60,543 nucleotides of DNA from Kiritimatiellia bacterium (lineage in GTDB: Bacteria > Verrucomicrobiota > Kiritimatiellia > SLAD01): positions 1-60,543 of the forward strand of contig SLBD01000004.1 in NCBI GenBank assembly GCA_007126515.1. The letters run 5' to 3'. How positions within the stretch are numbered: the first letter of the stretch is position 1; every line of letters starts with the position of its first letter. The notes beneath the pieces were generated by a model, which saw nothing but the letters and a program-made list of their open reading frames with translations, made no database searches and was not told where the DNA came from. Below, in pieces: positions 1 to 60,543 of this stretch. The translations under genes were made by a program, and so were the position numbers.

Positions 1-50
1 AAAGAAAAGCGGGGACAGCCATCGCAGACAGCAATGACCGTCACCCGCTT
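1..50 (-). terminator. putative intrinsic terminator of the porin-like gene
   Basis: Plus-strand 7-13 (AAGCGGG) and 44-50 (CCCGCTT) close a long imperfect hairpin. On the minus strand it is followed by TTCTTT and begins 12 nt past the stop codon at 62-64. Confidence 0.45.
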
Positions 51-61
51 AAATCGTATTG

Positions 62-1264
62 TTAGAAGTAATAGCCAAAATTGATATTGAAGCGATACTG
101 CCAGTCATTGTTTTGATTGGAGCCAAAATCGCCCCCAGGACCGACAAAGTAATTCCCGTCTGACAGGGCGTAATCGGTGTAAATGTACCAACCGCCTTTG
201 GCAATCGCCATACCCGTAACATTCAATTGGCTATCACGGAAGCTCTGCCCGTTCTCCTCACCGTCTTTCACGATGATGCTGTAATCATTATAGAACGTGA
301 TCGAATCGACCAAATCTGTCTCCGGTGTGATCGTGTACGACAGTGCGACAGACGGGATCAAGCCCTCAGAGGCGACCGGGAATGGAAAGCCAAATGCACC
401 CATAACAATCAGATCATTGGTTGGTTGCACACCTTCTTCATCGGCGCGGTAATCAGCATCAAATCGATAGGCGCTGAGCTGTAGCATCAGATTCCATCCG
501 TTGTACGTTGTCGAGGAATGCAACGAAACGGCATACGCGTCTGAATTTGACGCCCGATCATCCTGGGCGTTCAACTGGGAGTATTTGCCAGAAATACCGA
601 GCGCTGTATTCAATTCCTCAATGGTGTATATCAAACGCGCATTCACTTGATGGCGCTCTTCGTAAACGCCGGGAATCCCGCCAGCATCCTCTGGGACAAC
701 CGTGTATGAGTATCGCATACTGTCGTCGCTGATCCCGCGGCCATTAGGTACATCGATCGGATAATATGCCAAATCAAAGGCCAACGGACCCGCCGTTCTC
801 GAATACTTAAGCCCCACTTTCATCTGATCTGCCAAACCAACATAATAGTGCTGATCAAAAAAGAAACTGTTCGCCGGACCGAACGGACCGACACCGAAGG
901 GGACGCGGTTGATACCGACTTCCACGCGCCCCAATTCCGGATCCTCATATCCGAGCCACCCAGTGTGGACAAAGCTATAGCCATCGTACCAACGATACTC
1001 GGCAGCACCGATCACGCCCTCGTGCGACAGTCCAAGATTAATGCGAAATGTATCGAGTTCAAAATTACCTTCGCTGGAGCCACGCCCCAACGATCCGTCC
1101 TCCGGCGCATCCTGGTCGGCAATCACATAATTGACGCGCATTGCGCCGCCAACGGTCAACGGGCCTACCTCAAAACCAATCTCTGCATTCGCTCGCGGGG
1201 CCATCCCCAGAGCCAACACAGCCACCATCGCAAGCCCCACACTACTTCGCTTCACACACCTCAT
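62..1264 (-). CDS. secreted beta-barrel outer-membrane porin-like protein (family not assigned)
   Basis: 400-aa ORF with an N-terminal signal peptide (...AVLALGMAPRANA/EIG). It is rich in Y/G/D amphipathic segments and ends ...RFNINFGYYF with a terminal Phe, typical of the OMP beta-signal. Confidence 0.6.
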   Translation of the reverse strand: MRCVKRSSVGLAMVAVLALGMAPRANAEIGFEVGPLTVGGAMRVNYVIADQDAPEDGSLGRGSSEGNFELDTFRINLGLSHEGVIGAAEYRWYDGYSFVHTGWLGYEDPELGRVEVGINRVPFGVGPFGPANSFFFDQHYYVGLADQMKVGLKYSRTAGPLAFDLAYYPIDVPNGRGISDDSMRYSYTVVPEDAGGIPGVYEERHQVNARLIYTIEELNTALGISGKYSQLNAQDDRASNSDAYAVSLHSSTTYNGWNLMLQLSAYRFDADYRADEEGVQPTNDLIVMGAFGFPFPVASEGLIPSVALSYTITPETDLVDSITFYNDYSIIVKDGEENGQSFRDSQLNVTGMAIAKGGWYIYTDYALSDGNYFVGPGGDFGSNQNNDWQYRFNINFGYYF

Positions 1265-1496
1265 CGTATCGCATCCTTTCGTTCAGGTTTCTACCGGCGC
1301 AAGGCCCACTTGATGGAGCCTGCAGCGAACGTGATTGCACCACGACACACACATCGAAACATGCGCAACCACTGATTACATGCTTAAGGATACTTACATA
1401 CTGAGAAGATCCGTCAACTTAAAAAATATAATGTTTTCTCAATTTTTGTTACATTTTAAGTATACTTTTCTAATTTTAATACTTTGAATACTTGCT

Positions 1497-3224
1497 TTAT
1501 GGGCAGAATTCGCGCAATTCCTGATAGAGTGATCGAGCTCGGAGGTCATCTGGCCGCAGGCGCAACCGATGCTCCAACGCAGCCACGGCCTGGCAGATCT
1601 CGCCCTGTCGCGCCAAGCTCAGCGCTTGGTTGAATTGTGCTGTGGGATGTTCGGGGCGCAGCTCAGCGGCCCGGCCGAAGGCCGCCGCCGCAAGCAGAAA
1701 GTCCCCCAATTCCGCCTGCGCATGACCCCGCGCATGATGCAGATCGGCATTGTCAGGCGCCAGCGCTAGCCCGGCCTCGGCAACCGCGAGGGCACGAGCG
1801 GGATCTTCCATCGCAAGCAGCTGAACCGAGACATTGTGATAATCCACAGGCCGCAAATCAGGCAGTTGAACAGGCAGGAATACCACAGCCAACAAAGGCA
1901 CAAGCCAGAGTCGCCGTTGACGCTGCGGCCATGTGGTGCGGATCCATTCGGTCACTCCCGCAGCACCGAGAGCCACCATCAAAGGCACAAATGTCAACCG
2001 GTATCGGGCCGTAATAAAGAAAGCGGCCACAGACAGCCATCCTGTCAGCAAGGCCAATCGCCCGGCATAGGCTTTGGGGGCAAACAGAAGACCCATCCCC
2101 CCCAGCAACCCGAACCAGACAAATCCAGGCCACAGCCGGGACCGGAACAATCCATCTGTGATTCGCAGTTGCTCCAGTATGCGGAGGTCATCTACATCCA
2201 ATTGATTCCAGAACAAGGCGAGTTTGCGGGCGGTTAAAGCCAAAGCCTGCCCCGGCTGATTGCGCCAGAACCAACGTCCGCGCTGTGCCCACCAGGCGGA
2301 ACTTTCCGCCTGGCTAAGCTCACGACCAACGGACTGCTCCGCGAAAGCATGCGCATCTTCCAACATCAAGCGCGCCGTCATGCGGAAATTCTCGACGCGT
2401 ACAGGATACCCGGTGGCACGTTCGTGGTTGCCCATGTAGAAATTGAAACCGCCATGGGTCGTCAACAACACGAACTCGCCTTCCGCTCGTGTATTATGCA
2501 CCGCCACCGGCAACAACAAACAACTAAACGACAGGACTGACAACGCGATTCCGCGCCAAGGAATCATCTGGCATCGCCACCCCTTCCCGATTTGCCACCC
2601 CCAATACACCGCCATCAACGTCAGCGTTCCGGCAAAGCCGAGCGCAGCCATCCCCCCCAACAGTCCGACGCATAGGGCATCTTGCCAATGGCTCAAGCGC
2701 GCCCGATCCAAGATCAACACCAACATCGTGACCAACATCACATTCACGCTATTCGGCATCGTCACCCCTGCGTAGGCGATGGCCAGTGGATACATGGCGT
2801 ACAAAGTTGCTGCAGCCAAAGCGACCAGAGGATATGCGCCCCAGCGACGCGCCAATATCACCAAGCACGCCACCGTGACGCAGTCCGCAAAAGCCCCCAA
2901 AGCGGCAGCAGCAGTCAAGCTGGGGCCAAAGACGGCATATACTACGCCAAGGAGCCATGGGTACAGCGGCATATAACCGAACGCTCCATCGGGCCAGATC
3001 TGTCCATTGGCAATCGTCATCGCAGCCTCGTGATAAAGCATGCGATCATGGGCACTGGCGAATAGAGGGAATAAAGGAGATTGCCGGAACTGCAGGAAAA
3101 ACCACACTCGCACAAGAGCCGTCCATAGCACCGCCACGATCGCCAGCACCCGCCCGCCTATCATCGCAGGAACGACTTGTTTGACTTCACTCAACTGTTT
3201 CATCCACGACTCACAATAAAGCAA
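1497..3224 (-). CDS. polytopic membrane glycosyltransferase-like protein (GT39/ArnT-PMT-like) with C-terminal TPR repeats
   Basis: 575-aa ORF with many hydrophobic helices over about the first 430 aa. TPR-like repeats follow (LAPDNADLHHARGHAQAELGDF..., LRPEHPTAQFNQALSLARQGE...). Alternative start is Met8 at 3203. Confidence 0.5.
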   Translation of the reverse strand: MLYCESWMKQLSEVKQVVPAMIGGRVLAIVAVLWTALVRVWFFLQFRQSPLFPLFASAHDRMLYHEAAMTIANGQIWPDGAFGYMPLYPWLLGVVYAVFGPSLTAAAALGAFADCVTVACLVILARRWGAYPLVALAAATLYAMYPLAIAYAGVTMPNSVNVMLVTMLVLILDRARLSHWQDALCVGLLGGMAALGFAGTLTLMAVYWGWQIGKGWRCQMIPWRGIALSVLSFSCLLLPVAVHNTRAEGEFVLLTTHGGFNFYMGNHERATGYPVRVENFRMTARLMLEDAHAFAEQSVGRELSQAESSAWWAQRGRWFWRNQPGQALALTARKLALFWNQLDVDDLRILEQLRITDGLFRSRLWPGFVWFGLLGGMGLLFAPKAYAGRLALLTGWLSVAAFFITARYRLTFVPLMVALGAAGVTEWIRTTWPQRQRRLWLVPLLAVVFLPVQLPDLRPVDYHNVSVQLLAMEDPARALAVAEAGLALAPDNADLHHARGHAQAELGDFLLAAAAFGRAAELRPEHPTAQFNQALSLARQGEICQAVAALEHRLRLRPDDLRARSLYQELREFCP

Positions 3225-3368
3225 TCACAAAGACTGTCCGGTCTCGCACCTAACCCGTAATGCCAATATGAATTGTATATCACGCCACCTGCCGCCCTGC
3301 AACGCACCCGAACAATCTGACAGCTCCTCCGGATCCCCTCACGCCCAACTCCCATCATTTATTATTTC

Positions 3369-3392
3369 ATGCGTATATGCGCATATGCGCAT
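3369..3392. repeat. three tandem octamers ATGCGTAT-ATGCGCAT-ATGCGCAT (self-complementary, alternating purine/pyrimidine)
   Basis: Read directly from the sequence. ATGCGCAT is its own reverse complement. The alternating Pu/Py run spans 3368-3393 (26 nt). It lies in the divergent intergenic region between the starts at 3224/3203 (-) and 3556 (+). Confidence 0.8.
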
Positions 3393-3555
3393 AAATATAT
3401 TGTGTGAATGCATAGTCCAAGACGGGTGACAAAGTCGGGATAGAAATTAAATGATGTTGGCTTTTGCGACTGATCGCTGAGTTTATCTCCGGTTTAGTTT
3501 GCCTTTCCTTGGCAATCCGATATGCTTATCTGTTGCATTAGAAAGGAGCACAAAG

Positions 3556-4749
3556 ATGAAGCTGGCCAAACGAATCGCGAAACTTGGAACCGAAACTGCA
3601 TTCGCCGTATCCGCCGATGCGCGGGCTTGGGCCGATCAGGGACACGATGTCTATCCTTTCCATCTAGGAGACATGAACATCCGCACTCCCATCAATATTA
3701 TTGAGGCAGGATATAAAGCCATGCTCGACGGCAAAACGGGGTATGGCCCGGCACCTGGAATACCGGAACTGCGAGCTGCTTTGGCAGAGGATGTCGGCAA
3801 CGCGCGCGGCATCACCTACACCCCCGACCAAGTCTCTGTCCAGCCCGGCGGTAAGCCATCCATTGGCAAATGGTTGATGGCGTTGATGGATGAGGGAGAC
3901 GAAGTCCTCTACCCGAATCCAGGGTATCCGATTTATGAATCCCAGATCGAATACTTGGGCGGTGTGGCTGTTCCTTACGGATACATTCCAACGGACCAGG
4001 GATTCAAACTGGATCGAGAACGCATTGAGTCATCGATCACGCCACGCACAAAGTTGCTCTTTTACAATAACGGTCAAAATCCAATCGGCGCAGAATCCGA
4101 TGACGAGGAGATGCAGTGGTTGGCCGACCTGGTTCTCAAACACGACTTACTCGTGTTCTCGGATGAGCCCTACTTCGATATCCGCTACGGAGGCAAAAGC
4201 AAAAGCATTGCCAGCCTGCCGGGCATGCAGGAAAGAACCTTGATTGCGTATACGTTCTCCAAGAAATACGCGATGACGGGTTGGCGTGTCGGAGGGGCGT
4301 TAGGCCCGGCGGATCTGGTTGGCATTTTTAATAAGCTCAACGTCAACTACGAATCCTGTACAGCCACCTTTATTCAACATGCGGCGGTGGAAGCGCTCAA
4401 GGGCGATCAGACTGGACACCAAGATCTCATAGCAACCTTGCAAGAACGTCGCGATGTCCTGGTCGATCTGCTGAATGACATCGATGGTGTCTCCGTCTAC
4501 AAGGCCAATGTCACATTCTATCTATTTGCCGATGTGACCGGCGTATTCGAACGGAAACAATACAAGTCCCAAGGCGATTTGCGGCTGGAAGCGTTGCGTG
4601 AAACGGGCGTTTCCTTTTGCTCGCGAAGTCACTTTGGCAAGCCCCTCCCCGGAGAGGATCGCGTCTTTATCCGCTTCGCCTATTCTGGCATCGACGTGGA
4701 TCGTATTCGCGAAGGATTAGTCAAATTGAAGGCGTTTTGGGAGTCCTAA
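3556..4749 (+). CDS. class I/II PLP-dependent aminotransferase (aspartate/aromatic aminotransferase-like)
   Basis: YTFSKKYAMTGWRVGG matches the PLP-lysine motif (SK...GxRxG) of fold-type I aminotransferases. The ATG at 3556 is preceded by AGGAG (3545-3549). The tracked ORF starts earlier at a TTG (3499). Confidence 0.85.
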   Translation: MKLAKRIAKLGTETAFAVSADARAWADQGHDVYPFHLGDMNIRTPINIIEAGYKAMLDGKTGYGPAPGIPELRAALAEDVGNARGITYTPDQVSVQPGGKPSIGKWLMALMDEGDEVLYPNPGYPIYESQIEYLGGVAVPYGYIPTDQGFKLDRERIESSITPRTKLLFYNNGQNPIGAESDDEEMQWLADLVLKHDLLVFSDEPYFDIRYGGKSKSIASLPGMQERTLIAYTFSKKYAMTGWRVGGALGPADLVGIFNKLNVNYESCTATFIQHAAVEALKGDQTGHQDLIATLQERRDVLVDLLNDIDGVSVYKANVTFYLFADVTGVFERKQYKSQGDLRLEALRETGVSFCSRSHFGKPLPGEDRVFIRFAYSGIDVDRIREGLVKLKAFWES

Positions 4750-4992
4750 TTGACTCATAAATCCATGCGGGTGCTCGGCTTCTACGGGATGCACATTCTT
4801 TACTTCCCGCTGCTGGTTTTCGCGCTACGCGGATTGACTCACTGGCAGAGCCAATCCGCATGGCAATGGCCAGGATGGGTTCTTGCCGTCGCCACCCTGG
4901 CCATCGCTGCTGGATTGTATATTTGCCTAGGTTATACCGTCACCCGAGCTTTGGCTCAGGCGGAGGCAGCCAAACTGGACGCATCACGGTAA
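4750..4992 (+). CDS. hypothetical small membrane protein (two hydrophobic helices)
   Basis: 80-aa ORF directly abutting the aminotransferase stop, with an alternative ATG at 4765. Two hydrophobic segments. It overlaps the 3' end of convergent mscS by 37 nt. No recognisable family. Confidence 0.3.
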   Translation: MTHKSMRVLGFYGMHILYFPLLVFALRGLTHWQSQSAWQWPGWVLAVATLAIAAGLYICLGYTVTRALAQAEAAKLDASR

Positions 4993-5792
4993 ACGTGGAT
5001 ATCGCGTTGCGGGAATGGGATAGAGATGCCTTCTGCATCAAATCGCTCTTTCACCGCTTGCAAGGTATCGAAGTAGACTCCCCAATAATCCGCAGCTTTC
5101 ACCCACGGACGAACAGCAAAATCGATACTGCTATCGGCCAGTGCCACCACACCAATCGTCCATGCCGGATCCCGCAGAATACGTTCATCCTTCTCAAGGA
5201 TATCCGCCAGGACCTCTTTGACTTTCTTCAAATCGTCATTGTAGCTGACCCCAATCAACAGATCCACACGCCTCGTCTCCTTGGCGGAGAAGTTCGTAAT
5301 ATTGCCACCTGTAATGCCTGCGTTGGGAATAATGATGGTCTTGTTGTCCGGAGTGCGCATCTGCGTGGTGAACAATGAAATCTCCTCAACAATGCCCCCC
5401 TCACCAGCAGCTTGCACGAAATCCCCCACCTTAAACGGGCGGAAGACAATCAGCATGACACCTGCGGCAAAATTGGCTAACGAACCTTGAAGCGCAAAAC
5501 CAATGGCAAGGCCAGCGGCACCAATGATGGCAATGAATGAATGTGTTTGGATACCAATTTGACTTAATACCGCGAGGATGACGACAACCATCAGGATGCC
5601 GTATACAAGATTCCCAGTAAACTTGACCAAGGTCGCATCCACTTGGCTTTTGCCCATGGTCCCCTCAACCACCTTACGGATCAAGGTCGCAACCCAGCGT
5701 CCGACGATAAAAATAAGTATAGCGCCTAGCAGGCGAATCCCATAGCGCGTTGCATATTCAGTGATCATTCCGACAATCTGTTCTGTATCCAT
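4956..5792 (-). CDS. mscS: small-conductance mechanosensitive channel, MscS family
   Basis: 278 aa with three N-terminal TM helices. The C-terminal region ...IIIPNAGITGGNITNFSAKETRRVDLLIGVSY...FDAEGISIPFPQRDIHV closely parallels the E. coli MscS pattern. Confidence 0.85.
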   Translation of the reverse strand: MDTEQIVGMITEYATRYGIRLLGAILIFIVGRWVATLIRKVVEGTMGKSQVDATLVKFTGNLVYGILMVVVILAVLSQIGIQTHSFIAIIGAAGLAIGFALQGSLANFAAGVMLIVFRPFKVGDFVQAAGEGGIVEEISLFTTQMRTPDNKTIIIPNAGITGGNITNFSAKETRRVDLLIGVSYNDDLKKVKEVLADILEKDERILRDPAWTIGVVALADSSIDFAVRPWVKAADYWGVYFDTLQAVKERFDAEGISIPFPQRDIHVYRDASSLAASA

Positions 5793-6206
5793 TTTGACTC
5801 CTTTTTACGGCATAACTGATTTGTGCCTAGGGCTTATATAGGGGATAGCCATCTTGTTGACAAGCTTCCGCGAAGACGCACTCTTCAGCCTCATTTTAAA
5901 CGCGTCGGCTCACCCAGAGGGTGAGCCCTACCGATCGATGGATTATTTTCACATGCAAAATGGCAGGGCGAAGCGACTCGCTGAGCCGTGCGAAAGTAAC
6001 AGAGGATATCACGAGAATGGCTGCAGGACTCACCCGCACGGAAATGGAATTTCTCAGAGAGCCATGACGACTAGCAACGCGCAGCATCGGTTCGGTCCGG
6101 GAATTTACCTTTTCAATGAGCGCCGTGATGCTATAGTCACCGCAGTCTTGCGGACCTTGGGACCTATCTAGCAGGTGCTGCTGGCGGGACAACGAGTAGT
6201 GATCGT

Positions 6207-8483
6207 ATGCGTAACAAAGACAATGTTGATTTAATCTGTGATATTGCCGAATTGGCCGGCCTGTTCGAACGCAGCAGCAGTCTTGAGGATTTCCTGGATA
6301 CGGCCACCAGCATCATCGCCTGGCACATGAAAGCGGCGGTTTGCTCGATCTATTTATTTGATGAATCCTCGCAGGAGTTGGTTCTGCGGGCCACACAAGG
6401 TCTGGGACACCAGGCGGTGGGACACGTGCGACTGCAGCTTGGAGAAGGCATCACAGGTCTAGCCCTGAAAGAGTTGCGATCGATTTGCGAAGGGCGCGGA
6501 TCAGCTAATCCCAGTTTCAAGTACATTCCTGACATTCAAGAAGAACGATATGAGGCGTTTTTGGCCGTACCTATTTTGCGAGGCCTTGTCCGTGTTGGAG
6601 TGCTTGTTACTCAGGATCCTGAGCCTAATTATTTCGACGAAAATGATGCCAAGGCATTGCGCGCCATTGCCGGCCAGCTGGCCACAACGATTGAAAATGC
6701 CAATTTATTGATGACCATCCATGAGCCGGAGAAAGAAGCCCCTTCCCCACAAGCTTCGCTACCCCGATTCATGCGAGGGAAGGCCCTCTCCGAAGGGCTT
6801 TCCATGGGTCAGGCTGCAGTCATTGGCAGCATTGATGAAGAAGCATTGCGCTCGTTTGAAGAAGATCCCACACCACGCACTCTAGAAGATTTTCACCGCG
6901 CCTTAAAAGAGACCGAAGAACAATTGGTCGGCCTGCAAAAGGACATGGAAGAGGAACTGTCCGATGTGGCTTCTTTGATTTTCAGTGCGCATCTCTTAAT
7001 TCTGAAAGATGCCGAGTTTTCCGGTGCTATTGAGCGATTGATTGAGCAAGGCATTGCCCCTCCGAAAGCCGTCTCCAATATCATACACAAATACCTCAAT
7101 CTATTCGGCTCCAGCAGCAATCCTCGCTTGCAGGAAAAAGTACTAGACCTGAAAGATCTCGGGCATCGCCTGCTGCTCAACCTGATGTCGCATAATCCGG
7201 ATATGGCCGACTATGAAGGTCGGATCATTGTTGCAGAAGAACTGCTCCCATCTGCCTTGCTAAAACTGGCCGCTCAGCGCGCGGCCGGACTCATCCTCTC
7301 CACTGGCAGCGAGACATCCCATGTTTCCATCCTGGCCCGCTCCTTACGCCTACCGACATTGATCATCGATCAATCTGATCTAGCCTTATTACAAGACGAC
7401 CAATTTCTTGTCTTGGATGCGCTACAAGGAACGCTGTTTATCAATGCCGACGAGGAAGTTCGCGACTCGTATGTGCGCTTGATCGAAGAGCAGCGGCGGA
7501 TTGCCAAACTCGAGCCCCAAGTCGCGCCAGAAACTCGGTCGGCTGATGGTGTCCGCGTCCGGCTATTGGCCAACATCAATCTGCTCAGCGATCTGGCTCA
7601 TGCCATCCGGTTAAAAGCGGAAGGCATCGGCCTATATCGCAGCGAATTCCCTTTCATTGTCCGCGATAACTTCCCCTCCGAAGAAGAGCAGACCCGCATC
7701 TATGAAAAGATCGTCGATCGCATGAGTGGCCGCACCATCACCTTGCGAACGCTGGATATTGGCGGCGACAAATCATTGTCCTATGTCCAGATCCATAACG
7801 AGGCCAACCCGTTTCTCGGTTTGCGGGCGATTCGCTTTTCGCTGCGCAATCGGCACATCTTCTCCCAACAGCTGCGCGCCATGCTGCGAGCGGGCACCGC
7901 TCAATCCATTCGGATCATGTTCCCGCTTGTCTCCTCACTGGACGACTTCATGCATGCCAAGGAGGTTGTCCACGACTGCATCCGTCAACTAGAAAGGGAA
8001 GGAACTCCGCATAACTCGCGCCCCCAACTCGGCTTGATGGTTGAGCTGCCATCCGCCATAGAAATGATTGATGAATTGGCCCAAGAGGCAGACTTCATCA
8101 GCATTGGAACCAATGATCTTATTCAGTACCTACTGGCAGTCGATCGAACCAACGAACAAATATCCGATCTCTACGTCCCTTATCATCCCGCCGTGCTTAG
8201 AGCTCTGCATCGCGCCATTGATGCAGCCGTGCGCGCGGGTATTGATGTATCCGTCTGTGGCGATGCCGCCACGGATCCAAACATGATCATTTTCCTATTG
8301 GGATGCGGATTGCGAACCTTCAGTGTTGACGCTCGCCACATTCCTGCGCTGCAAAAAATCATCATGAAAACTCATGTCGAGGAAGCGCGAAAAATTGCGC
8401 TACAGGCATTGCGCCTGAGTCGGATTGCAGAAATAGAAGACTTTTTTGAGACTCAAAATAGCGCCGTGATTGAGTCGGAATAG
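6207..8483 (+). CDS. ptsP: phosphoenolpyruvate-protein phosphotransferase with N-terminal GAF domain (EI-Ntr)
   Basis: 758 aa with a GAF-like N-terminus. It carries the phospho-His region GSETSHVSILARSL and the PEP-utilising signature ISIGTNDLIQYLLAVDR. Confidence 0.9.
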   Translation: MRNKDNVDLICDIAELAGLFERSSSLEDFLDTATSIIAWHMKAAVCSIYLFDESSQELVLRATQGLGHQAVGHVRLQLGEGITGLALKELRSICEGRGSANPSFKYIPDIQEERYEAFLAVPILRGLVRVGVLVTQDPEPNYFDENDAKALRAIAGQLATTIENANLLMTIHEPEKEAPSPQASLPRFMRGKALSEGLSMGQAAVIGSIDEEALRSFEEDPTPRTLEDFHRALKETEEQLVGLQKDMEEELSDVASLIFSAHLLILKDAEFSGAIERLIEQGIAPPKAVSNIIHKYLNLFGSSSNPRLQEKVLDLKDLGHRLLLNLMSHNPDMADYEGRIIVAEELLPSALLKLAAQRAAGLILSTGSETSHVSILARSLRLPTLIIDQSDLALLQDDQFLVLDALQGTLFINADEEVRDSYVRLIEEQRRIAKLEPQVAPETRSADGVRVRLLANINLLSDLAHAIRLKAEGIGLYRSEFPFIVRDNFPSEEEQTRIYEKIVDRMSGRTITLRTLDIGGDKSLSYVQIHNEANPFLGLRAIRFSLRNRHIFSQQLRAMLRAGTAQSIRIMFPLVSSLDDFMHAKEVVHDCIRQLEREGTPHNSRPQLGLMVELPSAIEMIDELAQEADFISIGTNDLIQYLLAVDRTNEQISDLYVPYHPAVLRALHRAIDAAVRAGIDVSVCGDAATDPNMIIFLLGCGLRTFSVDARHIPALQKIIMKTHVEEARKIALQALRLSRIAEIEDFFETQNSAVIESE

Positions 8484-8486
8484 AAA

Positions 8487-8506
8487 CCTGTGCCATCACG
8501 CACAGG
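8487..8506 (-). terminator. hairpin between convergent ptsP and the small Cys-rich gene (weak terminator candidate)
   Basis: CCTGTGC-catcac-GCACAGG, a 7-bp stem. On the minus strand it is followed by only TTTCTATT and lies 18 nt past the stop at 8524. Confidence 0.3.
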
Positions 8507-8523
8507 GCGACACGCTACCATAA

Positions 8524-8727
8524 TCACGCTTCCTTTTTTCGCCGACACGCATCTCCGCCCTGCCCGCCACAAGCGGCACAGCCGATCGGCTCGCCATCCA
8601 TATCACGAGCGGCGCTGCCACACGAACGAAACGTCTTATTGCGAAAGATCAGTCCCACCGCCATACCCAGAAAACAAAGTCCCAGAATGACACCAACCAC
8701 AATCAAATAAGAAAAAAATTGCATCAA
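8524..8727 (-). CDS. small Cys-rich single-pass membrane protein, NqrM(DUF539)-like
   Basis: 67 aa with an N-terminal TM helix followed by ...FRSCGSAARDMDGEPIGCAACGGQGGDACRRKK. The architecture (TM, SCG, C-x2-C, basic tail) resembles NqrM as I recall it. The start abuts the stop of the upstream TVP38 gene with zero gap. Confidence 0.4.
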   Translation of the reverse strand: MMQFFSYLIVVGVILGLCFLGMAVGLIFRNKTFRSCGSAARDMDGEPIGCAACGGQGGDACRRKKEA

Positions 8728-9480
8728 TCACTCCTCCATACCCGATGGCTCTTCCTGCAGCGCCGTCTTAAATTGTGCCAAGCTGGGATGCTTGCGCAGG
8801 CAAAACGGAATTACAAACCAAAGGATTACGAATAATATAACGGATCCGAAGACATACACAAACTGAGTCGTTGGATTTTCTTCCACCACACTGCCTCCCA
8901 GCAACGCAGCAGGAATTCCCGGGGGAATCGATCCCAGCAACGTTCCCAACAAGTACGAGCGATGTTTAATGCGCGTGATCCCCAGAAGCGAATTCGTCAA
9001 AAATCCAGGCATTGGCAAGATCCGCATCAGGATGACGGTGCGATAACTGCGCTCGTGGAAATAATCAGCCACTCGTCCCATTTTGGGCCAGCGCCGAAGA
9101 ATCCAGCCGCGGCCTCCCCAACGCGCATAGCAAAACGGAATGTAACCGCCGAACAACAACGCAACCACACTCCAAGTCAGTCCCCAGAAAAAACCGAAGG
9201 CCAGCCCGCCCACCGGATAAATCAACATGCGCGGGAATCCCATTGCCGTAATCACCGAGGCGCCGACTACAAACGCCAGTATAGCCTTCGAACCTTGTGC
9301 TTCCAAAAATTCGTGGACCTCGCGGGCTTGCGTCAAGATCCCCTTCAGCGGTGAAAAGTATACGATTGCAGCACAAACCAGTAGAGTCATCAGCCAGATC
9401 GTTTCTTTCAAACGAAACCGACGCGTCCGGAAAGGCGCGGTAGCATCAGGAGAGGAATGTAAGCCAGCAGAGTTGTTCAT
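8728..9480 (-). CDS. TVP38/TMEM64 (DedA-related, VTT-domain) family membrane protein
   Basis: Multi-pass membrane protein with the ...YPVGGLAFGFFWGLTWSVVALLFGGYIPFCYARWGG... pattern. The start is set at MNNSAG (ATG complement 9478-9480), because the tracked 320-aa ORF runs antisense through the tRNA gene. Confidence 0.65.
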   Translation of the reverse strand: MNNSAGLHSSPDATAPFRTRRFRLKETIWLMTLLVCAAIVYFSPLKGILTQAREVHEFLEAQGSKAILAFVVGASVITAMGFPRMLIYPVGGLAFGFFWGLTWSVVALLFGGYIPFCYARWGGRGWILRRWPKMGRVADYFHERSYRTVILMRILPMPGFLTNSLLGITRIKHRSYLLGTLLGSIPPGIPAALLGGSVVEENPTTQFVYVFGSVILFVILWFVIPFCLRKHPSLAQFKTALQEEPSGMEE

Positions 9481-9584
9481 TTTGCTTGCCGTGCATAAAA
9501 CCCTATCGCTATCTATAGTGTCGAGGTATAATTTCTGGCAACGGCATTGATCCCTGAAAAGCAGGCATGCTAAATGCAACAGAT

Positions 9585-9661
9585 GCTCCCGTAGCTCAGC
9601 TGGATAGAGCATCGGATTTCTAATCCGACGGTCGCAGGTTCGAATCCTGCCGGGGGCGCCA
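9585..9661 (+). tRNA. tRNA-Arg (anticodon UCU)
   Basis: The cloverleaf was read by hand. Acceptor stem is GCTCCCG/CGGGGGC with a U3-G70 wobble. D arm is TAGCTCAGCTGGATAGAGCA. Anticodon stem is TCGGA/TCCGA with loop TTTCTAA, giving anticodon TCT. T arm is GCAGGTTCGAATCCTGC. CCA is encoded (9659-9661). Length is 77 nt. Confidence 0.93.
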
Positions 9662-9848
9662 GATTGTCTGCCGAATGATTTCGTGAACAATTCCCAGGCA
9701 CACTCTCAACAGCCGAGCAATGCATCCAATTTGTGTTCATATGGCAAGGATACTATTCAGCTGACGTCTTTTCAATTCTCTTTCCCTGGCTCTTTATTTA
9801 CCGAGCTGGCGATCGGTGGTCTCGGGGGTGTTGGATAGTCTGAGTCGC

Positions 9849-11528
9849 TCACCCCTGCTGCTTGGCGGATTCGTAGGCTTCAACGGCGCATTTGTTGCAG
9901 GTTTCGCGGATGCCGGCAAAGAAGTCGTTGCCTTTGTCATCAACAAGGATGTAGGCGGGGAAGTCTTTGACTTCGATTTTCCAAATTGCTTCCATGCCCA
10001 GCTCGGGATATTCCAACAATTCGACCTTTTTAATGTTGTGTTCTGCCAACAAGGCGGCCGGGCCACCAATCGATCCGAGATAAAAGCCGCCGTACTTCTG
10101 GCAGGCATCGGTGACTTGTTGTGACCGATTGCCTTTGGCCAGCATGATCATTGACCCGCCCGCGGCTTGGAACGAGGCGACGTAGGAATCCATCCGCCCC
10201 GCTGTGGTCGGACCAAATGACCCGGATGGCTTTCCGGCGGGCGTCTTTGCCGGACCCGCATAATAGACCGGATGATTCTTGATGTAGTCTGGCAAGCCTT
10301 CGCCACGATCAATGCGTTCCTGCAATTTGGCATGGGCAATGTCGCGAGCGACCACGATGGTGCCAGTGAGCGAAAGGGCTGTGGTGACGGGATACTTACT
10401 TAATTCGGCGAGAATCTCCGGCATCGGTCGGTTGAGGTCAATTTTGACAACCTGCTCGGGCTTGTTCTCGACAATACCGGCAGGGATAAAGCGCCCCGGA
10501 TTGTCCTCTAATTTCTCCAGCCAAATGCCGTCTTTGTCGATACGGGCTTTGACGTTGCGATCGGCAGAGCAGGACACGCCGATGCCAACGGGACAGGAGG
10601 CGCCATGGCGCGGCAGACGGATGACACGCACGTCGAGGGCAAAGTACTTTCCTCCAAACTGCGCGCCATAGCCCATCTTGCGAGTGTATTGGAGGAGCTT
10701 TTCTTCCAACTCAACATCTCGAAAGGCCCGGCCATGTTCGTTGCCGCTGGTGGGTAGCTCGTCATAGTACTTGGTGGAGGCCAGTTTCACAGTCTTCATC
10801 GTCGCTTCTGCGGACGTGCCTCCGATGACAATGGCAATGTGATAAGGCGGACAAGCGGCGGTGCCCAAGCTGCCCATTTTTTCGATGCAGAATTTTTCGA
10901 GGCTGGCCGGATTCAGCAGCGCTTTGGTTTCTTGAAACAAGAAACTCTTGTTGGCCGATCCGCCGCCTTTGGCGATGAAGAGAAACTCATAGGTATCGCC
11001 ATCTGTCGCCAGCAGATCAATTTGGGCAGGCAGATTGGTGCCGGTGTTGACCTCGTCATACATGGTCAGGGGAGCCGTCTGCGAGTAGCGCAGGTTATCT
11101 TTGGTGAAGGTATTGTAGACACCGCGAGACAAGGCTGCCTCGTCACCGCCACCGGTCCAGACTCGCTGGCCACGCTTGCCAAAGACAATCGCTGTGCCTG
11201 TGTCCTGACAAAATGGCAGGACCCCATGGGCCGACACTTCGGCATTGCGTAACATGGTCAGCGCAATGGTGCGGTCGTTTTCGGTAGCTTCCGGATCGTC
11301 GAGAATCGCCGCCACTTTTTCCAAATGCTCGGTGCGCAACTTGAAGGAGATCTCGCGCATGGCGGTCTCCGCCAGGTAGGTCAAGGCTTCTGGCACGACC
11401 TTGACGATCGTTTGGCCTTCGAACTCGGCCGTTTCGACCCATTCGTTGGTGAGCAAGCGGTATTCCGTCCGATCCTCGCCGAGCGGGAACATCTTCTGAT
11501 ACGTAAATGGCGGTGGCGCTTTGGTCAT
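9849..11528 (-). CDS. class I (Fe-S) fumarate hydratase, fused alpha/beta type
   Basis: 559 aa. [12 protein letters not shown] and IGGTSAE motifs mark the N-terminal catalytic domain. GPTTAGRMD marks the C-terminal domain. Confidence 0.88.
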
Positions 11529-12025
11529 AGCAATGCTGTCCTTTCTCCGGTCGACTCTAATCGAAGCCCGAAAATAAGAACAAGCCTAAAGCGGCAATTC
11601 TCATAATGACCTTTACGGCTCACCGAGCGAGCCGCGGCGGGCGAGGGACCGCCCGCCCTACCCATAAGGTTTACACCGAAAGGTTTATGCACATGGTATC
11701 AGCCACGGTCTGGGCATCTGCCCCGGGGAAAAAGGCGGATACATTGATCGTAGGCGGTGCATACAAGGAGGTGAGAAACACGCCCGCCAGCAACAATGTG
11801 CCCATAAACACTTTACCAATCGCGCACAAGCCGCAAACCAACCCAAAAGATAACAAGAACGGAAACCAATCCAATATTTTATACAATTATGTAAAAGACA
11901 TTTATCATAAATACGTTTTTGTTCTCTTTGATTCTGTTAATAACCATTATGTATTTCTTTATCATTTGTTGTATCACCATCATAAAGAATAGATTGCGCT
12001 AAAATATAAATTATGAGCCGCCGCT

Positions 12026-12041
12026 TGGCACGAATGATGCT
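12026..12041 (+). promoter_or_regulatory. sigma-54 (RpoN) -24/-12 promoter candidate for amtB-glnK
   Basis: TGGCACGAATGATGCT compared with the consensus TGGCACG-N4-TTGCW. The GG (12027-28) and GC (12039-40) are separated by the canonical 10 nt. It lies 71 nt upstream of the amtB ATG and just downstream of a strongly AT-rich block (about 11870-12010). Confidence 0.6.
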
Positions 12042-12059
12042 TGTTTGGTGGCATCGCTT

Positions 12060-12074
12060 TGCACATGGTGTGCA
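12060..12074. promoter_or_regulatory. perfect palindrome TGCACA-TGG-TGTGCA (NtrC-box-like half sites)
   Basis: Read directly. It lies between the sigma-54 promoter candidate and the amtB RBS. The decamer TGCACATGGT recurs at 11688-11697. Confidence 0.4.
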
Positions 12075-12111
12075 TCGCACTGTGAAATCAACGTAAGAAG
12101 GAGAATATCTA

Positions 12112-13440
12112 ATGAGCAAATCCGTTTTTTCAGCGGTCATGCTGTTGTTTGTCCTCTCGTTGGTCGGTCTGCCGGTTGCAGGCTTGGCTGAAGAGTTGGC
12201 GGATGTTTCCGCGATGGACGCTATGTTCTGGGCGAGCAACACATGGATGCTGGTAGCAACGATTCTGGTGTTTATCATGCACCTTGGCTTCGCCTCGCTC
12301 GAAGCTGGCATGACGCGCGCCAAAAACACTGTGAACATCTTGTTCAAGAACACAGCCATCGTCGCCATTGGTCTTTTGACCTATGCGCTGGTGGGCTTTA
12401 ACCTCATGTACCCGGGCGACTTTTCGATTGCCGGATTCTTTGGCTTTGCCGGATTCGGAATTGGCGGGTTGGCCGATGGCATCGTGGTCGACAGCGGAGT
12501 GAATGCGTTCACAGAGTGGACGGACTTCATCTTCCAGGCCATGTTTGCTGCCACAGCGGCCACGATTATTTCGGGCGCCGTGGCGGAGCGCATCAAACTG
12601 GGCAGCTTCCTGCTCGTCATCACTTTCTATGTTGCCTTCATCTATCCGTGGCTGGGCAGCTGGCAGTGGGGCGAAGGCTGGCTTTATGAGCGCGGCTTTC
12701 ATGACTTCGCCGGTTCCACGCTGGTCCACTCAGTGGGCGGTTGGGGTGCCTTGGCGGGCGTGATCCTGCTCGGCCCACGTCTTGGCAAGTATGTGAACGG
12801 ATCCAGCAAGCCGATCATGGGACACAATATGCCATTGGCCACCATCGGCGTATTCCTGCTGTGGTTCGGTTGGTTCGGATTCAATGGCGGTTCGGTTCTC
12901 TCGGCGGATCCCGAAGGCGTTTCCTTTGTATTTGTCACCACCTCCTTAGCAGCAGCGGCTGGCATCATGGGCGCAATGGCCGTCTCCTGGATCGTCCAGA
13001 AGAAGCCTGACTTGACGATGGCCTTGAACGGCGCGTTGGCGGGTCTGGTAGGCATTACGGCTGGCGCAGATGTGGTCAGCGTTTCCAGCTCGATCATCAT
13101 CGGCTTGATTGCTGGCGTGATTGTCTTCTTCTCAGTCATTGGCCTGGACCGCGCCAAGCTGGATGACCCGGTCGGCGCGATTTCCGTCCACTTGGTCTGC
13201 GGAATCTGGGGCACCTTGGCCGTCGGCATCTTCGGCGGTGAAGACTTCTCATTTGTCACCCAGCTGATCGGCGTGGTCGCCTATGGCGTAGTTGCCTTTA
13301 TTGGCGCTATGGTCCTATTTGGTATCGCTAAAGCCACTCTGGGAATCCGTGTCAGCGAAGAAGAAGAGCTTTCGGGGCTGGACATCGGCGAGCATGGCAT
13401 GGAAGCTTATACAGGCTTCTCGATCTACACCACGCAGTGA
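12112..13440 (+). CDS. amtB: ammonium transporter
   Basis: 442 aa with about 11 TM helices. Signatures WFGWFGFNGGS and LAGLVGITAGAD are present. An RBS, AAGGAG, is upstream. Confidence 0.95.
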   Translation: MSKSVFSAVMLLFVLSLVGLPVAGLAEELADVSAMDAMFWASNTWMLVATILVFIMHLGFASLEAGMTRAKNTVNILFKNTAIVAIGLLTYALVGFNLMYPGDFSIAGFFGFAGFGIGGLADGIVVDSGVNAFTEWTDFIFQAMFAATAATIISGAVAERIKLGSFLLVITFYVAFIYPWLGSWQWGEGWLYERGFHDFAGSTLVHSVGGWGALAGVILLGPRLGKYVNGSSKPIMGHNMPLATIGVFLLWFGWFGFNGGSVLSADPEGVSFVFVTTSLAAAAGIMGAMAVSWIVQKKPDLTMALNGALAGLVGITAGADVVSVSSSIIIGLIAGVIVFFSVIGLDRAKLDDPVGAISVHLVCGIWGTLAVGIFGGEDFSFVTQLIGVVAYGVVAFIGAMVLFGIAKATLGIRVSEEEELSGLDIGEHGMEAYTGFSIYTTQ

Positions 13441-13479
13441 TCGAAACACGGGTCACACTTAACCAGAGGAGAATAAAGA

Positions 13480-13824
13480 ATGAAATTAATAGTGGCATAT
13501 ATCCAACCCGAGCGCCTCAATGCAGTGAAGCAGTCGCTCTATGAGAAAGAGGTCTACCGCCTCTCCGTGATGAACGCCCTCGGCTGCGGTCAGCAGAAGG
13601 GGTATCACGAAAGCTACCGCGGTTCTGACATCGAGGTGAACTTGCTGAAGAAGATTCGGCTGGAAATCGCCGTCAATGACGAGTTCGTGGATAGCACAGT
13701 GGACGCGATCGTCAAAGGGGCGCGCACTGGCAAAATCGGCGATGGCAAGATCTTCATTCTCGACCTGCCCGACTGCATCCGCATTCGTACAGGAGAGAAA
13801 GGCAAAGACGCGATCGGCGGTTAA
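13480..13824 (+). CDS. glnK: P-II nitrogen regulatory protein
   Basis: 114 aa. It has a T-loop ...[14 protein letters not shown]... and the C-terminal P-II signature [11 protein letters not shown]. It lies immediately downstream of amtB. Confidence 0.9.
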
Positions 13825-14030
13825 TTCAGACAACTATCCGGGTTGCTGTACCGGGGTCCGGCCCGCGCATCAAATTCTGGGGGATTGATGCAACGGCCGC
13901 CGGTACGGTGCCCGGCACTTACAAAAATGAAAGATTACGGTTGAACCCCAGTTAAAATTGGATTAAATAGCGATCACGATTGAGTTGTGACGGGCATAAC
14001 TCCATCGTAAACGCAGGAGGAAAGTAAAGT

Positions 14031-14744
14031 ATGAATAAAGCGAGTAAAGTAATTGGATCTGGCCTGATGGCTGGAATGTTGCTGGTTGGTCCGGCTGCGG
14101 TTGATGCTGCCGAAGTTACAGTGGGCGCCGATTTGGCAACGGCCTATGTTTATCTCGGCGAAACAATCAATGACGGGTTTGTCTTTCAACCGTACTTGGA
14201 TCTCGACATTGTTGAAGGCCCTCTCGCAGGTCTTTCATTTGGCGTTTGGGGTAACATCGACATTGAAGATATGGATGGCGAGTTTAGTTCAGGTAATTTT
14301 TCTGAGGTAGACTTTGTCCTCTCCTATGCCCTGCCGATCGACGCATTGGACATTTCCATTGGGTACACAGAGTTCATCACAGAAATGCGTGATGCAGATC
14401 GTGAAATCGAACTAACGCTAGGTTACGATCTAGCCGGTTTCTATCCATTCCTCGGCCTCTATTACGGGATTGATGGAGCTGATTACCTGTACACTCAAGC
14501 GGGAGTGGCTTATGAAATGGAGCTAATCGAAGGGTTGGATCTCGGACTCAGCGCGGCTGTTGCCCATATGTATGTAGATGATGGCGAAAGCGGCTTTCAT
14601 GATTACACCCTTTCGGCCTCCCTCTCTTACGGCATCTTCAATGCGAGCTTGACCTATTATGGTCAAATTGATGATGACGTGCTAACGGATGAAGCATATG
14701 ACGTAGAGTTTGTGGGGACCTTCGGTATTTCCTACACGTTCTAA
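14031..14744 (+). CDS. secreted acidic beta-barrel protein, TorF/Gcw_chp(TIGR02001)-like putative porin
   Basis: 237 aa with signal peptide ...LLVGPAAVDA/AEV. The N-terminal pattern is V-x-G-x-D-L-A-T-A-Y-V-Y-L-G-E-T. Short alternating strands follow, and it ends ...FGISYTF. The family call is from memory of the pattern only. RBS is AGGAGG. Confidence 0.5.
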   Translation: MNKASKVIGSGLMAGMLLVGPAAVDAAEVTVGADLATAYVYLGETINDGFVFQPYLDLDIVEGPLAGLSFGVWGNIDIEDMDGEFSSGNFSEVDFVLSYALPIDALDISIGYTEFITEMRDADREIELTLGYDLAGFYPFLGLYYGIDGADYLYTQAGVAYEMELIEGLDLGLSAAVAHMYVDDGESGFHDYTLSASLSYGIFNASLTYYGQIDDDVLTDEAYDVEFVGTFGISYTF

Positions 14745-14767
14745 GTTGATTCTTGGATCAATGATGA

Positions 14768-14798
14768 AAGCCCCGGCCTTCTGGCCGGGGCTTTTTTT
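14768..14798 (+). terminator. rho-independent terminator of the amtB-glnK-porin unit
   Basis: AAGCCCCGGCC-ttct-GGCCGGGGCTT is followed by TTTTT, 24 nt after the stop at 14744. Confidence 0.85.
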
Positions 14799-14896
14799 GT
14801 TCGCGGGGGCGAAGGTCTGGTGATTAATTTACCCTCAAACTTTTGAAGTTAAAATCTAGCCGCGTCCGTTGGGACTAGTAACCAATAACGTTACGT

Positions 14897-15182
14897 GTTG
14901 TCATGTCGAGGGTCCTGATCGGCGCAGCGCTAATTGGCTCGCGGGCAAGAACCGAAATAGCGCAACCCGTTGTCATGTCGAGCGTAGCGAAGCGAAGTCG
15001 AGACATCTCGATCTGGCTGGTCAGCGATGGTTCTTTAGGAGCGTAGCGACTTGTCCTACGTAGCCGCTTCGGCGAAGTAGGAAGCGAAGTCGAGACATCT
15101 ATGGCGCGTGCAACAACTCAGATTTCTCCACTCCGTCCCGATCCTCGCCTGACGGCGTGTTCGGGACTCCGGTCGAAATGAC
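14897..15182. repeat. composite intergenic repeat block (MITE-like; internal direct repeats and GTCATxTCGA-type ends)
   Basis: GTTGTCATGTCGAG occurs twice (14897, 14969). AGCGAAGTCGAGACATCT occurs twice (14991, 15083). GCGTAGCGA occurs twice. The right end, CTCCGGTCGAAATGAC (15167-15182), is an imperfect inverted copy of the left GTCATGTCGAG. The right-hand ~100 bp recur at 54847-54939. Confidence 0.7.
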
Positions 15183-15333
15183 CAAAAGAGGTAAGGTCAG
15201 CACCACAGGCTGCGATCCGGGCTAACTGAGGTTATATTTTTCTGCGGGCAACCTTTTGTCTCTCCCGGATATGCGTGCACGAGTCCGTGTAAGAGTAAGT
15301 GAGATCACGCCCGCGTTGCTCGTTTATTTATCA

Positions 15334-15678
15334 TTACCGTCTCACCTGCGTCTCCAGGCGGCGGATCTCACGCTCCAAACGCTCTACTTGATCTTCGAGA
15401 TCGCGGACACGTCGTTCCAAGCGCATCTCGTCGCGATGATCGAATGGGTCGGTGATCCTGTACAAACGCGCAACAAGATCCTCAACAACATCCATGCGCT
15501 CATCCAAAGTCGCCGGTTTCTGTTGTTCCTGTGTCTCTTTGACTTCCGCCGCAACCGCCTCCAACTGCTCGCGATCCACACGCGGCGCACGATCCGCAAA
15601 CTCTCGCCCAACCGCCACCCCACTGAGCAGTACCGCGCTTACACCTGTAAGTATCCATATTCCGTACTTCTTCATCAT
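15334..15678 (-). CDS. hypothetical membrane-anchored/secreted coiled-coil protein
   Basis: 114 aa with an N-terminal hydrophobic anchor (MMKKYGIWILTGVSAVLLSGVAVG). A charged heptad-like C-terminus follows (RVRDLEDQVERLEREIRRLETQVRR). It lies 30 nt downstream of the 1121-aa gene. Confidence 0.45.
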   Translation of the reverse strand: MMKKYGIWILTGVSAVLLSGVAVGREFADRAPRVDREQLEAVAAEVKETQEQQKPATLDERMDVVEDLVARLYRITDPFDHRDEMRLERRVRDLEDQVERLEREIRRLETQVRR

Positions 15679-15708
15679 TCCACCTCCGCCCAGATTGGGC
15701 TCTGCTTG

Positions 15709-18700
15709 TTATCCATAATTGGAATTCACTCTCTCCCCATCCAACATGCTCTCCTCAACGTGTATCGTCAAGGGAGGACCAAACTCACCACGTTCCCACC
15801 AGATGCCCCGCAGTGTATAAGTCCCAGGAGCAACCGGACTCCACTCAATCAGAATTCGCTCACCGGGTGCCGCCGCACGCACATCGAGGTATTGAGTTGA
15901 ATGCCCCTGACGCTGGACAGCCAACCAAACGGTTCCTTCTTGTTGGTGGCGAGAAGTGGACCAACGAGCGGGACCGCGATTGATCCACTCAGCCCGCAAC
16001 ACCTGCTGGGGCGCCATCCAAATGACGCCATCGGACAAAACGTGTGTCGCTTCCTGACCATCGATTCGCATAGATCCCCACTCGGCGTGCAGGTGCAGGA
16101 ATGGAGCCGCTGATAGATTCGCCAGCCGCACAGGAACGGCATCCATCGATGACACCCCGAAGGAATTTGGCCGGATTTCTGCGACCCGACGGCCTGCAGC
16201 CTCCTCTGCATACACATGACTCCAATCCGCCTGTAATTCGGCCCACGCGGAAGGACCCGCCGAGGGTTGTAATTCACGGCCCGCCCATTGCAGCGGCCGC
16301 ATCCGATATCCTCGCAATTGATTAACCGTCAGGCGCAAGGCACGCGTCGCAAGGCGCCTACGCCCCAATGCGTCGATGATTCCCTCATCCACATCCCAAG
16401 GCTGGCGAGCAATGGGACGATACTGTCCCAGCCAACCACCTGATGTTTGGGTCTGCATAGCCAAGCGATAAAAAGTCGAAACCATACTTTCTTGCAGGCG
16501 ATAGTCAATGACCCGAGGCCGACTCCCCACCGGAGCTTGCAAAGGCCCCCAGACAATCGGTTTACCGTGCATCACACCACGAGCATACACAGCCTTAAAT
16601 GCCTCCCCCCCGAGGTCCTGATCTTCTGCCACCAATCGCCCCGGAACAACGGTCAAGAAATCCAAATGAACGCTGCCCGCATCGACAAGAAAAGGAATTT
16701 GATTTACCTGAATCTGGCGCAAATCTGCCTGACGCGCATCCCAGCGAGCTGTCAGCAAAGCAGCGTAACCCGCGTACCGAATTTGTTGGGCAGCCCGCCC
16801 CAATTCCCGACTCCACCAATCGGCAACAAAGCGATGCAGAAAAGGCCAGACATCCGCATCATCCGGCACACTCGCCAAGTCTGCGGCAGTCGGGAACCCA
16901 GCATCGGAATCGCCAAACCGCAAATCCTCGCCCCAGCGCTGCCGTGCCAACTCCCATCCCCCCGCCTGCCCCTCCAGCCAATCTGTCCACGCCCGATGTA
17001 AGCTCTCTTGCCAGTCGCTGGACATTGTATCGCTGGCTCCAAATCGTTCGGGCGGCGTGATGTCCAGTGAAATGACATTCCGATCGTCCATGAACCCGAT
17101 CGCATCTAAATACGGAGCGATCCCGCCCGATTGCCGTGACCACATCCATGCATGAGGCAGTTGCAGATTAACCCAAAGCGATTCCCGCCGAGCGGCATCC
17201 AAGACGTATCGAACTTGCCGGGCTTGCTGCGGGTCCGCGTAGGGAATGGTGATTGCATTCACACCCGCAGCTCGCAGCTGAGCAAAATCAGCATCAATTT
17301 GCGCAGCGGGGAATACGTCTTGGTTCAACCAGTCCGCATTCGGAACCCGCGACAAACCAGGATCATAGTCCGCACCAATGAGAAAAAGAGGAATACGGCC
17401 GGATACTAATCGACCCGCGATCGTCCGCACCCGTTCTTCCGTTTGTGGCGCAGGGCGAACTCCGTTCACTTTGACCGGGCGGCGAACACGATCAAAACGG
17501 CGCGAAGCTCCACCAATCTCCTCTAAACCAAATTCGATCCAGTAATCGTCCACGCCCTCCTCGACGCGAGGCACGATGCCAAGGCTCAACGTCAGTTCGG
17601 ACTCCCTTCCATCCAATGGCGAAGAGACGACGCGGCGAATAATTTGACCCGCCCCATCCACCAATTCTGCCGATATACGCACGTTCACAGCATCAGGCTG
17701 AATGGCTACAGCTTGAACAGTCAGATCAAAGGATTCTCCCGGCTCATACCAATGCTGACTGGTTGTGGCCTGGAGTAAAACATGTCCGCGCTGAAACACA
17801 AACGCCGCTTCATTCAACATGCCGCGAATGGCCGTTCGCGTGCGCCGCTGCAAGTCGAGCCCAACCCAGCCCCAGTGTTCACGACGATCTCTTTCTCCTT
17901 GCGCCAGATAGATCCCCCCGACGGAACCGCTCGCCGATTCCCCGCGATCGCCTCCCTCGAACAGCGATATCCAACGGCTTGCAGATGTTGACGTTTGCCC
18001 AGACGCATTCTGCCAGACCAAACCCGTCGTTGCCCCTCGAACCCGCCAACGTCCCGCTGTACGTGTGGACCGAACGTCTCCAACATCGGCAACGGCCCGC
18101 CGCGCCGGATCGCGAATGAACGGCACCGGCGATGGCAGAGGCAACGCAATCAGTGCAGACTGCGGAACAAATCGAATGTCACTCATCCCATACTTATGCG
18201 GCCCCAGCGACTGTGGTGCCCAACGGATATCGAGTCCGACTGAAAAATCGTGGATCTGGGAATAATCAATCTGCGTTGTCTGAAGATTGTCTTCCGACGG
18301 GCGATCAACCCGATGCCAGTCATCATCAAAAAGAGTGACCTGTTGCCATTCCTCTGTTGCAGGGACGACAGACAACCATTCCACCCCATTCCGCTGCCGA
18401 GCCCGAAGCACCAACCGACTGGTTGTTTCGCTCCCTCGAACAAAAAATGTAATCGCTCCTACATCTATGTCAGCCAAGCCATCCACAGGCTCAGGGAGCG
18501 TCATCCGATCCCATTCATAGAGTCCGACCGTCTCTACTTCCACGCCTTGCCACGGCAATCCATGTGCAGCCCGAACCCGACTCCGGCTTGCTCCGCTGCT
18601 TTGTTCATGACTCCACAACTGGATCGCAGAAAATCCCTCAATGTGTTTGGCCGTGGCCGCCAAGCGCTGCAAGTAGCTGGACCAAGAAATCATCTCAGCA

Positions 18701-19074
18701 GTGTAGCGAATGACGGGATCCCCAAACGGATCTGCACCCAGAAACAGCATGTGTCCGCCAGCTGTCAGAAAGGCATCCAACCAGTCCCATGACTCCACCG
18801 GCAAGCGAGCGCTATCAGGAGCCACAACCAGATGCCCCTGCTGCAACGCGTTCTCCAGGACAGATTGCCAACTGCCCAACGCCGCAAACTCGGCCCTCGG
18901 CCACTTTGAACGAAGCAGCTCTGCCCACGCCCGCGCCTCGGCATCTTGAAGGACGGGCTCCAACACCACAATACGATGCTCATCAACGGGGCGACGCGGT
19001 GGCACTTGATCCCGGCCACAACCGATCGACATCAGCAGGAGCAACAGCAGACCGCCTGCTCGCCAACCGCTCAT
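15709..19074 (-). CDS. large secreted (possibly lipo-)protein with glycoside-hydrolase-like TIM-barrel segment; function unknown
   Basis: 1121 aa. The signal peptide ends ...LLLLMSIGC/GRD. One mid-protein segment (GVNAITIPYADPQQARQVRYVLDAARRESLWVNLQLPH) looks like a GH clan-A beta-strand/helix unit. The start overlaps the recN stop (ATGA at 19071-19074). Confidence 0.55.
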   Translation of the reverse strand: MSGWRAGGLLLLLLMSIGCGRDQVPPRRPVDEHRIVVLEPVLQDAEARAWAELLRSKWPRAEFAALGSWQSVLENALQQGHLVVAPDSARLPVESWDWLDAFLTAGGHMLFLGADPFGDPVIRYTAEMISWSSYLQRLAATAKHIEGFSAIQLWSHEQSSGASRSRVRAAHGLPWQGVEVETVGLYEWDRMTLPEPVDGLADIDVGAITFFVRGSETTSRLVLRARQRNGVEWLSVVPATEEWQQVTLFDDDWHRVDRPSEDNLQTTQIDYSQIHDFSVGLDIRWAPQSLGPHKYGMSDIRFVPQSALIALPLPSPVPFIRDPARRAVADVGDVRSTRTAGRWRVRGATTGLVWQNASGQTSTSASRWISLFEGGDRGESASGSVGGIYLAQGERDRREHWGWVGLDLQRRTRTAIRGMLNEAAFVFQRGHVLLQATTSQHWYEPGESFDLTVQAVAIQPDAVNVRISAELVDGAGQIIRRVVSSPLDGRESELTLSLGIVPRVEEGVDDYWIEFGLEEIGGASRRFDRVRRPVKVNGVRPAPQTEERVRTIAGRLVSGRIPLFLIGADYDPGLSRVPNADWLNQDVFPAAQIDADFAQLRAAGVNAITIPYADPQQARQVRYVLDAARRESLWVNLQLPHAWMWSRQSGGIAPYLDAIGFMDDRNVISLDITPPERFGASDTMSSDWQESLHRAWTDWLEGQAGGWELARQRWGEDLRFGDSDAGFPTAADLASVPDDADVWPFLHRFVADWWSRELGRAAQQIRYAGYAALLTARWDARQADLRQIQVNQIPFLVDAGSVHLDFLTVVPGRLVAEDQDLGGEAFKAVYARGVMHGKPIVWGPLQAPVGSRPRVIDYRLQESMVSTFYRLAMQTQTSGGWLGQYRPIARQPWDVDEGIIDALGRRRLATRALRLTVNQLRGYRMRPLQWAGRELQPSAGPSAWAELQADWSHVYAEEAAGRRVAEIRPNSFGVSSMDAVPVRLANLSAAPFLHLHAEWGSMRIDGQEATHVLSDGVIWMAPQQVLRAEWINRGPARWSTSRHQQEGTVWLAVQRQGHSTQYLDVRAAAPGERILIEWSPVAPGTYTLRGIWWERGEFGPPLTIHVEESMLDGERVNSNYG

Positions 19075-20747
19075 GAGGTCGCCTTCTCCAACATGTCGCG
19101 AGCATGCGCCAATGTGGTGGCAGTCATACCGCGTCCCCCCAGCATCCGAGCCATCTCCTCCACCCGGTCTTCACCCGTCAACGATACCACCGTGGTCCGA
19201 GTGCGTTCCTGAATCACTTCCTTGCGGACCGCGTAGTGATGTGATCCGTACATGGCCACTTGAGGCAAATGCGTGATGCAAAGGATTTGATGATGCGCCG
19301 CGACATTGGCCAGCTTGCGCCCGACCGCACCGCCCGTCTCACCACCGATATTCGCGTCGATTTCGTCAAACACCAAGACCGGCACTCGGTCATGCCGCGC
19401 CAAAATCGCTTTTGTCGCTAACATAACCCGGGAAATTTCGCCGCTCGAGGCGATTTGGCGCAATGGCCTCATGCCCTCTCCCAGATTCGGCTCGAACGCA
19501 AATTCCACGGCATCCAAACCTGCGGGTCCCGGCACCCGATTACCTGGAAGCGTCACCTCCACACCAAATTGGCCTTGCTCGAATCCCAACGCTTTCAATT
19601 CTGCCGTAATCGCCTTGGCCAGTTTTGTCGCGGCCTTTCGGCGAGCGGCGTGAAGCGTCATGCCACGCTCTTCCAACCGCTTCAAAATCACTTGCTGCTG
19701 CTTCTCCAATTCCGCTAGACGTTCATCCCGCGATTGGAGATCTTGCAAGCGTTGCTGGGCACGTTCCAGCTGCTCCAGGCAATCGGCCACGGTCGGACCA
19801 TATTTGCGCTTCAGCTTTTGATATGTCGTCAGCCGTTGATCCAACCATTCCAACCGACTAGGATCCGCATCGAGCCCATCAACACGGCTAGCTAATGATG
19901 CGGTAATTTCCCGAATTCGAGTGGCGGCATCATCCAATTCCGATTGCCAATCCTCCGCCTCGGGCAGCAATCGACTCAATTCATCCAATTGCCGCAAGGC
20001 ACCCCCGACCAAATCCATGGCGGAAGTCTCACCTTCGCTCAACGCCAGCGCCACACCACTTGCCAGCTCCACAATCCGTTGCGCGTGGCCAAACACGGCA
20101 TGCTCCTGCGCCACCTCCTCTTCCTCCGTGACAGACAAATGGGCCTCTTCCAACTCCTTCACTTTAAAGGAAAGCAGGTCCATTTGTTCGGAGACATCGC
20201 CGTCAGGCAAGCCGATCTCCTCTCGCCTTGCTTCCAAGGCACGGAGTTGCTGATATTCTTCTGCATAGGACTTGCGCAACTCGGATAGCGAGCCAAAGGC
20301 ATCCAGCAAATCGCGCTGCGCCTCCGGCGATAGTAACGACTGATGATCGTACGGCCCATGAATATCAACCAACCGTTCACCGATCTGCTTGACCGCCTGC
20401 AAGCTAACGGCTTGATCATTAATGAACTGCTGTGTGGCCCCCGCTTGCTTCATCACCCGACGGACAATCAATTGCCCGTCCACTAGAGGATCCAGTCCCA
20501 GCGCGTCGAGAAGATCATCAACAATGGCAGGATCATCAACGTCGAACATTGCTTCGGCCACACAACTCGTTTGGCCCGCCCGAATCAAAGACTTGTCCGC
20601 GCGCTCACCCAGCACCATGCCCAGGGCTCCGATCAAAATCGACTTACCCGCCCCGGTCTCACCGGTAATCATGTTGAGTCCGGCCCCGAACTCGACACGC
20701 AGGTCTTCCACCAAGGCCAGATTTTTAACTCGCAGGGATGTCAGCAT
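19071..20747 (-). CDS. recN: DNA repair protein RecN
   Basis: 558 aa with the N-terminal motif LRVKNLALVEDL...ITGETGAGKSILIGAL (Walker A). It has a long central coiled coil and a C-terminal SMC-like ATPase half (ASSGEISRVMLA, LVFDEIDANIGG). Confidence 0.93.
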   Translation of the reverse strand: MLTSLRVKNLALVEDLRVEFGAGLNMITGETGAGKSILIGALGMVLGERADKSLIRAGQTSCVAEAMFDVDDPAIVDDLLDALGLDPLVDGQLIVRRVMKQAGATQQFINDQAVSLQAVKQIGERLVDIHGPYDHQSLLSPEAQRDLLDAFGSLSELRKSYAEEYQQLRALEARREEIGLPDGDVSEQMDLLSFKVKELEEAHLSVTEEEEVAQEHAVFGHAQRIVELASGVALALSEGETSAMDLVGGALRQLDELSRLLPEAEDWQSELDDAATRIREITASLASRVDGLDADPSRLEWLDQRLTTYQKLKRKYGPTVADCLEQLERAQQRLQDLQSRDERLAELEKQQQVILKRLEERGMTLHAARRKAATKLAKAITAELKALGFEQGQFGVEVTLPGNRVPGPAGLDAVEFAFEPNLGEGMRPLRQIASSGEISRVMLATKAILARHDRVPVLVFDEIDANIGGETGGAVGRKLANVAAHHQILCITHLPQVAMYGSHHYAVRKEVIQERTRTTVVSLTGEDRVEEMARMLGGRGMTATTLAHARDMLEKATS

Positions 20748-20805
20748 GGCATGTCACCCGACAACCAAATCGCAGTAAACGGATACAAGATTGCAGGCAG
20801 AAACG

Positions 20806-22053
20806 TTACTCCTCCTCGCCTACCCATTCGCGAATCACTTCAGCCACATGTTCCATCGCCGGCTCCGAAAAGCCCACCTTGACGTGTCGGACAATGCCCT
20901 CACGATCAACAACCACCAAGGTCGGAATGCTGGCAGCGCCGTAGTCAGCTGCAATGGCGCCATCCGCATTGATACCGATCGGATAGGTCAGCGAGAACCG
21001 GTCCATCATCGCCTCCACCTGATTACGAGCCGTCGGTCGGTCCAAACTCACCCCAACAAACTCCACATCCTCTCCGCCCAGCTCTTCATACATGGCTTGC
21101 AACGAAGGCAAGGACTGCACACACGGCGGACACCACGTCGCCCAGAAATCAATCACAACGACCCGCCCCCGCTGGTCCGACAATCGGAAGATTGATTCAT
21201 CCATCAAGACCAATTCAAAGTCCGGCGCTTCCGCACCGACCGCGATCGCGCCGTCCTGGGCAGCGCCCGAGCCACCCTGGAACGCCTCCATCAGCTCCTC
21301 CATGCTGCCCACGATGGTGTACCCCTCTAGATCAAATGCGAACAGTTCATCATCCAGGGGCTCATTCAGCGACTGAACTTGCACCGTATAATGAATCTCA
21401 TACCCCATCGGCACGTCCGACATCATCGGGAACCCCTCTTCCGCCGACAGGTCAACAGTCGTTCGCAATCCAGCCACCAACCCCGTTTCTTGATCAATCC
21501 ATACGCGAACCCCATCGGGGATGCTCACGTCTACTTCACCCAGCTCAATATGGACAACCCAAGCAGGGCGACCGGCATATTCCTCCTCTGGCAGCACCGT
21601 CACCTCAAACTCTTGAATCGCCTCCTGCAAAGTGGCCGCTGGATCCGCACTCAGCAAAGCCGCAATATCCGGAAACATCATCGTCCCGAAAACCTCGTCA
21701 TCCCCCGAGAAGACATCTTGCAGGCTCCCGACAATCGGCTGTTGAATCGCGTAGCCAAAATGAGCAAACGCCATGGTGATGGCATCCGCGTCGTTAAACA
21801 GGACAAAGGAATCTGCGTCAATAAACACGCGATCCGGCCGCCGGAACAAGAAACGGGAGGCTTGCTCCATTTCTTCGGCATTCTCGCCGTCGTCAAACAC
21901 AACGCGCATCATCGATTCAATATGGATCGACTCGATTTCAGCCATCTGCTCGCTCATCCCGGCAATAATGGTTTCAACCGTTGTTTCCGACCGCCCCTCA
22001 AGGATCGCTAAACAAGACACAAATAGGACTGATAAAATGAACGTACGGGCCAT
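20806..22053 (-). CDS. secreted thiol:disulfide oxidoreductase (TlpA/ResA-like thioredoxin domain) with N-terminal LolA-like/unknown domain
   Basis: 415 aa with a signal peptide. The C-terminal domain carries VVIDFWATWCPPCVQSLP (a CxxC redoxin motif). Confidence 0.75.
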   Translation of the reverse strand: MARTFILSVLFVSCLAILEGRSETTVETIIAGMSEQMAEIESIHIESMMRVVFDDGENAEEMEQASRFLFRRPDRVFIDADSFVLFNDADAITMAFAHFGYAIQQPIVGSLQDVFSGDDEVFGTMMFPDIAALLSADPAATLQEAIQEFEVTVLPEEEYAGRPAWVVHIELGEVDVSIPDGVRVWIDQETGLVAGLRTTVDLSAEEGFPMMSDVPMGYEIHYTVQVQSLNEPLDDELFAFDLEGYTIVGSMEELMEAFQGGSGAAQDGAIAVGAEAPDFELVLMDESIFRLSDQRGRVVVIDFWATWCPPCVQSLPSLQAMYEELGGEDVEFVGVSLDRPTARNQVEAMMDRFSLTYPIGINADGAIAADYGAASIPTLVVVDREGIVRHVKVGFSEPAMEHVAEVIREWVGEEE

Positions 22054-22225
22054 GGCAGACTCCTGATTAAACAGTGATTGTGGACGTGTGCAGTCTCCGT
22101 GATTCAGGGCACCAAATCAAGTCTGTTCGCGCTCTTGTTGATCGCGCGTTTCCAGTTGAAATCGACACGAACATCTGTGATGATTTAGTTTGACCAATCG
22201 ATTGTATTAATCAGGAGAGAACGAT

Positions 22226-22873
22226 ATGCGCTCATCTACCATCTTGCTTGCCATCCTTAGCGTGGTCACCCTGCTGTCACGAGCTCAGGCCGACACCTGG
22301 TATCTCGATGCCGGCGTTAAAGTCTGGTACGCGGAACCGCGGCCCACGGATCGCGCCCTCATGCTCGGTCCCTCCATCGTGCTAAACCGAGCAGATACCT
22401 ATTGGGTGCGTGGCTTCTTCCTATTTGGCGAATACGATTTCGTGCGCAGCAATCAACCCCGAGTTGTTCAGGATTTCAGCATCCGCGACGCAGAATTACT
22501 CGCTGGCAAGAACTGGAACATCTTTCATGCTGGACTTGGCTTCCGATCCAGTACCGTCGTCATGACAGAACGACTGCCCGACGGACCTCGCGTCCGCACA
22601 CCCAATGCACTCGGCCCAGCATTCGTCGTCGGCATCTCTCAATCCTTGACCGAGTACCCGTGGGGATTCGAAGACAGCCCGTGGGGCTGGTATGCAGGCG
22701 CCTCGTGGATGTTCTATGACTTTGAAGATGATGATGGCGAACACATCAATTTCGAGCTCGGCATCACCCATGTTTCGCACAACTTGTACAAGAGCTTGGG
22801 TTATCGCTACAAAAACACCTTCGACCATGCCCGCATGGAAGGCTTCATGGCGACGCTGATGTTTGAGTTTTAG
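22226..22873 (+). CDS. hypothetical small outer-membrane beta-barrel protein
   Basis: 215 aa with signal peptide ...VTLLSRAQA/DTW. It is rich in aromatic/Gly strands and ends ...MATLMFEF with a terminal Phe. Confidence 0.45.
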   Translation: MRSSTILLAILSVVTLLSRAQADTWYLDAGVKVWYAEPRPTDRALMLGPSIVLNRADTYWVRGFFLFGEYDFVRSNQPRVVQDFSIRDAELLAGKNWNIFHAGLGFRSSTVVMTERLPDGPRVRTPNALGPAFVVGISQSLTEYPWGFEDSPWGWYAGASWMFYDFEDDDGEHINFELGITHVSHNLYKSLGYRYKNTFDHARMEGFMATLMFEF

Positions 22874-22931
22874 TCGAGGCCCGATTCGGCCCTCGGCTTG
22901 CGGCTCGGCAAGACAGGCATTGGATTGAGTG

Positions 22932-24710
22932 TTAGTCCCGAATCACATCCTGCAGCGCCAGCATTTCCCGGAACAGCCCCGGGCGTGCCATCAATTCTTG
23001 ATAGGTTCCCACATCGGCAATCCGCCCCTCCTGCATCACCACAATGCGGTCAGCCCGGCGGATCGTTGACAGCCGATGCGCCACAATAAACGTGGTCCGA
23101 TCCCGAATCGCCCGCTCAATCGACTCCTGGATCTTGCGCTCAGAGACCACGTCCAGCGATGATGTCGCCTCGTCCAGAACCAGAATCCGCGGATTCCGGA
23201 TCAAGGCCCGAGCAATGGCAATCCGCTGACGCTGACCGCCCGACAGCAACGCCCCATCCTCGCCGATCCGGGTCTCCACTCCTTCAGGAAGACTCGCAAT
23301 CAATTCCGTCAAATTCGCCGCCGCCAACACGTCTCGCAGCAGCGCATCGGAAACACCTGTCAGACCATAGGCAATATTTTCCCGAATGGTGCCGGAAAAC
23401 AACACAGTTTCTTGAGGCACAACCGAAATAAAGCGGCGCGCCGTCCGCATATCGATCTCCTGCATATCCACCCCATCCAGCAAAATATGCCCCGATTGCG
23501 GACGGCGAAAACCGATCACCAACTGCATCATCGTCGATTTACCTGCCCCGCTGGGGCCCACCAACGCAATGCACTCTCCCGGCGCCACCGCCAAAGAGAA
23601 CTCCTCGACCGCAGCTCCCTTTTCTGCCTGATAAGAAAAGCTGACGTGGTCAAAATCAATTCGTCCCTGCAAAGACTCCAGCGCCATCCGGCCTTGGTTC
23701 ATTTCCAGGTCTGGACATTCCAGCACTTCGCCAATCGATCGAATCGACTCCACGCCCCGCGCCATTTGCGGATAGAAATGCAGCAGTTGCGAAATGCTCA
23801 TCACAATCATGCCGAACAGGCTTTGATACAGCACAATTTCGCCCACCGTAATCCAGCCCTGCAAACAAAACCAACTCATCACCGCCAGGCCAATAATCAT
23901 CGCCAGCTGAAACGAAACAAACGCCGACGCACCAAAGACCGCATTGATCAAATCCAATCGCCGACCGCGCTGATTCACCACACCAAACTGAGTCGAAATT
24001 CGCTGCGATTCGAATTCTTCCAAGCCATGCGCCCGCACCACCGGGATCATATTGATCATCTCCGCCACATCGCCCGACATCCGCTCCACCTCGGAGCGGA
24101 AATCCCGATTCCGTGCGGCCATCCGCCGCCGGAATAGAGTCCGCAATCCCACCACGATCGGCACCATCACCACGAAGAATCCCAACAAACGCGGCTCTCG
24201 CCACGAGGTGATAATCACAGCGAACAAGAACGAGAACAAGGCAAGCACCCCGCCCTCGAACAGGAACATGCAGAAGTTTTGAATTTGCTCCACATCCCGC
24301 AGCACCTTCGCCTGCAACCGTCCCGACTCCATCCGATCATGAAAAGCAATCGACAAATGCTGCATACGCGTCACCAAGGCTGTGCGCAACGTATGCTCCA
24401 AATCCCGCGTCGCCCCGCTCAACATCGAAATCATCAACGTCTGCATTGGCACATTTTGCAGAATCAAAATAAATACCGCGCCGAAATACATCACCATAAG
24501 ACGCAACGGAAACTCCTCCGGCTGCGTCAAGACATCAATCACCTGCGCGACCAGGAATGGAATCGCCCACACCGGCGAGTGCTTGATCAGCAGCACCAGC
24601 ACCAAGCTCACGTAAAACCACCACGGCCGCCCCACCCACTGGATCAGCGTCCGCAACGGGCGATGGCTGTGGTAATCGTATTCTAGAGGTCGAAAGGGTG
24701 TTTGCATCAA
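22932..24710 (-). CDS. ABC exporter, fused permease/ATPase (MsbA/multidrug-type)
   Basis: 592 aa with six N-terminal TM helices. Walker A is GPSGAGKST, the signature is LSGGQRQRIAIARAL and Walker B is ILVLDEATSSLD. Confidence 0.9.
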   Translation of the reverse strand: MMQTPFRPLEYDYHSHRPLRTLIQWVGRPWWFYVSLVLVLLIKHSPVWAIPFLVAQVIDVLTQPEEFPLRLMVMYFGAVFILILQNVPMQTLMISMLSGATRDLEHTLRTALVTRMQHLSIAFHDRMESGRLQAKVLRDVEQIQNFCMFLFEGGVLALFSFLFAVIITSWREPRLLGFFVVMVPIVVGLRTLFRRRMAARNRDFRSEVERMSGDVAEMINMIPVVRAHGLEEFESQRISTQFGVVNQRGRRLDLINAVFGASAFVSFQLAMIIGLAVMSWFCLQGWITVGEIVLYQSLFGMIVMSISQLLHFYPQMARGVESIRSIGEVLECPDLEMNQGRMALESLQGRIDFDHVSFSYQAEKGAAVEEFSLAVAPGECIALVGPSGAGKSTMMQLVIGFRRPQSGHILLDGVDMQEIDMRTARRFISVVPQETVLFSGTIRENIAYGLTGVSDALLRDVLAAANLTELIASLPEGVETRIGEDGALLSGGQRQRIAIARALIRNPRILVLDEATSSLDVVSERKIQESIERAIRDRTTFIVAHRLSTIRRADRIVVMQEGRIADVGTYQELMARPGLFREMLALQDVIRD

Positions 24711-24740
24711 TACGGTTCAGGGATCATGTGGGAGAGTCAG

Positions 24741-24882
24741 TTTCCACTCAATGGAAGAAAAAAAACGCGTTTTTCCACTCAATGGAAACTTTTCCGGCGA
24801 GTTTTCCATTCAATGGAAAAAATCTAGTCGATTTTTCCACTCAATGGAAGTTTTTTGGGCCGATTTTCCATTCAATGGAAAA
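24741..24882 (+). repeat. array of five 31-bp-phased palindromic units (TTTT-CCAYTCAATGG-AAAA)
   Basis: Cores TTCCA[C/T]TCAATGGAA start at 24742, 24773, 24804, 24835 and 24866, so the spacing is exactly 31 bp four times. Spacers are not conserved in sequence. Confidence 0.95.
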
Positions 24883-24975
24883 CGGGCGGCTCATCGGAAA
24901 TTGCAAGATTGTCTTGTCCCTTATTTTGTGCTACGCCCTTTTCTCGTCAATCAACCCACGAAAGGATGAAATGCG

Positions 24976-26289
24976 ATGAGTACCCCCGTGAAATTCAATT
25001 TGCCCGCCGAGGAAATTCCCAAGCAATGGTACAACCTGGCTCCGGATTTTCCCGAACCGATGCCCCCCCCGCTGCATCCCGGCACTCGCGAACCCGCGGC
25101 ACTGAGCGATATGCAGGCCATCTTTCCCGACAATCTGATTGAGCAGGAAGTTTCACAGGAACGCTACATCGATGTCCCCGAAGAAGTCCGGGAAATCTAC
25201 GCCCTCTGGCGCCCCACCCCCTTGATTCGCGCGGTGCGATTGGAGCGCGCGTTGAATACACCGGCACACATCTATTATAAGTACGAAGGTGTGAGCCCAG
25301 CGGGAAGCCACAAACCCAATTCGGCGGTTCCGCAAGCTTATTACAATAAGCAAGCGGGCGTGAAACGCTTGGCCACGGAAACGGGCGCGGGCCAATGGGG
25401 ATCTTCCTTGGCGATGGCCTGTCAGTTGTTTGGGATCGAATGTGTGGTCTACATGGTCCGCGTCAGCTTTAACCAAAAGCCGTACCGCAAACTGATGATG
25501 CAAACTTGGGGGGCGACCGTACATGCCAGCCCCAGCTTGGAAACGGATTTTGGGCGCAAGGTATTGGCGGACGATCCAGACTGCTCCGGCTCCCTTGGCA
25601 TCGCGATCAGCGAGGCAATTGAAGATACGGTAAAAACTCCCAACACAAAGTATGCCTTGGGCAGTGTGTTGAATCATGTTTGCCTACACCAAAGCGTGAT
25701 TGGTCAGGAAACGATCAAGCAGATGGAATTGGCAGGCGAAGAGCCGGATGTGGTGATCGGCTGCGCTGGCGGGGGCAGCAATTTTGCCGGTATGGCGTTC
25801 CCCTTCATCGGTCGCAATCTACGCGAAGGCAAATCGACACGCCTAATCGCCGTCGAACCTGAGTCCTGCCCAACATTGACAGCCGGCGAACTCAAATACG
25901 ATTTTGGCGATACGGCAGAGACGACTCCGTTGTTGATGATGTATTCTCTCGGCCATACCTTCATGCCGCCTAGTATCCACTCCGGAGGATTACGCTATCA
26001 CGGCATGTCTCCGATGGTCAGTCACGCCCGCAAACTGGGGTTGATTGATGCAAAGGCCTATCCGCAGTTGCAGATCTTTGAAGCGGCGGTGCTGTTTGCC
26101 CGAACCGAGGGCCTGGTGCCTGCGCCTGAACCGGCGCACGCCATTCGCGCAGTGATCGACGAAGCCGTTCATGCCCGCGAAACGGGTGAGAAGAAAGTGA
26201 TTCTCTTCAACCTCTGCGGACACGGCATGCTGGATTTAGCCGCCTACGAAACCTACCTGTCCGGCACGATGAAGGAGCAGGAAGACTAA
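24976..26289 (+). CDS. trpB2: TrpB2-type tryptophan synthase beta subunit-like PLP enzyme
   Basis: 437 aa. It has the long N-terminal extension typical of TrpB2 ([15 protein letters not shown]...PPLHP), the PLP-lysine region [15 protein letters not shown] and the GGGSNFAG loop. No trpA is adjacent. Confidence 0.8.
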
Positions 26290-26297
26290 AGGCGGGA

Positions 26298-26341
26298 CAA
26301 GACCCGTTTGCCGCCGCGCGGCGAACGGGTCTTGATTTTTT
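26298..26341 (+). terminator. rho-independent terminator after trpB2
   Basis: CAAGACCCGTT...(GC-rich loop, itself self-pairing)...AACGGGTCTTG is followed by ATTTTTT. It lies between the convergent trpB2 and dnaG stops. Confidence 0.8.
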
Positions 26342-26387
26342 GCTACACGAACCTGCCGAGCTGGTGCTCGGCGTTCCCAGGATTTCC

Positions 26388-28214
26388 TCAATGATCCAGC
26401 TCAAGGATGGGCAGGGCTTTTTCCCAGCCTTCCTGCATGCGCTTTTTGACGATGGTGAGCTGGGCGATCTCGTTATTCAGTAGACGGCGCTGATCGGCGG
26501 ATGCGGACGTTTCCTGGCTGAAATGATCTTTGATCTCGCGATCAATCAGCCGGATGCGCAGCTTCAAGATAATATCCTGAGCCGCGTGAATGCAGGACGT
26601 TTCTTCACTGGAAATTCGTCGCGCGGTCATCAGCAAGCGGGCGGCCAATTGGCGACAGGCCTCATCTTTGTCAGCGAGTTCCCGCATCAGTTCGGATTCG
26701 TCCGGTTCAGGCTGGGCCATCAAAATTCCAATCAATGTCCGACAGGTTGCATCGGTGACGGCTTGCGGCGGCACAAAACGATTCACCAGATCCAGGACTT
26801 CGGGATGAGCCACCATCAATTCCACCAAGGCTTGTTCATCTGGTGGATGGGCCCTCGCCTTGCGCGCGGGCGGCAGTGCCTCCGATTCACCGTCCGCTTG
26901 CCGCGCTGTGGGCCGGATCAGCTTGTTCATATCCTCGCGCAAAGCCGAAACGGGCACCGCATATGCGTCGGCGGCTTCCGCCAAGAATGATTCGCGCTGG
27001 ACTGCGCCGGGGGCATGGAGAATCAGTTCCAGCAGTCCGCGAATCGATCGTAATCGCCCCGCCTCTGTCCGTAGTTCACCGCGCTCTCCTTGCACGTGCG
27101 CGTGATATCGGACCAACGACATCGCATCATCGATGTAGGAGCCAAACGCCTCCGCGCCCTGCGTCCGCAAGAGCGTGTCGGGATCTTCTCCTGCTGGCAA
27201 AACCGCAATGCGGGTCGTCAACCCCTCACGCAACAACGCCTCGGCTCCGCGAAACGCAGCATTCTGACCTGCCGTATCTGCATCAAAGACAAGCACCACT
27301 TCATCCGCATACCGCTTCAACAAACGGGCATGTGACTCTGTCAGAGCGGTCCCTTGCGGGGCCACGGCCGCTGTGAATCCCGCCAGGTGACAGCGAATCA
27401 CGTCAATTTGTCCCTCGCAGACGATGGCCCGTCGCTCATCCACCATGGGCTTGCGAGCCCGATCCAAGCCATACAGGATGCGACTCTTTTTAAACAAGAC
27501 GGTTTCGGGACTGTTGACGTACTTGGCAGGCGACGACTGATCTAGAATCCGGCCACTAAATCCGACCACGCGCCCCTGTTCGTCGCGAATCGGAAACATC
27601 AATCGACCTCGGAATCGGTCATACGGATCACCGCCCCGGTCACTGGGAAGTAAGACCCCTGCTTTCTCCAATAGATCCAAAGAAATTTTCTTCTGACGCG
27701 CCCACTCTGCCAAAGCGCCTGACTGTGGTGGTGCATAGCCAATTTGAAAATCACCAGCTGCGGCTTGCAATTCCCGCTCCGCGAGGTACGAACGCGCCCC
27801 GGCGGCTGACTCGTGCTTTTCCAACGTCCGCGCGTAGAGAGCCGCCAACTGCTCGTGTACCTCAAATAGCTGGGTCTTTTCAGAGCGATCGACCGAGGTG
27901 TCGCCGCCACCGGCACCGGGTTGATACGTCAATCCGGCGCGATCAGCCAAAATATGCGCAGCGTCAACAAAGCCCACGTTTTCATATTGCATGACGAAAT
28001 TGAAAACATCGCCGCCGGCATGACAACCGAAGCAGTAGAAATATTGTTTGGTGGGATCGACGCTGAAAGAGGGGGTCTTTTCCTTGTGGAAGGGACAGAG
28101 TGCCTTGAATTGGTTGCCTTTACGTTGCAACGGCACGTAACGGCTAATCACTTCAACAATATCGCTATGCGATCGGATGAGATCAATCTGCGCTTTATGG
28201 TCGGATTCTGCCAC
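26388..28214 (-). CDS. dnaG: DNA primase
   Basis: 608 aa. Zinc ribbon is CPFHKEKTPSFSVDPTKQYFYCFGCHAGGD. TOPRIM motifs are IVCEGQIDV and VLVFDADTAGQNA. Confidence 0.95.
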   Translation of the reverse strand: MAESDHKAQIDLIRSHSDIVEVISRYVPLQRKGNQFKALCPFHKEKTPSFSVDPTKQYFYCFGCHAGGDVFNFVMQYENVGFVDAAHILADRAGLTYQPGAGGGDTSVDRSEKTQLFEVHEQLAALYARTLEKHESAAGARSYLAERELQAAAGDFQIGYAPPQSGALAEWARQKKISLDLLEKAGVLLPSDRGGDPYDRFRGRLMFPIRDEQGRVVGFSGRILDQSSPAKYVNSPETVLFKKSRILYGLDRARKPMVDERRAIVCEGQIDVIRCHLAGFTAAVAPQGTALTESHARLLKRYADEVVLVFDADTAGQNAAFRGAEALLREGLTTRIAVLPAGEDPDTLLRTQGAEAFGSYIDDAMSLVRYHAHVQGERGELRTEAGRLRSIRGLLELILHAPGAVQRESFLAEAADAYAVPVSALREDMNKLIRPTARQADGESEALPPARKARAHPPDEQALVELMVAHPEVLDLVNRFVPPQAVTDATCRTLIGILMAQPEPDESELMRELADKDEACRQLAARLLMTARRISSEETSCIHAAQDIILKLRIRLIDREIKDHFSQETSASADQRRLLNNEIAQLTIVKKRMQEGWEKALPILELDH

Positions 28215-28216
28215 CC

Positions 28217-28777
28217 CTATTCATCCTTATCAGAAAGCGTATAGATCCCCTCCGAGAACGGCAGCGACGGAAAGTCTGGATAACGCTCGATCATGTCTTC
28301 GTACCACGGGATCAGCCGATCCAAGGTCCAACCCGCCAACACGGATTCTGATTCCAACTTATCACGTGCAGTTTCGGGAGCAAACTGCACCACCAACAGC
28401 AACAGGGCCGCTGTGATTGCCGCATATCGCACAAATCCGACCAGCGCCCCGCCCACCGGCTCAAGGGGACCTTTGAAGGTCAACTCCATGACATGTTTCA
28501 GCAGCAAGGCCAGCAAGAAAAACAGTATGAGTCCCCCGACAATAATCACCACCAACGCCATTGTATCCGCCTGGATCGGTGTCATTTGCGTTGTTTCATA
28601 CAAGTACTCTCCTGCGGGCTGATACAAATGCCAAGCCACCGCGACCGTAACAACGAGTCCAATCACGCTGGACAGTTCCCCCGATAAGCCTCGGAAGGCA
28701 CCGCGTATCAAACCTGCCAGCAATATCGCAAGCAGTACATAATCAATCGTGTGCAATGCCAATGTTCCCTGTTCCAT
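28217..28777 (-). CDS. cvpA: CvpA-family membrane protein
   Basis: The start is set at MEQGTL (ATG complement 28775-28777), with AGGAG upstream. The N-terminus IDYVLLAILLAGLIRGAFRGLSGELSSVIGLVV is typical of CvpA. It ends 2 nt before dnaG. Confidence 0.7.
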   Translation of the reverse strand: MEQGTLALHTIDYVLLAILLAGLIRGAFRGLSGELSSVIGLVVTVAVAWHLYQPAGEYLYETTQMTPIQADTMALVVIIVGGLILFFLLALLLKHVMELTFKGPLEPVGGALVGFVRYAAITAALLLLVVQFAPETARDKLESESVLAGWTLDRLIPWYEDMIERYPDFPSLPFSEGIYTLSDKDE

Positions 28778-28941
28778 GTCTTTGCTCCTCTCGCCGGGTT
28801 GCGCAGAAAAATCAAAAAATCCGCGATTTCTCCTTGCATGTGCCATCGGTTCTGGTCATATTCCCCGCCTTCCCCTCCTTGTAAAGAGGGGCGGGGACTG
28901 TTGCGTCATTCGGACGCTGCTTCACTATGGACGAGGACATT

Positions 28942-31032
28942 ATGGCTAGACAATATCCAATTTCAAAGATTCGAAACATTGGCATCATGGCGCACATCGA
29001 TGCGGGCAAAACGACGGTCAGTGAGAGGATCCTTTTTTATTCAGGAAAGACCCACAAAATGGGAGAAGTCCACGATGGCGGCGCCACCATGGACTGGATG
29101 GAGCAGGAGCGAGAGCGCGGTATCACCATCACATCCGCGGCCACCAGCACGGAATGGCGCGGACATTCGATTTCGCTGATCGACACTCCGGGCCACGTCG
29201 ACTTCACAGTGGAAGTGGAACGTAGCTTGCGCGTTTTGGACGGTGCCATCGCTTTGTTTTGTGCCGTCGCGGGTGTCCAGCCGCAATCGGAAAAGGTGTG
29301 GCACCAGAGCGAACGCTACAGTGTCCCGAAGATCGCTTTTGTGAACAAAATGGACCGAATCGGCGCAGATTTCTTTACGGTGGTGAAAGAAATTACGGAA
29401 GAATTTCAAGCCAACGCCGTCCCCGTGGTTATTCCGATCGGCCAAGAGGAAAATTTTGCCGGGATCATCGACCTGATCCACATGAAGGCCGTCTTTTATG
29501 ACGAAACTTCCTTCGGCCAATACTTTCATGAAGAGGACATCCCCGAGAACATGCTCGAGGAAGCCAATCAATGGCGAGCCAATTTGGTGGAGAAGTGTGC
29601 AGAACAAGACGACACTCTGTTGGAAAAATTTCTCGAGGGTCAAGATTTGAGCGTTGATGAGATCTTGGGTATTTTGCGCAAAGCCACTATCGCTCGGCGC
29701 GTGGTCCCTGTGTATTGCGGTTCTGCCTTCAAAAACAAAGGGATTCAGCGAGTGCTTGATGGTGTCATCAACCTGCTGCCAGCACCAAATGAAATTCCGC
29801 CGATTATTTGCGCCACTGATGAAACAGGTGAAAAGCGCCGCGAGCCTAAGGACGACGAACCGTTCTCCGCATTGGCCTTCAAAATCATGGCCGATAAGCA
29901 TATGGGCAAATTGACCTATATTCGCATCTATTCCGGCACCCTCGGTTCCGGTACGGCTGTCCTGAATTCGACCCGCGACAAAAATCAGCGCGTTGGCCGA
30001 ATTTTGCGTATGCACGCCAATCGTCAGGAAGGCTTAGATGAGGCTCATGCCGGCGATATCGTAGCCATTGTCGGGCTCAGCGACACCAAAACGGGCGACA
30101 CGATTTGTGACAAGGATCACCCGATACACTTGGAAGCGATCGAGTTTCCGGCTCCGGTGATTTCCATCAGCATTCAACCCGAAACCCAATCCGACAGCGA
30201 GAAGTTGGGCGAAGCGCTCATGCGGCTGGCCGATGAGGATCCTACGTTTGTCGTCAATTATGACCACGAAACCAGCGAGACCATCATTTCGGGAATGGGT
30301 GAATTGCACCTCGAAATTATCGTCGACCGGATCAAGCGTGAATTTAATGTGAAAGCTCAAGTGGGTCGCCCGGAAGTTGCGTACCGGGAAACGGCAACAC
30401 GGCAAGTCGAGGGCGCCTACAAGCACGTCAAGCAATCGGGTGGCCGAGGTCAATATGGTCATGTGGTGCTGACATTGCAGCCTCTCGATCCGGGCGCGGG
30501 CTTCGAGTTCGTCAACAAGATTGTCGGCGGACGCATCCCCAGCGAATACATTCCTTCGGTCGAGAAAGGCATTATTAAAGCCATGACATCCGGTCCCTTT
30601 GCGGGGTATCCGGTCGTCGACATGCGCGTCGAGCTGATTGATGGTTCCTACCACGATGTCGATTCCAGTGACTTTGCTTTCCAAGAGGCGGGCCGGGCCG
30701 GATTCAAAGAGTTATTCTTGAAGACCAATCCAGAACTTCTGGAACCGGTGATGTCGGTCGAAGCCGTCACGCCTGAAGATTTCATGGGACCTGTCTCCAG
30801 CTCCATCTGTCAGCGCCGAGGCCGGATCGAATCCATGGACTCAGTGAAAGGTAACAAGCTTGTCCGGGGCATGGTGCCGCTCGGAGAAATGTTTGGTTAT
30901 TCGAATACGCTCCGGACTCTGACCCAAGGACGTGCGTCTTTCAGCATGCATTTCGAGCATTATGAAGCCGTGCCGTTCGCCTTAGCCGAACAAATCGTCA
31001 AGAAACGCCGGGAAGAGAACAAGGTTCGGTAA
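28942..31032 (+). CDS. fusA: elongation factor G (stand-alone copy, not in an rpsL-rpsG-fusA-tuf context)
   Basis: G motifs [17 protein letters not shown] and NKMDR are present, and full-length EF-G domains II-V are recognisable. The start is chosen at MARQYP; the ORF also allows 28927. Confidence 0.9.
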
Positions 31033-31918
31033 GACCCTTTTTCTCAAATAGAAGTCCCACCCAATCTCCATCGCCGTCCCGAATGCGTTCACGGGCCCCC
31101 AGGTCCATGAACGTGTTGGCGACGGCATCTCCTTCCGATTCACGGATGCCACTCAGGACTAAATACGTTTGAGTGGCCGCCCATAAAACGGGCGCTGCCT
31201 GTATCAAGAGCGGGGCAAACAGATTGGCACAAACCAAATCGAACTGCCCCGGCGGCGGATCTGTAATTACATCATGAATCTGCCACGCGCAAACAGATCC
31301 CACCCCATTCAATTCAGCGTTTTCAATTGATTGGACCTGACAGATCGGATCATTATCTGTGCCCACAACCTGCGTCATTCCCAATAACGCGGCCGCTATT
31401 CCCAGCATCCCACTGCCACAGCCAACATCCCAGACAGATGCACAAGAACCGACCGGGACTGCGAGTTGATCGATCATCTCAAGGCAAAACTGTGTGGTGA
31501 AATGCTCGCCTGTCCCAAAGCTTAATCCCGGCACGTACTGGAGCACAAGGCGATCGGATTCGGGTGTCGTCTCCGTATGCCATACGGGCTTCAAATACAA
31601 GCGATCCCCAATCGGCCGGGCATGGAAATGAGTCTTCCAAAAGCTATGCCAATCCCGGCTGTCGCATCGCCGCACGGCCACGGCCAATATGGGTGCCCCC
31701 CATTGCTCACAGCGCTGGGCGACCGACTGCGCGTGCGCCTCCGTTTCAAAGTAGAGTTCCAACCAGCCGTGAACGGCTGCGGGACGCTCCAATTGTACGG
31801 GTTCCACGGAAAATTCGTCCCGAATTTGATCGATAAACTCCTCGTCGATATCCGCTGGCATCACCAAACTGACGACATACCAAGCGGGAACCGTCGTATG
31901 GACAGGAACGTCGGTCAT
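30998..31918 (-). CDS. prmA: ribosomal protein L11 methyltransferase
   Basis: Motifs [18 protein letters not shown] and [16 protein letters not shown] are present. The start is set at MTDVP (31918), giving an ATGA overlap with the upstream stop. The 3' end overlaps convergent fusA by 35 nt. Confidence 0.85.
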
Positions 31919-34377
31919 CGATTCGAACGCTCCCGCGGTAGAGGGTCCATCCGCCAACTCGGCTCGGCCAGAGTCCCGTCGAGACGGAATTGCAACAAAC
32001 GGCTGACGGGATAGGTCACGAATCGCACAGCATCGACCAGCAGTCCGCGGCGCAAGGGCTGGACATGCACCGTAAAACTCAGCTGATCATCTAACGAGTA
32101 TGCCCCCCACCCTCTCAAGCTAATGATGGTGCCGATGAATCGGATATCTGAAGAGGCCACATGCCGATCCGCAATCGTGAAGTCCGCTTCCACATCGGAT
32201 TGAACCGCCATTCCTAATCGAGGGTAGATCCGCTGCAACAGATCCGAGAGGCCGCCGAATAGGCGAATCTGAAAGATCTGACCATCGCGAATCCGTACCC
32301 GCCCCGCTCCATTCACCGACGCACGCCAATCATCTTCTGCCAGGCCCGAGACATCAAATCTCCCCGATAAAGAGCCATACTGCATCTCGATTTCGGCCTG
32401 TCGGAGGTCGCGAAGGAGATCCGCAAAATCGAGATTCTCGAGTTGTCCTTGGGCTTCATACGCAACGGGATCCTCACTCCCGACACGGGACAAGTGTATG
32501 TGGCCAGTCGCTTCTCCGCCATAGAGGCTCATAACCAAATTGGTGAGGGCAATTTGATCTCCTGATGCAATCCATTCCAACTCACTTTCGTCAGCCAACA
32601 ACAAACGCCAACCAAATTGCTCGGCGCGGCCGCGAGCCCGATACTCCGTTCGCTCATGTCCGATATAGTCAATGATGCCCTCCAACTCGACCTCAACTGG
32701 ACCTTCAAACCGGAACAGGCGCAGGAGCTCCTCCACCGTGCCACCTGCCAAACGCCCCAAGACACTGGGATCGACGCTACTCACCACGTCCAACTCAATC
32801 ACACTCTGATCGAAATCATGTTGGTACCATCCGCGCACACTGCCCTCATTGCGATGCACCTCCAAGGGATCAATGCGCATGACTCGATTGGTGACCAGGA
32901 AGGTCGAGTCAAACGATACGACGCGGGACCCCGCATAGATAAAATTGGTTCCTCTAATGTCGCCTTCGAAATGAAATGTTGGTTCCCCCAACACATTGCC
33001 GGAGAAGCGTACATCCATGGAGGGAACCAAATCGCCCATCTGAATTCCTTGAATAATTTCGGAGGCAATCCGTGAATAACCTGCCAGGGGCAGGACCACT
33101 TGAGGGTCTAACTCCGCAACGACATCGCCAAAGTAGATGTTTTCATTCAGGTCATACGTAACTTGTCCGCGCGCAGTCCCCTGCCCCGGGCCTGTCCCCA
33201 TCAACGCCTCGAGGTCAAACAGGTGAATTAAGTGGTGATTCCGTACTAGATGCGTGTCGATGTGTTCAATCCAGACACCATGGGCATCCACGGATTCCGC
33301 TCGAATGCGTCCCCGGACAATTTGCCCAAATTCCTGCAGCGGCGTCGGACCGATCGACGCTTCAACCTCCATTGCGCCGAGCACGTTCACCTGCGCTTGC
33401 TCAATCAGGCGGCGCAAATCATCCGGCAGCAAATTGCGCAAATAGACCGGCAGCAAGTCACTGTGCACATATACGTTCGCGTCATCGGTCGACCGATTCC
33501 ACTGGCCGCGAATCTGCGCCCGACCACTGTTGTCCCCACCATACACTTGCAGCAATGGGATGGTTGCCACGCCATCATCATACTCCGCATGCAAGAACGC
33601 ATCTTCAAAATGCAGCCCTCGAAAAACGATATCCGAGGCCGACCAGCGAGCTTCGAGATGCGTTCTGTCGGGCTGTCCCGCCGCCCAAAGAAATTCAATG
33701 TGAGCAAATGACTCCCCGTCCATCTGCAAACCACCAACATCATGAAGCAGCGTCTGCAGCCATTCGGGCGGGGACTCCTGCCATGATTGCCATGCCTGGC
33801 GCCAATCGGCATCCACCGGCGTTCGTGGTGTATCCCGCCGGAGTTCGATCTGGCCCAATGCGGTTACATGGGTGCCCAACGCCTGCGCCGAAGCGTCTTC
33901 GAGTACGAGCTGCTCATCCTCGATTCGCAATCGTGCTTGCTGAATCTCGGCAGTGATTACGTCGGCATCCTCTTGATCCAAGTACGGCCGCAAGAGACTG
34001 ATGGCAAGATGCACATCACGAAGAAGAATTTGGCGAACGCCATGATGTCCACGAACCCATTGGCTGGGATCAAACTGAAAAATCAGTTCGCCGACTTCAA
34101 TGGGCGGGACACGGTCTTCAGGGAGTAGGTAAACACGTATGGATGACGCAATCACGCCATCCACAGGATGCCAGTAGACTCGTCCAATTCGCACATCCAA
34201 ATCATGATCAGCGAAACGCTGTTCAATCCATCGTACGCCACCTTGAGGAAATCCAACCACAGCGAAGTAGATCATCACAACCAAGATGATCAGCAGGGCA
34301 CATTTCATCCCCAGCCACATACTGCGAACAGACATTTTCCATGCCTTGCTTCCAAAGACCTTTGACAGCCTTTTCAT
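31915..34377 (-). CDS. AsmA-family-like (TamB/YhdP-type) large envelope protein
   Basis: 820 aa with a single N-terminal TM anchor (CALLIILVVMIYFAVVGF). A long beta-rich body follows. The C-terminal segment (...GAGRVRIRDGQIFQIRLFGGLSDLL...IISLRGWGAYSLDDQLSFTVHVQP) resembles the AsmA C-terminal region. The call is from pattern only. Confidence 0.45.
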   Translation of the reverse strand: MKRLSKVFGSKAWKMSVRSMWLGMKCALLIILVVMIYFAVVGFPQGGVRWIEQRFADHDLDVRIGRVYWHPVDGVIASSIRVYLLPEDRVPPIEVGELIFQFDPSQWVRGHHGVRQILLRDVHLAISLLRPYLDQEDADVITAEIQQARLRIEDEQLVLEDASAQALGTHVTALGQIELRRDTPRTPVDADWRQAWQSWQESPPEWLQTLLHDVGGLQMDGESFAHIEFLWAAGQPDRTHLEARWSASDIVFRGLHFEDAFLHAEYDDGVATIPLLQVYGGDNSGRAQIRGQWNRSTDDANVYVHSDLLPVYLRNLLPDDLRRLIEQAQVNVLGAMEVEASIGPTPLQEFGQIVRGRIRAESVDAHGVWIEHIDTHLVRNHHLIHLFDLEALMGTGPGQGTARGQVTYDLNENIYFGDVVAELDPQVVLPLAGYSRIASEIIQGIQMGDLVPSMDVRFSGNVLGEPTFHFEGDIRGTNFIYAGSRVVSFDSTFLVTNRVMRIDPLEVHRNEGSVRGWYQHDFDQSVIELDVVSSVDPSVLGRLAGGTVEELLRLFRFEGPVEVELEGIIDYIGHERTEYRARGRAEQFGWRLLLADESELEWIASGDQIALTNLVMSLYGGEATGHIHLSRVGSEDPVAYEAQGQLENLDFADLLRDLRQAEIEMQYGSLSGRFDVSGLAEDDWRASVNGAGRVRIRDGQIFQIRLFGGLSDLLQRIYPRLGMAVQSDVEADFTIADRHVASSDIRFIGTIISLRGWGAYSLDDQLSFTVHVQPLRRGLLVDAVRFVTYPVSRLLQFRLDGTLAEPSWRMDPLPRERSNR

Positions 34378-34379
34378 GG

Positions 34380-36245
34380 CTACTCTTGTTCAGGTGAATC
34401 AGGGATCATGATATCATCCAGTTCCTCTGGAGACACGATGGGCTGACTCAACCGGTCAGCGTCCTCCGCGCTCAGCAAAAACAAGGTGTTATTTCCGAGT
34501 GTCCGCGCATACACGCGGCCGTCTGGTCGTCGACTTCCCAATCGTAAGACCCTGCCAATTCCAGACTCCGCAGCAAGTCGAACAGTCCAAACAACCTCGG
34601 GCTCATCCAATCCATATACAGACCAGTCCTCTGGCTGCTGCAACAAGAATTCATCTGCATGCAGTGTCACCAAGGTCTCGACCGCCTCTCTCAAGAGATT
34701 GGTCTGAACAATACCGTCTTCTGGAAATCGCACCCTGACTTCAGAGGCATGGATCGATTCCACCTCCACTTCTCGGCCCTGGATTTGTTGACGAACCCGA
34801 GTCACATCTTCTTTCTGCAGATCAATGACTTGGCGATTCCAAAAATAAAGGGGATTCACAATCGACTCTTCCATGCGTGCCCCCTCTACGGCATACAGTG
34901 AATTTTCCTGATCCCGTCGCACAAGCAATTGCCCATCGGACAATGGGGTGGCACTGACCATCAGATCCAAATCTCGCCACCGCTGCTGATCTTCGACTCC
35001 CGCCTGTTCCCGAATCGAAAAGCGCACCCGCAGAGAATTTTCTGTAAACGCTTCTTCAAGCTCCTCCGGTACAGGAGGATCAAAAAACCGGGCAATTCGG
35101 GCCCCTGTCCACGTCGCAACCAATTCACGCACACGTTCGGAATCGGCCGGCCACTCTTGCGGCGACCGCACTCGCCACTGATCGTTTATCCGCTCTAATT
35201 CAATTCCGCCACCCGACTGCTCTAGTTGAATGCGATCAATCGCCGAGGATGCGTATGACACCAACGTGCGGCTTCTCACATCGCTGGAGCGGACTCGACT
35301 TGCTTCCTGCGCTTTGGCAGGGATTGCAAATACAGAAAGACTGTCCTGTCGGCGGGCAAATATCCATTCACCCTCAGCATCTATCGGCAGCCCTAACCAC
35401 AGAGTTTGTCCGGCAGGTTGTCCCTCCGTCCACACGGTCACCTGAGTTGCTCCCTCGCCCAATCCGTACACGGACGGATCCGCGATCACATCGGCCATAA
35501 ATTCGATCACCCGCAAGTCGAACAGCCGATCAATCCATTGCCGCACAGCTACCGGATCGGCCTTGGCCGTGACTGGACGTTGCAATTTCCAGACGCCATC
35601 GTCGCCCCGCTGCAACTGCAAAACCCCACCATCTCGCCGAACTTCCGCCCGATAGGCACGACGGGGATCCCCGTGGAACAAAATTCGATCACGAAGCGAG
35701 ACAACTGAATCGGGCCAAATATGCAACAACGTCTGTGGTACGGCATAGATCTCATCGCTGCCCGCGATCTGCACATACATCGTATTACCCAGAGGCGAGA
35801 GCCGACCGATTCGCAGTTCTCGGCGGATGAGACCATCGCTCCACTCCAGCCGAGCTTGAGGCCGGTCCAGCCCGTACTCCGCCAAACTCAACTGGGCATC
35901 CCGCCGCTCTGCCGCGGTGATGACTTCGCCGCGCCGCAACTCACTCAGCACAGTCAGGAGCCGATCCATTTCAGCCGCATCCGCGCGCGCATTGACAGGC
36001 ACAACAATGCGCCACACACCCTCCTCCTTGCGACATTCGATACGTAAACCATCTCGATCCAGAATCAGCTCCTGAATTCGATCCGGCTGAATCGCAAACA
36101 GGCGGCTCACCTCCTGTCGCCGACCCGCTTCCATGCCATCGCCGCCCCCCATCCATAGATACACACCCGCCGCCATGCAAACGGCCAGCAGCAATAGCCA
36201 TGTGGTTCCCGCTCTCATACCTGCTATTGCCGCCTCCGCATCCAA
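34380..36245 (-). CDS. DUF4340-like protein associated with GldG-type ABC systems
   Basis: 621 aa with an N-terminal anchor. Repeated ~100-aa modules (...W.L..P....AD...V..L...L..L) follow. It occupies the position downstream of the GldG-like gene typical of DUF4340. Alternative start at 36218 removes the 22-nt overlap. Confidence 0.5.
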   Translation of the reverse strand: MDAEAAIAGMRAGTTWLLLLAVCMAAGVYLWMGGGDGMEAGRRQEVSRLFAIQPDRIQELILDRDGLRIECRKEEGVWRIVVPVNARADAAEMDRLLTVLSELRRGEVITAAERRDAQLSLAEYGLDRPQARLEWSDGLIRRELRIGRLSPLGNTMYVQIAGSDEIYAVPQTLLHIWPDSVVSLRDRILFHGDPRRAYRAEVRRDGGVLQLQRGDDGVWKLQRPVTAKADPVAVRQWIDRLFDLRVIEFMADVIADPSVYGLGEGATQVTVWTEGQPAGQTLWLGLPIDAEGEWIFARRQDSLSVFAIPAKAQEASRVRSSDVRSRTLVSYASSAIDRIQLEQSGGGIELERINDQWRVRSPQEWPADSERVRELVATWTGARIARFFDPPVPEELEEAFTENSLRVRFSIREQAGVEDQQRWRDLDLMVSATPLSDGQLLVRRDQENSLYAVEGARMEESIVNPLYFWNRQVIDLQKEDVTRVRQQIQGREVEVESIHASEVRVRFPEDGIVQTNLLREAVETLVTLHADEFLLQQPEDWSVYGLDEPEVVWTVRLAAESGIGRVLRLGSRRPDGRVYARTLGNNTLFLLSAEDADRLSQPIVSPEELDDIMIPDSPEQE

Positions 36246-37705
36246 ACCAACAATCCCAGCACTGCAGCAACGCCCGGGAACACGCCTGTCACCCAGACGA
36301 TCAATTGACGGATCTGGCGACGATTCAGTACCAATCGAATTTCATCCACATCGCGGGGCGCAATCGCCAGCCATTGCTCGCGATCCAGGAGCCAATTCAC
36401 CGCCTGCAAAAAGAACTCCTCATCTCCCCCCGTCAGCGCCGCATTGGACGCAAAGGCAGAATCGCCAAACACCACCAAGCGCGCGGAACGAATCTGTACA
36501 TCAATGCCAGGCACAGGGCCCCGCTCGACAGCCACAGCAATCGGAATGGGTCCCCGACGATCAATGCCCGGATCATAACGAAGCGGCGTTTGGTCCGGAT
36601 TCGCATCGGCCCACGAAGTCTCTGAGCTGGAAGCCAACACCGAGACAAAGGGTTTGTCGGCTTGGTCCGAAGGAGTCGCCTGATCATCCAACGGAGACAC
36701 AGAACGCGGATTATAAAAAATGGTCGTGAGTCCACGAATTCCCCCCGTAATCGGATGCAACCCATAGTCAGTGACAAACACTTCCCGCCCCGTCAACGTC
36801 CGCGCCGGATCGATCACCACGTCGTCTACCAAGACCACACCCCACCGCCTCAGCACCGAGGCCAACCCAGTACGAGTTTGCGCATCTAGCAACATCATCA
36901 CCCGACCGCTCCGGCCCAAATAATCGTGGATCAAATCCAGCTCCGGCTGGGATATGCGTCGCGTTGGGCCAGCAATGATCAACGCATCGGCATCTTCGGG
37001 AATATCGCTCACCTCGCCCAACACCAACGTCTCCAACTCAATATGCTGCTGTCGTAATCGTCGGGCAATCGAGGAGTAGCCCACAAACGGATCGAAATTG
37101 TCGATGCGCCGCTCCCCGTGGCCGGACAAAAAATAGATTTTGGGCATCACATCCTGCGTGACGTGATGAATCGCTGACGAGAAGGCTTGCTCACCGCGGA
37201 ACCGCGCCCGGGCAGGTCCCAAGCCTTGGCGAACGCCGCGAAAGTCATATTCCATGATGTCGTCGGCCGACAGAATTCGACGACGCCCGTGACGATAAAA
37301 AACCAGCACATTGGGCGTCTCCACACCATGCACATGCGCTAATTCTTCCGCGCGTGCCAAGCTGCGATCTGGATCCACATACTCCACTCGCAGCATCGGC
37401 GATCGATACTGGTATTCCCTCAGCAGGTTGTCGACATCATGAAACAGCGGATTATCTCTCTGGAAAAACACAACCACATCGATTCGGTCCGTCACCCCTT
37501 CCAACATCTGAATCGACGCCTCAGAAAGGGCATATAAGCGGGCATCGCTCAGATCCCAGCGTCCATAGGTCCGGAAAGAAATCGCATTCACCAAGATCAA
37601 CAGGGCCAACGCCAGCAACCAGGAAAAGAGGACATTGAAGCCCACCCAGGTCTTCCAGCGCCGACGCCGGCGAATCATTTTTTGAACTGGTTCCATGGCG
37701 ACCAT
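36224..37705 (-). CDS. GldG-like ABC-transporter auxiliary component (ABC_transp_aux)
   Basis: 493 aa with N- and C-terminal TM anchors. The N-terminal pattern GRWDLSDARLYALSEASIQMLEGVTDRIDVVVFF is characteristic of GldG-type proteins. Confidence 0.65.
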   Translation of the reverse strand: MVAMEPVQKMIRRRRRWKTWVGFNVLFSWLLALALLILVNAISFRTYGRWDLSDARLYALSEASIQMLEGVTDRIDVVVFFQRDNPLFHDVDNLLREYQYRSPMLRVEYVDPDRSLARAEELAHVHGVETPNVLVFYRHGRRRILSADDIMEYDFRGVRQGLGPARARFRGEQAFSSAIHHVTQDVMPKIYFLSGHGERRIDNFDPFVGYSSIARRLRQQHIELETLVLGEVSDIPEDADALIIAGPTRRISQPELDLIHDYLGRSGRVMMLLDAQTRTGLASVLRRWGVVLVDDVVIDPARTLTGREVFVTDYGLHPITGGIRGLTTIFYNPRSVSPLDDQATPSDQADKPFVSVLASSSETSWADANPDQTPLRYDPGIDRRGPIPIAVAVERGPVPGIDVQIRSARLVVFGDSAFASNAALTGGDEEFFLQAVNWLLDREQWLAIAPRDVDEIRLVLNRRQIRQLIVWVTGVFPGVAAVLGLLVWMRRRQ

Positions 37706-37712
37706 GCGACGT

Positions 37713-38465
37713 TTATGACCTCCACTTTTGAGCTTCCACCACTTTCACCGTGGAGAACAGCAAGAACAAGGTTACCGAGAGGTAAAACACCAATGGGCGC
37801 GTGTCCAAAACCCCGCGAGAAAATTCCAGCATATGCATCAAACTAGACGTGTAGCGGCCCACTTCTTGAAGTTGAACACCCCGTCCGAATTGCGGCATAA
37901 ATCCCCAGAAAAAATATCCGCACAACACAGCAAACGTTATCACCGCAGCCACCGCTTGGTTGGACGTCAGAGACGATGCCAACAGGCCAATCGCAATAAA
38001 GAAGGCCCCCATCGCAGCAATTCCAATATAGGAAGTCATCAGCGCACTAAAATCAATCGGCGCACTTTCCGGACTGATCCGGGCCAGCAACCACGCATAG
38101 GCCGCTGTCGGCAGCCACAGCATCAAAAAGAAGACCCACGCCGCTGAAAATTTGGCCAGCACAATCGCCACATCACCCACCGGCGCAGTCAATAAGGTTT
38201 CGACCGTTCCTAGTTTCCGTTCTTCGGCAAACTGACGCATCGTAATCATCGGCACCACCATCAGCATCGCCAGCCAGAAAAACAGGCTTTCCCCAATCAA
38301 CATCCGCACCACACTTCCAGTGGCAGCCCCTTCCGCCAGGATATGGACCATCATCCCAAAGCTCGTTCCCATCAACAGCAGAAAAATGACCACAACCCAA
38401 TACATGGATGGCGCGTAGACATAGGCCAACCACTCGCGCCGCAACAAGGTCAAGAACACCCTCAC
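37713..38465 (-). CDS. ABC-2 type permease (GldF-like)
   Basis: 250 aa with six hydrophobic helices. It has a 4-nt overlap with the upstream ATPase gene. Confidence 0.7.
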   Translation of the reverse strand: MRVFLTLLRREWLAYVYAPSMYWVVVIFLLLMGTSFGMMVHILAEGAATGSVVRMLIGESLFFWLAMLMVVPMITMRQFAEERKLGTVETLLTAPVGDVAIVLAKFSAAWVFFLMLWLPTAAYAWLLARISPESAPIDFSALMTSYIGIAAMGAFFIAIGLLASSLTSNQAVAAVITFAVLCGYFFWGFMPQFGRGVQLQEVGRYTSSLMHMLEFSRGVLDTRPLVFYLSVTLFLLFSTVKVVEAQKWRS

Positions 38466-39418
38466 GGCTGAATCTCCCGTCCCGATTTATTCGGCAAGCC
38501 CGTCACATTCAAATACACATCCTCCAAGCTCCAGTTATCCTCGCGCAACTCCCTCAACAACCACCCCTCTTGGACCACCAAATCAAATACATTGGAGCGC
38601 AAATCAATTTCCCGGGCAGATTCCACTCGCGCATCCACCCACGGCCCATCCTTGAGAACCGTGACGGACTGAACGTGAGGCAAGGTCATCAATGCATTTT
38701 CCACCGCGCTCGCTGGTCCCTTGACTTGAACACGAATCCGATGGCCCGTCGCTTGCGCCAACTTCAACTGCTCCGGTGTGTCCGATGCCACAATCCGGCC
38801 CTGATTAATAATCAACACCCGACTGCACGTCTTTTCCACCTCTGGCAAAATATGCGTACACAGCAAGATGGTATGCCGATTGGCAAGGTCCCCGATTAAG
38901 TCGCGCACCTGCCGATTTTGGTTGGGGTCCAATCCCAGCGTCGGCTCATCCAAAATCAATAATTCAGGATCATGCACCAAGGCATCCGCCAGCCCCACTC
39001 GCTGCCGATATCCGCGGGATAATCGACCAATCAACTCGCGACCCATTCCCTGCAAACCACAGCGCTCCTTAACCTCGCCCACCATCGACCGCAAACGGCG
39101 AGACGGCAACCGCTTGATACGCGCCCGAAACCGTAAATATTCATCCACCCGCATATCGGGATAGAGCGGCACCGACTCCGGCAAATAACCAATCCGCCGA
39201 CGCACCTCCAGCGATTCAGTCACCACATCAAACCCAGCCACTTTGACATCACCGCCCGTTGCCGCCAAATAGCCGGTCAGGATCCGCATCGTTGTCGTCT
39301 TGCCCGCACCATTGGGCCCGAGAAAGCCCACCACCTCGCCCCGCTCCACCTCGAACGAAACGTCATCGACCGCTTTATGGCCATGGTATACTTTGGTTAG
39401 ATGCTTGACCGAAATCAT
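38462..39418 (-). CDS. ABC transporter ATP-binding protein (GldA/ABC-2 type)
   Basis: Walker A is GPNGAGKTTTMRIL, the signature is LSRGYRQRVGLADAL and Walker B is LLILDEPTLGLD. Confidence 0.9.
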   Translation of the reverse strand: MISVKHLTKVYHGHKAVDDVSFEVERGEVVGFLGPNGAGKTTTMRILTGYLAATGGDVKVAGFDVVTESLEVRRRIGYLPESVPLYPDMRVDEYLRFRARIKRLPSRRLRSMVGEVKERCGLQGMGRELIGRLSRGYRQRVGLADALVHDPELLILDEPTLGLDPNQNRQVRDLIGDLANRHTILLCTHILPEVEKTCSRVLIINQGRIVASDTPEQLKLAQATGHRIRVQVKGPASAVENALMTLPHVQSVTVLKDGPWVDARVESAREIDLRSNVFDLVVQEGWLLRELREDNWSLEDVYLNVTGLPNKSGREIQP

Positions 39419-39512
39419 AGTCTATGCCACATGCTGATGCCCGGCAGCTAAACCGGTTGCCAGGTAGCCGTTCATCGACTCCCGCAAGGAACCGCTTTTA
39501 TAGACCGCCAGC

Positions 39513-41030
39513 ATGAAGAATGTCGACCAGAATTCATTTCTCGCCGGGGCCGCAGATGCGGTCATTGAAGCCTGCTTCCCCGCATCCGCCCTGTATCGGC
39601 AGTTCCCGCTGTTGCCAATGCACACCCTGCGCGAGTCGGCGACCCGACGCAAATTATTCCCCTACTCGGAGCGTCACCTCCATTGCGTCTGGCAAGATCC
39701 CGGCCTGCGTCCCGGTCAACTTCGTACTCGCAGCGGAGAACCGGTTATCGTCGAACACCCAGGCATCTGGAATCACGAAGCCGGCCCCGACTTTCTGGGC
39801 GCCGTCATCCGCATCGGTCCCGACCAACGCCGAATCGCCGGCGATGTCGAAATCCACATCCATCCCGCCGACTGGAACGCCCACGGCCACGCCCAAGATC
39901 CCCGATATCAAAACGTCCGATTTCATGTCACCTATTTCCCCGGCGCCGAAAGCGACCTCAACCGCGTCCCTGGCGCCGAGCAGATCATCCTCAAAGATAC
40001 CTTGACCGCCAACCCTGGATTTTCTTTCGACTCCATCGATTTGACCGCCTATCCCTATGCCGCCAGAGCCGACCATCCCCCCTGTTCACTGGTTCTGCAG
40101 AAATACAGTCATGCCGAGAAAATTGAAGTCCTCCGCGCCGCCGGCGAGGAAAGACTGCGACGCAAAAGCGAGCGTCTTCATCAATCGATCCAAGAGTATG
40201 GCGCCGAACAAGCTCTGTACGCCGAATTGATGGCAGCGCTGGGCTATAAACACAACAAATCCGGCTTTCGCCATCTCGCCAACCAGTTGCCCGTCGAAGA
40301 ATTACGCCAACAAAGCCAATTCCGTCCGCGAACTGCCTACGCCTTGTTGGCCGGTTTGGCCGGATTACTCCCCAACCAACCGCATCCGAATGGATCGACT
40401 GAAACCCAACACTGGATGAGATCGCTTTGGGATCAATGGTGGAGGTTCCGCGAGCGCTACACGCAGCGAGGCCCAGCCCCCTCATGGCAGCTCGCTGGTG
40501 TCCGTCCCGCCAATCATCCCGCCCGCCGCCTCATGGGCGCCGCCTTGTTATTTTGCCATGCTCAGCCCGTCGGTCGACAGGTCAAAGATCTGGCTCGCCG
40601 ACACCCCGATGACTGGGCCGACCGCTGGATTCAACATGTCACCGGCCTGCACGATCCCTACCTGTCCGTGCGCGCCAGCCTCACCGGAGCTCCGCGGCCC
40701 TCTGCACTCGCCTTGATTGGTCCCACCCGCGCCGCCGCCATGGTCACAAACGTACTTATTCCCTTTCTTGCCACCATGGACGGAATGCAGGGGGTCGTCA
40801 ATCGCACACTGGATCGCCTCCCCCGGGAAGCCGACAATGGCATCGTCAAACAAACCGCCTTCTACTTGTTCGGTCGCGACGCCTCCGCCACCCTCTACCG
40901 ATCCGCCGTCACCCGCCAAGGCCTCATCCAAATCTTTAACGATTTCTGCGTCAACGACCGATCTCGCTGTTCCGCCTGTCAGTTTCCCCACGCTTTACAG
41001 ACCTATCTAAGCCAACGCTGTAACCAATAA
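39513..41030 (+). CDS. DUF2851-family protein
   Basis: ERHLHCVWQ...GPDFLGAVIRIG...GDVEIHIHPADWNAHGH...YQNVRFHV matches my recollection of the DUF2851 N-terminal signature. An alternative later start is at 39618. Confidence 0.55.
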   Translation: MKNVDQNSFLAGAADAVIEACFPASALYRQFPLLPMHTLRESATRRKLFPYSERHLHCVWQDPGLRPGQLRTRSGEPVIVEHPGIWNHEAGPDFLGAVIRIGPDQRRIAGDVEIHIHPADWNAHGHAQDPRYQNVRFHVTYFPGAESDLNRVPGAEQIILKDTLTANPGFSFDSIDLTAYPYAARADHPPCSLVLQKYSHAEKIEVLRAAGEERLRRKSERLHQSIQEYGAEQALYAELMAALGYKHNKSGFRHLANQLPVEELRQQSQFRPRTAYALLAGLAGLLPNQPHPNGSTETQHWMRSLWDQWWRFRERYTQRGPAPSWQLAGVRPANHPARRLMGAALLFCHAQPVGRQVKDLARRHPDDWADRWIQHVTGLHDPYLSVRASLTGAPRPSALALIGPTRAAAMVTNVLIPFLATMDGMQGVVNRTLDRLPREADNGIVKQTAFYLFGRDASATLYRSAVTRQGLIQIFNDFCVNDRSRCSACQFPHALQTYLSQRCNQ

Positions 41031-41137
41031 GGAACAACGAAAGTGACGGTAGCCGGGCACAGTGGGCCCGGCAAGAAGCGCCCAACGTGCGCGCCTACAG
41101 ATCGGATATAAAACTATCAATAACGCTGATCAACAAA

Positions 41138-42613
41138 ATGACCGCACCCCAATCCATACCTCCTTCACCCTCTCCCCTCCGCGTGCTCGTCACCGGCGCA
41201 ACCGGCTATGTTGGGGGCCGCCTGTTGCGGCGACTGCTCGATGCCGGCCACACCGTAGTGGCCATGGCTCGACATCCCGAACACATCCGGTTGCGGAATG
41301 ATCAACTGCACCCCACCTACGGCGACGTGCTTGAGTACGATTCACTGGTCACCGCTCTCAGCGACATCGACACCGCCTATTACATGATTCACTCCATGGG
41401 CGCGAAGCGCAACTTTGTCGAACAGGATCGCATCGGTGCCCAAAACTTTGCCCGAGCCGCCCGCGCCTGCGGTGTCAAATGCATCATTTATCTGGGCGGT
41501 CTCGCCAACGAAAACGGCCCCGTCCCCCTCTCCACTCATATGGCCAGCCGCATGGAAGTCGGACGCATTCTGCGCGATTCCGGTGTACCCACCACTGAAT
41601 TCCGCGCCTCCATCGTCATCGGATCCGGCAGCTTATCGTTTGAAATGATCCGCGCCCTCGTCGAGCGTCTGCCCGTCATGATCACTCCCCGCTGGGTATC
41701 CATTCTCGCTCAACCCATCGGTATCGACGACCTCCTTGCGTATTTGATGGCCGGTCTGGAACAGCCCCAGAACGAGCACGCCATCTACGAAATTGGCGGC
41801 AGCGAAACCGTCTCCTACGGTGGTCTCATGCAAGAATATGCCCGACAGCGCGGCGTGCGACGACGCATGCTGCCCGTCCCCGTGTTGACCCCACACCTGT
41901 CCAGCTTATGGCTCGGACTGGTCACCCCCATTTACGCCCGCGTCGGCCGCAAACTCATTTCCAGTCTCCGCAATGCCAGCATCATCACCGATCCCAGCGC
42001 CCAGCGCGACTTCGCCATTCAGCCGTGCGGAGTTGAAGACATGATTCGTTTGGCCCTGCGCAACGAAGACCGCGAATTTGCCGAAACTCGCTGGTCCGAT
42101 GCACTCTCCTCCATGGGCGATACGCAAGGCTGGGGCGGCACGGCATTTGGCTCACGCATCATCGACTCCCGCAGCGTGCAGGTATCCGCATCGCCCGCCG
42201 CCGCGTTTACCCCGATCCGACGTATCGGCGGTCGTAACGGCTGGTACTTCTGTAATTTCATTTGGAAAATCCGCGGCTGGATTGATCTCATTGTCGGCGG
42301 GGCCGGATTGCGCCGGGGCCGCCGTCACCCCGACGAACTCGCGCCTGGTGACAGCCTCGACTGGTGGCGCGTTGAAGCCGTTGAACCCGATCACTTACTG
42401 CGATTACGGGCCGAGATGAAAGTCCCGGGGCGCGCCTGGCTCGAATTCGAAGTGACGCCCGACGAGCGGGGTGGATCGGAAATTCGCCAAACCGCCATTT
42501 TTGATCCCGTCGGCATTTGGGGCCGCATCTACTGGTACAGCCTCTACCCCATCCATCAATTCATCTTCGCCGGCATGCTCCGCTCCATCGCCCAACGCGC
42601 CGCCACCCCTTAA
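41138..42613 (+). CDS. NAD(P)-binding SDR-family protein fused to a DUF2867-like C-terminal domain
   Basis: Rossmann motif is VLVTGATGYVGGRLL. The C-terminal ~150 aa (...WYFCNFIWKIRGWIDLIVGG...WRVEAVEP...LRAEMKVPGRAWLEFEV) are typical of DUF2867. The start is chosen at MTAPQS; the ORF allows 41087. Confidence 0.7.
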   Translation: MTAPQSIPPSPSPLRVLVTGATGYVGGRLLRRLLDAGHTVVAMARHPEHIRLRNDQLHPTYGDVLEYDSLVTALSDIDTAYYMIHSMGAKRNFVEQDRIGAQNFARAARACGVKCIIYLGGLANENGPVPLSTHMASRMEVGRILRDSGVPTTEFRASIVIGSGSLSFEMIRALVERLPVMITPRWVSILAQPIGIDDLLAYLMAGLEQPQNEHAIYEIGGSETVSYGGLMQEYARQRGVRRRMLPVPVLTPHLSSLWLGLVTPIYARVGRKLISSLRNASIITDPSAQRDFAIQPCGVEDMIRLALRNEDREFAETRWSDALSSMGDTQGWGGTAFGSRIIDSRSVQVSASPAAAFTPIRRIGGRNGWYFCNFIWKIRGWIDLIVGGAGLRRGRRHPDELAPGDSLDWWRVEAVEPDHLLRLRAEMKVPGRAWLEFEVTPDERGGSEIRQTAIFDPVGIWGRIYWYSLYPIHQFIFAGMLRSIAQRAATP

Positions 42614-42618
42614 ACCCA

Positions 42619-42636
42619 TTTTCCATTGAATGGAAA
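42619..42636 (-). repeat. solitary copy of the TTCCATT-N-AATGGAA palindrome between convergent stop codons
   Basis: TTTTCCATTGAATGGAAA is the exact reverse complement of the 7-bp-arm unit of the 24.8-kb array. It sits in the 27-bp gap between stops at 42611-13 (+) and 42641-43 (-). Confidence 0.9.
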
Positions 42637-42640
42637 CGGA

Positions 42641-45469
42641 TCACGGATGGCGGGGGACAAAGTGGCGGTCGCCGTGGGGGCCGTCGATGCGAGACACGGG
42701 CGGCCAGTATTTGTTTTCCCGAACGTACGGTAATGGGTACGCGGCTTGTTCTCGTCGATAGGGGTAGTCCCATTCATCACTACACACGGTCGCGGCGGGA
42801 TGAGGCGCGTTCCGCAGCGGATTCGATGTCCGATCCATCTCACCTGATGCGATGGCTTCGATTTCGCCATGAATGGCAATCAAGGCATCACAAAATCGGT
42901 CCAGCTCCTGTTTGGATTCGCTCTCCGTGGGCTCAATCATCATCGTCCCCGGCACGGGCCAGGATACGGTAGGCGCGTGATATCCGTAGTCCATCAAGCG
43001 CTTCGCGACATCTTCCTCGGTGATCCCGGCTCGCTCGCGGAAGGAGCGACAATCAAAAATCAACTCATGCGCCACGCGGCCGGCTGCCCCGGAATACTCG
43101 ACGGCAAAAAACGGCTCGAGGCGATGTTTGATGTAGTTCGCGTTCAAGATGGCGACCCGCGATGCTTGCGTGACTCCTTCCGCGCCCAGCAACCGTACGT
43201 ACGCATACGAAATCAGCAGGATGGAGGCGCTGCCGTAGGGAGAGGCAGAGACGACCTGGCCACCGTCCGTCTCCAGCGGGTGCTGCGGCAGATACGGCGC
43301 CAAATGCTGGCGTACCGCAATCGGCCCCATGCCGGGGCCGCCGCCGCCATGTGGAATCGAAAAGGTTTTATGCAAATTCATATGACAGACATCGGCGCCA
43401 ATCTTGCCCGGTGAGGTCAAACCGACCTGCGCATTCAGGTTGGCACCGTCCATATAGACCTGTCCACCCGCAGCGTGAATCAGTTCGCACATTTCACAAA
43501 TCCGCTCCTCAAAGACACCAAACGTCGATGGGTACGTGATCATCAAGGACGACAAATCGGACCTGTACTGTTCCACTTTGGCGGTGAGATCGTCCCAGTC
43601 AACGCGTCCCTCGTCATTACAATTCACCAGCACAACCTCCATCCCGGCCAGTACAGCGGACGCAGGATTCGTTCCGTGAGCGGAGGTGGGAATCAGGACG
43701 ACATGGCGATGTCCTTCACCGCGAGCCTGATGCCAGGCGCGGATGGCCAACAGCCCTGCGTACTCACCTTGAGCTCCGGAATTGGGCTGCAGCGAAACTT
43801 CATCCAACCCAGTCATGCAACGCAAGTACGCTGTCAGGTCTTCAAGCATCTGATGATATCCCGTGGCCTGATCAATGGGAGCGTACGGATGAATGGACGC
43901 GAATTCGGGCCAGGACACAGCCGTCATTTCAACGGCAGCATTTAGTTTCATCGTGCAGGATCCCAGCGGGATCATGGAAGTGTTCAGTCCAATGTCGCGG
44001 CGTTCCAGTTGTTTGATGTAGCGGATCAACTCCGTTTCGGTGCGGTATTTGTGGAAAACCTCATGCGTCATAAACGGCGAGGTCCGTTGCAAGGCAACCG
44101 GAATGGCCTCCGCGGCCTCTGTTTTCGCGGATTCGCCGCCGGATCCACTGTGCTCTTTGAAGACTGAGACCAAGGCATCGACATCGGAGGCAGAAGTCAT
44201 CTCATGAAATGAAATCCCGATCGCCGATTCTGGATACAGCCTCAGATTCAGACCCGCTTCCCGGGCCGCTTGATGAATCTGGGCGGCTGCAGGTGTGGGG
44301 ATATAGAGCGTGTCAAAGAAGTGTGCCGGGCCAACAATGATGCCGATTCGCGTCAAATGATCCCGTAGCGTCACGGCGTGACTATGGATGGTGGACGCGA
44401 TCTGGCGCAAGCCGTCCGGCCCATGATAGACCGCATACATCGCCGCCATATTCGCCAACAGGGCCTGCGACGTACAGATATTGGACGTGGCTTTCTCGCG
44501 GCGGATGTGCTGCTCACGGGTTTGTAGCGCCAACCGATAAGCAGGGCTGCCGTCGCGAGACACAGACATACCCACGACACGGCCGGGAATTTCCCGTTTC
44601 AATTCGTCCCGGACCGCGAAGAAGGCAGCGTGTGGACCGCCATATCCCATGGGTACGCCCAACCGCTGAGCGCTGCCAAAGACAATGTCAGCGCCCCACT
44701 CGCCCGGCGGCGTGAGCAGGGTCAAGGCGAGTAAGTCAGAGGCAACAGCCACCCGAATCCCGGCCGCATGCGCCATGTCCACGCGCTCTCTCCAGTCATC
44801 GATGCGGCCGTGGTCATCTGGATAGGAAATCAGCCACCCAAACACATTCTCGCCGGCCAGGACGGTATCTGAATCGGATTCCAGCAACTCAATGCCCAAC
44901 GGTTCAGCGCGCGTTCGTAAGACGGCCAGCGTCTGTGGCAGACAAGGTCCCACAACCACAAACTGGTTGCGGTCTCCAGTCGTCGAGCGCTTGCGATTGG
45001 CAATCCGATACAGGAGGGTCATCGCTTCCGCCGCCGCAATCGCTTCGTCGAGGAGGGATGCGTTGGCCACGTCCATGCCGGTCAAATCCGCCACCAGCGT
45101 CTGAAAATTCATCAGTGACTCCAGACGTCCCTGGGCAATTTCAGCTTGATAAGGAGTATAGGGCGTGTACCACGCCGGATTCTCAAAGATATTCCGTTGA
45201 ATCACCGCCGGAGTCAGGCAGTCGTGGTAGCCCATACCTATGTAGGTCTTGAGGCACCGATTTTGTGCGGCCAATTGCCGCATGTGCTGCAAGAATTCGG
45301 CCTCGGACAAGGGGTCTGGCAAGTCCAGCGGATCATGCAGTCGGATGTCCGCCGGCAGCGTTTGCTGCATCAGTTCCTCCAGCGATGCCACCCCCAGATC
45401 GTCCAACATCTGCGCCTGTTCATCGGGATCAGGGCCAATGTGCCTGTGTTGAAATAGATTGTGATTCAT
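42641..45469 (-). CDS. gcvP: glycine dehydrogenase (decarboxylating), single-chain P protein
   Basis: 942 aa. The PLP-lysine region is CHMNLHKTFSIPHGGGGPGMGPIAV. The N-terminal FQHRHIGP start is typical of GcvP. Confidence 0.95.
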   Translation of the reverse strand: MNHNLFQHRHIGPDPDEQAQMLDDLGVASLEELMQQTLPADIRLHDPLDLPDPLSEAEFLQHMRQLAAQNRCLKTYIGMGYHDCLTPAVIQRNIFENPAWYTPYTPYQAEIAQGRLESLMNFQTLVADLTGMDVANASLLDEAIAAAEAMTLLYRIANRKRSTTGDRNQFVVVGPCLPQTLAVLRTRAEPLGIELLESDSDTVLAGENVFGWLISYPDDHGRIDDWRERVDMAHAAGIRVAVASDLLALTLLTPPGEWGADIVFGSAQRLGVPMGYGGPHAAFFAVRDELKREIPGRVVGMSVSRDGSPAYRLALQTREQHIRREKATSNICTSQALLANMAAMYAVYHGPDGLRQIASTIHSHAVTLRDHLTRIGIIVGPAHFFDTLYIPTPAAAQIHQAAREAGLNLRLYPESAIGISFHEMTSASDVDALVSVFKEHSGSGGESAKTEAAEAIPVALQRTSPFMTHEVFHKYRTETELIRYIKQLERRDIGLNTSMIPLGSCTMKLNAAVEMTAVSWPEFASIHPYAPIDQATGYHQMLEDLTAYLRCMTGLDEVSLQPNSGAQGEYAGLLAIRAWHQARGEGHRHVVLIPTSAHGTNPASAVLAGMEVVLVNCNDEGRVDWDDLTAKVEQYRSDLSSLMITYPSTFGVFEERICEMCELIHAAGGQVYMDGANLNAQVGLTSPGKIGADVCHMNLHKTFSIPHGGGGPGMGPIAVRQHLAPYLPQHPLETDGGQVVSASPYGSASILLISYAYVRLLGAEGVTQASRVAILNANYIKHRLEPFFAVEYSGAAGRVAHELIFDCRSFRERAGITEEDVAKRLMDYGYHAPTVSWPVPGTMMIEPTESESKQELDRFCDALIAIHGEIEAIASGEMDRTSNPLRNAPHPAATVCSDEWDYPYRREQAAYPLPYVRENKYWPPVSRIDGPHGDRHFVPRHP

Positions 45470-45482
45470 GACTCTTCCTTAT

Positions 45483-46571
45483 TCAAAATGCAGCTGATAA
45501 GAGAGCGGCCACCTGGTCCGCTCCTCCCCCCGGCAGGGTTTCGGATGGCTCTGGACAGCGCCAGATGGCCTCCAACGCCCCCCGCAGATCTCCTTGGTAC
45601 AATTGTTGGGTCGGCAGATGCTGATATTGAAGGTAGCGCTGAATGGCTGTCTCCAACACCGGGTATTCGCGAAAATCCTCGCGGTCCGCGTAGATCATCG
45701 GCTTCCGATTGGCTACGCATTCCGACACTACACCAAACCCCGGTTTAGTGACGACCACATCAATGCTGGCCAGCACATCTGAAAATGAAATCTGACTACG
45801 ATCTACAGCAAATAAGTTGGCTCCCTCCCACTCCAACGGCTTCACAGTAAAAAACGCATACTCTTGCATCGCTGTCAAATTTGCCACTGCCGCGTCATCC
45901 CATTCCAAGGTGCTAAATGACAGCAGCACCCACGGCAGATCCAGAGGGGCTCCCGTTAATTCTGCCAGTGCTTCGCGCCGCGTTGTTCCCGGAGTTGCCA
46001 GCAGCCCCACCTCTTGTTGCACCGGAAACACCGACATCGGCTCCGCAAACGGCAGGCGGAGCAGCAGATCCGTTTGCGCATAATCTGCAGCAAAGCAATC
46101 CACCACGGTTTGCCAGCGGGGATCCACCGGAACGAATTCCTCGTAGATCCAGCTCCAAGAAAAGTTACCGATGGCATAGCGGGGAATTCCCGCAGCGGCA
46201 GCCGCCGCAATCGGAATGCCGGGAATATCGCAAACAGCCAATCCCACTTCCTCTTTTCGCAAAAACTCCTGCTCACGATTACAGAATTCATCATGCTGAT
46301 CACACAGGTCCAACGCCAATCCTAGCGTTCGATCCACATCCATACGGATCGAATCCAATTGCACCATGCCAATATCCAGCGATCGCGCCACGCGCTTGTA
46401 ATTGAAGTTCGGCATGCGATTACGCAAGAATTCATCGGGCAAATCCGTAACGATCAGCACATCGACATCGGGTCGCAGGGCATGAAACGCCCGCAAGACA
46501 TCGCAGGAGCGTACACCATGTCCGTATCCGTGCGCGGTAATATAATAGGCTAACCTGTTTTTCATGGGCAC
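45483..46571 (-). CDS. GT-B-fold glycosyltransferase-like protein (TIGR00661/MurG-related, function unknown)
   Basis: 362 aa. The N-terminal YYITAHGYGHGVRS motif resembles the GHGxGH motif of the uncharacterised GT28-related family. It stops 13 nt before the gcvP start. Confidence 0.5.
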   Translation of the reverse strand: MPMKNRLAYYITAHGYGHGVRSCDVLRAFHALRPDVDVLIVTDLPDEFLRNRMPNFNYKRVARSLDIGMVQLDSIRMDVDRTLGLALDLCDQHDEFCNREQEFLRKEEVGLAVCDIPGIPIAAAAAAGIPRYAIGNFSWSWIYEEFVPVDPRWQTVVDCFAADYAQTDLLLRLPFAEPMSVFPVQQEVGLLATPGTTRREALAELTGAPLDLPWVLLSFSTLEWDDAAVANLTAMQEYAFFTVKPLEWEGANLFAVDRSQISFSDVLASIDVVVTKPGFGVVSECVANRKPMIYADREDFREYPVLETAIQRYLQYQHLPTQQLYQGDLRGALEAIWRCPEPSETLPGGGADQVAALLSAAF

Positions 46572-46686
46572 GCACCATACCTTTCCCGCAGTGACCGGTA
46601 AAGTTGAACCTATCGAGAGCGTCCCCCCGGATCAAAGATGCACTTCATCGCCACTCCTTATCAAACCTCTCCTTCACTCCTACACT

Positions 46687-46722
46687 CACAGGTCCCACAC
46701 TTCGATAAGTGTGGGACCTGTG
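46687..46722. promoter_or_regulatory. 16-bp perfect inverted repeat with 4-nt loop (operator or RNA hairpin candidate)
   Basis: CACAGGTCCCACACTT-cgat-AAGTGTGGGACCTGTG, read directly. There is no T/U run on either side. It lies in the divergent region between the GT-like gene (start 46571) and purE (start 46810). Confidence 0.75.
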
Positions 46723-46809
46723 GTTCGACCCGATTGACAGACATCCAGGTGCATGACATTCTCCCCGTCATTCGCAGTAGCCACACAATTCATTGTCGTA
46801 AAGGACATC

Positions 46810-47304
46810 ATGATTGCAAAAAAACCGTTGGTCGGCGTTGTGATGGGCAGCAAATCGGACTGGCCCACCATGCAGCTTGCCGTTGAGGAACTGAAAAAAT
46901 TCGGAGTACCCTGCGAGGCGGGAATTGTATCCGCCCACCGCACTCCACGTCGCCTGATCGATTACGCCGCCAAAGCGGAAGACCGCGGCCTCAAAGTCAT
47001 CATTGCCGGAGCCGGTGGCGCCGCTCATCTGCCCGGCATGCTGGCGGCCGAAACCACCCTGCCCGTCCTCGGTGTGCCGATTCAAAGCCGCGCCCTGAAT
47101 GGACTCGACTCCCTGCTCTCGATCGTGCAAATGCCAGCCGGTGTCCCCGTTGGCACTTTAGCGATCGGAGAGGCCGGCGCTCGCAATGCCGCCCTGTTGG
47201 CCATCGCCATCCTGGCCACAAATAACGCTGAATTGGCGCAACGCTTACGTGCCTTCCGCGATTCCCAAACGCAAAAAGTTCTCAAAGAAGAGCTGCCGGA
47301 ATGA
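46810..47304 (+). CDS. purE: N5-carboxyaminoimidazole ribonucleotide mutase
   Basis: Motifs [15 protein letters not shown] and [10 protein letters not shown] are present. The start is set at MIAKKP; the tracked ORF begins at 46753. Confidence 0.9.
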
Positions 47305-48446
47305 CCCGCCCCCCCCTGCCGCCCAATCACACGCTGGGTGTCTTCGGCGGGGGCCAGCTGGGCCGCATGTTCGCTATGGCAGCCGCCCGACTCGGCTATC
47401 GCGTGGCCGTGTACTCCCCCGAACCCGACTGCCCGGCGGCCCATGTGAGCGCCCAGTTTATTTGCGCCGATTACACGGATGAAGCAGCGGTCCGCCGCTT
47501 TGCCGACTCGGTGGACGCGGTCACCTACGAATTCGAAAACGTGCCCTCCGACACGCTCCGCTGGATCGGGGATCGCGTCCCTGCCCTGCCCCAACCCGAC
47601 ATCCTACACACCTGCCGCCACCGGATTCGCGAAAAAACCTTCCTGCGCGACCACGGGATTCCAGTCACCCCATTCAAATCCGTCACCTCGGCAACCGAGC
47701 TCGAAGCTGCCGCTCAGCGACTCGGCGGAGCTGTCATTGTCAAAACCGTGGAACTGGGTTACGACGGCAAAGGTCAGGTCCGCTTCGACGGCTCCCAACC
47801 GGCCGCCTCTGCCTGGAAAGCTCTTGGCAATCCCGCCACAGCCATCGCCGAAGAAGTCATCGCGCTGGAAAAAGAATATTCCATCCTCGTCGCCCGCGAC
47901 ACCTCAGGCACAACTGTCTTCCACGGTCCTTACGAAAATACCCACCGGAACCACATTCTCGACACCACCGTCTGGCAAGCCAACGATCCATCGCCCATCG
48001 CCAACCAGCTCCGCGAAATTGCGGCAGCCGTGGCTCTGGCCTTCGATTTAACCGGGATGATTTGCGTCGAATGTTTTCTGTCGGCTACCGGGGACTTAAT
48101 GGTCAACGAAATTGCCCCGCGCCCCCACAACTCCGGACACGTGTCCATCGAAGCTGAATCCATCAGCCAGTTCGAGCAGCAGGTCCGAATGACCGCAGGC
48201 TGGCCCGCCGTCGCACCGCACCCGCACGCTCCCGCCGCTGCCATGGTCAATCTGCTTGGCGATCTTTGGGATGATGGCGAACCCGACTGGCAAGCCGTCC
48301 TCGATGATCCACGGGTCCACTTGCATCTCTACGGCAAACAAGCCGCGCGCCCCGGCCGTAAAATGGGCCACATCACCGCCCTCGCCGACACCCCTTCTGC
48401 GGCTCTCCAAGTTGCCCTTGCCGCCCGATCTCGCGTCAGCGGCTAG
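47301..48446 (+). CDS. purK: N5-carboxyaminoimidazole ribonucleotide synthase
   Basis: 381 aa. N-terminal [13 protein letters not shown] and an ATP-grasp body are present. It has an ATGA overlap with purE. Confidence 0.9.
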
Positions 48447-48721
48447 CCGTCAAACACAACGCGCCCGTTGTTCTTGCATTAACCGTTCCGAAATCCAGAG
48501 CTTGATCAGAGATTGACGACTCACGCCGATCATCTTGGAGAAACGCTTCTGAGGATCGAATTCAAAACACATAATGGTATAATAGCTATACCGTTTCGGG
48601 TGTCAAACACCGCTCTGGGGCAAACAGCAATTCTCATTATGACATACGATTCCTGCTCACAACCCGCCCTCGCCGCCCGCAATCGATTGACAAATTGAGC
48701 GAGCGGTGACAGCTTATTATT

Positions 48722-48922
48722 ATGACTACTGTAAAGGAAATAGAAGCTGCTGTGGAGCGCCTATCCGCTCCCAGTCTGGATGAGTTTCGCACGTGGTTTG
48801 CGGAATTTGATGCGGCGTCATGGGATCGCGAGTTTGAACAGGATGCAATCCAAGGAGCTCTGGATGGACTTGCCGATGAGGCGCTTCGTGATTTGGATAA
48901 CGGGCGCTGTACCAAACTATGA
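48722..48922 (+). CDS. putative type II antitoxin (partner of the downstream RelE/ParE-like toxin)
   Basis: 66-aa acidic protein with a 4-nt ATGA overlap with the toxin gene. Its size and order are typical of type II TA modules. The family is not assigned. Confidence 0.5.
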   Translation: MTTVKEIEAAVERLSAPSLDEFRTWFAEFDAASWDREFEQDAIQGALDGLADEALRDLDNGRCTKL

Positions 48923-49179
48923 ATCATTTGGCGCACCCTCGGTTCTGGGATCGATATCACAAATTACCAGAACATGTGCGGTCACTGGCTGATCAGAACT
49001 TTGACCTGTTGAAAGTAAACCCTCGCCATCCTTCGCTGCATCTGAAGAAAGTTGGGCGGCATTGGTCAGTTCGTGTTGGGATACACTACCGCGCCCTCGG
49101 CGTTGACTATCCAGAGGGAATTCTGTGGTACTGGATCGGAACCCACTCCGAATACGATCGCCTAACGAAGTACATCTAG
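48919..49179 (+). CDS. RelE/ParE-superfamily type II toxin
   Basis: 86 aa. The pattern F-W-x-x-Y-x-x-L-P...NPRHPSLHLKKV...WSVRVGIHYRALG...WYWIGTHSEYDRL matches a common RelE/ParE-like toxin family as I recall it. Confidence 0.6.
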   Translation: MNHLAHPRFWDRYHKLPEHVRSLADQNFDLLKVNPRHPSLHLKKVGRHWSVRVGIHYRALGVDYPEGILWYWIGTHSEYDRLTKYI

Positions 49180-49239
49180 CGACTCATCCTGATTGCGAGC
49201 TGGATTTATTCTCGCGGAGACGGTATAGCTGCTTTCTGA

Positions 49240-49350
49240 TTTTCCACTCAATGGAAATAAAATCGGGACTTTTTCCACTCAATGGAAACTTTTTGGCCCT
49301 TTTTTCCACTCAATGGAAAATTTTGAGACGAATTTTCCACTCAATGGAAA
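49240..49350 (+). repeat. array of four 31-bp-phased palindromic units (same family as 24741-24882) abutting the pheS start
   Basis: Cores TTCCACTCAATGGAA start at 49242, 49273, 49304 and 49335, so the spacing is exactly 31 bp three times. All have the same orientation and the same CTCAA centre. Confidence 0.95.
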
Positions 49351-49352
49351 CA

Positions 49353-50372
49353 ATGATTATGGAACAAATTGAGACAACGAAAACGGCCGCGCTGGATGCC
49401 ATCGCGAACGCAAATGGCCTGGATGAGCTGGATGCCGTACGGGTGCAGTACATGGGACGCAAGGGTCTGATTCCGGACCTGATGAAGCATCTCAAAACGA
49501 TCCCGAACGAAGAAAAACGCGCCTACGGACAACGCGTCAATGATCTCAAGACGGCGTTTCAAGAAGCGCTCGATGCCCGCAAACAGGAATTGGAAGCAGC
49601 GGCGGAAGAAACAGTGACGGCGGCATTCGACCTCACGTTGCCAGGCGAATGGCGAGGCGTGGGATCGAAACATCCGATCACGCAATTGACCGAGCGAGCA
49701 ATTCGCATCTTCCAGACGTTAGGCTTCACGGTTGCCGACGGTCCGGACATTGAAACGGTGTTCAACAATTTCGATGCGCTCAACCATCCGCCGGGACATC
49801 CAGCTCGCGATGTCAAAGATACGTTCTATCTGGACGATCCCGACACACTGCTGCGTACACACACGTCGCCAGTCCAAGTTCGCTATATGTTGTCGCATCC
49901 CCCACCGATTCGAATTATCGCACCGGGGCGCTGCTATCGTCGTGACACGCCGGACGCAACGCATAGCGCTAACTTCCATCAGATCGAAGGCTTGTATGTG
50001 GCGGAGAAGGTGTCGCTGGCGGATTTGAAAGGCGACTTGTCGCACTTCGCTCGCGAGGCGATGGGGCCCAATACGAAAGTACGGTTCCGCCCTCACTTTT
50101 TCCCCTTCACGGAACCCAGCGTCGAAGTCGATTTCTCCTGCCACGTCTGCGGAGGCAAAGGCTGCCGCGTCTGCAAGAACAGTGGCTGGATCGAAATTGC
50201 CGGGGCCGGCATGGTTGATCCGAACGTGTTCAAAGCCGTCGGCTACGATCCGGATAAGGTGACTGGGTACGCGTTCGGGATGGGCATTGAGCGGATTGCG
50301 ATGATCTTGTTTGGGATCACAGATATTCGCCACCTGTACGAAAACGATGCGCGGTATCTGGCGCAGTTTTAG
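49353..50372 (+). CDS. pheS: phenylalanine-tRNA ligase alpha subunit
   Basis: Class II motifs are present (FRPHFFPFTEPSVEVD, GAGMVDPNV, GYAFGMGIERIAMI). Start candidates are 49344 (inside the last repeat), 49353 and 49359. The tracked ORF start at 49125 only translates the repeat array. Confidence 0.9.
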   Translation: MIMEQIETTKTAALDAIANANGLDELDAVRVQYMGRKGLIPDLMKHLKTIPNEEKRAYGQRVNDLKTAFQEALDARKQELEAAAEETVTAAFDLTLPGEWRGVGSKHPITQLTERAIRIFQTLGFTVADGPDIETVFNNFDALNHPPGHPARDVKDTFYLDDPDTLLRTHTSPVQVRYMLSHPPPIRIIAPGRCYRRDTPDATHSANFHQIEGLYVAEKVSLADLKGDLSHFAREAMGPNTKVRFRPHFFPFTEPSVEVDFSCHVCGGKGCRVCKNSGWIEIAGAGMVDPNVFKAVGYDPDKVTGYAFGMGIERIAMILFGITDIRHLYENDARYLAQF

Positions 50373-50505
50373 GCTGGGAGACGCAGTTGCCTCTCCAGTT
50401 CTGTTCAACCTCTCGATTGCGGCTCGGCGGGTCGCCTCGCCCTACCTTGCTGAAAGCGAAGTCGGCCTTGCTCAGCAAGCCAAATGACATTGGGAGGAAG
50501 CGTCA

Positions 50506-52500
50506 ATGCTGATCGGCATTGATACGGGTGGCACGTTTACGGATTTGGTCCTATTTGATGGCCAGCATGTCCGCACCTGCAAGGTGCCATCGACACCCGA
50601 GGATTTTAGCCGAGGTGTTCTGGATGCGATTCAGGAAGCGCAGCCCTCCGATTCATTTACATTGGTCCATGCCAGCACGGTAGCCACCAATGCGTTGCTG
50701 GAGCGGAAGCTGGCGCGGGCGGCCTTGATCACAACGCATGGCTTTCGTGATGTCCTGGAAATCGGTCGGCAAACGCGGCCGGAGCTCTACAACTTGGCAA
50801 CCACGCGACCGCCGCCGCTGATTCCGCGCAGCTTGCGCAAACAAGTGCGCGAACGCGTATCTGCAACCGGAGACATCCTGCAGCCGCTGAATGAAGCCGA
50901 GGTCGAAAAGGTGATGGCCACTTTGGCGAAACAACGCGTCGACATTGTCGCGGTCTGCCTGCTGTTTTCGTTTCTTCATCCGGCGCATGAAAAGCAAATT
51001 GCCGCCGCAGCCCGCCGCCATGGCTTGAAAGTGACGCGATCCTCCGAGGTCCTGCCCGAGTTCCGCGAATTCGAGCGAACCAGCACAACGGTGGTCAACG
51101 CCTGCGTTTCGCCGGTCATGCAGACCTACGTCAAACGATTGGCGCGGAACGCGAAGCAAACGGGAGCAAGGCAATTACGGATTGTGCAGTCAAATGGTGG
51201 CAGCTTGTCTGTACACGCGGCAGGAGAAGCGGCCGTGCATACGCTGCTGTCCGGCCCGGCAGCAGGAGTGGCGGGCGCACTGGCTGTGGCGAGAACGGCG
51301 TTGCAAACGGAATCGCCGCAGGTGATCTCATTCGATATGGGCGGCACATCGACGGACGTCGCTTTACTGAATGGCGATGTCCCGATCACGACAGAAGCGG
51401 ATGTGGCAGGCTGGCCGGTGCGAGTGCCGATGATGGATATCCACACGGTCGGCGCGGGCGGCGGATCGATCGCTACTCTGGACGCAGGCGGGGCCTTGCA
51501 AGTGGGGCCGGAAAGCGCGGGCGCCGATCCCGGCCCGGCCTGTTATGGAGTGGGCACCCGCCCCACGGTGACTGATGCGAATTTGGTCTTGGGCCGAATT
51601 GTGCCAGACCATTTTCTGGGCGGTCGCAAACGCGTGGATCGCGAGGCCGCGGCCGAGGCGTTAGCCCCTCTGGTGCAGCGAATGAACATGGATATCGAGT
51701 CAGCGGCGGCGGCCGTGATTCGGATCGTCAATGCCAACATGGAGCGCGCCATCCGCGTCATCTCTGTGGAACGCGGTCATGATCCGCGCGACTTCACATT
51801 GCTTTCCTATGGCGGCGCAGGCGGATTACATGTTTGCGAATTGGCGCGATCGCTACGCATCACGCGCGTCTTGATTCCGCGACATCCGGGCGTGCTGTCG
51901 GCTTGGGGAGCGTTGGCCATGGATGTGACCAAGGATTATTCCCGCACCGTTCTGCAAGTGGATGCCCGTCCCAATGATCGACGTATCGAGCGCGCATTTC
52001 AGCAACTCGAAACGCAAGCCCGACGGGAGTTGCGCAAAGAAGGATTTCCGGATGCAAAGATTATGTTATCGCGGTCAGTTGATTTGCGATACGCAGGCCA
52101 GTCCTATGAGCTACCTGTTTCGCTGCCTGCGGGCCGCTTCGATGCAACGCATCGGCGAGCGGGCGAAGCCGCGTTTCACGCTGCTCACGAGCGACGGTTT
52201 GGTCACGCGGAACCGGATCTGCCCGTGGAGTGGGTGACGCTGCGTGTGCGGGCTACGGGTCCGGTGGCAAAACCGCAGCAGGAGCCGATTCAGAAAGGCG
52301 GGCGATCCGCGCAAGGCGCGCGACTCAGTAAACAGGGTGATGTTGATGTCATGGATCGGGAACGTTTGTGTGCTGGGAACGAATGGCAGGGCCCGGTTTT
52401 GCTCGTGGAGGATTTTGCCACGACTTGGATTCCCGGCGGCTGGCAGGTTCGCGTGGACAAGTGGGGTCATCTGCATTGTACGGAGATGCAATCGGCATGA
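50506..52500 (+). CDS. hydantoinase/oxoprolinase family protein, A subunit
   Basis: 664 aa. N-terminal IGIDTGGTFTDLV and a second actin-like ATPase motif ISFDMGGTSTDV are present. Confidence 0.85.
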   Translation: MLIGIDTGGTFTDLVLFDGQHVRTCKVPSTPEDFSRGVLDAIQEAQPSDSFTLVHASTVATNALLERKLARAALITTHGFRDVLEIGRQTRPELYNLATTRPPPLIPRSLRKQVRERVSATGDILQPLNEAEVEKVMATLAKQRVDIVAVCLLFSFLHPAHEKQIAAAARRHGLKVTRSSEVLPEFREFERTSTTVVNACVSPVMQTYVKRLARNAKQTGARQLRIVQSNGGSLSVHAAGEAAVHTLLSGPAAGVAGALAVARTALQTESPQVISFDMGGTSTDVALLNGDVPITTEADVAGWPVRVPMMDIHTVGAGGGSIATLDAGGALQVGPESAGADPGPACYGVGTRPTVTDANLVLGRIVPDHFLGGRKRVDREAAAEALAPLVQRMNMDIESAAAAVIRIVNANMERAIRVISVERGHDPRDFTLLSYGGAGGLHVCELARSLRITRVLIPRHPGVLSAWGALAMDVTKDYSRTVLQVDARPNDRRIERAFQQLETQARRELRKEGFPDAKIMLSRSVDLRYAGQSYELPVSLPAGRFDATHRRAGEAAFHAAHERRFGHAEPDLPVEWVTLRVRATGPVAKPQQEPIQKGGRSAQGARLSKQGDVDVMDRERLCAGNEWQGPVLLVEDFATTWIPGGWQVRVDKWGHLHCTEMQSA

Positions 52501-54110
52501 AGAAAACAACGCCCAATCCAGCGGACTTGACGTTCTTCGCCAATCTTTTCACGCGGATTGCCGAGGAGATGGGTGGCGTGTTGGCGCGGACCGCGTATTC
52601 GCCGAACATCAAGGAACGCCGCGACTTTTCCTGCGCGTTGTTTGATGGCGCCGGCCAGATGATTGCTCAAGCCGCGCACATTCCGGTGCATTTGGGAGCG
52701 ATGCCGTTATCGGTGGCAACGGCGCGAGCAGCGTTTCCGAAACTGGCGGTAGGCGATGTGGTGATGCTGAATGATCCGTATGCAGGCGGCACACACTTGC
52801 CCGATATTACCTTGATTAGCCCGGTGTTTGGATCCGCGAAGCGCCAGCCCTTAGCGTATTTGGCAACGCGAGCGCATCATGCTGATGTGGGCGGAATGAC
52901 ACCGGGCTCGTTGCCGTTGTCGCGGGAGATCTATCAGGAAGGTCTGCGGATTCCGCCGGTGCGCTGTGTGGAACGAGGGACCATTAATCAAGCGGTGTTC
53001 GACTTGGTATTCGCGAACTCTCGCACGCCAGCCGAACGCCAAGGCGATCTGCGGGCTCAGTTGGCAGCGCATACGCTGGGCGAACGTCGCTTGCTCGAAT
53101 CTCTGGAGCGATATGGCGCTCCTGAATTGCGTCGGCAGATGAGCCAGTTGCTGGAGTATGCCGCCACACTGATGCAGGCGACCTTGAAGCAGATTCCAGA
53201 TGGTTCTTACTCGTTTGTCGATCAATTGGATGACGACGGGGCCGGATCGGGTCCGTTGCCGATTCGTGTGGAGGTTCGGATTCGAGGTGATCAAGCCGAG
53301 ATCGATTTTACGGGCAGTGCGCCAGCCTGCGCCACCAGCTTAAATGCGGTTGAGGCAATCACACAGTCCGCCGTGTATTATTGTTTTTTGTGTCTGCTTG
53401 TGACTCCTTCGCGGCTGCACCCGGGGCGTAGTTCTCTGCCTCCGATCAACGCCGGCTGTTTCCGTCCCATTGCGGTGCACGCGCCGCCGGGCAGCATCGT
53501 CAATGCCGAACCGCCGCATGCCGTGGCTGGCGGCAACGTTGAAACCTCGCAGCGGATCGTGGATGCCGTGCTGGGGGCGCTGGCGCAAGCCTTGCCTGAT
53601 ATTGTGCCTGCCGCTTCACAAGGGACCATGAACAACGTCACGCTGGGCGGTATCGACACACGCACGGGGCAGCCGTTTGCGTATTATGAGACACTGGCTG
53701 GTGGCATGGGCGCGCGACCGAATGCCGACGGATTGCATGCGGTCCAAGCACACATGACGAATACCATGAACACGCCTGCAGAGGCGTTGGAGTACGCCTA
53801 TCCCCTCCGCGTCGAACGCTATGAAATCGTAGCAGGAACCGGAGGGAAAGGCACCTATCGGGGTGGCAATGGTCTGATTCGCGATGTGCGGATGCTGAAT
53901 GACACGCATGCAGTGCTGCTGACAGAACGGCGGACTCAGGCACCTTATGGCTTGGCGGGTGGTGAAGCAGGCACGCCGGGTGACAATGGTTTGATTCGTG
54001 GCCGCCAGCGGAAACGATTGCCCGGGAAAATCGAGTTAGAGCTGAAAGCAGGCGATGTGTTACGCATCCAAACGCCTGGCGGCGGAGGGCATGGAGCCAT
54101 TTTGACCTAA
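52497..54110 (+). CDS. hydantoinase B/oxoprolinase family protein, B subunit
   Basis: The start at MKKTTP gives an ATGA overlap with the A-subunit stop. Motifs [17 protein letters not shown] and ...TPGGGGHG near the C-terminus are present. Confidence 0.85.
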
Positions 54111-54550
54111 ACCGGATTCTGAACGCGCAAGCCGCATGTTTTGGCAAGATTGGCTTGGCGCGAATCGGAAGTGATAAAGTTTCGAGTGTGCAGCAAAATG
54201 GCACAAGCGATATGCAAGATATCCAGCGTTCGTGTGCCATAATCGGCTGAATGAGTTCGAGTCAACGTCTGGCAAATCTTCCACACCTCAGGCCAGTCCA
54301 TAGACGAAATCCGCAGAATTCCAGATCGCAAATCGTCTTCGATCAAACCGATGGCAACATGCGCTTGCTCTTGCGAACACTCACCTCGAAAAGCTTTTAA
54401 TTGCAGAGCATTCATGGATTCGGTTACGTGCAAATCGGTGACTCGTAACGCTCTCCTCCGCTGCTTCACAAATCTCTCTACCGCGAGTGATTCCGGCTCA
54501 TTTGTGTAGAGCTTCAGGAGTATGCCCGTATCATAATAATCTGAGGTCAC
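54107..54550 (-). CDS. vapC: PIN-domain ribonuclease toxin (VapC-type)
   Basis: 147 aa. Acidic PIN residues are in context (YYDTGILL, ...TLDILHIA..., FITSDSRQ). It has a 4-nt overlap with the upstream antitoxin gene. Confidence 0.7.
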   Translation of the reverse strand: MTSDYYDTGILLKLYTNEPESLAVERFVKQRRRALRVTDLHVTESMNALQLKAFRGECSQEQAHVAIGLIEDDLRSGILRISSMDWPEVWKICQTLTRTHSADYGTRTLDILHIACAILLHTRNFITSDSRQANLAKTCGLRVQNPV

Positions 54551-54792
54551 CGCTCGCCTCGCGCTTCATCCAAGAGGCGATCAGACGAAATACCGCTCCA
54601 AGATTTTCCCCAGGCCTGCCGGGCTCGAGAAGCAAATTCCGGAAATTGTACTTGATCATCCGACTCCGCCGGAACGATTCGAGCAACCATTTTTTTCCGC
54701 CGTGTAATTCCCACCTCATAACCAGCGGCCACTTCCCTCAAAACCTGAGCCAGATTATGCTGTGTATCCATGATCGAGTATGTCTTATTCAT
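54547..54792 (-). CDS. Phd/YefM-type antitoxin (VapB role)
   Basis: 81 aa. The N-terminus ...MDTQHNLAQVLREVAAGYEVGITRRKKMVARIVP is typical of the Phd/YefM fold. It sits upstream of and overlaps the PIN gene. Confidence 0.65.
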   Translation of the reverse strand: MNKTYSIMDTQHNLAQVLREVAAGYEVGITRRKKMVARIVPAESDDQVQFPEFASRARQAWGKSWSGISSDRLLDEARGER

Positions 54793-54846
54793 GCGTTAAA
54801 TTTAGCGCATAAAAGACCTCTCGTCAAGAACTGGAAGAATATCGAT

Positions 54847-54939
54847 GAAGCGAATCGAGACATCTACGGCGCTGTGCAGCGCTGGAGATTCCTCCACTAC
54901 GTCCCGTCGCTGCGCTCCGTGACTCCGGTCGGAATAACC
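54847..54939. repeat. second copy of the ~100-bp right-hand module of the 14.9-kb repeat block
   Basis: GAAGCGAATCGAGACATCTACGGCG...GATTCCTCCACTACGTCCCG...GACTCCGGTCGGAATAACC aligns by eye with 15081-15183 (GAAGCGAAGTCGAGACATCTATGGCG...GATTTCTCCACTCCGTCCCG...GACTCCGGTCGAAATGACC). Confidence 0.7.
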
Positions 54940-54997
54940 ATTGGGACAAAAAGGGGGGGCTTTAAGGGGAGCGACGCGGACACCGCCAGGCTCTCGG

Positions 54998-55210
54998 CTA
55001 TTGCGAGTCCTTCTCTTTCGATTCCTCGTCCTCGCCATCTTCCAAAGCGCCTTCTGATTTTCCGCGCTTGAATTCGTTGATACTGCGCCCCAGTGATCGC
55101 GACAGCTCAGGGAGCCGTTTGGCGCCGAACAAAAGCAACAGCACAACCAAAATAATGATTAGTTCGGTTGGACCGGGCATGCCAAAGGCTAAGTATGTTG
55201 CATCTATCAT
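54998..55210 (-). CDS. tatA: twin-arginine translocase subunit TatA/E
   Basis: A TM helix is followed by the amphipathic helix motif [27 protein letters not shown] and an acidic tail. The start at MIDAT (55210) is preceded by GAGGT. Alternatives are 55222 and 55180. Confidence 0.85.
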
Positions 55211-55262
55211 GTTCGACCTCATCGTTTTCTATCAACACGTTCTTATGCTACACTACCCCACT

Positions 55263-56393
55263 ATGGACGCAAAGCATCAATGTGAACCTACCATCAGCCG
55301 AGATGAGGCGATTGCCTTGGACGGTGTCGATGTCAATGACCACGATTTGATGAATCGGGCGGCGGCGGTTCGAGATCAGCATTGGGGGCGGCGAGTCACC
55401 TACTCGCCTAAGGTCTTTATCCCGCTGACGACCTATTGTCGGGACACCTGTGGGTATTGCACCTTTGTACAAGCGCCACACAAACCGTCCGCTCGCTACC
55501 TACAACCAGACGAGGTGCTGGGGATTGCCGAAGCGGGGGCACGCGTTGGCTGCATGGAAGCCTTGTTCAGTCTCGGCGAAAAACCGGAATTGCGCCACCC
55601 GGAAGCCCAAGCTGACTTGGCCGCGCTTGGGTACGAGCACACCATCGATTACCTGCGAGACATGTGCGAGGAGGTCGTGACTAAGACAGGTCTCCTTCCA
55701 CATGCCAATCCGGGCACCATGACCATTGACGAACTACAGCAGCTCAAACCGGTCACTGGCAGCATGGGGATTATGGTGGAAAATGTCAGTCGCAGGCTGC
55801 TGCAAAAAGGCATGCCCCATCACGCCTGTCCAGACAAGGTTCCTGTGCAACGCTTACGAACACTGGAGCGAGCGGGCGAAGTCGGCGTGCCTTTCACGAC
55901 GGGGATCTTGATTGGGATTGGGGAGAAATGGGAAGAGCGGATTGATTCACTGCATGCTATTCAATCGATTCATGAGCGTTATGGCCACATCCAAGAAGTG
56001 ATTGTGCAGAATTTTCGGGCGAAACCGGGGATTGCTATGGCCAATCATCCAGAGCCATCGCATGCGGAAATGCTGCGCACACTGGCCGTTGCCCGCTTGA
56101 TTCTCTCTCCGCAAATCAGCCTGCAAGCGCCGCCGAATCTAGCGGATGAAATGACCGATTACATTTACGCGGGCATCAATGACTGGGGCGGTGTCTCGCC
56201 CGTGACTCAAGATCACATCAATCCCGAACGAGCCTGGCCGAGTATTGGGCGGTTGCGACAAGCGACAGCTGCAGCTGGCTGCGACTTGCACCCACGCCTG
56301 ACCCTCTATCCCCGTTTCTTGCAAGACCCCAATCGCTTCATTTCTCCGGAGATGCGTGAAGTTATTGCCGAGGCACGTACGCGTCTGAAATAG
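55263..56393 (+). CDS. cofG: 7,8-didemethyl-8-hydroxy-5-deazariboflavin (FO) synthase subunit CofG (radical SAM)
   Basis: VTYSPKVFIPLTTYCRDTCGYCTF (CxxxCxxC), ...HERYGHIQEVIVQNFRAKPG... and ...INDWGGVSPVT... match CofG closely as I recall the archaeal sequence. The start is 55263 or 55245; the tracked ORF start at 55068 would overlap tatA. Confidence 0.8.
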   Translation: MDAKHQCEPTISRDEAIALDGVDVNDHDLMNRAAAVRDQHWGRRVTYSPKVFIPLTTYCRDTCGYCTFVQAPHKPSARYLQPDEVLGIAEAGARVGCMEALFSLGEKPELRHPEAQADLAALGYEHTIDYLRDMCEEVVTKTGLLPHANPGTMTIDELQQLKPVTGSMGIMVENVSRRLLQKGMPHHACPDKVPVQRLRTLERAGEVGVPFTTGILIGIGEKWEERIDSLHAIQSIHERYGHIQEVIVQNFRAKPGIAMANHPEPSHAEMLRTLAVARLILSPQISLQAPPNLADEMTDYIYAGINDWGGVSPVTQDHINPERAWPSIGRLRQATAAAGCDLHPRLTLYPRFLQDPNRFISPEMREVIAEARTRLK

Positions 56394-56497
56394 AACGGCA
56401 GGATGCCCGCTCCCCTCTCCGGACTTTTCTTTTGCCGCAGACGGGGGATTCGGGGTATGCTCCCACCCGATTTTCATCTGTTTTGTTTGAAGGAGTT

Positions 56498-57463
56498 ATG
56501 ATGCGCATTTTATCGGGTATTCAGCCCACGGGAAAACCTCATTTGGGCAACTATTTTGGCATGATGAAGCCTGCCCTGGAACTGCAAGAGCAGGGTGAGG
56601 CGTACCTTTTTATTGCAAATTATCATGCCTTGACGACCATTGCGGATCCGACGGAGTTACGGGACAACACTCGTGATGTGGCGCTGGATTTCCTCGCCTG
56701 CGGATTGGACCCCAAGAAAACGGCGTTCTATCGGCAAAGCGATGTACCGGAGGTGACGGAATTGACGTGGCTGCTGGCTTGCCTGACTCCGATGGGTTTA
56801 CTGGAGCGGTGTCATTCGTACAAGGACAAAACGGCGCGGGGTTTGCCGGCTTCCCACGGACTGTTTTCCTATCCCGTGCTAATGGCGGCGGACATTCTCG
56901 CTGTGCAGTCCAATGTCGTCCCGGTGGGCCGGGATCAGAAGCAGCATATCGAAGTGACTCGGGATCTGGCGATCAAGTTCAACAACCAGTACGGAGAGGT
57001 GTTCACAATTCCAGAACCATCCATCCGTGATGAGTCGGCGGCGATCCCGGGATTGGACGGCCAGAAGATGTCGAAGTCATACAACAACACGATCGAGATC
57101 TTTGGTGCGCCGAAAGAAATGAAAAAGAAAATCATGCGGATTGTTACAGACAGCAAGGCATTGGAAGAGGTGAAAGACCCCGACACCTGCACGATTTTTG
57201 CGTTGTATCGACTGTTGGCGGATGCAGAGGCCCAAGCAGAACTGGCGGCGAGATACCGCGCGGGCGGGATGGGCTACGGCGATGCCAAGAAGGCTTTGCT
57301 GGCGGCATTCGAGGAACACTTTGGCCCCTTGCTGGAGCGCCGCGAACAACTGCGACAGGACATGGACTATGTTGAGGATGTCCTTCAGGATGGAGCCCGC
57401 TGCGCGCGGGCGCTGGCGGCAGTGACGCTGCAGCGCGCCCGCCAGGCAACAGGACTGGAATAA
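56498..57463 (+). CDS. trpS: tryptophan-tRNA ligase
   Basis: The HIGH-type motif is GKPHLGNYFG and the KMSKS motif is GQKMSKS. AGGAG is immediately upstream. The second ATG, at 56501, is equally possible. Confidence 0.95.
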   Translation: MMRILSGIQPTGKPHLGNYFGMMKPALELQEQGEAYLFIANYHALTTIADPTELRDNTRDVALDFLACGLDPKKTAFYRQSDVPEVTELTWLLACLTPMGLLERCHSYKDKTARGLPASHGLFSYPVLMAADILAVQSNVVPVGRDQKQHIEVTRDLAIKFNNQYGEVFTIPEPSIRDESAAIPGLDGQKMSKSYNNTIEIFGAPKEMKKKIMRIVTDSKALEEVKDPDTCTIFALYRLLADAEAQAELAARYRAGGMGYGDAKKALLAAFEEHFGPLLERREQLRQDMDYVEDVLQDGARCARALAAVTLQRARQATGLE

Positions 57464-57466
57464 GGC

Positions 57467-58207
57467 ATGACACCCCCGGAAGAATATCGCGTTAAACTGG
57501 AGGTGTTTGAGGGTCCACTGGACCTGCTGCTGTTCCTGATCCGTCGCGAGGAAGTCGACATCTACGACATCCCCATCGAACGGATCACGCAGCAATACAT
57601 GCAGTATTTGGATTTGATGCGCATGCTGGACCTGAACATCGCCGGCGAATTCATCGTCATGGCAGCGACGCTGATGATGATCAAAAGTCGTCTACTGCTC
57701 CCTGTGGAGGAGCGGGCGGCGGAGGATGAGGCTGAAGACGAAGATGATCCCCGCTGGGATCTGGTCCGACAATTGGTCGAATACAAGAAGTTCAAGGACG
57801 CTGCGATGCATCTGCAGTCTCTGGAAGAGATGCAGGAAAATATTTTTATCCGAACGGGAGAGGGCGTGGACTTGGGCACTCAGCCGGATGTGGCGTTGCA
57901 GGATGTCAGCATTTTTGATCTGATTGCGGCTTTCAATGAGGCCTTGAACAAGGTTGAGAAGGAAGAATTGCGCGAGATCTTTGCTGAACGGTACACGGTC
58001 GGCGAAAAGATTGATGATTTGATGGAACGAATGCGGACTCAAGACCGGTTGTCGCTGACCACCCTTTTTCAAGGGATGCGATCGCGGCACGAAATTGTCT
58101 GTACGTTTCTTGCGGTGCTGGAGCTGATGCGATTGAAGCATGTTCGCGCCGTGCAAGAACAGGCATACGGTCCAATCGAGTTGGAGCGGGCGACGGAGGA
58201 AACATGA
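57467..58207 (+). CDS. scpA: segregation and condensation protein A
   Basis: LEVFEGPLDLLLFLIRREEVDIYDIPI is the canonical ScpA N-terminus. Length is 246 aa. Confidence 0.9.
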   Translation: MTPPEEYRVKLEVFEGPLDLLLFLIRREEVDIYDIPIERITQQYMQYLDLMRMLDLNIAGEFIVMAATLMMIKSRLLLPVEERAAEDEAEDEDDPRWDLVRQLVEYKKFKDAAMHLQSLEEMQENIFIRTGEGVDLGTQPDVALQDVSIFDLIAAFNEALNKVEKEELREIFAERYTVGEKIDDLMERMRTQDRLSLTTLFQGMRSRHEIVCTFLAVLELMRLKHVRAVQEQAYGPIELERATEET

Positions 58208-59094
58208 GCGATTTGGAAACCATTCCTGAATTAAAACAAATTCTGGGCGCGATGCTGTTTGCCGCGCGCGAGCCTGTATCGTTGCATCAGTTCCGCCATG
58301 TATTGGAACAGACGGCCGAGCAATACGGTGGGTTTGCCAAGGATTTTGCTGAAGCCACGGACGAAATGATTGTTGAAGCAGTCAAACAACTCAATGAGGA
58401 CCTGACCCAACATGCGCTGGGCATCCATGTTCGCGAGGTGGCCAATGGGTTCCGACTGGTGAACGATGCCAACTGCGGGCCGTGGTTGCGTATTCTTCTG
58501 GAAAAAGGAAAAGCAACCCGCCTATCGCGACCGGCACTTGAAACTCTGGCTATTATTGCCTACCGTCAACCGGTGGTGCGTTCGGAAATTGAAGCAGTCC
58601 GTGGGGTGGCGGTCGACCAGATTATCCGTAATTTACTGGATCTGCAGCTGATCCGAGTGGTGGGGCGCAGTGACTTGCCGGGGCGGCCGTGGCTGTTTGG
58701 CACAACGCAGAAATTCTTGGAGCATTTTGGCATCAAGTCGCTCAACGACCTGCCCGGCACAAAAGAACTACGGCGCTTGGAAGCAGAGCAAATCAAGCGT
58801 CAACGTCAGGAAGAGTTGCCTATGACCGACGCATCGAACGATGGCGAGGCGGTGGACACGCGGGAAGATGACGAGCCGGAATCGACGGACGGAAACGGCG
58901 CGGAAGAGGCCGAAGATGATACGGACCACCAACTCGGCGAAACCGATGACATCATCGAGGAGCAAGACATCAGTGAAGGCGTTGAAGAATCAAGCGAAGA
59001 CGCGTTCGAAGACGATGAAGAATTTGATGATGATGAAGAATTCGACGAAGAGGACGAGGATGATGGCGACGAAGAGGATGAAGAACGAAAATGA
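58204..59094 (+). CDS. scpB: segregation and condensation protein B with ~95-aa poly-acidic C-terminal extension
   Basis: ILGAMLFAAREPVSL... and RLSRPALETLAIIAYRQPVVRSEIEAVRGV are ScpB winged-helix motifs. The tail from about residue 200 is D/E-rich. It has an ATGA overlap with scpA. Confidence 0.9.
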   Translation: MSDLETIPELKQILGAMLFAAREPVSLHQFRHVLEQTAEQYGGFAKDFAEATDEMIVEAVKQLNEDLTQHALGIHVREVANGFRLVNDANCGPWLRILLEKGKATRLSRPALETLAIIAYRQPVVRSEIEAVRGVAVDQIIRNLLDLQLIRVVGRSDLPGRPWLFGTTQKFLEHFGIKSLNDLPGTKELRRLEAEQIKRQRQEELPMTDASNDGEAVDTREDDEPESTDGNGAEEAEDDTDHQLGETDDIIEEQDISEGVEESSEDAFEDDEEFDDDEEFDEEDEDDGDEEDEERK

Positions 59095-60167
59095 GCTTGG
59101 ATCAATTACGACAGCGAATTGATGAGTTGGACGCAGAGTTAGTACGGCTCTTGAACGAGCGTACACGGGCGGCGATGGATATTGGTCGCGTCAAGCAGGA
59201 GTCCGGTGCCGAGATTTATGTGCCAGCCCGCGAAAAGGCGGTGCTGGACCGAGTCACCTCTTTAAACAAAGGGCCTCTGCATAACACCTCCGTCACAGCG
59301 ATCTATCGTGAGATTATGTCCGCCTCCTTGGCGCTGGAACACAACATCAAGATTGCCTACCTAGGACCACAGGCGACATTCACGCATCAGGCTGCCCGGT
59401 CGCGGTTTGGCGCCAGCGTGACCTATGAGGCGTGCCAAACCATTGCTGATGTTTTCGTTGCGGTTCAAAAGCAGGAGGCCGATTATGGCGTCATTCCGAT
59501 CGAGAATTCGACGGAAGGCGCAGTGACCCATACGCTGGACGAATTCCTCAGCACGCCGCTGAAAATATGTGCGGAAATTTTCCTATCGATCTCGCATCAC
59601 ATGATGGCTGCGGTTCCCCGCGACGAAATCCGCAAGCTGTACAGTTATCCGCAGGTCTTTGGCCAATGCCGCCAATGGCTGCATGATCATATGCCGGACG
59701 CGGACCTGGTGGCCGTATCCAGTACAGCTCGTGCGGCTGAAATGGCCATGCAGGAACCGAAGTCCGGCGCACTCGCCAGCGAATTGGCGGCTGAACTATA
59801 CGGCCTGTCGATTTTGGACCGCAACATTCAGGATTTGGTCGGCAACACGACCCGATTTCTAGTGGTCGGCAAGACGTATGGAGAAGCTACGGGCTATGAT
59901 AAGACCTCTTTATGTTTCGGTGTGCGCCATCAAGCCGGAGCGCTTTGCGCCGTGCTCGATGTTTTGCGCGCCCACGGATTGAACATGACGAAAATTGAGT
60001 CACGCCCCAGCAAATCACGTCAATGGGAGTATATATTCTTTGTCGATGTGGAAGGGCATGCGACGGACGAGAAGGTCAAGGGTGCGCTGGATGCTCTTGC
60101 CGATCACTGCGCGGTTCTCACCGTCCTGGGCTCCTACCCACGCGGACGCTCACTGGAGGCAGAATAG
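59091..60167 (+). CDS. pheA: bifunctional chorismate mutase / prephenate dehydratase (P-protein)
   Basis: The CM helix is LRQRIDELDAELVRLLNERT. PDT motifs are AYLGPQATFTHQAA and GNTTRFLVVG. The ACT region is KIESRPSK. Confidence 0.9.
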   Translation: MSLDQLRQRIDELDAELVRLLNERTRAAMDIGRVKQESGAEIYVPAREKAVLDRVTSLNKGPLHNTSVTAIYREIMSASLALEHNIKIAYLGPQATFTHQAARSRFGASVTYEACQTIADVFVAVQKQEADYGVIPIENSTEGAVTHTLDEFLSTPLKICAEIFLSISHHMMAAVPRDEIRKLYSYPQVFGQCRQWLHDHMPDADLVAVSSTARAAEMAMQEPKSGALASELAAELYGLSILDRNIQDLVGNTTRFLVVGKTYGEATGYDKTSLCFGVRHQAGALCAVLDVLRAHGLNMTKIESRPSKSRQWEYIFFVDVEGHATDEKVKGALDALADHCAVLTVLGSYPRGRSLEAE

Positions 60168-60187
60168 TGGTTACGCCAAATGAATGG

Positions 60188-60543
60188 ATGAAGACATTGC
60201 CCAGCTATGAGCCGGGCCGACCGTTGGAGGAAGTCGCCCGCGAACTAGGGCTGGATGGCATCGATGAGATGATCAAATTGGCCTCCAACGAGAATTCCTT
60301 GGGGCCTTCACCGCGAGCAGTCGAAGCGATGCGCAAAGAAGCCGAGCGGATGCATCTGTATCCAGACGGCGGTGCTTACTATTTAAAGCAAGCCCTGGCC
60401 AAGCAGCTACAGGTGTCACCCAACCAAATCATTCCTGGCAATGGCAGCAATGAACTCATCGAATTGCTGGGCCATGTGTTCCTTTCTCCGGGTGATCAAA
60501 TCGTCATGTCAGAATGTGCGTTTGTGGTCTACAAGTTGGTGGC
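60188..60543 (+). CDS. hisC: histidinol-phosphate/aromatic aminotransferase, 5' partial (runs off the window)
   Basis: This open frame is not in the ORF track because it has no stop. It translates to ...LPSYEPGRPLEEVARELG...IKLASNENSLGPSP...LYPDGGAYYLKQALA...PGNGSNELIELL, typical of HisC. An alternative GTG start at 60167 overlaps the pheA stop. Confidence 0.75.
   Translation, partial: MKTLPSYEPGRPLEEVARELGLDGIDEMIKLASNENSLGPSPRAVEAMRKEAERMHLYPDGGAYYLKQALAKQLQVSPNQIIPGNGSNELIELLGHVFLSPGDQIVMSECAFVVYKLV

Follow-up and report, generated by a model that had tools for sequence, protein, structure and literature searches.

Phased dyad arrays in Kiritimatiellia and tailed phages as candidate same-face sites for a putative oligomerising DNA-binding protein

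Dyad arrays and their surroundings in the window

The window, the whole 60,543-nucleotide stretch of contig SLBD01000004.1 analysed here (Kiritimatiellia bacterium), carries two arrays of a short dyad and one solitary copy (Table 1). The arrays lie 24.5 kb apart and are chromosomal, with no phage genes nearby. Array 1 fills part of the 265-bp gap between two divergent genes, an ABC exporter gene whose minus-strand ORF starts at 24710 and a TrpB2-type gene whose plus-strand ATG is at 24976, at distances of 31 nt from the former and 95 nt from the latter. The original prediction had placed five cores exactly 31 bp apart in this gap, and all its coordinates, including those of the gap, were confirmed by a core scan and by Tandem Repeats Finder (24741-24882, period 31, 4.6 copies). 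As it had also described, units 3 and 5 are perfect 7-1-7 palindromes, and units 1, 2 and 4 have a C at position 6. Each unit runs from a T-run through the core TTCCAYTCAATGGAA, an R followed by a W-run and a GC-rich block to the next T-run. The proposed compositional pattern of the spacer holds over 23 units from five genomes (positions 16-22 AT-rich, 23-27 GC-rich and 28-31 T-rich), and a 10.3-bp harmonic is present, without being dominant, in the AT/GC profile of the units. A promoter-like TTGACG-16-CAAAAT on the minus strand (24950..24923) would transcribe through array 1 towards the ABC exporter.

The sister array announced before pheS was found as well, with four cores 31 bp apart and 9 nt between the end of the last core and the pheS ATG. 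GGAA, the 3' arm of that last core, is the sole Shine-Dalgarno-like sequence before pheS, and two more in-frame ATGs lie at 49344 (within the last core) and 49353. The ParE-like toxin ORF is the upstream neighbour of the pheS array in the window genome only. The TATAGC hexamer is a possible, weakly conserved -10-like element, judged from counterparts located 6-20 nt upstream of the first core (TATAGC in L013, TATACC in L012, TAGACC in S94 and TAGAGC in Pontiella); if so, array 2 would lie just downstream of the transcription start. A sigma-70 consensus scan at pheS found no promoter. The solitary core is located in a 27-bp gap in which the 3' ends of gcvP and a DUF2867/NAD-binding gene converge.

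Table 1 Features of the window that are discussed in the text
Feature	Position	Strand	Remarks
ABC exporter gene (ABC_membrane + ABC_tran)	22932..24710	-	divergent from trpB2
Array 1	24741..24882	+	five 31-bp units, extent from Tandem Repeats Finder and core scan; cores TTCCAYTCAATGGAA at 24742-24756, 24773-24787, 24804-24818, 24835-24849, 24866-24880 (step exactly 31 bp)
TrpB2-type PALP enzyme gene	24976..26289	+	right of array 1
Solitary core TTCCATTGAATGGAA	42621..42635	.	perfect palindrome, TTT/A flanks
ParE-like toxin ORF	48919..49179	+	directly upstream of array 2
TATAGC hexamer	49224..49229	+	12 nt upstream of array 2
Array 2	49239..49349	+	four 31-bp units before pheS; cores TTCCACTCAATGGAA at 49242-49256, 49273-49287, 49304-49318, 49335-49349
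pheS (phenylalanyl-tRNA synthetase alpha)	49359..50372	+	start 49359 (MEQ...) conserved in relatives

In total, 10 cores were observed in the window against 0.62 expected, and none of 100 dinucleotide-preserving shuffles reached 10. The spacing of the half-sites is equally strict, with TTCCA-Nk-TGGAA present in 10 copies at k=5 and in none at the other values of k between 0 and 12. All ten copies are intergenic with both half-sites perfect, and no degenerate copies were detected. The window sites are all-or-none and near identical, with no gradient towards weaker sites, which is unusual for transcription-factor regulons. No regulator gene was found within the window or among the annotated neighbours of any array, there is no canonical parS near the arrays, and no cas genes are encoded within the window. 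The conserved repeat of 15-21 bp and the spacers of 6-17 bp with a common composition set the arrays apart from CRISPR.

A dyad family spaced by whole helical turns

The conserved unit is the dyad TTCCA-N5-TGGAA preceded by a T-run. It occurs in at least ten related genomes, with GC contents of 44-71%, as well as in a group of tailed phages, as single copies or in arrays of 2 to about 11. Its half-sites and phase are conserved, and its centres and spacers drift. The motif-rich genomes comprise the window lineage and those behind L001-L006, L012, L013, L017 and L092-L095; the relatives behind L015 and L018-L020 are free of the motif. Scans of genomes and metagenomes fixed the centre of the window copies, AYTSAAT, and the wider pattern was scanned on viral contigs only, so that the broader family was missed in genomes and metagenomes because this centre was required. 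At twelve host loci TTCCA-Nk-TGGAA was again present at k=5 only (3-10 per locus versus 0.03-0.12 expected), and in Kiritimatiellia genomes the dyad is over-represented more than 50-fold relative to expectation. Pontiella-type genomes have one dyad per about 3-4 kb, at operon boundaries and inside genes, and sites are also found in phage late regions. A number of single sites precede a start codon by 16-18 nt. Several of the arrays are situated within genes or where two 3' ends converge, and there a classical operator would be without an obvious target. Array units are arranged head-to-tail, and their orientation relative to the flanking genes is mixed (sense at pheS, L003 and L036; antisense at L017, L006 and L004). 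Short-read assemblies break at the array. Two other kinds of repeat are probably unrelated to the family, namely L009 (30% GC, 38-bp period) and the AT-rich identical-unit repeats of giant viruses (33, 43 and 49 bp).

The spacing between sites falls into classes of 21-22, 30-32 and 41-42 bp, corresponding to 2, 3 and 4 helical turns. Host arrays are spaced at 31 bp (window, L012, L013, L017 and L007), at 31/32 bp (L001, L002, L004 and L006), at exactly 21 bp (L003 and L005) or at 22/30/22 bp (L092 and L093), and one phage array combines 31, 31, 22, 31 and 31 bp. In an unbiased scan of viral contigs that permitted spacings of 20-50 bp, 51 of the 77 de-duplicated distances were within 1 bp of 21, 31.5 or 42 (32% under the null; p about 1e-9). 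The helical-phase argument made earlier from the window copies alone is strongly reinforced by these related arrays.

The genes adjoining arrays have no common function. Elsewhere the neighbours include a lipid A acyltransferase, a STAS protein, ThiD, a periplasmic binding protein, an epimerase, a thioesterase, an FGE-sulfatase and a pullulanase. The original prediction had tied the two window arrays to aromatic amino acids, and such a regulon was rejected in view of these unrelated neighbours, of the array-free trpS/tyrS-like and pheA genes in the window and of the trpB2 orthologues, as the array is missing from all 4 of the orthologous trpB2 loci compared (80-88% identity). A T-box-like specifier, with the UUC/UGG codon or the GAA/CCA anticodon in the arms UUCCA/UGGAA, was dropped on the same grounds. 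A Phe/Trp-rich leader peptide was rejected too, given that the open frame through array 2 holds four Phe per 36 codons and no codon runs. Promoters embedded in the unit (sigma-70, sigma-54 or ECF) were discarded, with hexamer spacings that misfit when aligned by hand and scans that came back empty. None of the known IHF, Fis, CodY, Fur-family and parS/NBS motifs fits both the sequence and the half-site spacing.

Conservation at orthologous loci and alternative readings

In four lineages, between which PheS is 65-85% identical and the upstream genes differ, the pheS start has kept a site or array. Orthologous arrays or sites were found in L012, L013, L094 and L095. The window has 4 cores ending 9 nt from the ATG, L012 has 3 and L013 has 6 (both 7 nt away), and the cultured strain S94 (CP036201.1) and Pontiella agarivorans have 1 each, 16 nt from the ATG. 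In the comparison of orthologous regions, which had been suggested, the pheS site was retained and the trpB2 array was absent from relatives. A third position is one loop of a YfhO-like membrane-protein gene, where an array was detected at the DNA level in L004, L092 and L093, across genera. In five more homologues it shows up as translated cores, which between them use each of the three reading frames; it is missing from the two nearest homologues. This array is kept between proteins just 48% identical, and its cores stay perfect with the lineage's own variant, which neutral decay would not produce. In the phages L035 and L036 (TerL 82% identical), TTyTTCCAA and GGAA are invariant amid drifting centres and spacers, indicating that half-sites and phase are under selection. 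Compared with the window copies, phage arrays are more degenerate, and many phage cores have non-palindromic centres, leaving a potential stem of 5 bp with two G-C pairs.

Each genome uses one centre variant, shared by the ten cores in the window and by the fourteen in L012, L013 and L017. Positions 6 and 10 differ by lineage (T.A in the window and L004, A.T in L012, L013 and L017, C.G in L092 and L093), and the two halves change jointly. A single shared centre per genome could reflect copy-and-paste spread instead of selection, and this homogeneity would suit the earlier suggestion of a REP-like selfish element, taken here as a miniature mobile palindrome that would spread through intergenic DNA and permissive loops of genes, expand by tandem duplication and have no host function. 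Such an element is also in line with the variable presence at orthologous loci (trpB2 array gone in four relatives, YfhO-like array gone in the two nearest homologues), with the occupation of all kinds of positions, from convergent 3' ends to in-frame sites inside a gene, with the breaking of a short-read assembly at an array, and with the near-identical spacers of L006 and L004, which point to recent duplication. REP/BIME elements of Enterobacteria are likewise short, dispersed extragenic palindromes, homogeneous within a genome, often clustered and often at gene 3' ends, and they can bind nucleoid proteins. However, REP families are typically species-specific, begin with 5' GTAG, alternate in orientation, are tied to RAYT and have no helical phasing. 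The dyad is class-wide, its half-sites are identical across genomes of 44-71% GC and phages, its units run head-to-tail, and the GTAG motif is lacking. Duplication of a fixed unit also leaves the mixed 21-22, 30-32 and 41-42 bp spacings within one array unexplained, and no transposase was present among the annotated genes of the fetched loci. The REP-like reading is weakened further by the pheS site at the same position in four lineages, by the intragenic cores and by the selection on half-sites and phase, and we consider it unlikely.

A second alternative places the function in RNA, with AU-rich hairpins acting as attenuators, sequestering the GGAA before pheS or, like the REP hairpins of E. 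coli, stabilising mRNA at operon boundaries. Several positions would suit it. The pheS array fills the gap between the probable promoter and the ATG and supplies the only Shine-Dalgarno-like sequence, several single sites precede start codons by 16-18 nt, phage arrays after the major head gene occupy a classic position of stabilising or terminating hairpins, and positions 6 and 10 co-vary like a base pair. The predicted fold of array 1 also surpasses those of shuffled controls (plus strand, z = -4.4; minus strand, z = -6.2), but the folds are nested inter-unit pairings that any repeated palindrome would give, not the tandem hairpins originally envisaged, and the pheS leader reached z = -1.67. 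Furthermore, integer-helical-turn spacing has no rationale in RNA, unit orientation is mixed relative to transcription, pair 6/10 is a C.A mismatch in the sense strand of 7 of the 10 window cores, and many phage cores keep just the 5-bp stem with two G-C pairs. No terminator-like sites and no Rfam family match, even at permissive thresholds, were found, the gene that precedes the L013 array already has a canonical terminator behind it, and the arrays have the features of neither an intrinsic terminator or attenuator nor a known pheS leader (T-box or leader peptide). An RNA element, including the tandem attenuators of the original prediction, appears quite improbable.

The packaging or uptake of DNA offers another explanation, with the dyad as a pac-like site of the small terminase or as the signal of an uptake/transfer machine, and host copies as mimics, decoys or self-marks. 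In phages where terS was located, arrays are within about 350 bp of it; the L088 array begins 2 nt after a TerS-like ORF, and the L035 and L036 arrays are upstream of a DUF5681 protein and the large terminase. With about one site per 3-4 kb, genes included, Pontiella-type genomes have a density that resembles that of uptake signals. Against this, other arrays of the same phage group follow the major head gene or lie between convergent genes, strict retention at the pheS start is unexpected for such a signal, host arrays have no linked terminase or competence gene, and ring-shaped terminase oligomers would presumably favour direct repeats over dyads. We regard this origin of the sites as very improbable.

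The DnaA-box cluster that had also been proposed, taken here as an origin or a datA-like titration locus in which each core half plus T-run would form a box, is the least probable of these alternatives. The match of TTTTCCACT to the E. coli DnaA box TTATCCACA is 7 of 9 positions, as claimed, and 8 of 9 to the relaxed consensus TTWTNCACA; no window unit matches this consensus exactly, and 7 of the 9 array units are one mismatch off (TTTTCCACT). The halves in L092 and L093 form perfect boxes (TTTTCCACA), head to head, and are alone in this, the orthologous arrays reading TTTTCCAAT. The CACA of the box is critical for DnaA, yet the family-wide conserved part is TTCCA/TGGAA, and the positions matching CACA vary between lineages, with box positions 8-9 reading CT, TT, AT, AC, AG or CA. 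DnaA boxes are not known to have dyad symmetry around a 5-bp centre. As for the cumulative GC skew, a check the original prediction had called for, the window does have a minimum near 46-49 kb, where gene orientation switches, but it shows no excess of canonical boxes (2 against an expected 2.9). In addition, the two arrays are 24.5 kb apart, others are convergent, intragenic or located in the late regions of phages, no strand switch of the kind seen at origins is present at the pheS loci of L012 and L013, and neither dnaA nor dnaN is nearby.

Proposed same-face binding and likeness to known systems

Overall, the arrays are most likely same-face, operator-like arrays for a putative oligomerising dimeric protein, built like the sites of Lrp, NrdR and ComK. 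This agrees with the cooperative operator array for a dimeric regulator that was first among the original readings, and the evidence favours it. That they are clusters of double-stranded sites for one putative sequence-specific, cooperative DNA-binding protein we hold to be somewhat more probable than not. The observations in support are the exclusive N5 spacing of the dyad, the quantised spacing of sites, the selection on half-sites and phase, the retention at pheS and in the YfhO-like gene, the symmetric change of positions 6 and 10, the mixed orientation and the published precedents for this geometry. Points that speak against it are that no regulator gene was found beside any array, that the window sites show no gradient of strength, that each genome has a single centre variant, that arrays also occupy convergent gaps and genes, that the trpB2 array is missing from its four orthologous loci, that the -10-like hexamer at pheS is weakly conserved and that the 10.3-bp harmonic is not the dominant one. 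The existence, phasing, conservation and distribution of the sites are established; binding by a protein, its dimeric and oligomerising nature and its effect on expression are inferred. An all-against-all ORF comparison for an array-binding protein common to phage and host loci returned only phage structural proteins and artefacts of array translation.

In such a complex the dimer would be symmetric, with one subunit on TTCCA and the other on TGGAA, in successive major grooves 10 bp apart, and adjacent dimers would contact each other along one face of the helix. The permitted steps are 2, 3 or 4 helical turns, of which three turns (31 bp) is preferred. The T-runs and GC-rich spacer blocks, alternating with the helix, would favour bending of the DNA or its wrapping round a protein oligomer. 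The pheS site or array probably sits between promoter and start codon, so that an occupied array would overlap the transcription start or follow it closely and would serve as a cooperative repressor or roadblock, its copy number (1 to 6) setting the steepness of the response. Given a dyad every 3-4 kb, at operon boundaries, in genes and in phage late regions, the binder may be more global or nucleoid-associated than a pathway-specific repressor. Phages of Kiritimatiellia hosts would use the same sites as their hosts.

A bolder version, which we think distinctly unlikely, is a genome-punctuation system shared by Kiritimatiellia and phages, in which a lineage-specific protein polymerises on one DNA face in whole turns. 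If true, host arrays would mark or insulate transcription units, also within coding regions, phages would put arrays by their genes for terminase and head proteins so as to attract the host factor or compete for it, and positions 6 and 10, changing in step with the protein, would be a phage-host specificity code.

Kiritimatiellia are environmentally important and genetically almost unstudied bacteria that degrade sulfated polysaccharides in sediments and guts. We know of no transcription-factor motif or nucleoid protein site described for them, and our literature search found no report of a Kiritimatiellae promoter motif. A full-text string search with four core variants returned nothing relevant; as far as this search shows, the phased dyad family was previously undescribed, as the original prediction had held for the architecture. 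The dyad is among the most over-represented sequence signals in these genomes and is kept next to the essential gene pheS in four lineages and within a coding region in all three frames. It could serve as a direct bait for a probably global DNA-binding protein from cultured Pontiella strains, and as a marker it could tie uncultured phages to hosts. Two warnings follow for genome analyses, namely that arrays fragment short-read assemblies and that they would give false positives when DnaA-box clusters are searched for automatically.

Among known systems, Lrp/AsnC proteins are global or nucleoid-associated regulators with many sites, cooperative dimer binding and DNA wrapping. Lrp-like dimers wrap the DNA and occupy sites that are clustered on one face at distances of 2 or 3 helical turns (PMC2995911), and Ss-LrpB of Sulfolobus solfataricus binds three regularly spaced 15-bp boxes, TTGCAAAATTTGCAA (PMC1802622). 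The dyad shares the several boxes 2 or 3 turns apart on one face (PMC1802622, PMC2995911) and the 15-bp 5-5-5 layout of Ss-LrpB, from which it differs by one base per half-site (TTGCA-AAATT-TGCAA versus TTCCA-N5-TGGAA). Unlike the degenerate semi-palindromes targeted by Lrp, the window cores are near perfect, and the arrays extend to about 11 sites, to 4-turn spacing and into genes, convergent gaps and phages. A tblastn search with E. coli Lrp and AsnC detected no homologue in the window or in the 95 fetched loci.

The NrdR consensus, acaCwAtATaTwGtgt, is unrelated to the dyad, and NrdR sites are paired and limited to nrd promoters; no nrd gene adjoins any array. What matches is the spacing, with palindromic boxes of about 16 bp and gaps of 15-16 bp that give three turns centre to centre. 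NrdR binds 16-bp boxes with 15-16 bp linkers, and its binding needs integer turns, with one extra turn tolerated (PMC12051234). The ComK K-boxes of Bacillus subtilis differ in sequence and number two, not up to eleven, and ComK is limited to Bacillales, where it activates competence. Its AAAA-N5-TTTT boxes, with spacers of 8, 18 or 31 bp, share with the arrays described here the dyad around an N5 centre and the placement of boxes on the same face at 2, 3 and about 4 turns (21, 31 and 44 bp centre to centre; PMC3536758).

Core arrays in the window

The 15-bp core, a TTCCA-N5-TGGAA dyad, was repeated five times in array 1, between a TrpB2-type gene and a divergent ABC exporter gene, and four times in array 2, ahead of pheS. 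For array 1, the core starts, the exact 31-bp step and the perfect 7-1-7 palindromes of copies 3 and 5 were confirmed as first noted, and the period was also called independently by Tandem Repeats Finder. The sister array before pheS and the calls of all three genes were likewise correct. With the pheS start settled from relatives, the last core of array 2 ends 9 nt before the ATG.

All cores in the window were intergenic, and no degenerate copies were found in it, that is, the signal is all-or-none. Shuffled window sequence gave a mean of 0.62 core matches, and none of 100 shuffles came near the observed number. The pattern TTCCA-Nk-TGGAA occurred ten times with k=5 and zero times at every other k from 0 to 12. 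The core pattern in the window is real, not chance.

Coordinates of the arrays, neighboring genes and other features
Feature	Locus	Position	Detail
Array 1, five copies of TTCCAYTCAATGGAA	window	24741-24882	starts 24742, 24773, 24804, 24835, 24866
Array 2, four copies	window	49242-49349	period and orientation as in array 1
Lone perfect palindromic core	window	42621	
ABC exporter gene	window	22932-24710	divergent from TrpB2-type gene
TrpB2-type PALP enzyme gene	window	24976-26289	right of array 1
pheS	window	start 49359	right of array 2
ParE-like toxin ORF	window	48919-49179	directly upstream of array 2
Unannotated stretch	window	48447-48918	472 bp, before the toxin ORF
Stretch upstream of tRNA-Arg	window	8484-9584	1.1 kb
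tRNA-Arg	window	9585-9661	
Near-parS, TGTTGCACCGGAAACA	window	46015-46030	2 mismatches
Gene orientation switch	window	46572-46752	mostly minus to all plus
PheS FHQ(I/V)E codons, TTCCATCAGATCGAA	window	49974-49988	one mismatch from dyad
PheS FHQ(I/V)E codons, TTCCATCAGGTGGAA	L094, L095	10616-10630	exact dyad match
21-bp array	L003	1747-1860	in frame with downstream gene
Cores followed by ACRTGTTTC	L006	5841-5960	
Cores followed by ACRTGTTTC	L001	3695-3760	
Array in YfhO-like gene	L004	2552-2630	3 x 32 bp
Array in coding region	L093	11477-11565	four cores
Array in coding region	L092	11474-11592	five cores
~60-bp block, GACGnATCGACTGACTGGAACGnTGGAGTCA...GTTTCAGAATGTTTCAC	L035	3440-3500	
~60-bp block	L036	3060-3125	
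TTCCACA-N-TGTGGAA array	L063	13144-13240	
TTCCACA-N-TGTGGAA array	L023	4928-5089	

No antitoxin ORF was identified next to the ParE-like toxin ORF. The stretch upstream of tRNA-Arg lacks a convincing ORF and a gathering-threshold Rfam match.

Distribution among Kiritimatiellia

PheS and TrpB2 homologues placed the window in Kiritimatiellia (PVC group), with Kiritimatiellae MAGs, Pontiella agarivorans and strain S94 as the named matches. One genome per species was searched for two copies of the window-variant core with a free 5-35 bp gap; this yielded six loci only, every one in Kiritimatiellia MAGs (62-71% GC). Four loci had a 31- or 32-bp period, and in the other two it was exactly 21 bp. One further locus (44% GC, period 31) came from a metagenome scan. 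The core spacing in these loci is about two or three helix turns, and the shared 15-bp core at such different GC contents indicates that it survives large shifts in base composition.

At two other pheS loci, three (L012) and six (L013) copies of TTCCAATCGTTGGAA, a centre variant outside the scan pattern, lie exactly 31 bp apart, the last ending 7 nt ahead of the ATG. The PheS proteins of these loci and the window are 83-85% identical pairwise, representing three roughly equidistant lineages, and the genes upstream of the array are wholly different (the ParE-like toxin; a glycosyltransferase in divergent orientation; an outer-membrane barrel gene with a canonical terminator behind it). The cultured S94 and P. 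agarivorans, with PheS 65-70% identical to those three, have a single core, TTCCAATGGCTGGAA, ending 16 nt before the ATG, and no core was found at the L015 locus, where pheS and pheT are adjacent. The occurrence of the core across these lineages indicates that the pheS-start site is old, with a copy number of 1 to 6. At trpB2, by contrast, the array was missing from four orthologous loci (80-88% identity), and the proposed link to aromatic amino-acid genes is coincidental.

The S94 and P. agarivorans loci, 21 kb each, contain the exact dyad 5 and 8 times vs 0.06-0.11 expected; other gap lengths gave one match in one locus and otherwise none. Some sites precede probable start codons (pheS, an FG-GAP gene) by 16-18 nt, others lie 53-61 nt upstream of exbB, and the remaining group inside genes, at a density of about one per 3-4 kb. 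One match is a coding coincidence in the FHQVE motif of PheS; the same codons give an exact dyad in Pontiella-type genomes, and this coincidence should be discounted from genome-wide counts. Four relatives (L015, L018, L019 and L020; 76 kb in total) had no dyads and no alternative phased repeat, so Kiritimatiellia lineages differ in whether they have the site system.

An array was also found within a gene. In a goat-rumen MAG (L004), 96 bp of array lie in one continuous 880-codon frame, a single YfhO-like membrane-protein gene judging from homologues of 810-860 residues. The two nearest homologues (~65% identity) lack the 32 residues, and more distant ones from other genera (48-50% identity) have FHxVEK, FPQRGK (FPxxGK) and STxWK at the same variable loop, which are TTCCAC...GTGGAA translated in three reading frames. 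The DNA of two homologues (L092, L093) confirmed cores in the coding region, indicating that the array was kept at one position across deep divergence. The intragenic cores stay perfect, each with its lineage's typical variant, and the use of all three frames points to a constraint on nucleic acid, not peptide.

A REP-like selfish element would fit the homogeneity of cores within a genome, their variable presence between loci and the assembly breaks at the array, but is rather unlikely given conservation across the whole class, head-to-tail units, helical phasing and retention at orthologous positions. As for the breaks, two Logan contigs (L010, L011; independent short-read assemblies with an identical TrpB2 gene) stop 237-238 nt upstream of TrpB2, exactly at array 1 (~24739 window equivalent); the repeat array fragments short-read assemblies.

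The L003 array is open in frame with a downstream periplasmic-binding-protein gene (repeat MELFFHS), and translation most likely begins at the ATG of its terminal core, because a signal peptide comes directly after. In two 66-71% GC MAGs (L006, L001), ACRTGTTTC after the core combines with the core GAA into another palindrome, GAAACATGTTTC, whose midpoint lies 10.5 bp from that of the core, and in some units the entire 31 nt is one long palindrome, AAACAyGT-core-ACrTGTTT.

Phage arrays and helical phasing

Arrays were carried by one group of tailed phages (L025, L031/L062, L035, L036, L038 and L073) that encodes major head protein, maturation protease, portal and head-tail adaptor. They lie at the borders of transcription units, preceding a DUF5681 protein and the large terminase in L035 and L036 and following directly on the major head gene in L062, L038 and L025; in a separate phage (L088), the array lies two nucleotides after a TerS-like ORF. 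The unit layout is that of the hosts, i.e., T-run, dyad, A and GC-rich mid-spacer.

Across all loci, TTCCA, TGGAA, the 5-bp gap and the leading T-run were invariant. The core centre is lineage-specific, with positions 6 and 10 changing symmetrically (T.A in the window and goat-rumen MAG, A.T in L012, L013 and L017, C.G in L092 and L093), and is free in Pontiella-type genomes. Spacers are not conserved in sequence and follow a composition rule (16-22 AT-rich, 23-27 GC-rich, 28-31 T-rich) by which the AT-rich and GC-rich blocks are in phase with the helix; a 10.3-bp harmonic is present in the AT/GC profile and is not the strongest. In two related phages (L035, L036; large terminases 82% identical), TTyTTCCAA and GGAA were invariant between the aligned arrays and centres and spacers differed. 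Judging from these sequences, selection acts on the half-sites and their phase. Between array and DUF5681/terminase genes lies a ~60-bp block, almost identical in these two phages, whose arrays themselves have drifted; the block may represent a late promoter or the pac/cos site proper.

When viral contigs were scanned with a generalised pattern (any centre, gap 5-35 bp), 71 loci matched, in which de-duplicated distances between neighboring cores concentrated at 21-22, 30-33 and 41-43 bp (51 of 77 in these classes vs 32% under the null, p ~1e-9). The classes are mixed within single arrays: 31, 31, 22, 31, 31, 31 in L036; 31, 22, 32, 31, 31 ... 42, 31 across about eleven sites in L035; 31, 31, 41 in L073; and 22/30/22 in the intragenic L092/L093 arrays (L003 has 21 x 4). 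Neither duplication of a fixed unit nor an RNA function readily accounts for such helical-turn steps inside one array, which would be expected of proteins touching one another along the same face of double-stranded DNA.

Transcribed arrays acting as hairpins or attenuators are accordingly quite improbable. There was no Rfam family match, permissive thresholds included, and scans found no terminator-like sites. The tandem hairpins once proposed were not borne out: predicted folds are nested pairings across different units, and the pheS leader has no significant structure (z = -1.67). Orientation is sense at pheS, L003 and L036 and antisense at L017, L006 and L004. Many phage cores have non-palindromic centres (e.g., TTCCAATGCCTGGAA), leaving a potential stem of 5 bp only with two G-C pairs.

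A cluster of DnaA boxes was also suggested. In the window, the left half-site plus T-run differs from a relaxed box at one position, and each half in L092/L093 matches that box perfectly. The CACA positions are critical in the DnaA box, but their equivalents differ among lineages, canonical boxes are not enriched, and arrays occur where no origin would be; the 46-49 kb skew minimum coincides with the gene-strand switch and is unseen at the relatives' pheS loci. This reading is very unlikely. The region itself, with a cumulative GC skew minimum near 46-49 kb, the orientation switch at ~46.6 kb and a near-parS, may be near a replication origin; the window also encodes scpA, scpB and an SMC-like gene, and lacks dnaA and dnaN. 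Some viral contigs (L063, L023, L041, L045, L054, L085) carry TTCCACA-N-TGTGGAA, head-to-head DnaA-box-like pairs spaced 20, 30, 45 or 49-50 bp, which may be a separate origin-related family with the same outer dyad.

Proposed function and known systems

The cooperative operator array for a dimeric regulator is favoured as a mechanism class, the spacing being quantised in helical turns. On balance, we lean towards the arrays being helically phased double-stranded DNA sites for a putative dimeric protein, which would bind the phased sites and oligomerise along one DNA face. Its most probable place of action at pheS would be the transcription start or the stretch immediately downstream of it.

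Our literature search found no described counterpart for near-perfect sites or arrays of up to about eleven, for conserved gene-internal arrays or phage sharing, or for sites as dense as about one in every 3-4 kb. Related geometries are established. Lrp-like regulators wrap DNA and use clustered same-face sites at intervals of two or three helical turns (PMC2995911), and Ss-LrpB has three regularly spaced 15-bp boxes, TTGCAAAATTTGCAA (PMC1802622), with the same 5-5-5 layout as the core but one base different in each half-site. For NrdR, the boxes are 16 bp long and joined by linkers of 15-16 bp, with one additional turn being tolerated (PMC12051234); in ComK sites, 8-, 18- or 31-bp spacers separate AAAA-N5-TTTT boxes (PMC3536758). 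No gene of the Lrp/AsnC family turned up in the vicinity of the arrays, and the core sequence matches none of these systems, whereas the geometry is common to all of them. By analogy, the arrays may work like Lrp-like, NrdR and ComK sites, a likeness in geometry that need not imply membership.

Follow-up and report, generated by a model that had tools for sequence, protein, structure and literature searches.

The pheS gene, encoding the phenylalanine--tRNA ligase alpha subunit, lies at 49353 to 50372 on the plus strand of a 60,543-nucleotide stretch of DNA from a Kiritimatiellia bacterium (GCA_007126515.1 SLBD01000004.1:1-60543), the whole of which was analysed and is called the window below. 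Its product matches TIGR00468 (E = 5.6e-97), and a hydantoinase-A-like gene, not pheT, comes next downstream, in agreement with a first-pass annotation made from the DNA alone. Three in-frame ATG codons precede or open the gene, at 49344, 49353 and 49359; pheS starts at 49353 (MIMEQ...) or at 49359, the latter being the start used by the database gene callers (337 aa). Immediately in front of it, a motif scan found four exact copies of TTCCACTCAATGGAA, all on the plus strand, at 49242 to 49256 (unit 1), 49273 to 49287 (unit 2), 49304 to 49318 (unit 3) and 49335 to 49349 (unit 4). The spacing from core to core is exactly 31 bp, the period also given by Tandem Repeats Finder, and all four units have one orientation and a CTCAA centre. 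The three 16-nt spacers (ataaaatcgggacttt, actttttggccctttt and aattttgagacgaatt; 49257-49272, 49288-49303 and 49319-49334) are fixed in length and free in sequence: they have no common sequence and follow a common pattern, in which an A/T run is followed by a G+C hexamer (TCGGGA, TGGCCC, GAGACG) and then by a T run, giving A/T-rich ends and a G+C-rich middle. The 3′ arm of unit 4, TGGAA(A) at 49345-49350, is the sole purine-rich or Shine-Dalgarno-like stretch ahead of the pheS ATGs, the first of which (49344) lies inside that unit; the array ends 3-9 nt before the pheS start. The cores with their phase, orientation and centre, the spacer pattern, the single purine-rich stretch and the three ATG candidates had all been described in the first-pass annotation, and our scan reproduced each of them.

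The repeat is real and strongly non-random. At up to two mismatches the window contains 13 matches to the motif against 0.14 expected (about 90-fold), a number reached in 0 of 100 shuffles. An ENA contig carries the pheS array in identical form and a second array, at 24.7 kb, is identical in two independent read-set assemblies, which rules out an assembly artefact. This sister array (24742 to 24880, plus strand) has five units with CTCAA or TTCAA centres in exact 31-bp phase and sits between the divergent genes for an msbA-like ABC exporter (22932-24710, minus strand) and a TrpB-like protein (24976-26289, plus strand); a minus-strand sigma70-like site (24950 to 24923) faces the exporter gene through the array. 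An alignment of the spacers of the two window arrays revealed no likeness greater than their common composition pattern explains. The motif scan also found a solitary unit, TTCCATTCAATGGAA on the minus strand (42621 to 42635), within the 27 bp that separate gcvP from a DUF2867/NAD-binding gene convergent with it.

Upstream of the pheS array, conservation points to a putative promoter on the plus strand (49200 to 49229), with a −35-like CTGGAT at 49200-49205, an 18-nt spacer and a −10-like TATAGC at 49224-49229. A strict sigma70 consensus scan did not call it in the window. The pair, GTGACA (CTGGAT in the window lineage) and TATA[GCA]C separated by 17-18 nt, is aligned in 8 of the 9 orthologous loci; two of these 8 are devoid of an array, and there the ATG comes about 30 nt past the −10 element. 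In the window the −10-like element ends 12 nt ahead of unit 1, and across the array-bearing pheS loci unit 1 starts 8-20 nt past it. With this conserved pair on its upstream side, the array probably belongs to the transcribed pheS leader, and the centre of unit 1 would lie about 13-15 nt past the inferred transcription start, a classical operator position. The first-pass annotation had reasoned that a transcript starting downstream of the array would be incompatible with a role in the leader; the position of the promoter-like pair, an in silico assignment, would place the start on the other side.

We compared this arrangement with the pheS loci of relatives. The window forms part of an 80.6-kb NCBI/ENA contig, and those homologues of its PheS that have a name come from Kiritimatiellae, Pontiella, "Verrucomicrobia bacterium S94" and Lentisphaerae, which led us to treat the source as a Kiritimatiellota-like PVC bacterium. 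Within the 90% identity cluster of the window PheS, one locus (L247) has the same four CTCAA units, with array and flanks identical to those of the window, and three others (L243-245) have seven units with CTCAA or TTCAA centres downstream of recR; a further locus (L246, PheS 92%) has six units with the same two centres. Farther away, the centres change: three units with ATCGT or ATCAT (L249, PheS 85%), six with ATCGT except for one ATCAT (L252, 83%), a single ATCGT unit followed by about 150 nt and then the pheS ATG (L253, 84%), and a single ATGGC unit 16 nt before the ATG in S94 (L248, 71%). No unit is present at L250/L251 (80%) or at L254 (73%). Multi-unit pheS arrays have a spacing of exactly 31 bp at every locus, with the last unit touching the start codon, and in relatives with PheS identities of 71-92% the array or single unit always lies between the promoter-like pair and the start codon. 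The gene upstream of pheS varies: in the window it is a ParE-like toxin gene, which follows a small ORF and together with it (48722 to 49179, plus strand, from gene calls) forms an insertion with respect to the close relatives, which have recR in front of this promoter block and array; elsewhere it is recR, or a glycosyltransferase, an outer-membrane protein or a GIY-YIG gene. Since the array is kept in relatives that differ in unit number, spacers, unit centre and upstream gene, it is probably functional at pheS and very likely relevant to its expression. The unit centre is specific to the lineage and uniform in each genome, CTCAA/TTCAA in that of the window and ATCGT/ATCAT in L249, L252 and L253, as expected if the sites and a protein recognising them co-evolve.

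The array is one member of a large family. A scan of metagenomes for two TTCCA-N5-TGGAA units 31 bp apart returned at least 120 loci, from activated sludge, digesters and lakes, with G+C contents from 0.47 to 0.70. Their arrays comprise 2-7 units, often as stereotyped modules that recur beside unrelated flanks, and two or three arrays lie together at several loci of 3-13 kb. On viral contigs, scans found similar arrays at just 13 loci. When the single 15-mer TTCCAYTCAATGGAA was searched against 596 Gb of genome contigs, the matches listed were single copies in unrelated phyla and chance-like. The literature searched, on the motif itself and on repeats of Kiritimatiellota, offered no description; this family of phased dyad arrays is apparently both widespread and undescribed.

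The spacing of the units follows the DNA helix. Once the one 31-bp pair per locus required by the search had been removed, the distances between successive units in 120 metagenomic loci fell at 22 bp (56 cases), 29-32 bp (82), 41-43 bp (14) and 50-52 bp (4), with rarer values at 61/63, 73/74 and 94/95 bp (2 cases each). A single value, 17, lay between these classes, and the best-fitting period is about 10.25 bp. To our knowledge, such strict quantisation of spacing is among the cleanest signatures of a protein assembly on one face of the helix that sequence alone can give.

The composition of units and spacers was equally regular. The family architecture is TTCCA-N2-S-N2-TGGAA with T/A-rich flanks. 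A logo of 416 units has C or G, both equally frequent, as the central base of 411; positions 7 and 9 are Watson-Crick complementary in just 37%; positions 6 and 10 frequently show a fixed C/A asymmetry, which the window units share; and T-rich sequence precedes the unit on its 5′ side while A-rich sequence follows it on its 3′ side. In 159 metagenomic spacers of the 31-bp class the A+T fraction falls from 0.8-0.9 at either end to 0.3-0.4 in the middle. This puts A/T-rich sequence about 9-10 bp, and G+C-rich sequence about 15.5 bp, from the dyad centre, an arrangement that would be expected of DNA that bends toward a bound protein.

We then considered the genes around the metagenomic arrays, using a codon-usage gene caller that reproduces the window genes and whose calls are approximate. 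None of the arrays lies inside a called gene. Their flanking genes are in tandem in 57 cases, divergent in 36 and convergent in 7, against an intergenic background of 337, 96 and 88: convergent gaps account for 7 of 100 arrays versus 17% of the background, and divergent ones for 36% versus 18%. The median distance from an array to the next start codon is 50 nt, a value biased short by the way in which starts were picked. Read from Pfam matches and from the sequences directly, the neighbours are varied and for the most part housekeeping genes: they include genes for amino-acid metabolism and tRNA charging (aroC at two closely related loci, trpA, trpS, metG, glutamate dehydrogenase), for nucleotides and cofactors (adk, purM, nadD, nadE, panB, folP) and others (tadA, rmlC, alr, HMG-CoA reductase, one TetR-family gene, toxin-antitoxin pairs). 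Pairwise clustering of the flanking genes revealed neither a recurrent neighbour family nor a regulator gene, and the proteins flanking several large or recurrent arrays gave just PEP-CTERM, TPM and rmlC-type matches in Pfam.

Aromatic amino-acid genes are somewhat over-represented beside arrays. A Phe/Trp regulon was nevertheless rejected: the neighbours are diverse, and conservation fails at the trpB-like gene, where a relative with 85% identity has neither the array nor, across its 21-kb locus, any motif. We also rejected the units as sigma70 promoters, or as elements at a fixed distance from one, promoters being enriched neither upstream nor downstream (2 of 106 against 3.1 expected); past the AA/TT flanks no position-specific signal was found around the arrays. 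As sigma70-like sequences are not enriched beside other arrays, the layout of promoter followed by array is supported for pheS only. The proposal that the array is a control device for pheS thus holds in part: its retention at pheS in relatives favours it, whereas at least 120 metagenomic loci with unrelated genes show that the element is specific neither to pheS nor to Phe/Trp. It is not a replacement for an amino-acid-specific riboswitch, and annotating it as a pheS leader is therefore unwarranted.

What the units do may be explained by a putative homodimeric, oligomerising DNA-binding protein for which they would be sites on duplex DNA, a proposal that we regard as having about an even chance of being right. 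The G/C centre, the 37% inner pairing, the C/A asymmetry and the T/A flanks argue for a dimer that reads a duplex dyad rather than for an RNA or cruciform hairpin, and the spacing classes at multiples of about 10.3 bp, together with the spacer composition, argue for dimers on one face of bent DNA. Each site would be the 15-bp dyad TTCCA-N2-(G/C)-N2-TGGAA, extended to about 22 bp by its T-rich and A-rich flanks. Neighbouring dimers would sit on the same helix face, two, three or more turns apart, and would touch one another or belong to one oligomer, bending or wrapping the DNA. At pheS, occupancy would extend from just past the transcription start to the ribosome-binding region and could hinder promoter escape or elongation, while the tightness and cooperativity of control would depend on how many units are present (natural variants have 1 to 7). 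The same protein and sites would serve many genes of the lineage, mostly housekeeping or biosynthetic ones, and since the same sites accompany so many other genes the protein would be a global factor and not a phenylalanine sensor. Binding, oligomerisation and repression at the units are what we infer from this pattern. Domains of transcription factors were not found in ten small proteins of the window, and a tblastn search of 775 kb (window plus loci) with E. coli Lrp, a weak test, gave nothing below E = 0.4.

Several observations run against sites for such a protein. No regulator gene recurs beside the arrays, sigma70-like promoters are not enriched there outside pheS, and the array at the trpB-like gene is not retained at 85% identity. 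The units are also near-perfect copies, whereas a global regulator does not usually have such uniform operators, and composite modules reappear, spacers included, at unrelated loci, as a copied repeat element would. The array could be a dispersed repeat, selfish or neutral and comparable to REP/BIME, BOX or MIRU: a composite element that inserts copies of itself between genes, gains or loses units by slippage and is tolerated before pheS. Such an origin would account for the presence of 4, 6 or 7 units in close strains (PheS cluster identity of at least 90%), for stereotyped modules with conserved spacers and unrelated flanks, between which tblastx matches are confined to the arrays, for an uneven density (10 units per 60 kb in the window against 1 site per 19 kb and 0 per 21 kb in another lineage) and for the frequent breaking of contigs at arrays. 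It does not explain why an array stays at pheS across lineages in which the unit centre has changed, nor why the spacers keep an exact length while their sequence drifts, despite slippage-prone A/T runs. The helical quantisation moreover implies a structural constraint, and the arrays are rarer between convergent and commoner between divergent genes, the opposite of REP; an unsystematic look noticed no transposase gene beside them. We therefore consider a dispersed repeat unlikely.

The first-pass annotation had proposed that the units fold as RNA hairpins or are bound as DNA, and a leader-RNA device deserves consideration on the evidence at pheS itself. The units would form hairpins, the last of which would hide the Shine-Dalgarno-like GGAA and make translation or the stability of the transcript responsive to temperature, to an RNA-binding protein or to the supply of Phe or Trp. 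The conserved promoter-like element makes the array a probable 5′ UTR, the sole Shine-Dalgarno-like sequence is the 3′ arm of the last unit, next to the start codon, the units of the pheS and 24.7-kb arrays all have a single polarity, and every unit is able to fold. The folds are weak, however: the hairpins of the window units reach −4.2 to −6 kcal/mol, and the minimum free energy fold of the whole leader drops them (z = −1.83). Nor does the family behave like a stem-loop. The inner stem is complementary in the 37% of units noted above while the C/A mismatch is conserved, the base that would be central in the loop is C or G equally often, which fits a duplex dyad, an RNA device gives no reason for spacings at multiples of about 10.3 nt, and divergent genes flank 36 of the 100 arrays that could be classified. 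With helical spacing, little inner pairing and weak folds, hairpin action is improbable, and we rate it a little below the dispersed repeat.

A third explanation comes from the base composition of the region. The cumulative G-C curve of the window has its minimum at 48,684, 0.56 kb left of the pheS array, and L249, L252 and L253 have theirs 56 bp to 0.8 kb to the left of the array or single site at pheS, in analyses that covered 20-60 kb per genome. This switch is not merely a coding-strand effect, since the skew of L249 is +0.11 to +0.35 across minus-strand genes on the right and plus-strand genes left of the window pheS array have negative skew. The array could then be part of oriC or of an origin-linked cluster, with the half-site TTTTCCAC resembling a DnaA box: it fits TTWTNCACA at 8 of 9 positions, the window units give TTTTCCACT and TTTTCCATT with one or two mismatches to that consensus, a perfect TTTTCCACA occurs inside some metagenomic units, and the regional G+C content is low (0.49). 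Yet the locus is not unique, as an equally good array 24.5 kb away has no skew switch, and of the 29 arrays that could be tested just 4 look like an origin, compared with 5% of random positions. In relatives the half-site becomes TTTTCCAAT (CCAAT for CCACA) and lacks the CACA core of the DnaA box. DnaA binds as a monomer, and the strictness of the dyad and its fixed 5-bp centre point to a dimer. By our estimate, the right-hand skew of the window is small after removal of the coding-strand effect, and the S94 pheS locus has no skew switch across 21 kb. No canonical cluster of DnaA boxes was found within 60 kb, and no dnaA gene in the window or the loci. It may be that the origin merely happens to lie near pheS in this clade; a part for the array in it is still less probable than hairpin action. 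Finally, classical pheS control by a leader peptide of Phe codons with an attenuator, or by a T-box riboswitch, can be dismissed as the annotation had anticipated: reading in frame through the units does give Phe and Trp codons (TTT/TTC, TGG), but Rfam returned no T-box or other family for 48900-49500 even at E ≤ 1, neither a terminator-like hairpin nor a leader peptide with terminator was found before pheS, no separate short ORF has its own start, and the same units stand beside dozens of unrelated genes.

If the units are operators of one global oligomeric factor, they offer a directly testable entry point, with a nearly invariant sequence as bait, into transcription control in Kiritimatiellota, which, as in most of the PVC superphylum, appears little studied; a literature search on this subject in Kiritimatiellota found nothing. 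Natural variants of one promoter with one to seven copies of the site constitute a natural dose series for cooperativity, and the coincidence of the array with a GC-skew minimum in four related genomes is a lead to the replication origin of the group. A broader possibility, which we hold only tentatively, is a genome-wide system in Kiritimatiellota-like PVC bacteria, in which phased dyad arrays of 1-7 or more units would be bound by one abundant wrapping protein. Arrays would then mark the 5′ ends of many housekeeping genes and also lie beside the probable replication origin. Expression would be tuned by how many units there are and how they are phased, a dial that would evolve fast and possibly be coupled to replication or growth state, and the specificities of site and protein would co-evolve between lineages.

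Among known systems, the closest parallels to the putative sites are those of Lrp-type regulators, which bind, as helix-turn-helix dimers, clustered 13-17-bp inverted repeats two or three helical turns apart, bend or wrap the DNA around interacting dimers or octamers and often target genes of amino-acid metabolism (PMC2995911). The 15-bp dyad falls within that size range, the clusters lie on one helix face with spacings of 22 and 30-32 bp dominating, and pheS, the trpB-like gene, aroC, trpA, trpS and metG stand beside arrays, as Lrp/AsnC targets might. Unlike natural Lrp sites, which are degenerate and A/T-rich at the centre, the units have G or C as the central base in 411 of 416 cases, with mixed bases next to it, and are near-perfect copies; for Lrp, an array with as many as seven units behind a promoter would be atypical. 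NrdR, a repressor, recognises two tandem palindromic boxes about 31-32 bp apart (PMC2892513); the arrays resemble these boxes as tandem palindromes at this spacing in promoter regions, but they have 1-7 units and another consensus where NrdR has two boxes, its own consensus and a ribonucleotide reductase regulon, and no nrd gene is among the families reported for the array-flanking genes. We assign the array to neither the Lrp nor the NrdR family.

Resemblance to clusters of DnaA boxes consists in a T-rich half-site ending in CCAC, in helical phasing and in the GC-skew minimum at the pheS array; strict dyads, the loss of the CACA core in relatives and several arrays per region set the family apart. 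With REP/BIME, BOX and MIRU-VNTR elements the arrays share short intergenic units, strain-variable numbers and recurring composite modules. REP/BIME, BOX and MIRU are mainly found at 3′ ends, for REP/BIME also in convergent gaps, or inside operons, and REPs alternate in orientation, whereas the arrays favour gene 5′ ends and divergent regions, in direct orientation and strict phase; we know of none of these elements whose spacing is quantised by the helical repeat. CRISPR repeats of 23-47 bp, with unique spacers at least about as long and with cas genes close by, differ from a unit of about 19-22 bp and spacers of 7, 16 or 27 nt with constrained composition, and no cas domain was present among the proteins scanned. 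Plasmid centromeres offer a last parallel: sopC of F and parC of R1 are dyad or iteron repeats bound by dimers, with a period of whole helical turns, and form a wrapped complex. The arrays likewise consist of tandem dyad units with a period of whole turns, and no partition genes were seen beside them; unlike sopC and parC, each of which is confined to one locus per replicon next to the partition genes, they occupy many chromosomal loci at the starts of genes.

Array gain and loss of the pheST operon mostly coincide. In genomes that carry a multi-unit array, that is, a helically phased run of the 15-bp dyad, upstream of pheS, pheT does not lie 3′ of pheS (positions 50373-50505 in the window; likewise in the relatives L243, L249 and L252). 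Where the pheS locus holds no unit (L250 and L254) or one (L253), pheS and pheT are adjacent. Verrucomicrobia bacterium S94 has a single unit, yet a PFK gene follows its pheS. The other side of the locus also varies: a small ORF and a ParE-like toxin gene (PF24732) occupy 48722-49179, flanked by purK on one side and the promoter block of pheS on the other. Since the close relatives L243-L245 have recR on this side, this toxin-antitoxin pair seems to have been inserted recently, at a spot prone to rearrangement.

We located the minimum of the cumulative G-C skew in the window at position 48,684, just 5′ of pheS (region 48400-49400). The minimum also falls just 5′ of pheS in three related genomes, at 9800-10000 in L249, 9000-9830 in L252 and 7600-8270 in L253, and in L249 the rightward skew stays positive even over genes on the minus strand. 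In this clade, pheS may neighbour the chromosomal origin of replication. Near the skew minimum at pheS, neither a canonical DnaA-box cluster nor a dnaA gene was found.

The five-unit array at 24.7 kb (24742-24880) separates the divergent genes for an msbA-like ABC exporter and a TrpB-like protein. To its right, on the minus strand, we identified a sigma70-like site (TTGACG, 16 nt, CAAAAT; 24923-24950) directed through the array at the exporter gene. Given this direction, the array may belong to the exporter gene's leader, either instead of or in addition to the upstream region of the TrpB-like gene. The TrpB-like locus was assembled from short reads twice, independently, and each assembly begins precisely with the array's first unit (1-160 in L001 and in L002), which suggests either that the sequence to its left is polymorphic or that the repeats break assemblies.

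No unit precedes trpS in the window, whereas one lies upstream of a trpS homologue in the metagenomic locus L185. In the window, scpA directly follows trpS (region 56432-58207). A P-II nitrogen regulatory protein gene is present at 13.5 kb (13480-13824).

Elsewhere, a stereotyped four-unit module recurs in eight metagenomic loci (L123, L125, L130, L147, L155, L168, L210 and L234), with centres ATCAT, ATCAT, ACCAT and ATCAT, spacings of 31, 30 and 22 bp and partly conserved spacers, for example aaccgccgaaaaattt. Its host contigs differ widely in G+C (0.54-0.70 where measured) and the flanks are unrelated. In another subtype, it is a three-unit module with spacings of 31 then 22 bp that is found repeatedly. 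In L179, the array (1204-1280) lies 5′ of a TetR-family regulator gene, the only transcription-factor gene observed immediately 3′ of an array, and a partial duplicate (3084-3129) lies about 1.9 kb away on the same contig. Similar phased arrays, of at most six units, are borne by 13 IMG/VR contigs classed as viral (L257-L269), which may be host fragments bearing prophage or phages of array-bearing hosts.
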